From contig CM068748.1 of NCBI GenBank assembly GCA_035084275.1, positions 11,284,001 to 11,348,000 on the forward strand: 64,000 bases of DNA, in the 5' to 3' direction. Position numbers and translations under genes: made by a program. This document shows positions 1-64,000 of this stretch, piece after piece. Position 1 is the first letter of the stretch. Every line of letters begins with the position of its first letter. The DNA comes from Hydrolagus colliei (taxonomy: Eukaryota). The notes under the pieces were generated by a model. That model had not been told where the DNA came from. It made no database searches and worked only from the letters and a program-made list of their open reading frames with translations.

Positions 1-829
1 AAAGGAAAGATATATCCAAAGGTACATGTGAATTCTGCATGGTGAGGACTCACAGGTATATCACCAGCATGTCTTTATTTATTAATTACTCTCTATATGT
101 TTACTGACAAAACTCAATATGTTAAATAAATAGAAATTATTTTGGTTGAAAATTGTGCTGGTTGAAACATAAGACTCCCCTACTCATACTCCCCTAAAGT
201 GAAAAATAGGGATGTTGTGTATTTGGTCGTTTGGGTTTTGAAAATGTGTACACCTCAAGTGAGAAACGCTGATGTTGGTGAGAGGAACACTTTCACACTT
301 TGGGTAATTATTCGCATTAAGCTGTCCTGTGGGCATTTTGTGAGGGGAAAGAAACTGGAAGCGCTTATTTCCTTTGGGCTTCAGAATTAACAAAGGTCAG
401 AGGTGAAGTATATCTTATTGCTATTGTGTACTATTGCTGTGACTAAGAAGTACAGCAGCTGTTTGTTTAGTACAAGCCTAAATCATCTGTACAGTAATTC
501 TGTGCTAATCAGTTCATCAGAGCAATGAAATTCATGTGGAGAGGTAATCGCAAACACCACAGGTGTTAGGTAAGAATGACTAGTTTTAGAGCACTCTCAC
601 TAACCACCATTAAAGATGATGGCCACAGGTGTCTTTTCTCTGAAGTTATTTTATAAATGCATTGGTCTTGGCTATCTGTTTCAGCAAGCACCATTCCTGA
701 GAGAGCAAGCCTTGACCTGCTTCCAAACCTCTGGACTGTACAACGGGGCATGAGAAAGTATGTGTGATATCTGTCTCTCCAATTTTGTATCAGTCTTTTG
801 ACTCCTGTCAGCCCTGCTGAGATCAATTA

Positions 830-868
830 TGATCAAGTATTACCAACATGTGATCAAGTATTACCAAC
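830..868. repeat. Short tandem duplication, 21-bp period
   Basis: TGATCAAGTATTACCAAC at 830-847 and 851-868. Confidence 0.9.
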
Positions 869-1357
869 CATCAAAACATGATTTAAATCAAAGTATTGAT
901 TTAAATGTATAAATCAGGCCATATTGTTTCTACTTTGCAAATTATCATTTTCCAGCGAAATAGTCACTATTTGCAGTATAACTTGTGAAAGAGTATTCAT
1001 ATTACTCCAAATTCTTCCCTGTCTTTCCTTGCTCCACATTCAATGTTCAGCATCCTTGGGTGTCTACATCCTCTAGAGTCTGAACAAGCACAATGCTTCA
1101 ATGATTAATCCAGTTCTCACACTTTTGTTTAATTCCTCGCCCTGATACTGACATTCATATATTACCAAGTATTTAACTGGTGAAGTACAGTTATGTATTT
1201 CCTGTATTGAGAATTTGCAAACCTCTGCTTCCATTGTTGGAAATATTTCACTAAAGATATGAAGCTTGATCCTTCAAACACATTTATCTGAATATTTAAG
1301 TTATGTTTATTAATGATGTATTTATGTGATGTTGTGATTTCTCAGGTTGGAGATTGG

Positions 1358-1495
1358 ATGTGCCTCAACATGGAAAGATGGTCATTGTCTCCCTGCCCCT
1401 GTTGGTTCCTGCTAGCTTGTGATTGGCTTGGCAGTTTGCTGTTCTTTGCAGAATTGCACAAAATACAAGAGTTATGTCACTCGATGTGGAGCTGA
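1358..1495 (+). promoter_or_regulatory. Upstream ORFs in the 5' UTR of the first coding exon
   Basis: ATGs at 1358 and 1370 open an out-of-frame ORF ending at 1495, overlapping the main ATG. ATG 1378 opens a 14-codon uORF ending at TGA 1422. Confidence 0.55.
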
Positions 1496-2208
1496 GAACA
1501 GGTTCTTTCAGTGGCTCTGCCAGAAGATCTCCAGAATGCCAGAACATTGCAAGCCCCAGTAAACTAAATTGTACACGATCTGATGTCACCATTAAATCAC
1601 TGTGCCGACTTTCTCCCAACCCAGTTATTCGAAGATCCCACGTACCGAGACGCAATTTGCCTCTAAATATAAAGATGGATTTCTTGGATTTTCCTGACCG
1701 TAAAAAATCCACAGTTTCACTCATCCGCACACGCTCGGAGACCAACCCCTTTTGTGAAAAATTTCCTACCAGCCCAGGTAGGTCAACTGCCCCAACCTCA
1801 CCAGTGTGCATTAGGACAAAACCATTTTGCTCCCTCAGTGCAAACAATACAAAAGCAGTGTCCGATTTTGGTCCTGAAGGGAAGAGCTCTGTAGTTACAT
1901 TCAGTTACATTGAAAAAGCCAGAGTGAAAACCGTCAATCCATTCAGTGTTTCCGTCCTTCCTCAGCAAGCAAAGATTACTGCCTCAGGTCAGCATTCCTG
2001 CATTGGAAGAAAAAGCCCCCAAACTGAACGCAAAGTGCACCAGTGGATTGCTCCAAAGGTAGTTCATACTAGGAGTCTGGACACAGGAACAAATTCAATG
2101 ACGACAACCACTTTGCATAGACCATCCAGTGACGATGGCTTAGCTTCCACACAAAGCTCCGATCCATCAGAAGGGAGGGAAACCTTGAAGAGCTTGTGCG
2201 ATAAACAG
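1474..2208 (+). CDS. PSD: PSD coding exon 1 (exon begins 1346), MSLDVELR...LCDKQ, ends phase 0
   Basis: Acceptor tttctcag|1346, donor CAG|gtaaag, in-frame stop at 1420-1422 upstream. SSVVTFSYIEKARVK resembles recalled human PSD SSVVIFRFVEKASVR. The exact start codon is inferred. Confidence 0.8.
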
Positions 2209-3019
2209 GTAAAGTACAGGTACTGACAAAGCATCATGTGTAGATATCATGCATGATTTCAAAGTTTGTAAATTGTTTCTCAGAAATCTTCAAAGTAAAT
2301 AAATCAGTAGTGTTACAAGTGAAACACTGTGGTTGTGTGAGTGAGATAATTGATGGAAGAAGCCAACCAGACTGGTTACCATTTATGGTCCTATGGTCCT
2401 CTGGTCACCTGATGAGATTTGTGGCTTTATGTATCAGGTGTGGCTTTGTGTGTAGTTTTGCGATATCACAAGCACTCGTGGAAGAATCGTTGGAAAACCT
2501 TCATTAAGTGCATTTGAGGTACAAATACTGTTTGTGAATCTTGCTGTTTGCAATTGGCTGCTGCATTTTGCCCACAACATTTTATTCACTTTACAGTATA
2601 TTCTGTGAAGGGCTTTGAGATGTCTTGAAGGCGTGATAGCACACTATATCGAATGCACGGAATATTATTATCAATGGGATTGAATCCAGCCACCTTAGGA
2701 GTCCAGTGTATAATTGGAGTTTCTGGGTTGCTTGCTAATTCCTTTAACTGCTGGCAGCTCATTCCATGTATTACTCAAATTGCATTGTACAGTATGTGGA
2801 TTATTAAAGCAATTTCCTTATATAATAATGAAGGGATGTAGGTGTTTGGCATATGGAAGCAGGTAGAATAATGCTGATGTGTGACAGCTACATCCTGACC
2901 AGAAAGCAGATGCAACCAAGATTGTATCAAAAGAACTTTTTGCAGCAATTGGGATTCCTGGAATTCAACGTTTTCAAACTCCACACACTTCAAATCCCTT
3001 CATGTCCTGTCTCCTCTCT

Positions 3020-3250
3020 AACCCTCTGATCTTCTTACTCTGCAACCTTCTACCCACTGCCACTGCATGGCTGGCTCCAGCCTCCAGCTTGTCCTTCGTG
3101 CCCTCCATTCCACTAACGGTGGTCGCTCCTTTAGCCACTATGCCCCGAAACATTTAAACATTCTTCCTCCCCCTGCTCAGTGTTGTGCTCGCCTGCAGTC
3201 GAGCACTTTGGGATGCTGTCCTGTGTGAGGGCCACTATTTAAATGTTTTT
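3020..3250 (+). mobile_element. Degenerate L2 LINE 3' fragment
   Basis: ggtggtcgctcctttagccactatgcc (GGRSFSHYA) followed by a tail similar to other L2 copies in the window; limits approximate. Confidence 0.55.
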
Positions 3251-4546
3251 GTTCATTAGGAATTAAACTTGTTGCAAATTGAGCAAAGCTTTATTTCATG
3301 ACCCTTTTCCTTTAAAGTGAAGGTGCCATTTTATCTCCGGCCATGAGCCAGCATCCTGTATAAAATGTTGTCTCTGTATTTCTGCAATGAACACAGGTTC
3401 TGCAATGAAGTTGTTTATTCTTTGCATTCTTCTTTTATTCTGACTCTACCAGCTGTCCATCCGCTTTGTCCCTGTTGTGTCCCTCACCATTTGGCTTCAT
3501 TCCTGCACCCCTCCCTTTCGACAGTCTTCAGGTCATTAAATGCTGCCATATTTATGAAGCAGCTGAAATTGTTTCCAAAGCTGGTACAGAGCCACTGGAG
3601 CAACACTTTGGACTGAATTCTGCCCTGGAGACTTAAGGCTCCTGTGAAATCATGGAGAATTTGGCAGGTACATGTTTATCAAGCAGGGTCAAAAGGGAGG
3701 GGTATTGAATGCAGAGTTAGTTACGAGGCTGTGCTGCGAAAGTCATTCTCTGTCTCTGCTTTTTGATTAGAAAGGTTTGATGTGAATAGTTGGACTTGAA
3801 TTTCTTTGAGTATCAGAACTGACTTTATAGTACTCTCACTGTGGAGAGGCTTGGTCTATGGCACTTGAACCTCTGGTAGAACAAACCCATCTTTGACTTT
3901 GTATGTCGAGTTTTGAGTGACAACCACAACATGTTGCACAAAGGTAGGACTGTGCCTGGACTGGGTCTAAATGAGTGCTGCAAATAGAAGTTATTCTAAA
4001 CCTGTTGTAATCATGGTGGATCAGAAGTATGAATAATCTGAGGTTTTGTGAATACAGTTAAATATTGCATGAGGGTGAAGTTCAATGTCCTGCCTCTTTA
4101 CTTATCAGGAATTCTGAGAGAGAGTGGTATTAAAGTCATCGGGTCTCTGATTGATCTCATCAGACGTTAGTTAATAGCAGGAATGTAAAGGGTGTAATTT
4201 AGTTAAAGGCTTTCGATCCTCACACATTCCACAAACGCCCCCCGCCACCCGTTCACCCATCCCATCCACAGGTTGAATGGCACCAGCGTTTTACATGCTG
4301 TCCAATTTTCAGTATCATTGACTTTGCTCAGGCAGGTCATGGCCTGCATTTACCCCTAGCCCAATGTTTTACTGTTTAGTTCTGGTTTGAAACTTCTGAC
4401 ACCATGTGTTGATTGGTTTGCTCTCCAAGGCTGATGTAGAGCTGGCAGTGAGGATACTCCAATGGATTGTGACCTTTCAACTAACTGTTGACTTTAGCAT
4501 GTCACTCTGCTCTTGTTACAAGGTTGTACTTTTCACAGCTGGTTTT

Positions 4547-4815
4547 GTAGTCCTGTAGTTCTCGCCTTACAAGCTTGAGACCTGTGTTCAAATCGAGGCA
4601 GGGGAAAACCTTGGGCAAGTTCTCATGCATTGCCTCTCTCCCTCACAGATCAGAGTTTCCATAGCTTGGTTTGCAGCCTGGGACACTATGTTTGTGCTTT
4701 GAATTTTCACAAACTATTCAAAGATGATATCGCTTTATTCACTGAACTTCAAGTTTACGAGCTTCAAAAAGCTATTGAGTTTGTAGAGGGCGTGAGAACA
4801 GCACTATAAATACAC
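4547..4815 (+). mobile_element. tRNA-derived SINE, degenerate copy
   Basis: Head gtcctgtag...gagacctgtgttcaaatcgaggcaggggaaaaccttgggcaagtt is shared with the 15004 and 15401 copies. Confidence 0.7.
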
Positions 4816-6768
4816 TAGTTTCATTCACACCTTAATGTAAATGCAACATCATAGTGTCAAAGATACATTGTTCCAAGTTGGTGATACAGCAGAGCTGGGC
4901 CTGATTACTGGCTGGCAGTCATCTAGTTTATTTGGAGGGTTATCAGATCCTCCAGGGACTGTATAAAATGTCTACAGTTAATGGGGATCTGCATAATGTG
5001 AAACTGTAGATATTTATCGAATGAAAGAGAAGGATTTTAACTGCAGCCTGCAAAGATGGTTCTGGCCCTAGTCCAGTTTGTAGTATTTAGAATAATGCAG
5101 GTTGAGTATGATTGGCTTAGAATGGGCCTCACTGTGGATAAGGCTGCGATTCCAGATTTTTTATGCCAGATACCCAGCAAGGGGCAAAATGGCTGGAACA
5201 TTTGACTGACATGCTGGGTATTGGCAGGCAGCTCTGTCAGTAAAGCAGTTCTTCATAATTGGTCTGGGGATTGTTCTGAGAAAATGATGAGGAATGCAAA
5301 GCACTGGTTTCTCAGAATGTGGTTGCCAGTTAAAATTGGTTTATTCCTTTTTGCTCCAGTGAACACCTCTACTAGATTATTATTTTCGTCTGTCTGCCAT
5401 AGGATTCTTGCTTCTTTTAATTTAAACCAAGACAGTCTAGAAGGTACTGTATACCATAACTATGCTTTGCAATGTATGAATATTGCATACTATTCATGGT
5501 TTAAAATAAAAACTGTGCTATTTGGTGGTACTCAACAAGATCCCACAGATACTTTAATGTACAACTTTATATACCTTTAAAGTTTATTGAGTACTGTATT
5601 AATAACTGTTTTGCAATTGTAAAGTGCAACTTCAAAGAGGTTATGAAACTAAAATGAATGTAAAATACTATATATGTATGTATCTTATCAGTCTCTCTTC
5701 CCTCACTCACAGTTTGTGAGTTGTGTGTGAGCAGAGGCTTGATGATTTGTCTATCTTTGAAACACTTTCTCTCGGTTTGTGCATCTGTCTTGGTTTGTGA
5801 AGCAGAATTCTACACGCTGGTAAAACTATACATAAGAGGTGAAGGAAAGGAACCAAGAAATTGTTTACTTGTAAGAAGTTCTGATTAGCCATTTTGGGAG
5901 CCTTATTCAATTGGTAATTTTATTTGAACAGCTCATCCTTTATTACCCTTTGAAACTTAGAACATGTTAACAGAAGCTTTTTTTCAACCCAAACATAAAT
6001 CTGAACTCAGTTTATACTCAACCCTTAGTATAAAAGGACAGTTCTCTTGCCAACCTCAATGTCCAATCTCCAACAAAATTACAGTACTTATTTTTAAGTT
6101 CAATACTATTCAATATGAAAGACCTGATGGAAATTTCAGGATTTCAATCCAAATATTCTGGATGTAAGCAAAGTAACATCTAAATTGGTCAATGACCAAC
6201 AGTCTCAGGTAGACTGAGAGTTTTTCAAGATTTAAGGTTATTTTGATGCCCATTTTTTTCTGTAGAACTTGGAAAGGAGATGGAAGGTACTTGACGAGAG
6301 ATTGCTATAATGTGGAAGGATATGGTTGACGTTTAGAGAGACTCTGTATATTCAGGTTACACTATGTGTTACAGCATTTAATTAACTTTTGTGTAGTTCA
6401 CTTTGCATTTTGAATTGTTCTTGACATGTTATGCCTCCAAATGACAATATCTGAACAATACAAAGGTCAATTGATTGCTACATGCTTAAGGTAAACTGTG
6501 ATATACCAAACAATTTTGGTGTTTCAGCTTGTTCTCCAATTACATGAATGGATAACCATCATTGTAATGTAATTACAGCCCACTTATTGAGTGTTGCACC
6601 TTTTGTTTAGCACATATATAATTGTGTTTCTCTTGGATCAATGAAAACTGCATTCTTCCAGTTAAAAATTGCTTACTTTGTGTAAACCTTGATTGAATCA
6701 TAGAGTTGATTGTTACAGTATGGAATGAACACTCTATAAAATACAATCAGTCTCACTAGTTTTATGTG

Positions 6769-6867
6769 TGAAGCATTTAGTCAATTTCAAGTCGAGCTAT
6801 TATCAAAAGGCTAGTTTGATTTGAAGCATTCAGTCAGTTTCAGGTCAGGTTGGTATTATGAAAAGGC
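6769..6867. repeat. Diverged ~53-bp tandem duplication
   Basis: tgaagcatttagtcaatttcaagtc...tattatcaaaaggc repeated as tgaagcattcagtcagtttcaggtc...tattatgaaaaggc. Confidence 0.75.
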
Positions 6868-7700
6868 AAATAATGCAGTCACTTACAGGCCTTTATATCA
6901 ACAACAAGAAATCAGCCTACAGAATGCTGTAATTGCATCCTGAATTCAGTGTTTTACCAAAACCCTTTGAGGGGTTTCTAAGTCTCATCATATTTTACCT
7001 GTACGTCCAATTAGCTGAATGGAGTAGATCAGTACAGTAGTCTAACTCTAAAGATGGAATCTTATCTTGCTCTTAACTTAAGACTACTCCTCTTGTAAAT
7101 ATTATATACCTGGGTTTACTTTCACTATTGATCTGTTGTACAAATAAATAAATGAAATGTTTCAAAGATAACTTGGCAACAACATCTTGTATTCTGACTG
7201 AAGCAAATCTGAACGTTTGAAATATTATGAAAGAGTTATTGTACAGCTGTTTCCCATTTGCCCACAGGGCAGGGGGGAAGATCTGAGGAATACTATAAAT
7301 CATGCCCAGGCTACCCTGGGTACATGCCTCTGTGTCAGTTCAAAACAACACTGAAAATGCACTGAAGCAGGTCACCTGAGGGACATGTGAATATTTCACT
7401 TATGTAGTACTTTGTTTGCCTTGCATTATGCCTTATATTTTATGCTTTATTCATCATTTTTATTAGTTACAGTAGAGTAGAATGGGAGAACCTCAGCTTT
7501 CCAACACTGTACATTGGGCTAAACTGAGACTTTTAAGAAAACTGCAACATCCCTAAAAAGTTGTGTTGTGATCTTTCTGTCAAAGTTGGAAATATCATTT
7601 TGCTTGAATAGATGAAATAGTCTGCAGAGTCACTGTTAGGGATGATGTCCTGCTGATTTTTATTTGTTCATACATGGGATTTGTGTGCTTTTATTTTTAG

Positions 7701-7803
7701 GCTGACCCTTGTGTATGGCTTGGGGAACACTCTGAGCTTGCTCAGCGCATTGCAAAAGCTAGACGGGAATTCTTTTACGGAATATTAGAACCACAAATCA
7801 AAG
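7701..7803 (+). CDS. PSD: PSD coding exon 2 (103 nt), ADPCVW...QRIAKARREFFYGILEPQIK, phase 0 to 1
   Basis: ttatttttag| and AAG|gtaaga. The AKARREFFYG motif matches recalled PSD AKWEFFYG. Not in the ORF track. Confidence 0.92.
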
Positions 7804-7954
7804 GTAAGACTCCAAAGCAGGTAGCAATATGGTCGAGAAGTACGTGTTTGTTTGTTAACATGATAGTTGTAGGGCACTTCTGCCAGTTAATGTGTTACTG
7901 TAGGCAACATGGCAACAGGGGTGGAGACGGATGGCAGATGCTACACATGAACTC

Positions 7955-8280
7955 ACATTCTAGGCTGACACTCCAATGCAGCACTGCATTGGTCGAGGTG
8001 CGGTCATTCGGATGAGATGTGAACCCAAGGTCCTATCCGCCTGTTCAGTGACTGTTAAAAATCACACAACGCAACTCGAAAATAGAAAGAAGTTTCTCCT
8101 TGTGTTTTGGCCAACAATCCCACAGATAAAATTGGTTATTCATTTCATGCTGTTTGTCAGACATCACTTTGAACAAATTGGCAGCTGCTTTCGCCTACAA
8201 AATAACCAGTCATCGCACCTTACAGTAAATCTTGTGAAGTGCAAGCTTTGAGACATCCTTCAATGCAAGGATCATTCTTA
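7955..8280 (+). mobile_element. DeuSINE-like element (SacSINE1/AmnSINE1-type central domain)
   Basis: ggctgacactccaatgcagcactg...ggtgcggtcattcggatgagatg...ttctccttgtgttttggccaa resembles the recalled Deu-domain consensus and is followed by an L2-like tail. Confidence 0.7.
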
Positions 8281-8355
8281 TTATGTACACTCATTGTGTT
8301 ATACCATATAACCTCAATTTAGTTTGATGTTCCACTTTTCCAAATATTCTTGCAG

Positions 8356-8854
8356 CTAATGCTAAAAGTGAGCATTCATCAACTGATGTTGTAACCAATG
8401 AAACACTAGAGAACAATTTGAAGGGACAATCTACTGGTGAATCTTCTGAGGAGCAGCAGCACAGTGTCAAAGAGAGCTCGACTGAGATCAGTGATATGAA
8501 AGCCACAGCTTCTTCAAATGGGACTGCAAGAGAAAGCGAACCAGGAACCACAAGAGCAAATAAGTATTCAGAGACTGATCTGGATGCCGTACCCATCAGA
8601 TGTTACCAGGAAACCAATTTGGATGAAGTCATGGCAGAGGAAAATGTAATGAGTCCAGAACTATCAGATCAGAGTAACAGCATTCATCGTTCAACAGATC
8701 CTGATGATAGCGCTCAGATTGATCATGAAGTTCATCGCGGGAACCACTTGCCAGACATAACTACTAATAACCTGCACAAGTGTGGAGACGAGCTGAATTC
8801 TGATGCTGCAGGAGATGAGGTGTTTTCACAATCTGAGTCTGCAACTGAAGACAG
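8356..8854 (+). CDS. PSD: PSD coding exon 3 (499 nt), phase 1 to 2
   Basis: ttcttgcag| and CAG|gtaacc. [23 protein letters not shown] matches recalled human [23 protein letters not shown]. Confidence 0.92.
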
Positions 8855-8949
8855 GTAACCCAGCCCTTTCAAGGTTTGGTTATGCTATTTGTACTGATTC
8901 TTTTTTTAAATGTTACGATTAAAAACAAAAGCGCCAGGTTTATTTTGTT

Positions 8950-9445
8950 AAAGGATCTTGAATTCGATCCTCTGGGTGACAGGAAGCCAGTGGAGATGGG
9001 CGAGGGTGGGAGTGATGTGGTCGCGAAGCCTGGTACGGGAGAATACAAGAGCTGCAGAGTTCTGAATGATCTGCAGCCTGTGAAGGGAGGAATTGGGGAG
9101 GCCGGCGAGGAGAGAGTTACCGTAGTCAAGTCTGGAAGTGATAAAGGCGTGGACGAGGGTTTCGGTGGCGTGGGGGGGTGAGGTATTGGCGGAGTCTGGC
9201 AATATTGCAGAGGTGATGTAAGGCTGTGCCAGTCATGGAGCGGATGTGGGGGAAGAAGGATAGTTTGGGGTCGAACAAGACACCCAGATTCCTGATTGGC
9301 TTCAAGAGGTGGAGAGAGCAGCCTTGAACGCTAATGTTGCCAGCGCCTGAGGTGTGGAGGCGCTGATGTGAGCCAATCAGAAGGGCTTTTGTCTTGTTGA
9401 CGTTGAGTTGTAGGAAGTTTGCCCTCGTCCAGGACTCATCCATTT
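8950..9445 (-). mobile_element. L2-clade LINE ORF2 fragment (C-terminal RT region), frameshifted
   Basis: Minus-strand peptides NFLQLNVNKT, RNLGVLFDPKLSF, HAFITSRLDYGNSLLAGLP and HWLPVTQRIEFKIL, split over two frames. Confidence 0.9.
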
Positions 9446-10319
9446 CAATGGATAAGGCTGAGGTAAAGCTTCGTTACATTTGAGGGAAAAAAATCATGTT
9501 GCAATATATAAGAGGTTCTGAAGGTTTGTCTTCTGTCATGACACAGCAGATTAGAAAGTTTTACGGTCTAAATTCTTCTCCCTTCTCTCACCCTCATTTG
9601 CTATCCCTGACTGCTTGAAGTATGAGGTGAGGAGTTACTGAGCTGCAAGAATATAATAATCCAGCATTCCCGTTCAGGATCTCAGCTACTAAAAAGTGAT
9701 TATCATCAAATGTAATCCTATTATAAATGTGATCTATTTTCCCACAACTAAGCAGATTTTCCAATGCCCTTAAGTACAGAGAAAAGAGTTGCACTTCGAT
9801 TTAATATGAAAACTTAAAGATGTTCTACTAAATTGCCATCTAGTGTTGTCTGTGCACTTACTGGAATCTCATATTTTAACTGTTCATGTATTTTATATTC
9901 TAAAACTGCTGGTATTCCTGAGAGCAGTCTGTTAGAATTACCCACTGATATCATTGAAGTTTCTGCAGACTGACTTAATGAATAGCGTGGATGGGCTGTG
10001 ATAGTTTGGATACTACATGACTGCTATTCCAGTCCCTGGATTTCTGCCATGGTATTTAGCCCTAAAATAAGATCCTAACAAAGTTTCTGTTAAGTGCAGC
10101 CACTGTATATTTGTAGTTAAATTTATGTAACAAGCTTGCAAAATTCCCTACAAGATGGGTTGAGGGGGGTGAAAGGTTAAGTGATGTACTGTACAGTTTT
10201 ATCCTTTGAAAATGTTTGACACAGAAAAATATTTGAATCCAGAACAGGCATTACTGAATCAAGAAACATTCTCGACACTCTTGCCATTTGTATGCTGGAT
10301 ATATATTTTTAATTGTCCC

Positions 10320-10650
10320 AATTATTTCCCCTTCCTCTATTGAAGAGACTGGATCTTACTGGACTATAATTTCCACAGGCACTGGCTGCCTGAGTCACTT
10401 CAGAACCTGTCTTCATGTGTGACCCTAAACAAGCTGTTTCGCCATGACATGTGTCCACTTTCCAGCTCTGCCTACATAGTGATCAGGAATGGCTTGTCTG
10501 GGATTTGTTTTCCTCTCCCTGGGCAATTAGACCAACTATAGTGCTTCACTGTTGCTCTGGCGGAGATCAGTTAAACCCAGCATAGACTGGGAATCATATA
10601 TCAAACTGTAAAGCTTTGTGCCACACCGTTAGCCACTGGGCATCACAGAG
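10320..10650 (-). mobile_element. Possible ancient SINE remnant
   Basis: gagatcagttaaacccagcatagactgggaatc resembles the reverse of an old fish SINE head; family not identified. Confidence 0.3.
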
Positions 10651-10868
10651 CGTTCATTTCATACCGAGTTTTAGAATGGAGATAGAAGAAGCTGAAATAT
10701 GAAATAAAGAAAGCAACTGCGTGCTTATTTGTCCTGCTGAAAAATTGACCATAGAAGCATTGCAGCATTATCAACAGCAACCGTTTTGTTACTTATTAGA
10801 AAATCCTGAAAATGTTGCAGATAAGATCGATTTCATCTCTCCACCTTCTCTCTCCCCCCTACACACAG

Positions 10869-11384
10869 ATCACCAGTCAGAGATGTCAAGAATATGCTTC
10901 CCTCTATTGCCGCAATTTGTATTGCCCGTCGCTTGTCTGAGGATGGTACTGACACTTTCAGCAAACAATTTGAACGCATCTTGGAGTCTCATCGTGCCAA
11001 AGGAACATCTTATACCAGCTTGGACTCGATGGATATTCTGACATCTCCAGCTCGAAACTATGAAAATTATTTCACCTTTGATTTGCCAACTCTGACTCCA
11101 GCAATCCAGGAACAGATTAAAGAGAGTGCCCGATTGATTGAACAGAATTTTTTGCCGTGTCCTCTTGCTCAGGAAGAATCCCATGCAAATTCTACCCATG
11201 GCTCTGACTGGCCAGCTAGTCCCAGGCGCAAAGAGATAAGAACGCAGAGAAATCAAAACGTCAGCCCGATGGTGGTTTACAGTAAATCTGAGAATTTACT
11301 GACCAGGTGCCAGCTGTACAGAGAGGACAACTTTATCAAAGTGGAAATAGATAATGATGAGCGAAAATCTGATTTCTCTTCCAG
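10869..11384 (+). CDS. PSD: PSD coding exon 4 (516 nt), phase 2 to 2
   Basis: Pyrimidine tract ending acacacag|, donor CAG|gtaggt. FERILESHRAKGTSYTSLDS matches recalled human FEAILESHRAKGTSYTSLAS. Confidence 0.93.
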
Positions 11385-13929
11385 GTAGGTCATATCATTC
11401 TGAATCCGGCATCAATGTGGGTTATTAGGTGATGATGCTTACAGAAGTAGGTTCATCTTACCGTTTCCTTTTTACAATAGCATTTTAGTTGCCGTCCTAG
11501 ACATAACATTTATTCCCAAACTGCCTCCCTCATAAAATATGGTCTTGCAGGATACTGACAAGAGAAGTAATAATGCTCCTTTTTCTCATTTTAATTTGCA
11601 CAGTAATTCAAAAGTCAAGATTGCAGTATTCCTGAATATTGTTCCTCTAGTAAGGAACAGAGATAGAAATCGGTTTTGAAATCTCCTAAATGATAGGCCT
11701 CAGATCTTGGGTTTAAAATATTTTCCATGCCATGTTCTCTGGTGTAAATAGGACTGAGAACAACACATATGGTCAGAGAGGAAAAAACATGTTTATTTTT
11801 AAATTTCCTATATCAATAAATGTAATTTAATGCCATATTATTACAATATCTTCTGATGAGTTTTGCCAATAACTATGATGTAAGGTACATACACATTTCT
11901 CCATACTTTATGGGTTAATGGATTAGATTGAGAGTGTTCGTCATGACTTCAGTAATTAAGTGAGTGCTTAGCTTTCTTGCAAATATTTGGTTCAAGGCAA
12001 GTCTTCTGCCTATTAAACATCTTGCTATAGATATTTCGAGCTATGGGCATTGATTTGCTTTGGTGTGCTTCTTGAACACCCCAGTTTAAATAAAAATGTA
12101 CAGATATCTGCAATCAGTACATTTTTTTTATTTAATGCGAATTCGATTTTAAATTGTAGGCTACTTCACTGTACAAAAAAATAGAAGAATGTTTTTGTGC
12201 ACCTATATTGGATGTGTGCCTTACCCTGGTCTGTTTGACGTGCTTTTCTGCTCCCCAAAGAAAAGCATTGTCTTTATAAACACCGTTGGTTCGCAGAAGA
12301 ACCAGGTGTGCCTGACTGCACCTTACCCACAAGTGCTCTCATTGATGCTTAGACATGATTTACATCAATATACTATTGCGTGTTCTTACCAACAAAGTAC
12401 TGTATGCAAAAATACTGTGTAAAAAAGGTGGTTCCCTGTCAAACTTCCATACCAGTTGCTTGACATTTCTGATCAGTCCATCTGTAGAAATAGTTTTACG
12501 TTTTATCTGAAGCTTTTTCTGAATTTCTTATGAATATAAGAATGAATATTTCCCAGCGTGCCTTTCAAACACTCCAGAAAATTTGCCCCTGTGAGAAAAA
12601 AACCTTGATGTCTCCCCCCTAAATTTCTCTTCAGACCCCTTTGCCTTTTTGGCCACCTGCTGTCTTAGCAAATCTTCTGGAATGTTGGAGAGGGATGCTG
12701 GCAATATTCATTCTTTGTTTTAAAAATTTCTTCCTGCAAAATTTCTGCAACACAGAGAGATTTGAATCTTTTACTTTACAATGAGTGCTCCCTTCTATCC
12801 CTTAATTGGATTCTTGCCACAGCTATGCCATTATCTGGTATTGGATATCGATCACTTCTGAGTGCCGTGCAGCCTGCAATCTTCAACCTATCTTCTTTAT
12901 TATTATTATTCTAATCATTAATTAAGTCTGAAGTTGCAGGCATTGTTTAGGCCACTGAGGAAAGTGATGGCAAACTGACTGCCACAAAATAACTAAATGC
13001 AGTAAGAAATCTGAGGAGTGTGTGGTGTGGATAGGGTTGCTGAAAAAGACACAAAAGGGGAAGGATTGTCACAGTGGAATGAAGGACCAAGTAGCAGAGC
13101 CTGGAAATGATGGAAATTAATTATTGAAGAAGTGAATTATTGAACTAGTGTACATTTGCATATCAGCTATTCATAGCATCTACCACAAAATAAAATGGCA
13201 TTAGAGTGATCAGCTCCGATTCAATTCACTGTACTGATCAGGGATAAGATTTTGACTCATATCTTCATAATTCTTAAGACTGATTATCATGCTATTAATC
13301 ACATTGCTCACATCAGCAATTGGTTAATTTGCCAGCAGGAGTGAAATGTCTCTGGAATTCCTAGTTGCCTGTTCAAGCAACAAAATCTGACAGTTAGCAC
13401 TGCTGTTCACAGCTTCTGGCACCTGAGATGAAAGCATTTAGGCTGGAATGTAGTAAGAAGCACAGCAGGTACAGCCATATTAAGCCAAGAGACATTTCAT
13501 TTCAGTTCATAAAAGCCCTTGCCAATCTGTGAAATCAGAGTCAGTGAGTCCCTCAATCACCTGCTGTCTCAGACAGATACGGTGACATCTCCATTTCCTA
13601 TTCCTCTACATCCACAGTGCAGGTGTCCTAGAAAACTTTCTGTCTGAAAGGCTCATTTTGAGTTTTATAGGGCTGCATTGTGCTGGTGGGATTACGTTTT
13701 CACTTTCAACAAGAAGAACTTGCATTTATATTATGTCCCTCAGACACGGGAGAGTCACAGAGCACTTACTTTCAGTATGATGGTAGCAGCATTGATTGTG
13801 TTTCTGACAAACTAGAATGTGGCAAATTGCTGACATTTTTGTGTTTGGAAATGGCAGGCAACGCCCATTTGTACAGTGCAGATTTATACTGTCAACAGAG
13901 GACATTATATATGCTGACAGAAAAGTAGG

Positions 13930-13965
13930 TGAGAGAGAGAGTGTGTGCGCGAGAGAGAGAGTGCG
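13930..13965. repeat. Compound (GA)n/(GT)n/(GC)n microsatellite
   Basis: gagagagagagtgtgtgcgcgagagagagagtgcg, just upstream of the candidate internal first exon. Confidence 0.8.
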
Positions 13966-14097
13966 TTAGAGACTGAAAAAGTGGCTACACAGAAACTGGA
14001 AGATATTGCCCAAATGTATCCATCTGGGCATGTGTAACAAACGAGTGAAGGAAGACTATAGAAATATATTTTTGTCAATGTCGAGAGCTTTTTCAAA

Positions 14098-14240
14098 ATG
14101 ATCTTAACAAACAAGAGGAAGGTTCAGAATGGAACAGAAAGAAGACTGTGGAGCCTTTCAGCCTGGAAGCCGCAGAAAGCCAGGACTCAGGTGGAGCACG
14201 GCAGTACATCAGGCTCAGAGGAGGAGGCACTTGGGTTTGG
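14098..14240 (+). CDS. PSD: Candidate alternative first coding exon of PSD (MILTNKRK...EEEALGFG), ends phase 2
   Basis: caaaATG with an in-frame TAG upstream at 14059, 47 open codons, and a strong donor TGG|gtaagg whose phase fits exons 14515 and 28004. Confidence 0.55.
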
Positions 14241-14514
14241 GTAAGGGACCGACTGATTCAATTTGCCTTATGGCTTATGCATGCCACGTTGTTTCAAAGC
14301 TGATCATAAATTTATGCATGCCATTATAACATGCTAATAAATGGTGACTCCAGGTTGGTTTTGTGGAATGTGTTCCTCTGCGCTTTCTTCCTTGGAAACA
14401 GATGATTGTTGAAATAGTTGCAATTACAAACTCTGGTTGTATGTTGCGTAGTCTATGAATTGGATGGAAATAGCCTGTTGCACACACTTACGTGGCCCTT
14501 TCTCTAACTTTCAG

Positions 14515-14568
14515 CTGCTGCTGGGCCATCACCAGAGAGGGACGGGGAAGTGACAATGGTGATTCCAG
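14515..14568 (+). CDS. PSD: 54-nt symmetric exon (CCWAITREGRGSDNGDS), phase 2 to 2
   Basis: ccctttctctaactttcag| and CAG|gtgaga; open in the required frame. Confidence 0.7.
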
Positions 14569-15003
14569 GTGAGAAATGATCTTCAGCTCACTGACCTGGT
14601 TGTTGATCAGCGAGGTCAGGACATCTAACAAGAGCAACAGAAATAGGAGGAGCTAAGTGTTGGTGTGAAGAGTGGAACTGCAGACAACCATTCAAACTGC
14701 AGTGATGTTGGCACTTTTTCTCCACAGTGACATACAAACTGATCTGTAAACTGATCCATGATAAGTGTTTACCAAGGATTTCTTTCATGTCAAAAAGAAT
14801 GCACAGTTCAGCTTGTGTGACCTCCCCAGAATGTTGATTCCCCAGTCAACTGGCTAAACCAGTCTTCATTACCCTTCCCAGTCCCTTCTGAATGGAAATG
14901 GCATGTCGGTCAATGAGGACTACAATCAGCCAAATCACTCTAGCTACTGTGTAAGCGTACACCAATAAGAGTAAAGCCAGTAGTAGAAGTACACATGTAT
15001 TGT

Positions 15004-15320
15004 GGAGTCCTGTAGCTCAGCGATTAGAGGACTTGCCTTACAAGCGGCGACCTGTGTTTCGAATCCAGGCAGGGCGAAACCTTGGGCAAATCTCCTTACT
15101 CCACATGCCTAATAATAATCCGTCCCCAAACACCTATAATAAATTGGTCATTTCAATCCATGACTGTTTGTGGGACACTGCTGTGTGCAAGTGGCTGCCA
15201 TGTTTCTCCCGCAAATACACAGTCAATTCACTTTACAGTACATTCTGTGAAGTGCTTTGAGATGTCTAGAAGACTTGAAAAAAGCTATGTCAAATGCAAG
15301 GATTATTATTATTTATTATT
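15004..15320 (+). mobile_element. Near full-length tRNA-derived SINE with (TTA)n tail
   Basis: A-box-like tagctcagcgattag, B-box-like gtttcgaatcc, body ...gactgtttgtgggacactgctgtg..., tail caaatgcaaggattattatt; many copies in the window. Confidence 0.88.
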
Positions 15321-15400
15321 ATCAGAGAATTGGAGCTTTTCCACACCAACATGCTGTACTTATTTATTCACACACCCTGAATCAAAACGGTTTTAAATGT

Positions 15401-15736
15401 GGAGCTCCTGTGGCTTAGTGGTTAGAGCACTCGTCTTGCAAGCTAGGGAGACCAAGCTAGAGAGACCTGTGTTTGAATCCAGGAAGGTCAGGGTGAAACC
15501 TTGGCCACGTTTCCTTACTCCACATGCCTAATAATCCGTCCAAAAAAACCACAACAATACAATTGGCCATTTCAATCCACGACTGTTTGTGGGACACTGC
15601 TGTGCGCAATTGGCTGCTGCAATTCACCCATAAATATACAATCAATTCACTTTACAGTATATTCTGTGAAGCGCTTTGGGACGATAAGATGTGAAAAGTG
15701 TTATATCAAATGCAAGGATTGTTATTATTATATTAT
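15401..15736 (+). mobile_element. Second tandem copy of the same SINE
   Basis: Same head, body and tail 80 bp downstream of the first copy. Confidence 0.88.
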
Positions 15737-16069
15737 GAGATGAGAGTGAGTATAATGATGCACGACTGCGACTACAAATCTGACCAGGGGATAACACATA
15801 CACCACAGTTAATCAAAGAATGAGATGTAGCTGGAGAGAGAAGGTAAATTGAGTCTGAGGTTGGCTAAATAGGGAATAAATGAAATTAATTATGTATATT
15901 TGTAAAATTAATTAGATAGAGCCTTAAATCAAAATTCATCAGATCTGCCCTCAGATAATGAATTGGACCAGAGCTTTTGACCCATTGTTCTATGAATATT
16001 GTTCTGTTTCCATGGAGCTTTGCTTGGTGGTAATATCTTGTTTCTAAATCTGGTGACCCTTTTTCTTAA

Positions 16070-16460
16070 TAAAAAGAGAGGCTGTTATACAAAGAGAGTT
16101 CGGAGAAGTGTTACCTGAATAATTGCAGTATTTAAAACTCTGAGGACACACTAATAGAACTGGACTTATTTTTGCTGGAGATGAGAATACTGTAGTGACA
16201 AACCAGGCGAACAAGGAGGTTTATCAATATATTAGATGCTATAGATTAATTGGGCAAAACCCAGTCATTTCACTGAGATCATTTGAGGTCAAGAGGATAT
16301 TTAAGGCCATCTTGAGAAATAAGCCGCCATCAGGATGTTTTGTTTCGATATGCTGTTAGATGATCTCATCAATAGCAATAATGCAATGGTAACTCTAATA
16401 AAAAGGAATAAGACAAATAACTGGTGAAGAACAAATTTGGAAGTTCTAGAGGGTAAGTAT
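16070..16460 (+). mobile_element. Highly decayed CR1-like LINE 3' fragment
   Basis: agagagttcggagaagtgttacc...ctggacttatttttgctggagatgagaa resembles the CR1 ERVQRR/LGLFSLEKRR region. Confidence 0.4.
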
Positions 16461-16464
16461 ATTT

Positions 16465-17030
16465 GTCACTATCACCTCTCGGCTCAACTATGGTAACTCC
16501 TCCTTGTCAGATTCCCATCTCCACAAGCTGCAGATCATCCAAAATTCTGTTCTCTCCCGCACCAGGCTCCGCGAACCCATCACCCTCACCTTGCCCAGCT
16601 CCACGGGATCCCCATTCCTCAGAGGGTCAAATTCAATTGTGCTCAATTTTAAAGTCCTCCACAGCTTTGCTCCCTCCTACCTCTCTGACCTGCTGACACC
16701 CTATCAACCTGTCCACTCCCTCCGTTCGGTAGACACTGGCCTGCACCATGTCTCGTGCCCGATGCTGCCCGATCATTGGTAGCCAGGCTTTCAATCTCTG
16801 TGTCCCTGTGCTTTGGAACTCCATCCCACAATCCCATCACCTTTCTCCCTCCCCTGCCTCCTTTAAGACTAGTCTCAAGAGCCTCCTTTTGACCGGGCCT
16901 TCAGTCGTTCTCCTACCTCTTTGGCCCCACCCCCGCCCCATACCCCAGGCTCGGGTCCTGACCCTCGACTGCTCAGCACCTTGGGACATCCTCCTGATGT
17001 GGAAGGTGCTCTACAAATGGAATTTGTAGA
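16465..17030 (+). mobile_element. L2 LINE 3' fragment with tail
   Basis: Peptides LHKLQIIQNS, APSYLSDLLTPYQP, IGSQAF...LWNSIP; tail ccttgggacatcctcc...ggaaggtgctctacaaatg. Confidence 0.85.
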
Positions 17031-20000
17031 CAGGAAGCACCTGTTATCGTTGTACATTGCCACCTACCTTTACTAGAATTAAATTACAAAGTGTAAACCC
17101 CAGATTTCAGGTCCACAACACTCTGTTCTATAGAAGAAGATAAAACAGGATGATGCAAAGTTCTGTGTTTTAGTCTGCAGGAATCCTGGCTCCTTAACAG
17201 CATCAAATATTTCACCAGTCTTTATGTGTAAAATACAGATTTGGAAATTCTTGTTGATATTCTGCTACGTGGAAGGCTTATTTGCTTTTAGAAGCTGATA
17301 TAAATGGCAGCTGGGTGTGAGTTTGATGTGTTCGGAAATTTATAAACACCCTGCATTAGAAGGAAGGGAAAAACCTACGACTTCAATTTCTGGCATTCAA
17401 TACAAATCTCCTTAGAAACTAACAACTCTGACCTTGGAAGATGGGTACTGGAACACTGTGGCAGACTGGATGAAAGCAACAGTGGTGAGTTTGAAGCAGA
17501 TTCAAATGAGTTTTTTAAATTATTCAATTAGAAGCAATTTTCATGGAAACTGCGGGATTGGTATAAATGAAAACTGTATCCTTCTGTGGATTTTGTGAGG
17601 AAAATATATTTAATCAAAGATACATTTACAATTAAATGTTGGTTCTGATTGGGATCGTAATCTTTCGAATGAGAAACCTCAAACATTGAGAATGGGAGGA
17701 ACAATTTGGGGAAGGTAATGGTGTTTGATGGGATGATGATCAATTTGCCTTTTGATCATATCGCATTTACCATGGACACAATTTGATGTTTGATGTTGTG
17801 TAGTTTGAATTCTGGCTGAGGCTTAGGCTAGTGATGGAGGTGAAGTCCACAGAATTTCTGGTCTGCTGAGTTCTGTTGTGATAATCTGATGAAATTGGAA
17901 TAAGTACTGGCTGGACAAAGTTTTGCTAAACTTATCCGAGTCTGATTGAGTTCTGTTCGGATGAATTAATCAATGCAGGTTCTGAACTCATTACTTGCCA
18001 AACTTCAGGCGTCAAGGCATAAACTGAGATTGTTATCAAGGAAAAAATATCAAAAGTATTGAAAATCCAGTCGATCAGATTAAATGAGTCAAAGGGCTTT
18101 GTTGAACCAAATCGATTTTGTGATTACACAAAGAGATTAAAAACCTATTTTTATAGTTTGTAATGTATCCATTGATTTGTTTGCATATATAGTTTACAGA
18201 GCTGAAGTATCAGGCCATGCCACCACCTTTTCCTTTGTTCTCCTCTATGTACTTGGGTGTGGTTCACACTGCTATAGAAAACCACCTCCAGTCACATTTG
18301 CATTGAATGATTCATTGTCATGGGATGGTTGAAGAAACTGTATCCCAGTTGTGGTTAAAACACTTAATATTATTGTCAAGACAGTTTTATATACAAGATT
18401 TTTTTTCCAATCTTCAAGGTATTTTGTTTTTAATTCTTACTGACCTTCCTCTGCATAAATCTGTGGGGCGGGGGGGAGGGGGCGAAGGGGTTTCAAATTA
18501 TTCGTAATCTATTTTTAAGTATCCTAACTCCCTACTATTCACAGATAATTGAGGGGGTTAAGAAAAGAGGGAGCCGCAAGTAAGTCTTTCCTGTTGCTTG
18601 TCAGTTTAGATATCTTCATACTGTAATTACATGCTTCACCATCTGTGCTAAAGTTTATTTCACAGGCCTATCACCCTGTTACTAAAACAAATCTGCCGAT
18701 TCACTTTCGTTGCCCTTATTTTGAAACTGTGATGTTTCGTGAAGTGGGAATGAAAGATATATAGGGCACAATGTTGCATTAGAAATGTTTATCATAAACA
18801 GTGGGATAATTGACTGCCAGATTTTGCCCACACAAATATACAGTCAATCTACTTTACAGTATATCCTGCGAAGCGCTTTAAGACATCTCAATGACATGAT
18901 TAAGCACTATCTCAAATGCAAGGATTATTTATTGTAGCTATTGTTAAAGGAGCCCACGTAACATCAAAGTCAAATGTTTACTGCAAGTTTCTGAATTCAA
19001 ATAAGTAGCTGGGCCTTCAGGACAGCTTTGAAAGATGATGGATGTCTATAGGACTTATTTTAAACAGAAAAGTTATATTATTAGCATCCTATACAGTGTA
19101 AATGAGAATTATTTTCCTGTCAGTCAGTGCCTATCTTTAGGGAATCTCAGTTTGAACTCGTGTGAAAGAGGGAATTTTGCAGCTGGGACCCTTTATAAAA
19201 TAGTCACAAAAGAACTATCTGTCATTAACTTTGACATATTTTACCCAAGGTGAGGATTTTACCCATATCTTGGGTTTTAAATGTAAATTGAATTGTTTAA
19301 CACCACTGTAAGTTATTTTGGCTTATTTAGCCTTGATTTCAGCTTGTTTAGGCCTCAAGAACCTCCTCTTCGATGGCCCCATTGGCCATCCAATTCCTCC
19401 CTTTTCCCTCCACCCTCCCTGACTGAAGCAGTGACTGTCCAGCGCCTTGTGACGTCCTCCTGACACCATTGCAAGTGTAATTTTGTTGTTGTTGTTGAGA
19501 AGTAGGAGTATATACAGGAGTCTTGTGTTACACAAATCACTGTGCCCCTGTAATTCAATAGGCTGACACTGATAAGCTTCGGGCATATAAATCTGTTCTG
19601 ATCAACTTAACTTTCAAACCAAATTATTTTCGAAAATATCACATCAATGTTTAGGATAACACGGGAACAATTTTGTTTTGGAAGGAGTCCTGATGGTTGA
19701 ACTTTTTCAAATATGTGACAATGCGTCTTTGATCTGTGTGTTTTAAGTGTTCTAGCCATTTGTTTAGGGACAGTCTTTGAAACCAAGAAACCCTCTAATG
19801 AACTGAAAAGTGTCAGCGCCATCATTGAAGTCACTTGAATGGAATGTTGAGTGCACTTCACACAGTTGATATGGATAACATCACTATAATGCTTCACATT
19901 AAGAGAAAATTATACGTAGTAATATAGTGACGTCTAGTGGTAGAAAAAGGTAAACAAGTCATTCAAGCGTATTTTCCTTTTCACTTCACAACATCGCACA

Positions 20001-22137
20001 TCGAGAGATTTAAATGATGAAGACCTTTCGGCCCACTTACGCTTGTCCTTCCAGAGTTCCTGCTCTATCATCGAATTAAGGTGATGGTTCACATTGTTGT
20101 CTTTGTGAAATGCTTTTACATTCATGAGTGTTAAATGATGGACATACAATATGATTTGTGATTCTTGTGTTGGGCCTGATGCATTGGTGTGTATGTGCGT
20201 GGGTTGGGGGGGGGAGGGAGGGGGATAGAATATCTATTTAGGAATATATTATAACCACTGAAATGTATTACAGGGCATATGGAGCTGATCATGTGATATT
20301 TGATTGATGTCAGACATTAACATAATAATTTGGAAGCTTGTCTCTATCTATTCCTGCTTCTCACATAGTCCAGCTAAGATGATGGATAATTAACTGATCC
20401 CAGGCTCTGCCACACTGCTGTTTAGCTAGTGGCTTGTGAGAGTTATTGGAGTGATTTTCACTTTGTACTCCCAACCTATGGGTGGACGATAAAACGGAAC
20501 TATACTATACATCCAGCCATGGGTGAAGACCTTTACGGTAAAGTGTGTATCTTTGATAAATAATAAGAATAATCCTTGTATATGATGTAGCACCTTTCAC
20601 CTCAGGAGGACCTATCAAAGGATTTTACAGGATAAAGTATAATGTGTAGTGACTGTGGAACTGTGCATTTCGCAAACGGAGCCAACAGGGGAGTCCTGCT
20701 CCATTGGTTAAAAAAAATTATTTAGGGTATGCATACAGAGGTAAAATGTATCTACAGGCCTATTAGGTTTATGGGATTGCTTACGAATTGTAGCAGCTTG
20801 TCAACTTGAAATTAGGGAATATCTGATGTATGCATTACTATTTTTGTGTGATCCAGCTTAGTTATGCCTGTGAGAAACAGGCCAGGCAGCAGGCACATGG
20901 GGACCCGGTGAAGGTCACGTAATGCAACGCAAGTTTTCTTCGATATTATCCTCATTTTTTATTACTCTTTCATCTTGTCACACATTTGCTCCAGTACAGG
21001 ATGCAGAAGGTGGAAAATGTGTGTTGCAAAACCTTCTGGTTAATCTATTAGGAATATTAACACGTCTAGCAGTGAATTTCAGACAGAAACGTAACCTTTG
21101 ACTTCTGGTGTTCACAAACTGTCAAAAATTTCACAAACCTGTTGTCAGAGGTTGTTGTTACCGATGTATTACCTTGCAGTACATATTGCCTTGGCAGTCA
21201 ATCTTTATCATTTCTGTGACAACAATATGGATCCAATTACAGGAAGCTGAAATGCAAACGGGTCATTTTAGTTTCCTCTACTGAACCTATCAATCAGTTC
21301 AGAATAAAGGTCTTCACGCAGTAATGGATCAATCCTGACAGTTTGTCCCCATCTTATTTGTCCTTAAACACCATATTAAATGCAAGGATTATTATTATTA
21401 TTAGTTGAAGACTTAGCTCTTTAATCGCACCTATAGTCATCTTTCTCTCCTTCCTTGCTCAGCATCTAACCCTGCTGGTGTGCAGCTCTCAGAGATGCTG
21501 TCGTTGATGAAGGGCACAGTATAAAGGCAAGCTGTTGTTGTTTTAGTTACTGTATATATTTCTCAATCAGAACTATATGAGAAGACAATGCATGTACTAT
21601 GATAAGCAATGGTGGCCAGAAATATAATCATAGAAATAACAAAATGGTATAGATTTATGCCATAAGTCAACAAATATTCAATCAACAAACATTTAATTTG
21701 TTGAACACATACATTAGAGTAGCTGCACACCATTTGTATAGAGATCTTCCTCAGAGGTGCAAACCTACCTGCTGCAGGATATCCACCTAAGATCCTAAAG
21801 AAATCTCAGATCAGCAGTATTCACAAACACTAACACTGATGACATAAAAGGCACGATACAAATGTCATTTTGTTGTTCTTGTTGCTGTTGACAGATAGTC
21901 TCACCCACTTTGTAGCTTTACAGGTACAGCAGTTGGTGTTGAAATACACAGATAAGAATAATGACAAAGCATATTTCACAGTGTATATACAGGTTGGAAT
22001 TAACGTTACTTTTCACCCAGTGTGCGGCAGCTGGTGCTAATACATCAGTCAAAATGCACAAAGAGGAGTGAATGCTACTGTTATTATAATTATTCTTATG
22101 ATAGCTAGCTTCTCTTTTTGAATGGCGGAAAAGATCT

Positions 22138-22305
22138 TGGTTTAATATCTCACCCAAACGATAGCATCTCCCATAATGTAGTGCTCAACCAGCTCTGTGT
22201 GAGAGTGTCAGCCTAGACTGTGAGTTCAAAGTTCCAAGATGGGGTTTGAACCGAAAGTCTTCTAACTCAGAGGCAAGAACATTATCAGCTGGGCCAGGCT
22301 GGCAC
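22138..22305 (-). mobile_element. DeuSINE-like 5' part
   Basis: Reverse-complement similarity to 7955-8040 (gagagtgtcagcctaga) plus a tRNA-like head (gggtttgaacc...ctcagaggcaag). Confidence 0.6.
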
Positions 22306-24592
22306 CTCTTTTGTTTGGTGTGTGTATACTATTCCTGTCAGTTCCAAGAACTGAATTTGTTCAAAAGTATGATTTTGCTCACTATGTTAAATGGCTGGAA
22401 AAGGATAGACAGTATTCGATAACACTAACCATTAGACCAGTACTTCACACGGTTGCCAAATATTCAAATTTTACTGTGAAAGAGTCATTTGGACTCATTT
22501 CCAATAGTGTATGCCTCAAATAAAAACAGCAACCTGCATTTATATAGTGTGCCTCTCGCAGGGTAGAGTTCCAGAGCACTTGGCAGGGGCAAAACCTGAT
22601 GCCAAAGATGACTGTTGGCATGATTGAAGCAGAAAGTCTTCTGGCATGACTTGAAGATGGGTAGAGAAGGGACATGACAGAGGAATAGAGGAACAGCATT
22701 CCAAAGTTTTGTGGTGTAACATCATTCCTCTTTCCTCTGGGACTCTCAACATGCTCTAAAACATTGAAGAATAGCTGTGATGAGCAGTAAATGCCTTGTA
22801 CTATCAGTCTTGCGCTAACCTGCAACATTCTCCACATTATTGTAATACATTATTATTTTTGCATTGTACCTTATTATCCCAATCCTCCCAATTGATGACA
22901 GTACTGCTGATGGCTGCTTTGTTAAAGCTGTTCCATCAAAGAGTGCCAAAACTATTGAATACTAATTTCTTCATCCCAGTTATAGGCCTGGCTTCCTAAC
23001 CATTCTTATAAAATCTGTGGCTTTTTATCACGTCAAGCCTCTGATTATAGTCCCTCAACCCCAACCATATTATATCATTGGCTGTCATCTTACTGGAGAA
23101 AGTTTTCCATAGGTGATGTGATTGGCATGCTAATTAATTTTTGAATGTAATTGAATCTATGAACAAGACCATGGGTAGAATTAGCTGCCAAGAAATGATT
23201 CTGTTGGCTTGACCATGACAGGTGTGTGAACTGTCCTTCCTGACAGAGATGTTTCAGAATCTTGAGACTAAATACAATGAGAAGATGTTTCTTCATCTTA
23301 TCCAAATCCCTTCCATAATCCCTTCCGGAGGCAAACACAACTTTAATTGCTTTATGATCAGAACATCTGGAAATACGTTTTCTTTCATATATTGTTATTT
23401 CTCTGTATTTTGCTTTTCATTCCTGTGGCACATTTCACTAGGAACATACTCGTGCAGTGCTGGTTGCCATCTACCATTTTAGTGCAGCCTAGCAAGAAGG
23501 GAGTGACTGGAAATGATTCATTAAATCTTAAACCAGCGTCTGTGTGGACCAGAAGTTGGAGTGCTTGAAATTAGAGAGGCACACTATATAAATTATGAAT
23601 ATCAAAAACTAAACCTAAGCTAAAGAGGAAGCAAACTGCTCCACAGTTATATAGACGTGTAATTTGAAGGAATAGATTATTTCCCAGTACAGTGTATGTA
23701 GATTTCGTTGAAATGTACATAATACAGTACTGAGATTCCCGATTCACCAGATGATATAGACTGAGTATCAAGGCAAGTGGGGCACAGACATTTTTGAATC
23801 ACAATGTGACATGGTTTCTAAAGCATCTTGTAATTTTGTCCAAAACTGATGTTTGACCGTGTGTTTCCTAGATTTACAGATAATTTTGTTCAATTGACTT
23901 CAGTGAGGTGCATTTGTGCTGGTAAGTTTGTTAAGTCTGTTTAATGAGAAGCATTCTTTATGTTCAGAAATTACATTTCTGATGTGCAGTGATGCATTCT
24001 GACCTGATTGTATTGTTACTTCAACACAGAAAGGTCAGCTGAACACACACCAGCAATATAACTTGAAAATCAAAGTACTGAAACTACTAGTCTTCATTGT
24101 GGTTAATATTAACAAAATAAATCCTAGTGAAGGACCTTGGTTTAACTAGATATGACAACGGCCAGACCAGACAGGCAGCAGCCCTTCAACCCTCTAACGT
24201 TATGGCTTTAGGATCAAATCCTTTTGGCTGAATCCATTCTTTTGGTTTGTATGCGCTTAATTCCAGGCGTCATACAATAGTTAATTATTTCCTAATTTAT
24301 TTGAAATAGTTTGAGGTTTTCCAGGTATTAACTCCAACTCCAGCATGCTTGTCTTTAGGCTACCAGTGATCTGCGTGAACATCATATTATTTTCATTATT
24401 ATCACGGATGCAGTGGGAGTTGCTTCAATGGAAATACTGTGTTGCTTACTTTGGAAATGTAGGAAAGTAATAATATTGAATACTGAAGTTTCGGTGTTAG
24501 GGTAGGTTTTCATTAATGTTCTGTTAAGGTAACGCATGCTAATTTATTCGCAATAACCTAATTTGTCACCCCAGCAGTGTTAAAAATATGTT

Positions 24593-25265
24593 AACAACAA
24601 CAACAACAACTTTGATTTATATAGCGCCCTCCACGCCGGACGGCATCTCAGAGCACTTTACAACAGCGGATCCCGGGACCGAGCCAGGGGCAGGGTGAGA
24701 AAGGTGACCAAAAGCGCGGTCGAAGAGAAGTCTGTGACCTGAAACTAGGAAGAGAGGGGGCAAGGCGAAGGGAGTGAGAAAGGCAGTTCCAGAGCCTCAG
24801 GGCGTAGTGGCTGAAGGCACAGCCGGGACTGATCCGGTGGAGAGAGACTGGTTGATGATATCAGCCAGCAGTGGGCAGAGGAGGGGGAGCTGGGTGAGCA
24901 GTAGGTTAGTGGGGATGGGATCAAGGCAGCAGGTTGTTGGCCTCATAGAGGTGAGAGTGCATGAGAGAGAGGAAGGAGAGACGGGGGAGAAGGAGTGTAG
25001 GAAGGGGGTTGAGGTAGGAGCTGAAGATGGGGGGGGGGGGGGGGGGAGGTGAGGGGAATGGGGTGTGGATGGTAGTGGGTGATGAGAGGCTGGAGGATGA
25101 TGTTGCCTGGTGGATATTGTTGATCTTGGAAGAACAGAAGTCCATGACCTCCTCGCACTTCGCATTTGAAGTGAAGATTGAGGAAGCCTGAGGGGGTGAT
25201 GGAGGTGGTGGAAAAGAGGACTTTAGGGTTGTTGTTTGCCTCCAGGATGATGTTGGTTAAATGCA
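24593..25265 (-). mobile_element. L2 LINE copy with internal deletion of the RT domain; tail reads (CAA)n on the + strand
   Basis: Minus-strand NNNPKVLFST and TTCCLDPIPTNLL...PLLADIINQSLSTGSVP are joined directly to AFSHYA..LWN and the 3' UTR. Confidence 0.8.
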
Positions 25266-28003
25266 CACAGTATATCAGAACAAATTATTCCGTACAGCAT
25301 TCTATAATTTCACATTGCAGCTTCTCAGAGGAGTTTGAGGGTTTCCTAAAGTGATTTATTTAGAATTTCTTCCAGGAGGCATTAATGGGTATCCACCATG
25401 ACCATTTTTCTATCACAACACCTCAGTTGTAAACCGTACCCCTCATTGATTACCTACCTATTGGGTAAATAAATACTTCCTGGTTGGTTTTTTATGACAT
25501 GTTAAACACAAACCATTGCACATTCTCAATGACAAAAAAAGTAAGAATTGCAATGGTTGTGTTGACCAATGATTGAACTTTGTTAATAATCATAATCCTT
25601 GCACTTTTTATAGTGACTTATCACGTCTTCTAGACATCTCAGAGTGCTTCACAAAATATGCTGTAAAGCGAATTGATTGTATATTGTGTGGGTGAAAAAT
25701 ATAAAACGACAAACCAACACTTTGCGAATCACTAAATGAAGTTCCTTGAATAAGGCCTTTAGGGAATTATATTCTATATTGTACTGCTTCTACTATGATA
25801 TCATATATTGGTGAGTTTTATGTTCCTTTGACAATGTACAGTGAATTATCTTTTCATATATTCACTTGAAAGACATAAATGCAATTGAAAAATTATTATG
25901 CTTTGTAATATGATATTTGGTGCCTAGCCTCATCTCAGTGTCCTTGTAACACGTTATAAATCACCGTCAGATTCCATGAACAGCAGTCCAGTAAAAATAC
26001 AGCTGTCAGTTTGCTTTTTGTTTCTAATTTAAAAAAGGTATTGCATCTAATGGGGGATGTACAACTCGTTGTTCAGGAGTAATTGCAGACATGAACATAC
26101 CGGAATACAGGGAAAATGTTCCTTTCACTTCCTTTACAAATGTTATCCGTGTGTTGCAATAGAGTACATTTAGATGCAAGAGAAACAATTAGTAAAATCA
26201 CTTGACGGTATCAAAGCCATTTGGTGTTTAAATATTCTGCCATTCACAGTGGTGTTAGAGGGCTGCTCATGTTTGGTGGTGTTTAAATAAACCACCAAAA
26301 ATCTTGTGTTGAACGTAAGTACTTGGATGTAAAAGTGCATCATGCAGTAGGATGGTAGTAGTTACTATAAAGTACATGTTCACCTCAGACATTAGATATC
26401 ATTAGTGCTGCCGGAACTTTCCCAGCTGTTCAATACTATACAAATGACCTGTGCTTACATACGTACAGTATTCTTTGGCACTGGATGTAATTAATTTGAG
26501 GGGGCTCCCAAAACGTTTGCCTTTTGCACTACAGACATTGCCTTCTGCGTAGAGGAGATGACTGTAGTGCCTTAATTATTAACAGAAACTACTCCATGTA
26601 CAATACTGGAATGGAACAATCTACTGAATTCAGTGTGCTGTGAAAATATTGTCAAAATAATGTTCTCAGGATGCGGTTGCTCTGGGAAGTGAAAGAAACA
26701 GAAGTTCTTTATTCGCAGCTGACTTTATACTGAAAGATAAGGTCAGATTGTAAGCATTTCTTTCATTACCCTGGTCCATGGTATGCCACTGGGAGGAGCA
26801 CAGTCATTGCGTATTGTGTTTGGCAGCTGACCCACTGCCATGAATGAGTTGGAGGAGCGGTGAGGAACTGAGAAAACAGGTTTGTAAGGTGGAGGCTGAC
26901 TGAACCGTGCACTTTGTGTTTAACATAGTGTTTTTGGTCACTGAATGAAACATAGGAATAATGTAGCAGTGAATGACTTTGCAATTTCAGCGAATTGTAA
27001 GTACTGTACTGTAGATAGAACCTTGGGGCTATTTTAAAGCTTGTTTCCAGATAAAAATAGAACAATGCAGCCGGATCTCTGTCATTTAAGCCAAGTTATA
27101 CCTGTGTTTGTGTTCAAAGTTTTAAAGCAGTACTCACCAACACATGAAGTCTAGAAATCTAGACCTGGGGCACAAGACTAAACAGGGGAAGCAAAAATAA
27201 GAAGTTTAGAGAGGGAGGAGGGGGAGATTGGGCAGCACATTGCCCAGAGGATGAGAAAAATGTGACATAAACTAGATATTGAAACTTGAAAATAATTTTA
27301 TAGCACAAATGAAATGGATGCTGAGTTGTTAGAGGATGAGATGATTGTGCATGAATTGTTTTGGGAATTCGGTTGGGTTGGCGGTATTGACCAATGGCCA
27401 ACTTTTGCTTTAAAGCTATTACTTTGGAGTGGACGTTGCATTGTGATGTATTAATCAGTCAGTTATCTCAACAATGAAAATTCCACCCAATGACAACTAA
27501 AAAATATTGTCTGGTGTGAGCTACCCCCTCTGTACTCCCCCTTCCCTCCTCTGCACTTGTGATACCTCTTCCACTGGGCTTGTTACAGCATCCCTTGTGG
27601 TGTCTATCATTTAATAATCAGATTGATTATAATTGTAATATTGATTGCAATCATGGCCTTGGCGTGTCTTCCCAACATGGAAGGCGCTATACAAATGTAG
27701 TTTGTTGTTGTTGTAAGATCGGCGATTTAATTTGAAGGATCTTTGATCACTTTGCTGGGTAGCTTCTTTAAAATTTATTAACCTCTTGGGAAATAATGTT
27801 TTGAAGGTAGAATTATAGAGCACAATAGAAAATTGAGGAATGTCACATGGATTGGCCAAGACTAAGGCCCTGTTAATGCGTGGACGTCTGACCATTCTCG
27901 ACTGCACCATGTGTTACTTCATGTTTGAGAAAGGAATGTGGACTGTAGCTTAAATCTACATGAAGCACATTTGATTGTTTTGACTGAATTGTGTCTTTTT
28001 CAG

Positions 28004-28198
28004 TGATGGTCATCTGAACCACCTGACCATGGACACAGAGTCTGAGATGGACAGCACAGAGCAGCTGGCACTAGGAAGCACTGATACTCTGGCCAATGGC
28101 AATAAGAGCGATCTGGAAGCTGCTAAACGGTTGGCAAGGCGACTCTATAACTTAGATGGATTTAAGAAATCAGATGTGGCCCGTCACCTAGGAAAGAA
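28004..28198 (+). CDS. PSD: PSD exon (195 nt), DGHLNH...LEAAKRLARRLYNLDGFKKSDVARHLGK, start of Sec7, phase 2 to 2
   Basis: tctttttcag| and GAA|gtgagt; near-identical to recalled PSD. Missed by the ORF track. Confidence 0.96.
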
Positions 28199-28499
28199 GT
28201 GAGTGAGTGCTACAGGAAGCTCTGCATTCTGTATCAAGACAGAATGGGGTTGTGGGAACCCACCCATTTCTTCTTTTGAGAAAGATGGGAACTGTTTCAC
28301 CATTCTCTGCAAAACAAAATCGCTCCACTCTAGTAATAATCCTTGTACTGTATTTGATATAATGCCTTACATGTCAGGGAGGAATTCTCAAAATACTGTA
28401 CATTACGTGACTTACTGCGAAGTGTGATGACTGTGTGTATGCAAATGCAGCAGCCAAACAAACCACAAATCAAATGTCCAACTTTATCTGTGGCAGTAT

Positions 28500-28546
28500 A
28501 AATGCTGCCTGACCTGCCGAGTTTTCGCAGCTCTCTCTATTTTTGT
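28500..28546 (+). mobile_element. Short Penelope-terminal fragment with a 17-bp target-site duplication, nested in a DeuSINE-like remnant
   Basis: TTTATCTGTGGCAGTAT at 28483-28499 and 28547-28563; insert atgctgcctgacctgccgag resembles 58942-58965. Confidence 0.7.
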
Positions 28547-28904
28547 TTTATCTGTGGCAGTATTGGTCAGGACACAGGGAGAAACTCCCTTCTCATTTCA
28601 AATAGTCCAGCTTTGAGATGTCTTAATGATGTGGTAAGGTACTATACCAAATGCAAGGATTACTATTATTATTGATGGACAGCAACTAACTGCCCAGAAA
28701 GCTATTCCTTACACTCCTGAGCCATCAGAGGGTGCTAGTGTACACATGTTCTAAATAAATATGAAATTATTTTCATTCTTCTTCCCTTTGTTTCTCTCTT
28801 GCCTTTCTAACTTCTCTTTCGTTTATTATGTGTTTTTTAAGGATTGATGTTGTTTTCATTATTCCGTTCTAGTTTTATTATCTATTCTAAAAATATCTTC
28901 ATTA

Positions 28905-29125
28905 TCATAGAAGCATAAAATTAAATGTCACAGAAGGAGGCCATTCGGCCCATTGTGTCTGTGCCAGTTCTTTGAAAAGAGCTATCCAAATCAATCCCAC
29001 TCCCCCACTCTCTCCACACAGACCTGTAAATCTGTCCTCCCCAAATAATTATCTACTTCTCTTTTAAAAATTAGTATTGAATCGGCTTCCACCAACCTTT
29101 CAGGCAATGCATTCCAAATCCGAAC
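28905..29125 (-). mobile_element. CR1 LINE 3' end
   Basis: cacagaaggaggccattcggccc is the reverse of the CR1 terminal gggccgaatggcctccttctgtg; gcttccaccaacctttcaggcaatgcattcca reads WNALPERLVEA on the minus strand. Confidence 0.8.
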
Positions 29126-29538
29126 ACTTTTGTTTCTTTTAACAACTATCTTAGGTATTTTCCTCTGAATAGTTGCTCTTTGATGAGATGCTGCACCTAA
29201 TATAATATTATCTTATTCGCTATATAGATAGCATTTCTCTCACATGTTGTCTTCTCTCTAATTTATTTTACTTTTTTTTCACTCCTTCATATTGGTATTT
29301 CTTTCTATTTATTTTTATTTCTCACTTTCCTCTATTTGTTTCATCCTTCAAACTTTGCAATAATCGTACCATTCATTCTGCCTAACTGTTAGTCGGTTAC
29401 TGTTTCTCATTTTTTCTCGCTGGTGCCTTATTCTCTCTCATCGATTTTCTGTCTCTCATACTTTTCTCTCTTACTGTCTCTCTCTGTATCTTACTGTGTC
29501 TTGTTGCCTCTTGCGTTACTCTCTTTCTGTCCTTGCAG

Positions 29539-29619
29539 TAATGACTTCAGTAAGATGGTGGCAGAGGAATATCTGAGATTTTTCGACTTCACAGGAATGA
29601 GTTTGGATCAAGCTCTCCG
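29539..29619 (+). CDS. PSD: PSD Sec7 exon (81 nt), NDFSKMVAEEYLRFFDFTGMSLDQAL, phase 2 to 2
   Basis: ccttgcag| and CCG|gtaagt. Confidence 0.96.
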
Positions 29620-30159
29620 GTAAGTAAGTAAAGTCACTGAGTTCACATTTCGACTTTTTGACCTGAAAGGTTCAATGTACAGAAGCATTTTAAATACAGT
29701 TACTGAAGTGCTGTTGGTGCACTTAATGGAGAGCATGCTCAACACACAAAAAGTGTAGCTAAAAATAGCAAAATATGAAATGAAATGTCTCCTTGAATCA
29801 AATTGTAGGAGAATGTCATTGGCAACTTGTGGAAGGAACGCTTCGCCTTGGGACATCCTCCCAATGTGAAAGACTCTATACAAATGTAATTTTGTATTGT
29901 ATTGCATTGTATAACTGAAAGCAACTACTGTATAAGAATAAGAATAAAAATACCACTAATCCTTGTATGTGAAAAAGCACCTTATCGCATGGTTGAAGTA
30001 AATTGTGAGGAATGGGGCAAAAATGGGGACATTTAATATCTTGGCTGTGACTTTTATGGTAAATATTCATTTATTAATATTGGATGCAAAATAATGTGTG
30101 CATTGTCTGTATAGCTTTACTGTTGCTATCATAATGACTTCTATTTGATTTATCTGATT

Positions 30160-30535
30160 GCAACATTGCCCAACTCCACAATTACCTCACCCCTCAGGCC
30201 TCTGAAACTTTTAATTCATGCCTTCATCATGTCCAGGCTCAATTATGCCAAAGTCCTGCTTCTCAGCCTTTCCAACTCTTCACTCCATAGGCTGTAGAGC
30301 ATCCAGAACTCTGCAGCCCATGTCCTCTACCACACCAAGCTCCTTGACCTCATCTCCCCCATTCTTGTCTGACTCCATTGACTCCCCATCACCCAGAGGA
30401 TTCAATTCAAGATCCTGGTCCTCACCTATAAAGCCCTCCATGGCCTTGCCCCACTCTACCTCTGCAACCTTCTAAAACACTGACTGTCCAGCACCTTGGG
30501 GTGTCCTCCCGACATGAAAGGTGCTATACGAATGT
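30160..30535 (+). mobile_element. L2 LINE fragment
   Basis: catgccttcatcatgtccaggctcaattat (HAFIMSRLNY), cagaggattcaattcaagatcctg (QRIQFKIL), L2 tail. Confidence 0.8.
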
Positions 30536-30663
30536 TTACATATTACGCTTTACTGTGTTGTTTGCTGCATCTTTTGTTTCAATGCTGACAATATATGCTC
30601 CTGTTTTTAAACCAAATAAGGAATATATACTCCCAAGTAGCCAAGATCAAGACCAAATCTTAA

Positions 30664-30927
<264 letters not shown>

Positions 30928-31188
30928 TAACTGCTGTCCCCAAGGCAGCTCAGCTAAGGACATAAACAGTTCAATAATTGAAAGTAGCAAAAAGACCAAA
31001 CTAAAGAAAAACATCATGCTTTATATAGTCATGGATCGAAATAGTATATCAACTTTTTTTTTAATGTGATTTACAATGGATCTTAAGTATGACCTCAATG
31101 GGTTACAGTATTTAATTTCAACTTTTCCAAAGTGATAGCTAATTTCCAAATGGGCCTTCATTGGGTTTATTTCCACAACCTAATTTGA

Positions 31189-31407
<219 letters not shown>

Positions 31408-32671
31408 TGAAATGTCCTAATTGATCAACTGGTTCATGAGTTTACCAAGTTAATAGAATTTAGGAGATCTGGGGTGAAGCAGTCCCACTGTGGGGGGGGA
31501 GTAACACTATGGATGCCTATTAAATAAAATACAACACAGTGACCCTTCCTTGAAAAGGTTATTACTTCCGAAGATTAATCCTGCTCATGTGCTCATGGAC
31601 TGCCTAATGTTGCATGTACTGTGGGATGGGCTTGAAGACAGTAACGGTTGGTTGAACTGTAAATAATGGTTTGTGGTTCGAAATTGGAGGGTAATTGTAC
31701 CCAAATGAACTTCTAACAAAAAGCACTTTTAATTATTAAGTAATTACAATTACAATTATTCATAAGGTTTCTGCAAAGGAAGAACATGTTGTGCTCTCTT
31801 TAATTCTGTACATATAATACAAATCATTCCCTTCCTGAATTGGAAAGTCAGTGATAGCTGCAGGTGAATTGAAATAGACTGCGGTATATGACTGCAAGAC
31901 TATGTTTCCTGGGACCATCCTGTACAGTTAGCACAGTGACCTTGCTGGTATTGAGTAAATTGGGAACAGTTTTGCCTCTGGGTCAGATTACTGCACTTCC
32001 ACATCCCAGGTCAGGAGTTGAGCCCATTGTCTGGGTTAAAAGCCTTTTGCAGTGCTGAGAGCGAGTATTGTATTGTTGGAGACAGACAAGACATTAAACT
32101 GAGGTTCAGTCTGCCTTTCAGATTATGATCTTTAACTAATTAAAATAAATATTATCATACTTACATTTGAAATATCACCTTTCACTTCGAGGAAACATCT
32201 CAAAGTGCTTCAAAAGAAGTACATGTACTCCAAAATTGTAATGACTATGTATGTTGTAGGTAAATGTTGTACTGTATTTGGAAAGAGAAGAGAGTTTGAT
32301 GCAGATTGGTTACTGACATTATGCTTTTTGTGGGGCTAGATGTGAGACATTTAGCTCTTGCAATTGGCGACAAAAACTAAACTTTACAGTACAGTAATTG
32401 TCTGCTCAAAGCTTGAGACGTTCAACATATCAGACACTGTATCATACACAAGGATTGCTATATTACTGTAAAAAGAAGCATTCAGTCAAAGTCTGTGCGT
32501 TGCTGTTTTGGGGACAATAGTCATAGGAACGTTTGTGTTACTGCAGATTGCAGTGATGCTGCACACAGCATTTCAGCACTGATCCACACATATGTGGAAT
32601 GACTTAAAATTTGAAGCCACATTTTTAAGTATCAAAAAACGTCCAAATGTTGTGGTGCTTTTAATCACTAA

Positions 32672-32875
<204 letters not shown>

Positions 32876-35800
32876 TAATTCTCCCTCAAGATTTTTTTTT
32901 TTTAAAAAGTCCAATTACCGACATACAGTAATGACATCAGAAACTAGAAGCAAACTGAGTTGAGAGATTTGAGCAGTATTGTTGTTACCAATTGTAATGT
33001 CCGCCTCCAGCATTCAGAGTATGTTATTAGACTGCTGATTTACCAGGTGTTCCACTCTGCTTTCCTAAATGTGTTGGTTCTAAATGGAAAGCTACAATTA
33101 GATCTCTTAGCACTAGAAGCAAGCGTAAGATCAGCAGAGACCTAGGACAAGCTTATTATGAAGCGCTCCGAGACTTTGTTCGGCATGAAGAGAGTTGTGT
33201 AAATGCAAGTTGTTGTTGTTGTTGTTGTTATTTCCTCTTTTTAAAAAAGGAGATCTGCCCTTATTATAGGGGTGCTGCCCCTACCTGCCCTTTCATCTCT
33301 TGTAAAGAAACAACTGGCTTTTGTTGGCTACTTTTATGCAGTATCGGAGCTGGTTTTTGGCCACCAATCATGATGCTACATGTTGGTAGGCCCAGCCTGG
33401 CACCGTAGCCCACCAACATTGTACTTTATAAGTAGGCATGATGTTCTAATGTCTTTTGTTCCTTCAAATATTTCATGGGTTGCATTAAAGAAGTTGTTTT
33501 GTGGCAAAGCATTGTTAAATTGAAACACACCGTATGTCCTTGAGGACAGGAGAGGATGGAGGGGGTGAATCATGTTGTTGCCAACCACATGTCACAGGTT
33601 TGTGTAATGGAGAATTTGGACTGCATCATGGCTGAGCTAATAATGATAAAACAAAAGAATTGCTGTCTGCTTAATTGCCTTTTAGCAAACAAACGGCGGC
33701 CAAAAATAAATGAACAAATCCCATTTGTGCTCCCAGATGTATTATGTGTCCTCTAAACAAGATTGCTGTTCACAAGATGTGCCAGGTTCCCAGAGGACTT
33801 CCAAAAGACTGTTAGCATTATGAAGAACAGTATCATGAATCCTATGTTTGTGTGTGACTGCTACATTATGGAATTGGTAGATGTCAGAGTTTTAACATCA
33901 AAATATATTACTGTATTATATTGTATAACAATAGGAAAATTCCATATATCACCTAGGAAAGGATCTGTGCAAATCAGTTATGAGTAGAGAAGCACAAATC
34001 TTGATCGATTAGCTTCTAATAAATCAGACAATATTCCCCATTCCAGTGAGTTTTTAACAGTGAGGTTTGTCTTCAGTTCAAACATAACTAGTGGGATGAT
34101 GTACAAGATGATCTCTCCAATTCTATTTCTGAATACAGGCTGCTTGTTTAGATAGACAGGTTTAGGCCTAATACTACTACAAGTAATCAATCTGAATCTG
34201 TCCTTGATTGATTCTGTTCAGTAAATTGTATCTGTGCTTGAACTTTCATTCCTTAAGGATTGCACCATTTCTTATAATGATCTCTAAACTATTCAGTCCC
34301 AATAATTGGCTTTGGATACAAAGACCAGTTATGATGGAAATAATTATTTAAGATTTTGTTTTGCATCATTCATTGACCTTCAACAGATTATTGTATAGAC
34401 ATTATTGTGCAGCTGCAATAGAGGGAGAATCCAAGTGTTTCCAAATGTTATTCATTGTCCATCTTATTGGGAGAAGAGGAAGAAATCTAGGTGTCTGAAT
34501 TGCATCAGGTAAAGTGAACCAAAGCAATGTTGGAGGGAAGAGTTTATAATAATTGATTTTGGGGCCACTGTTCATGGGGGACACCTCATGATTGACCCAT
34601 TCAACGTTTGGTGACAAATTGTAGTCCAATGTGGACTTTCCACCAATCTAGACACTGACGTAACGTGAGCACAAATGACACTTACAGCTCCGGAACAGTG
34701 GTGGTAATTAAAGGGAGAACATCGTCTGCTGTGCTGTGGGCTATCCCTTAAGGCTGTGAGCTTGTTTTTGTGCCATTGTTCAATGAAGAAAGCTAATATT
34801 AGCATGCCACTCCCTTATTCTCCCATAGCTCTGCCCAGAGGTGGCCTCCTGCATGGTGTACAGTGATGGTTCGTACACTAATAGACGAGAATCGAATCCC
34901 TGATGGGACTCATCTTTTCTTGTTTTGCAAAGGTAGTATTTTACTTCAAATAAGAGCGCACTCGGTGGGCTGATGGTGTAAAGCAAGCAAAAATCAATAG
35001 ATGAGCTTGAAAACTTTCTGTATTAGTAGGAACAGCAGACATGTTTTTATGACTCATTTGCGTTTCATTCAGGGCAACCAGAAATAGGGTAAATGATTAA
35101 CCTATTATGTATGTTCCAGAGACCACTGTATATATTTGCTCACTCTCTGAGATGTAATGAAATGCTGTCTGATTTTTCCAGAGCTGGTATCTTGCTCTAC
35201 AGCTGGTCATAGTTTATCGTGCCACTGATTAAGCCACATACTGTGGAGAACTGCATTGCGCAAAACAATGTTTCCATTGGAAGCAACCCTCTCTCCACTA
35301 CCTCCCTGAGATCATTTTCAATATTGACACCTGTTGAATGTTGACTTGGAAAATTTTAGTTTTGGATGTCAGGTCTGCCTTTGGTCAACAAAATTGTCAA
35401 AAACGAAACATAAAGCTGCAAACCCACTAAACGTCTGCAAATCCAAGTGCATGAGCTGATTTCACAGACCTTTGGATTGAGAATATTCATGTGATGCTTT
35501 TTGTAATGATAATCTTTGCATTAATATAGTGCCTTATCATGTTGCTGAGATATCTCAAAGTACTTCACAGAATTTACTGAAAAGGGTTGTTACTGCATAT
35601 TTTAATAATCATAATACTTATAATTATTAAGTATTTTGTGGAAGGTGGTCCAGTATTTTTGAAACACTGTGACCTTCTGAGACAGACAGTAGAACCGGGA
35701 ATGCAGTGCTAAGGCAACAACATTGCCTTATTTCTACTTCAGTGCTGTCATTGAAGTCGAGGCTGGCTTTGGTGTAGCGGTTTTGGTGAGAGCATGGCAT

Positions 35801-36507
35801 TTATTTCTCTGTGTTGTATAACAACAACTTGCATTTATACAGTGCACTTGGCATAGGGTAGCATCCTGGAGCACTATCCCGCGTGAATAACAAAACTATG
35901 TGCGACTTATTAAAAACTATACAAAACGATATGCGGCTCTAGAAATGTAATTTTGTTGTGTTGTTGTTATTGAGGTTCAGTGGAATACACCCCCATGTTT
36001 CTCTATTGCACATAGTGCCTTTGAGGTCCTGACAGTGTGTGAAGCACCAAAGCACAATTGACATTCATTTAATGTGACACTGCAACTTTAAGAATGCGGC
36101 CGGCCACAAGTATCACTGAATAAGACCTGGCAGAGATTCAGCGCATCTCGATGCAGCACTCACTACTCTTCCCTGTTCAGAAGCAACAAGCTGCTCTGAT
36201 GATTTGCTGAACTAGGAGAGCATGTTAATTGCATTCCTGTCGACATCACTGCAGCAGGTTGCTATTGGTTGTCACAAAGAATAAAAATGTTCGAGGCAGT
36301 GCCCCTCAGAGGGTGACTGGAGCTGGAGCACTAGTACTGGTTTGCAAGGAAGGAGTGGGGGGGGTGTCCAGCATTACTGAGGTGCAAACCGATCCATTCT
36401 TTGGTATACCAGTGCAGGAGTATCTGTCATTTTTTATCCTGTTAGCTCAGGAGCTAGATTTGAAATTTTAAGAGTCAGAAATTGTTTTTTTTCAAAAAAA
36501 AGAAAAG

Positions 36508-36663
36508 ATGATTGGAGTGAATAGTGTACAGTCCACCGGGCATTTGCGCTCACACTTACGTTCAGTGTCGAGTGTACGATATAGTGTGGATTCGGTTCGA
36601 TACGGCCTGCCACAACGACCAAGATCTCTGAGGCCAGTTGTAAAACTCCAGAATAAACAGAAG
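36508..36663 (+). CDS. PSD: Alternative first coding exon of the short Sec7-less isoform (EFA6As-type), MIGVNSVQSTGHLRS...KLQNKQK, phase 0
   Basis: aaagATG, 52 open codons, consensus donor AAG|gtaaga in phase with exon 38446. The peptide resembles the recalled mammalian short-isoform N-terminus MIGVNSIHSS...SVRYG...PQRSRSLKPV. Confidence 0.85.
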
Positions 36664-36680
36664 GTAAGATCCCGAGCAGA

Positions 36681-36800
36681 ATAATGATTCTTGCATTTGA
36701 TGGAGCGCCTTATCACGTCCTCGAGACGTCTCAAAGCACTTCACAGAATATGCTGGAAAGTGAGTTGACTGTATATTTTGTAGGCAAAATATGCAACTCA
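36681..36800 (-). mobile_element. SINE 3' part
   Basis: Reverse complement of the SINE tail (cttgcatttga...agcgccttatcacgtcc...aaagcacttcacagaata). Confidence 0.8.
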
Positions 36801-37349
36801 CACGTACAGCTCCTCCTTTTCTTTATTTTCTTCATTTGTAACCTGTCCTGCTGTCTTTGATTCTAAATCTATATTTGGCAATCAAAATAGTCTCTTATTT
36901 CTTTTTGTTACATCGGCTAGAAGTTGAATGGGTAAACTCTTATCATACTGTGATTTTGAATTTGGTGCATTGCAGTATGAAGTTTGAATTATATTTTGTT
37001 TCCTTTCTTCGGTTGTATTAATTGCTACAGAAATATCATCACAGTAACAAGGGACATGTTGAATGCAGGATGCTGCCTATCAGCTACAATGTTGTAATTT
37101 CATCACTGGCATTTAATCGTTGGGTTCAGTGGATCTTGTGTGGAGTACTAGAACAAAGCCCAGTCGTTTGTATGTTGTCTGAACTCTGGTAGTCAGTGCT
37201 GGTGACAGGTTCACTCTCAGCACTATGATGTTTATATCCGAGATTTTATCGGAAGTAAAACATCTTCCTCAGTACAGCATGATGTAGTGTTTATCCAGGA
37301 GCTGCAGAGTTAGGTTAAAGTAATGTGGATTATTTAACATGGATCATAT

Positions 37350-37582
37350 AATAATAATCCATTTTGATATAGCGCTTTTCACATCGTATTGACATCTCAA
37401 AGTGCTTCACAGAATATACTGTAAAGTGAATTGACGTATATTTGTGGACGAAACACGGCAGCCAATTGCTTACAGCAGTCTCCCACAAACAGTCGTGGAT
37501 TGAAATGACCAATTTATTATTATTGTGGGGTTTTTTGGAGGGATTATTATTAGGTGTGTGGAGTAAGGAAACTTGCCCAAGG
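37350..37582 (-). mobile_element. SINE, 5'-truncated
   Basis: Reverse complement of the 15004-family body (cccacaaacagtcgtggattgaaatgacc; aaggaaacttgcccaagg). Confidence 0.85.
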
Positions 37583-37779
37583 TCAGGATTGATGATTGTA
37601 GCTGAGCATCTGAAAGTTACAAGGATTTAAGGATTTTCTTGTGCTTTGTATGTCTGGAACTACATTCTATTTAATCATTAAAATATATAAAGAAAGTTAT
37701 CCCCAGGATTGTGTTATGAGAGTTAATTAAAAATGGAGATATCATCCTGTGAAGTTCAGTAGATTTATTGTCATATGCA

Positions 37780-37916
37780 AAAACTCAAAATGCTGCAGAT
37801 GCTGGCAATCTGAAACAAAACCAGAAATCGCTGGGAACACTCAGCAAGTCAGGCAGCATCTATGGAGAAAGGAAAGTGAGTCAATGTTTCGGGTCCACGA
37901 CCCTTCGCCAGTTCTG
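37780..37916 (-). mobile_element. Penelope-like element terminal repeat fragment with a hammerhead-like motif
   Basis: Reverse complement of 58885-59015; minus strand reads CTGGCGA-AGGGTC-GTG-GACCC-GAAAC. Confidence 0.7.
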
Positions 37917-38445
37917 ACAATCTACCCAGATTTTTGTTTTATTATCCTATGCACCTTGCAGAAGTTTTCATTCTCCCTCTACCTCTACTGAACTGCTGAC
38001 TCACACTGAGGTATTGACCTTCATAATCTGAGACAAAGTTTTATTTTCTTCCCACCAATACTGACCCATGTTAAAGATAAAACATCACTAATCAGGTTCA
38101 CCACATTGTTGGTCTATGTGCCTTTGCGTAACAGTTGGGCAAGACAATCTAATCAATGAATTGTGGAGTGTGGGTGCAGAGGTCTGTTCTGTCAGTCTTT
38201 GCCAGTGTTGCATCAATGGGCAGAACGCATCATGCCATCAGGTAGCCTTCACATTCCCCCTCCTTTCAGATGACTAAAATCTGAACCCATCCCCTGTCTA
38301 AATCCAGCATTCCCTGAATGCACGTGCAAAAATGTGATACTTCCTATTAGGTAGAAGATAATAATAACCAAGCAATATTACGTACAAAATCCTGTTTTTT
38401 TATTATCTGCTTTTTAAATGATCATTTCTCTCTGTCTCTGTGTAG

Positions 38446-38489
38446 GTTTTGTACAGCTCCATTAAGAATGAAAAGTTGCAGTGGACAAT
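38446..38489 (+). CDS. PSD: PSD exon (44 nt), VLYSSIKNEKLQWT, end of Sec7, phase 0 to 2
   Basis: ctctgtgtag| and AAT|gtaagt. Confidence 0.95.
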
Positions 38490-39149
38490 GTAAGTATGAA
38501 GCATTTGTTTTGATTATATGCTGTATTGTATAAATGGTGAATCATCCTCTACAGAATTAATCAATTTCTTAGGTCTTGCCACAATTGCCGTACATGTTCT
38601 AGTTTTTATGTCAATGCCAGGAACCTTACACAACACCTTGAAGCTCCTTCGCTTGCTGGAAAGTCAAGTATTGTTAACTTTAAAATGTCAGTGGGAGCAC
38701 ATTGATAAGACAGCCTGGTCTCTGGTGGATAAGCAGGCATAGTGGTGTTCTAGTGCTGTATTTAAATAACCTTGGATTTGCTTCCACAATGAGACTCTTG
38801 AGTAGATGTTAAGTAAAGCCCAGGTGGGATCTTCAATGCATCAATTTACTCCCTGATTCAAAAACAGCAGTGGCATCTCCCTGGAGAAAGTCATGGTCAG
38901 GGAGTGGTGAAAGTGTGGGAAGACCCAAGGAGAAAAAGTGGATGTAATTGGACATTTATTATAATAGAACACTCCCGTGGGAAAAACAAACTGATATAGT
39001 AACATAATTACACTGAAACGTGATAAACCATTTATCATAGTACAGCAATAACTAAGTGCTGACAATTTAGAAATAATTATAATGCTTGCATTTGATATGG
39101 TGACTTTCACATCAAGAGGATGCTCACAGAATACATTGCAAAACGAATT

Positions 39150-39750
39150 GACCACCTGACCAAGCCAAGGAACTTGGACATCTTGTTCAACCCTTAACTG
39201 TCCTTTCTCCCTCATATCCATACCATGACCAGCATTGCCTTCCACCACCTCCGCAACATTGCCTGTAGTTGTGTCTGCTACCACACCAGGCTCTGTGACC
39301 TCATCACTCCTCACCCGGCTCCACTGGTTCCCCATCCCTCACAGGATAGAATTCAAGATCCTTGACCTCGCCTTGCCCCCTCCTACCTCTCCGATGTGCT
39401 GACCCCCTATTAACCTATCTGCTCCCTCCATTCAGCAGGCTCTTGCATGTTCCATGTCTCCCTCCCAACCCATCCTACTATCGGTGGCCGGGCTTTCAGC
39501 CTCTCTGCTGCCACACTTTGGAACCCCATCCCACAGTCCCTTCACCTTACTCCTAATCTTGCCTCCTTCAAGGCCCAATGCAAGACCCTCCTTTTTGACT
39601 ATGCCTTCATCCAGCCCCCTGTCTCTCTGGCATCCCTCATCCCAACCCTGACCTCCCCCCATCCACTCACCCATTCTCAAGTGCTGACCCTTGATTGTTC
39701 AATGCCTTGGGACGTCCTCCCGACATGAAACGCGCTCTACAAATATAATT
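39150..39750 (+). mobile_element. L2 LINE 3' portion with internal gaps
   Basis: AFHHLRNIA, LHWFPIPHRIEFKIL, IGGRAFSLSAATLWNPIP and the L2 tail. Confidence 0.85.
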
Positions 39751-39769
39751 CCCTTTTCTTTTGGAATTT

Positions 39770-40050
39770 TGCCATAGGATGTTTAAAATCCACCTGCACC
39801 GTCAGACAGGTTTAGTATCTCATCCAACGGATGACACCTCCAAAAATACATTACCCACTCTTTCCCCCACCTCCCCCCCCACTCATCAGTACTGCATCAG
39901 AGTGTCATCTTAGACAAACAAACAAACAAAACTTACATTTATATAGCGCCTTTCACGTCGAGAGGACATCCCAAGGCGCTGAAATAGACTATGTGATTCT
40001 AAGTCCCAACATGGGACTTGAACCCATAACCTTCTGATTCAGAGGCAAGG
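39770..40050 (-). mobile_element. DeuSINE-like remnant interrupted by a short L2 tail (about 39917-39983)
   Basis: Similar to 22138-22305 (gtatctcatccaacggatgacacctc; gggacttgaacccataaccttctgattcagaggcaag). Confidence 0.6.
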
Positions 40051-41519
40051 CTGTCAACTTCATTATATAAAACAGAGTGATCATAGCTGAATATATATAT
40101 CACATAATCCAAAACTATACATTGTCATCCTCATGACTCATCACCCAGAGGAGAGCACTGAACAGCTAAATACATAACTGCCTTTTCTAATTTCACAGCC
40201 TCCTCCCCCTGTCTCCCTTGCTCTGAGAGAATTCCCTTAGGGTACCTCAGTGGATACTTCCTTGTTTCCATTTTGACCTAACTGCCTTTAAACTACCCAC
40301 TGCTTTCTTCCCTTTTTTCCACATTTGTGCCCCTCATTCATTTTATATCTATTATTTTTTGGAGTGCGCATATCAGATTAAAGCAAGCAAAAAGTACCAG
40401 ATCTTAGTAATTGTCTTGGGCCTCCCTCCCTTGGAATTATTAACAGATTTAACAGCTTCAAATAATAGGGTCAATTTAGTAACGCAATACTAATTAAATG
40501 GATTTCTGTTACTGCAAAAAAGGACAAGTCTTTCACCTCTTAAGTAGTCTGAAAACAAATTTAAATAGAAGTATTTTACACCATTTGTTTTTTCTTGCAT
40601 AAGTATCAGTGAAATTACTAAACCAACTACAACAAAATAGATTTGTGTAGCCCATTTCACGCATTTCAGGAAGACGATTGCTCTTGAACTGACATTTGAA
40701 AAAAAATGCAATTAATAACAGTTCACTCTATTCGCCTTGAAAACATGACATTGAGTTCCATCCCTTTTATCAAGTATTGAGTCCAGATACTATTTTGGTT
40801 GGTGCTGGTTCCTTCCACAATGGCTGGGGATGGGCTATACAACTTGTCATTGCAGGGCAAGGAAGATGAAGGAGAGAATGGGGCAGAAGACAGGAGATAA
40901 TGGGTTAAAGAGGTGTTAATGTTGTAAAACAAAAGTGCGGGCGAGAGTGGAGCTATAAAAGCATACGTTCTTTTTTATCCTGCTATAGTCTTTCTCATTT
41001 TACATAAGGGATTGTTCTGCACAAATGCTTCTGATTCTCCAAAGGTCATTGAGCAAATCCCCCAGATTTTCATTCATCTTTGCCTCTCCACAACACCACT
41101 CTATTCCTTTCCTCACAGATAACATTTGTACATTGCAGCAGTGTAGGATTATCATGACCAGGAGAGTACACCTACAGCTAGCAGTCTAATCGTGTTCATA
41201 ACCAGTTATTTGTGAATGAAACGCTTAAGTGTTTAACACTTTAGTTTTGGAGGGGGAGGGAAACACTTTGATTGCTGCCGATGGGCTTCACTTGAAGTTT
41301 TGTTGAATAAAGTTGTTTGTTGCTGATGAGAAAGGTTGTTGCATTCATGAGCTGTGAGCTCTGAATTGTAGTTGTGAGAAAGACAAAATTGATTGGTGAA
41401 TGAGGTCCCATCCATTTTATATATTGACCTTTAAATGAAGTGGAACTCAACTGGTCGTTCCATCATTGTGCATGTGAATATGTAGGCATACACAATGGTC
41501 ACCTCTTGTATGGACTACC

Positions 41520-41715
41520 CTAGCTCCTTCGCTCCCAACCCTTTTGACTCATCTCCTCCTTTCCCATCTTCAGATTGCGCCTGAAAATCGTTCTCTTCAA
41601 CCGCGCTTACGGTCACCTTCGTTTCCCCCTGGCTCGGCCTCGGGCTCCGCCACTGTGAAGCTCTGAGATGCCGCCCGATGTGGAGGGCAATATATCAATG
41701 CAAGTTGTTGTTGTT
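41520..41715 (+). mobile_element. L2 LINE 3' end with (GTT)n tail
   Basis: Reverse-complement similarity to 24593-24780. Confidence 0.7.
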
Positions 41716-44700
41716 GGTGCTAAGTCATTCTGCTTTACCATCCTAATAGGGAAATGAGCACGTTAAACAAATTGTATAACAAATCGTGTGTTAGATTAAA
41801 AAACTACAGGTGGTTTCCAGTATTGATTCTCAATCATTTGGATACCAGAAACTTTGGCACTTGACTTTTTGTTTTTATTTTACCTTTTTGGTAAATCATA
41901 TTTCACCATGAAATCAGCAAACTCCATGCGTCTGCTGTAGTGACGTGTGGAGACCATTTTGAATCCTGACTCTCATTATCAAGGCACTGTAACCCTTCCC
42001 TTCAAAATTACCCTTCAAAATGTAAATTGTTTCATTAACCTTCATTCTCCTTCTTAAGACAAATGTCCACTGTTCTCGGTGGCTGTTAATGCCTAATTAT
42101 CTGGCAGGATTTTCAAGGTCGGGCCGTTGACAATGATATTTTCCAGGGAGAACAAAAATTGCAGTGATGTAAATTGGAAATCAACCAAAATAAATCAAAG
42201 CAGGTATGTTTCGAAGGGAGTCAGAAAGGCTGCATTCACTGATTTACAACAAAAATAAAACACACAGAAATGGGAAAGTTCTCTCTTTCTTGGAAAGTGT
42301 TCCATTTCACAACACTTAACCTACTTCAGTAGGAGAGCACCAAATAAAGACTCCTCGAGCAACCCAAGAATTACTACTTGTGATGGGCCTGTTTCATCCT
42401 TGTATGGCACACTGGTGAATGTGCCATATCCAAGAACCAAAATGCCTGATGCCTATTATTGTGTACATAAGTGAAAACTCAGCTTTTCATTTTTGGTCAT
42501 GAAGTGTAGCGACATCACACCTAGACACGTTTTCATTTTACAGCTCAGTTTTTGCGGTTTTATACAACATTTACACTTGCACATCTTTTATGCTGAAGGA
42601 ATTGCAATGATGCAGCACTGTTCAGGACCCAACAGTAGCTTGTGATGTCAAGGTGATTCTGAGCTGAATGCTGCAGACTGATTAACAGCTGCTGAGACAA
42701 GAGCATTAATGTGGAAAACTAGTCTCAGGAATGGCTTTATCGAGGCAACACCATCAGTAACAGCACGGCTGCTTATTATTCTAATGATTATGTTAACAGT
42801 AGTTCTTCGTTGCCGGAATAATAGCTGATAGCGTTCCAGCCGTGGTCTGTTCTCTCTTGGCTGAATAACACTTCATGGTGCAATTACACATCTTCTCCTG
42901 TGCACAATTACAGAAGCAGATGTGCTGCAAAATACTCTGTGGAATGTGTATTGGGTATTAAGTCAACACTCATAACCTGCGGGAGATGGAGGAGGTAGAT
43001 TATTTTCATTTTAAAGTGGAAATTATAATTACCAGTGCACGCAACGGAATAGGATGGAGTCTCCAAAGTAGTGTTAGTGAGCCAAGTGCACAGCTAGGAC
43101 AGCTTGTTTACTAGATATTATTTGCTTTCTTTATTATGTCACATATCAACTTTAATTCCTATTCTAGTCCCTGTCCCTTCCTCCCCAAACACCACCAAAA
43201 AGAAGCAAGCGTTGAATGTTTTACTGAGAGCTGATTAGCCCCAAGAGGGCTTTCAGCCAGATAACTACTTTAATCCCATGTCTTGGCAGATTCCAAGTAT
43301 CAAACACTGGCATGATTTAAGGTAATAGTTTGATCTGGTCCCTACAGTAGTTTGACCAACTCAAATTATAAACATCATCCTAATTGGCCACAAACCTGAT
43401 ATTGGAGCCTCTGTAAATGTATTGGGAACTGGTTCAAATAGACTTGATTCTCAGCCAAATCTAGATTGAGAAATTGAATGCAGAATGAAAATAAACTAAC
43501 CTAAAGCAAAAACTGTGTAAAGTGAAATTTAGAATATAAGCAAAAGAGGAATAGACATAAAGGAACCAAAAAGCAGAGAGAGACAATGTGAAAGTCAAAC
43601 TTTTATAACCTTCTCCTTGCATCCCAAATTGACAAAAATGCATTTTAGCAGCAAAAGGTTAATGTTGTGTAGAGCTATGTCTGACATTTGGGTAGCTTTA
43701 TTACTGGGATAAAAAGTGACACCTTTGCGTGCAACCTAGAAATTTAATGACAACTGTCTTATAAAGCCAGGGGCATGGAGGGAGCTATATAAGTGTAAGT
43801 TGGTATGCAAAACTATCAATACTGTATATCAATATGGCATAAATCGTTTCAAGAAACTTTACATTTCTTGAGGATACTGACTTTTGACTCACTAGATGGA
43901 TAACTGGCTGCCTAACACATTTAATTGGGATGTGGTGCAGAATAGTCATTGAGGAGATTTGCCCAGATAATCTGTATGGGCAAATCTATACAGAAAAATA
44001 TGGTGTTCTGTCATTGTAGGACAGTTTATTTGCTTGCATGTTTAAATAAAGCTTACGGTAATGACTGATATAATGGTCTGTTACAGAATTCAGTCCCAAC
44101 ACACTGTATTCTCTCCTAATTTTGATGAAGCAGTCTTTTTCTGGCTGTTGACCCACAGCACTTTACAGTTTTTCCTGTGAGGTGTTTGGTAACTCCATCT
44201 TGATATGAAAGGTGCCCCACCAACTGCAAGGATTATTATTATGTGGAAATGGATGGTATGAATCAGGAATCTTAGTTTGAAATTTGGTTATCTGAGGCTA
44301 GGCATTTTCTTAGAAAAATACAGTCACACACTTTGCAGTAAATCTTGTGAAGTGCATTGAGATGTACTGATTTGCAAAGCACTATATCAAATGTGTGGGT
44401 TGTTACTCTGTTTAGCACATCCTCGTGAAGTTTTTAATTGTAGACCCTTAATAGTTATGCAATTATATAATGTCAAACACAATCTAACTGACAGAAACTT
44501 TGCTTTTATATAACATAATTGGAAAGTTAATCAGCCATTCAGTGGGTTTTCAGATTTTTTTTTAAAAAAACTTCAGCTAGTGCTGAAATAGAAATCTGTA
44601 TCTTCAAAGGTTCAAAAAGCACATATTTTAAATTAGATTTAAATTAGATACTGTTAATTGCATTGATCTCACAGCTAGTTCCCATGTGATAGTTCTTTTC

Positions 44701-45445
44701 ACATGTCTATGATTACCTGCTGGGAAGATTATTACAGCTGTGACTGCTGTGCAGGGCACGATCTATGAGCAAAACTTTTCTCATCTGAGTAAGAATGAGC
44801 AACGCAACAGCCCAGCCTGGTGCCGCATGTCCATTAAGTGTGAGCAATAATCTCAAGCCAAAATATGAAAACTCCATTAAACTTTGTTGCCGAATATACT
44901 GTCCTATTAATCAGCAGCATCAATAGCTGAGTTCATATTTTCTCGACTGTTTTCTTCCTCTGGCTGTGAACCATCCTTTTGGAGTTTAGAAGAATTTTAG
45001 ATAATAAACGGTTTCATTGGCTTATAACAGGTCCCAAAGGTGTCCCTTGAACCAATCGATAGGCGAAACACCGAAGATCATCTGATCACTCTTGTTATGT
45101 GTTGTGTTGTTACTCAGAATGAAGTGTAAAAGGTTCCCAAAACTGGTCTTGCTCGAATAAATAGATGTGTCTGTTCCCCATAAACAATTGCATTTATATT
45201 GCTTTAGTTTAAGACACTCTGTTGGGAAGGACGGCTAGGAGAATTGGTGAGTGGCCAGTTCAAGATCAGCATTAACAAAGGTCTGATTATCATGTTGAAC
45301 TCCAGCAAGAAATACATAGTAACTCTGTATTGCACAGAAGAGATCACACATTGGTACCATCTTTTCTTATCTTAAATGGTTCTTATGGTTATTGAACAAT
45401 TGATGATGTTAGTCAAGTTGACAAAATATTTTTCTTCTCATGCAG

Positions 45446-45636
45446 TAATGAGGAAGAATTGCGGAAGTCCTTGTCTGAGCTGGCAGATGACAGGTCAAAT
45501 CCCAGCTTAAAATCAATGAAAAGGATCAGCGGTGGCAGCAATCCCTTCCTCGATATCATGCAGGATCCTAAAGCAGCCACATACAAACATGGCTTTCTGG
45601 TGCGCAAGATGCATGCAGATTCTGATGGGAAGAGGA
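45446..45636 (+). CDS. PSD: PSD exon (191 nt), linker and start of PH domain (NEEELRKSL...KHGFLVRKMHADSDGKR), phase 2 to 1
   Basis: ttctcatgcag| and GGA|gtgagt. Confidence 0.96.
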
Positions 45637-46338
45637 GTGAGTGCTTGATTCATTAACTGTCTTGTTGAGTATTTTCAGAATTGAATGAAAATGAACAATG
45701 CACCTTCTGATTATAATGTTAAAGTCCAAAATATGCATGGGGAGAAATCGCACTCTGGTCCACATTTACTATTTTTAACCCAGCATTTTAGTGCAACCAG
45801 AATGGTAAAAATTCTTAAATACGTCCTTAATTTTGAAGCCAATTTTCACGAAATTCTTTTAGGAACTTCAGAAAAGTAGCTTCAAAGTAAAGACTGAATT
45901 CAATAATTAAACAAATTCGGAATATTCTAAAATGCTATGTTAATTGAATAAATCTAGTAAATATTATCTATCAATAGAATAACATAAATTTCAGCACAGA
46001 AAGAGACCATTCAGCCCATTGAGTGTATGTTTGTGCCAGGTATTTAACTGAAGATAAAACTCAAACCCAAATTTTCTAATCCCTTCTTAAATCTTTCAAT
46101 GTTAATTTTTGTTAAATATGTATTGAGTTGTTTTGTTTTCCTTCAGAATTTAATATACATGTAGTTTTTTGGGGGGACCAATGACCCTTTGAAGTCAAAA
46201 CTTAAATAAGGTATTGTACAATTGGTGATTATTTTGGTGACTATCACTTTGTCCATGAATTAAAGGTTGTCTTAACAAATCACGTATTTGAAGTGGTAGT
46301 ACCTACCAGTAGCTTGAATCTTGTTGTTTTTTCTACAG

Positions 46339-46409
46339 CTCCTCGGGGAAAGAGGGGTTGGAAAACCTTCTATGCTGTTCTGAAGGGAATGATCCTCTAT
46401 TTACAAAAG
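46339..46409 (+). CDS. PSD: PSD PH exon (71 nt), TPRGKRGWKTFYAVLKGMILYLQK, phase 1 to 0
   Basis: ttttctacag| and AAG|gtgtgt. Confidence 0.96.
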
Positions 46410-47080
46410 GTGTGTTCCCTTAAAGTGCACCCCATCCAGCATGAAGGGTGCTATATAAACGCAAGTTGTTGTTGTTATTGCTTCTCCGTCATTGTGGCCA
46501 AACAGAGTAATTTTTAAGACTGCAGATTAATGAGATCCTGTTTCTGGGCAAGGATTTGTTCTACATACCCAGCTCCAGGTGAAAAGTGAGAAAGATGATT
46601 GCCCACAAAATATACAGTGAATTAATTCAATTTGCAGGGTATTCTGTGAAGTGCTTTAAGATGCCTCAAAGATGTGATAAGGTGCTATGTCAAATGCAAG
46701 CATTATTATTATTAGTTCAATATTGGTGCCAATATTAATGGCAGGGCCTTTGCAAGGCATGGTGCCCAAGGCTCAAGACTAAGATTGGGAGCTTGTTGTA
46801 TAAGGATTCATGGATGCAAACTTAGTTTGGAAAAAACTCCTCTGATAAATGATGGATCAGTTTGCAATCTTATACTGAGCAGTTATTTAAATGCACAATT
46901 GCATCATATTCCTCCTAATCCTACTCCAGCCAAATAAGTGGAACTACAAGCTGGGGTCAATTACTCATTGATTCTTCGCATCCTATGGTTGTATATCAAC
47001 TCCACTGGGAATTTCCCTCTAACAATGTTACTGAGATAGAAATTAGTTTGGTGGATACGATAAAGGTGTAAACCAATATA

Positions 47081-47465
47081 CAGTAAAAGCCCGTTTATCC
47101 GGCACGCTCGGGGGTCGACTAATTGACTGTGCCGGGTAATCGGGTGGCAAGTTGCTGAAAAACCAACACAAAAAATTAACTTATTTTAAAACAAACTATA
47201 TTAATAATATACTAAATAGTAACGGAGTATTGTATAGCTACTTACCAATAAAGATTTCAGCACACTCAGTAAAAAATGGTTAAAAAAGCATTTTTCAACC
47301 GATCGGTAAAAACCTCCCAAGTTCGTAAGTTTAATAAGTGCATATCCGCACGCATTGCACGCATGCGCAAATTTAGCATACTCGCAATTGCTGGAATGGG
47401 AAATTGCCCCACGAGGGGGTCGAGCAATCCGGTTAATTGGGTCACGGATAAATGGGCTTTTACTA
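47081..47465 (+). mobile_element. Non-autonomous Tc1/mariner (pogo/Tigger-like) MITE, copy 1
   Basis: 21-bp TIR CAGTAAAAGCCCGTTTATCCG (2 mismatches in the right TIR), flanked by TA at 47079-80 and 47466-67. Confidence 0.9.
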
Positions 47466-47495
47466 TATTATCGTTCTGTTAGTACAGTCATGTAG

Positions 47496-47732
<237 letters not shown>

Positions 47733-48617
47733 TAAGTGACCATTCCTGGTAGACTCCAAATTATTAGCAATTTGGTTTCTCGGGACATCATTTAGGGGCA
47801 CAAGTATGATCAAAGTCCGCCTTTGTTGGCTTGAAAAATGCTGTGTTGAAATCCTGTGTTTTGGCTTGTATTTGCTGCAGCTGTGAAACTAATTCAGATC
47901 ATTTTCAACCTTCCTGTCAAAAATAAAACACTTCTATAATCTGGGTTAAGCATAAGAAACTTGCAAAAATCTATAAGAAATCACTGGATTACATTGGAGC
48001 AAACTTGTCAGTGGCATGAACTAGTAGGCATTCAGGAGGGCACAATCCAGAGCCTTAAACATTTAGGTTACACTGCAGCCAGAAGTCCATTAAACAGGAA
48101 ACAAAACATTTATATTGTTTGTCTATTGCCAAGTTTGGAAAGCATGACTGGGTTTCCCCTGATTTCCCAATATACCCCGTAATTATGATATGAAATCAGG
48201 AACTGGTTTTGGGAATCAAGTACTGGATTCAAGGAGTTGAATGATTAAAACCTAAATAGGGTCAGATTAGCATCGCCTTTTTTATTGACAAATGAAAAGG
48301 TGTGCATGCACAGTGACTCCTGCAGGTGTCTTTTTGACACTTCACCAAGATTCCAAGCGTATAGTTCTGCATATCCCGATCCTTACATATGTCCAAGAAA
48401 ACAAACTCTAGAACAATAGCACCTTCCCTTTCTCAGACCATTACCAATTACTGGGAGGCATTACTCATGTCACTATTCTGAGGTGCAGACAGGGTGTGTT
48501 ATCTTCGACTATAATCAATGGGACACTGCTTCCTGAACCTATGCTTTGTTATACTTTTGTCAGTGTGTTTGCCATTCAGAAATGCTCCTTTTTTAATGTT
48601 ACTCATTTTTACCAATT

Positions 48618-49268
<651 letters not shown>

Positions 49269-49927
49269 TAGGATAGCTGAGGCTAGGATGCACCTTGAAC
49301 CCATTTAATGCAGCATTGGGAGGATGGTAGGGTGCTTTTCTGGAAACATGGGATCATATATACTGATGAGCCTCCTTCTTTTGTGATCTTGAGGTACTGT
49401 TTTCCTATGATCCTATGCAGAATTTCATCTTAATGAATTTTGTTTGAATCCTTTAGCGAATGTAGCGATTTTGTTCTCCAATTATCCTGTTATAGCTACT
49501 GCTCAGCTACATACTCATAAATACTCACTGTTTGACATTGGATAATGTCGGTTTTCATTGACTTGTATTCATTACGCATGCAACATCTATTCAAGTTCCT
49601 CTCATATCATTTGCTGATGTAATAATCACTCACCCTCACGATATTAAATGGTGAATATATACTGTGCGCAATTGGCTGCCACAACTCGCCCACAAAACAT
49701 ACAGTCACTACACTTTACAACATATTCTGTGAAGCGCTATCAGACGTATCAATGGTGTTATAAAGCGCTATTATCAATATATGCTCCTTGGACATTAAAA
49801 ATGCAACACCACCTTCTGCTGGCCGAAACATTATGCTACAAGGGTGACCATGCCTATTGAACCAAAGGGAAGCCAGACTTTTGATGTCTTTCTTAAGAGT
49901 GCTGCAATGAGGGGCCTAAACAAAGTA

Positions 49928-50416
49928 CAGTAAAAGCCCGTTTATCCGTGACTTGATCAACCGGAACTTCCGTATAACTGTTACACAAAAAGTCCCCATC
50001 CGATTAACCGGATGTTATCCGGCACAATTGCGGTGGCGCATTTAATTAATCGATTGTCGCACAAGAGTACTTTACAGGTATTTTGGCTTGCCGCTAGTAG
50101 AGCTTTCAAGTCACGCTGCTGTTTTTTTTCCTTCGCGTGGCATCTGCCATTGCAGAAGCTATCAATAGACTGTACACCTCTACCCCAGCATCATGGCTTC
50201 AAACCAGGCATCTACCAGCAAAGGTTATTTTTAGGTGAATTTTTAGCTGAACAACAAAAGTCTGTTATTATTTAGTCTATTATTAATATAGTATGTGTTA
50301 AAATGTTAAATTTTTTTGTGTTGGGTTTTCGGCGTTGGATCCGACCAAATATCTGGCATGCCGTTTAACCGGCATTGGCCAGGTCCCGCAGGTGCCGGAT
50401 AAACGGGCTTTTACTG
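49928..50416 (-). mobile_element. MITE of the same family, copy 2, in opposite orientation
   Basis: Perfect 21-bp TIRs, TA at 49926-27 and 50417-18; its right arm is the reverse complement of the left arm of copy 1. Confidence 0.9.
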
Positions 50417-50446
50417 TACCTTATTTTCATGTTTGTATTTTTTCAG

Positions 50447-50590
50447 GGAGAACAGGTGAAGGCTCATGAAGCCAGATTGAAATCGATGGCTGTGGACCTT
50501 GCTGAGCATCAATCGTATCCTCCTGACAAGAAGGTGAAGGGCAAAGAACTGGAAGAATACAGACAGAAAAAAGATTACCTGGAGTTTGAG
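50447..50590 (+). CDS. PSD: PSD coiled-coil exon (144 nt), GEQVKAHEARLK...KDYLEFE, phase 0 to 0
   Basis: ttttttcag| and GAG|gtgaat. Confidence 0.95.
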
Positions 50591-51064
50591 GTGAATTCAC
50601 TAATTACACATATTTTGTCAGAACAAATTCATGATGCAATGAAAGCCTGATAATTAGAGCCTCCATTTAACATTTATTTAATAGTATGGTAATGCATAAA
50701 CTCATATTTTTTGATGGTATAGCTTGTCCTCCTGCCACAAGTTCTGCTGTAACCAATACAATTGCAGAATGAGTTTACTTTGCATTCATACTAATAACTG
50801 AACACATTGTCTAGAATCTGTTGTGTCCTGTTTAAATAGTCCAGGCATGGTATTCTGTATAAAGATCTATCTCTACTGATGAACAAAGTTGACCTACTGG
50901 GGCTGCAGAGACTGTAAATGTTACTTAGTGAGGCTCTGACACATGCAGGGCTTAAATAATGAGTCTGGTGGGATGATTCATACATTAGGTATCAATTTAT
51001 CTTGCTTGATCTGCATGTTGTAGGTTTTACTGCATTTAAAACTGTTTTTTTGTCTCTTCAACAG

Positions 51065-51307
51065 AATGTAAGATTCAGTACATATGTGCTGCTTCTCTGT
51101 GCAAAGCTGAAAGCTGGAACAGACGACTTGGACAAGTTTGAGGCTACCCTGTTTGACACTGTGGAGAGTGAAGGGAATGGCTTGAAGAAATCTCGCTCGA
51201 GCCCATCTCTGAACCCGGAGCAGCCGATCATCACCATCAGGGTCAAAAGAAATACCTCTGAGCGCAGAAGCTATCGACAGGCCATCAGCACCAAGCACAA
51301 GTTATAA
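51065..51307 (+). CDS. PSD: PSD last coding exon, NVRFSTYV...LKKSRSSPSL...KHKL*
   Basis: ctcttcaacag|; conserved S(R/H)SSPSL; TAA at 51305-51307. Confidence 0.94.
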   Translation, partial: NVRFSTYVLLLCAKLKAGTDDLDKFEATLFDTVESEGNGLKKSRSSPSLNPEQPIITIRVKRNTSERRSYRQAISTKHKL

Positions 51308-52291
51308 TGCACTGTTAGTGGAGCTTTGTATCAAGGCTCGCTAGCTAGTATGTAACATTCGGATACAACTTATGAATTTAGAATAGTGCCAATGGTAGCT
51401 GCTCACGTCAGTTGGAACTTTTGTGGTTCACGGCCTGCTCAGTGAATGACAGTTGAGGTTTTCTCTTGAGGTGGATGTGTATGGACAGATACCAAGACCA
51501 GGACACTGTGATGGAAGAGAAGCCCTGGTTCAAAAGATTCAATGATAGGCCTTTGGAACACAATCAGCTGCTGTGGATATGAAGACTACTGATGCTCATG
51601 CTGAGGTCTAGGAGAAGACCTGTCAAGGCTTCGACCAATTAAAGTTTTATTTATGATCCCTCATCAAAACTTTTTGGAAAGGTTTAGCTGTTCTGTTTAC
51701 AGAACAGCTGTTCTGTGAATGCTGCTGCCGTGAGAAGGCTGAGCTGCATCATGTAGCTGCATCGTGTATTTCTGTTGGCTCGATGATAGATTTTGTCTCT
51801 AACATAGCACTGAGACAGACTCACATGTTCACTGCTAAGCTTTGATGGGGCAGCTACAACTTTAGTTTTTGGTGGGACTTGCTATGCCTTTGCAACGCTT
51901 CTTGGATATTGCAACAGAAGTGACAAATTGAGCTTCAACCACCTGTACTCCCATGTACTAACTACTGAGAATCGCACTGATATGAGTGAAGATTCAATCA
52001 ATAGTCTTGTGGTGGAAAGTAATTCTCTATTTATGTTGTGTTTTGCTTTTGTTTTCCTTCCCCTTTCTCTTGCTCCTAGAACCTGCGTTTTTTTCCCTAA
52101 ATGTTAAATTATTATGAAGTAAAGGCATAGAATCAACCTAAATGCGTCTTTTATAAAACAAGATGATTAATGGCAGTATTTAAACACTAGTTACAGAATA
52201 ATTTGGATTTACATGAGACTTCTGTTCTGTTTAGTTAGGTTCACAGCCTGTATCCTCGGCAGTGCCAGTTCAGTCCTTTTAGCTTTTATGT

Positions 52292-52297
52292 AATAAA
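52292..52297 (+). terminator. Candidate polyadenylation signal (alternatives AATAAA at 54197 and 54291)
   Basis: First AATAAA I found after the stop codon, about 985 nt downstream, overlapped by TGTA. Confidence 0.5.

Positions 52298-64000: not shown

Follow-up and report, generated by a model that had tools for sequence, protein, structure and literature searches.

The window, by which we mean the whole 64-kb stretch of chimaera DNA analyzed here, holds a PSD gene with a probable alternative first exon, which would encode the start of a short isoform. One internal exon of the gene has 98% identity to PSD of Callorhinchus milii and 83–91% identity to PSD entries from sharks and rays. A tree built from 24 C-terminal parts made the window sister to C. 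milii PSD (100/97) inside chondrichthyan PSD (100/99) and gathered 12 PSD3 rows in a separate clade (100/100) that does not include the window. The C-terminal tree and the top matches thus confirmed the original prediction of a cartilaginous-fish PSD as host, and as judged from tree placement the organism is holocephalan-like and the host gene is PSD (EFA6A), with PSD3 excluded. The trees lacked an outgroup as well as rows for PSD2, PSD4, and jawless fishes. A Varanus protein labelled PSD2 (P0179) grouped with PSD3 and is probably misnamed; since this sole PSD2-named match falls inside PSD3, there was no sign of the alternative exon in PSD2 or PSD4. The exons of the window gene were placed by tblastn with C. 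milii and Heterodontus PSD proteins and then adjusted to splice sites (Table 1). Far upstream of these exons, 14513–14566 forms an 18-codon cassette exon, in which 17 of 18 residues are as in C. milii PSD isoform X1 and which is absent from isoform X2.

Table 1 Features of the PSD gene around the probable alternative first exon, in window positions.
Feature	Positions	Strand	Remarks
Glu of the Sec7 GETQE motif	30763..30765	+	long form only
Last Sec7 exon of the long form	32696..32785	+	upstream of the alternative exon; not in the short form
Alternative first exon, probable 5' leader	36180..36507 (5' end approximate)	+	from run X2 contigs
Alternative first exon, coding: 52 aa, basic, Ser-rich	36508..36663	+	homologous to the starts of mouse PSD isoform 2 and PSD3 short isoforms
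Splice donor GTAAGA after AAG, phase 0	36664..36669	+	
First shared exon, last ~10 residues of the Pfam Sec7 match	38446..38489	+	can follow either exon 32696–32785 (long form) or the alternative exon
Shared exon: linker, then first part of PH domain	45446..45636	+	
Shared exon: PH domain	46339..46409	+	
Shared exon: PH domain	47577..47731	+	
Shared exon: last part of PH domain, then proline-rich stretch	49034..49178	+	
Shared exon: coiled coil	50447..50590	+	helices in the mouse isoform 2 model
Final coding exon including the stop codon	51065..51307	+	

An ATG at 36508 on the plus strand opens a frame of 52 codons that runs through 36663 (156 nt). The ORF that the original prediction had described, its translation, and its donor in phase 0 (AAG followed by gtaaga) were all found as claimed. 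Because an in-frame TAA lies upstream at 36469–36471, 36508 is the earliest usable in-frame ATG. Splicing into the acceptor at 38446 keeps the reading frame open, also as predicted, and the eight-exon model obtained by joining the exons comprises 1149 nt and 382 aa with no internal stops. The GETQE motif, whose Glu we take to be the catalytic glutamate of Sec7 domains, is absent from this 382-aa model, its Glu codon lying upstream at 30763, in agreement with the claimed loss of that residue. Pfam placed Sec7 at residues 657–808 of C. milii PSD and the first shared exon begins at about residue 799, so that about 10 Sec7 residues are left in the short form. The encoded peptide has 10 K/R and 1 D/E among its 52 residues. 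The likely leader holds three short upstream ATG frames, at 36199 (3 codons), 36222 (20 codons), and 36287 (9 codons); all three stop before 36508 and could dampen translation of the short form.

No run recorded as RNA contains this stretch, and the transcript evidence came from two runs of a related organism, X1 and X2, which belong to one study, were taken as RNA by guess, and were compared with the window over 32600–52500. Both runs behave as mRNA, because single contigs span several exons from which the introns are absent. X1 shows no form but the long one, with a single contig (depth 20.2) over 32696–32785 and the shared exons. Record 7 of X2, 507 nt long and of depth 46.9, matches 36428–36661 with 28 letters left over. 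Position 36428 is letter 248 of this record, and a contig of equal depth holds 36214 at 35 letters from its end, which extends the colinearity back to about 36180; the contigs cannot fix the start itself. Record 10 of X2 carries the shared exons at depth 110.1 and reaches 48 letters upstream past 45446, a length that equals the 44-nt exon plus 4 letters common to both donor exons, as expected if the assembly graph branches 4 letters upstream of exon 38446. A joint between 36663 and 38446 that is left-shifted by two shared letters, as at three other joints, would end at 36661, and the 28 leftover letters equal 2 + 26, as a 30-letter contig overlap demands; contigs of such assemblies presumably overlap by 30 letters. 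The depths of the long exon (60.4) and the alternative exon (46.9) in X2 add up to 107 vs 110.1 for the shared exons, and intronic contigs of X1 and X2 have depths of 2.8–5. From these contig coordinates and depths in a relative's run, we indirectly infer the 36663–38446 joint in X2. The contigs of X2, but not those of X1, fit transcripts that start with this exon. Over 36428–36661, 22 of 234 letters differ from the relative (9%), compared with 4–7% in coding exons and 8–15% in intronic pieces. Contigs of X1 and X2 also continue past the stop codon (51308–52500), in X2 to at least 52500, which suggests a 3' UTR of more than 1.1 kb.

The base composition of the exon differs from that of its surroundings. 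The ORF contains 9 CpG in 156 nt (observed/expected 1.03), a count equalled or exceeded by about 1% of 156-nt windows across the 64 kb, and its CpG density is 5.8 per 100 nt vs 0 or 1–3.4 in 12 other exon stretches. The local CpG excess that had been claimed over the intron was borne out, with a ratio of 1.03 vs 0.29 and 0.40 in the flanking introns. The GC-richer stretch claimed upstream, 36090–36360, has 49% GC (top 4% of windows); most of it probably belongs to the 5' leader instead of a promoter. A CpG-island promoter was rejected, the CpG ratio of 36090–36360 being 0.37 and near that of the whole window (0.31). In run X3, possibly the window's own source, one contig spans 35937–36733 with 1 difference and 2 gaps at a depth of 45, vs 44–54 for other unique X3 contigs; because a single contig covers it at unique-contig depth, the stretch is single-copy and no assembly artefact. 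Exonization of a repeat was likewise rejected, as no repeat family of at least 30 nt overlaps the ORF (search within 32600–52500). A high-copy interspersed repeat, 36680–36785, begins 16 bases past the donor of the alternative exon and has related copies at 35521–35603 and 37375–37435 and inverted ones at 46624–46710 and 49688–49769.

The closest counterpart of the predicted protein is a mouse entry named 'Isoform 2 of PH and SEC7 domain-containing protein 1' (P0201; 393 aa; XP_006527456.1 / BAE34694.1). It carries a homologous peptide at residue 1, joined to the same exon as in the window, and Pfam found a PH domain and no Sec7 domain in it. The two starts share 60% identity over 50 columns, which upholds the likeness to a mammalian short isoform that had been claimed. 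Judging by name, length, and domain content, P0201 is probably EFA6As, the short isoform of mouse EFA6A/Psd reportedly described by Sironi et al. in 2009. The mouse isoform-2 peptide scored 106 on the ORF, and the next non-overlapping six-frame segment of the 64-kb window scored 44. Pairwise comparison of the window peptide with the PSD starts of mouse, chimp, pigeon, and snake gave scores of 105–107, and with the catshark PSD peptide a score of 83, none of which was reached by shuffled sequences (0/2000 each); the amniote and catshark comparisons still gave 0/2000 after removal of the first 8 residues. Among the matches to an exon further downstream were isoforms of pigeon PSD (392 aa) and Mobula PSD3 (377 aa), both of which begin with a related peptide, and a catshark PSD model that has it internally. 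A structure model of mouse isoform 2 (AlphaFold2, 32-row alignment) had a mean pLDDT of 48.6, with about 31 in the peptide; this low value is uninformative on disorder, because the model is poor overall and the PH domain is also partly unresolved.

Used alone as a query, the 52-aa peptide matched 0 of 122 candidates at E ≤ 10, a search whose sensitivity was too low, and it gave no usable Atlas match and no Pfam family. Three matches in the representatives library were dismissed as chance: two WD40-like repeat proteins and one unrelated-looking sequence. A profile built from five peptide rows, two of them PSD3, yielded 60 matches among 2679 candidates, 33 PSD-type and 27 PSD3-type; the PSD3 matches arise partly by construction, given those two rows. 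The peptide stands at the very beginning of 26 of the 60, followed by the same shared exon (6 PSD, 20 PSD3), and is internal before the same shared exon in 6; the remaining 28 are mostly unspliced or partial frames. The hexapeptide is present in 55 matches, of which 54 are identical over the first six residues. Among the named profile matches there was no peptide from jawless fishes, from amphibian PSD, or from ray-finned-fish PSD, and no annotated chondrichthyan PSD short isoform appeared among the database matches, which is weak evidence of absence. Apart from the shared exon, nothing in the window matched a skate entry (P0022) with an alternative N-terminus. Several entries (P0021, P0164, P0165, and P0195–P0197, also P0171, P0207, and P0210) place the exon internally or behind a long upstream frame; such internal or extended automated gene models are probably mis-annotations of a first exon.

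The related start is found in PSD3 as well. A related peptide that ends at the same junction opens PSD3 short isoforms in species ranging from rays to humans. Ray and shark entries (P0056, P0139, P0141) and a bichir entry (P0187) all have it joined to the same exon, and a cluster look-up found the peptide at residue 1 of human PSD3 entries (P0220/P0229). The MIG-starting PSD3 entries are probably EFA6D1/2s; EFA6D1s and EFA6D2s are reportedly the short isoforms of mouse EFA6D/Psd3 of Fukaya et al. (2016). Two other predicted Sec7-truncated PSD3 isoforms, P0140 and P0216, start one exon earlier and have unrelated N-termini. Given the PSD3 rows in the profile, the PSD–PSD3 claim rests on pairwise tests and the shared junction, and not on the profile matches. 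Six PSD3 starts scored 64–79 against the window peptide (0/2000 shuffles each), and without the first 8 residues the six pairs gave 0, 1, 8, 22, 26, and 47 of 2000 shuffles. PSD–PSD3 pairs that did not involve the window gave 0/2000 when whole and 1, 5, and 15 of 2000 when trimmed. In a peptide tree of 18 rows, PSD and PSD3 were split at 90/82, a value below threshold, and the window stood beside amniotes and not beside catshark, with window and catshark on long branches. Since PSD3 short isoforms share a related peptide and the junction, the exon is likely older than the PSD/PSD3 duplication; it likely arose once before that event and was kept in both genes. An origin before the split of cartilaginous and bony fishes, as originally proposed, is supported and was probably too cautious, PSD3 having a related exon. 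Vertebrate ARF GEF paralogues in general are attributed to whole-genome duplications in the accessible text of PMC6727740.

Comparison of the peptide with the PH/coiled-coil body pointed to protein-level constraint that is clear in amniotes. Identity between mouse and pigeon PSD was 83% in the peptide vs 69% in the body, and between pangolin and Heterodontus PSD3 it was 65% vs 72%. Unspliced frames of birds and mammals, compared by eye, are conserved inside the frame and differ right before the Met and right after the donor. Between window and mouse the identities were 60% and 63%, and between window and catshark PSD they were 47% and 85%. By these values, the peptide is under strong protein-level constraint in PSD of amniotes and in PSD3, and under weaker constraint in chondrichthyan PSD, where it evolves fast.

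Three other accounts of the exon were weighed against these data. That the 156-nt stretch is an in-frame cassette exon near the Sec7 end of the long protein is suggested by its symmetry (phase 0-0), by an AG directly before the ATG, and by the six gene models, among them catshark P0021, that have the peptide internally. It is nevertheless very improbable: the would-be acceptor has 6 pyrimidines in 17 positions vs 12–14 of 17 at eight true acceptors, the colinearity of X2 record 7 leaves no space for an upstream exon, and the models with an internal peptide disagree with each other on the sequence before the Met, at which 26 of the 60 matches start. The fast divergence between the chimaera and catshark peptides raises the question of whether, in cartilaginous-fish PSD, the exon is a relic in decay that is still transcribed but yields little protein of any function, its role being filled by the short form of PSD3. 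The divergence of the exon piece within the intronic range, the three upstream ATGs of the likely leader, and the lack of an annotated chondrichthyan PSD short isoform among the matches would agree with decay. We give this little credence, because the frame is open with start and donor intact in chimaera and catshark alike, the first six residues and the identity to mouse are retained, as is the CpG content, and in X2 the exon's contig has about ten times the depth of intronic contigs. Gene conversion at a later time, or convergence, could in principle account for the PSD–PSD3 likeness in place of inheritance from before the duplication. Past the first 8 residues the likeness is modest, with up to 47 of 2000 shuffles in the six pairs, and the first ten residues of the window peptide equal those of tetrapod PSD3 and differ from amniote PSD, its second half being closer to the latter. 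However, the peptide tree parts PSD from PSD3 as the body tree does, junction and phase are identical in the two genes, and both genes carry the peptide in the cartilaginous- and bony-fish lineages, which makes conversion or convergence improbable.

Our data favor the reading that the exon is the orthologue of the start exon of mouse PSD isoform 2 (EFA6As) and a likely alternative first exon, and that the predicted Sec7-less protein of 382 aa would attach to the plasma membrane and bundle actin while leaving Arf6 unactivated; we assign this reading a probability of about 0.8. Transcription would start inside the intron, with 36663 spliced to 38446, in one sample of the relative and not in the other, as suggested by contig geometry. 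By extension from mammalian work, the PH domain would bind PIP2 and the C-terminal coiled coil would bind and bundle F-actin, leading to filopodia-like protrusions and neurite branching, and the basic peptide likely contributes membrane or actin affinity or a docking site. In the accessible part of PMC6915736, the EFA6A PH domain is reported to bind PIP2 and the C-terminus to bind and bundle F-actin, and an EFA6A PH-Ct construct needs no exchange activity to form filopodia-like protrusions; that text likens the short isoform of Sironi et al. to PH-Ct and credits it with branching in PC12 cells. EFA6As and EFA6D1/2s are named as Sec7-less in the available portion of PMC6522047.

The main rival to this reading is that the short form is not an independent actin bundler but a competitor (dominant negative) of full-length EFA6A at PIP2 sites or coiled-coil partners, which would lower Arf6 activation. 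Its retention of the membrane-targeting and partner-binding parts without the catalytic core suits such a role, GEF-dead EFA6A also raises dendrite formation according to the text available from PMC6915736, and the comparable contig depth of long and short forms in X2 is a weak further point. Since, according to the same text, the C-terminus by itself can bundle actin in vitro and, when membrane-targeted, suffices for protrusions, we consider pure competition rather unlikely; competition with the long form may coexist with actin bundling. A more far-reaching proposal, which we hold to be unlikely, treats the short form as an old protein in its own right and more than a truncation. The sequence at its free N-terminus, Met-Ile-Gly-Val/Leu-Asn-Ser, which both PSD and PSD3 have retained all the way from cartilaginous fishes to mammals, would be a dedicated docking motif for a partner common to EFA6As and EFA6D-s, probably N-acetylated in the NatC class and followed by basic Arg-x-x-Ser phosphorylation switches; the exon would be older than the vertebrate genome duplications, and a 50-kDa EFA6C band would represent a third descendant. 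Met-Ile starts are listed as NatC substrates, and acetylation is said to shield from UBR ligases, in the accessible part of PMC11735805. The EFA6C band of 50 kDa is reported, and left unexplained, in the part of PMC6522047 that was available. A PSD2 with a homologous first exon would explain this EFA6C/PSD2 band, and none was among the matches.

Short isoforms of this kind are already known in mouse for both PSD and PSD3, and RefSeq predicts a PSD3 short form in three elasmobranchs. New here are a predicted PSD short form of cartilaginous fishes, to all appearances unannotated so far, and sequence-based evidence that the PSD and PSD3 exons likely have a single pre-duplication origin. We found no paper on the conservation or shared origin of these isoforms among titles and the beginnings of abstracts, and the 2009 and 2016 papers of Sironi and Fukaya may state the likeness. 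Given the known mouse isoforms and the RefSeq ray and shark PSD3 predictions, the finding is for specialists a useful footnote and not a surprise. Transcriptional noise is unlikely, because a non-catalytic isoform appears to have been kept in two paralogues since before the jawed-vertebrate radiation. The near-invariant first six residues offer a concrete target for mutation and pull-down.

Three known systems bear comparison with the short form of the chimaera gene. The EFA6A PH-Ct construct of PMC6915736 has the same PH and C-terminal coiled-coil content; constructs of this type, used to model the short isoform, are artificial and omit the conserved N-terminal peptide of 52–66 aa, whose role PH-Ct leaves unaddressed in the accessible text. 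Mobula, Hemitrygon, and Heterodontus have RefSeq-predicted short isoforms of PSD3 that are Sec7-less with PH domain and coiled coil, as in the fish PSD form, and whose starts are 39–43% identical to the window peptide and join at the same position; these isoforms differ in belonging to a paralogous gene and in the second half of the peptide, which is distinct and Ser-rich in PSD3. Mouse EFA6As differs in host, the present gene being from a cartilaginous fish, where there is no CpG island upstream of the exon and the form is known from sequence, and in peptide length (66 aa vs 52 aa). In contrast, the two are alike in the gene itself (PSD), in the N-terminal peptide, in the junction into the last Sec7 exon, and in the combination of PH domain and coiled coil without the Sec7 core, the fish model having 382 aa and the mouse protein 393 aa.
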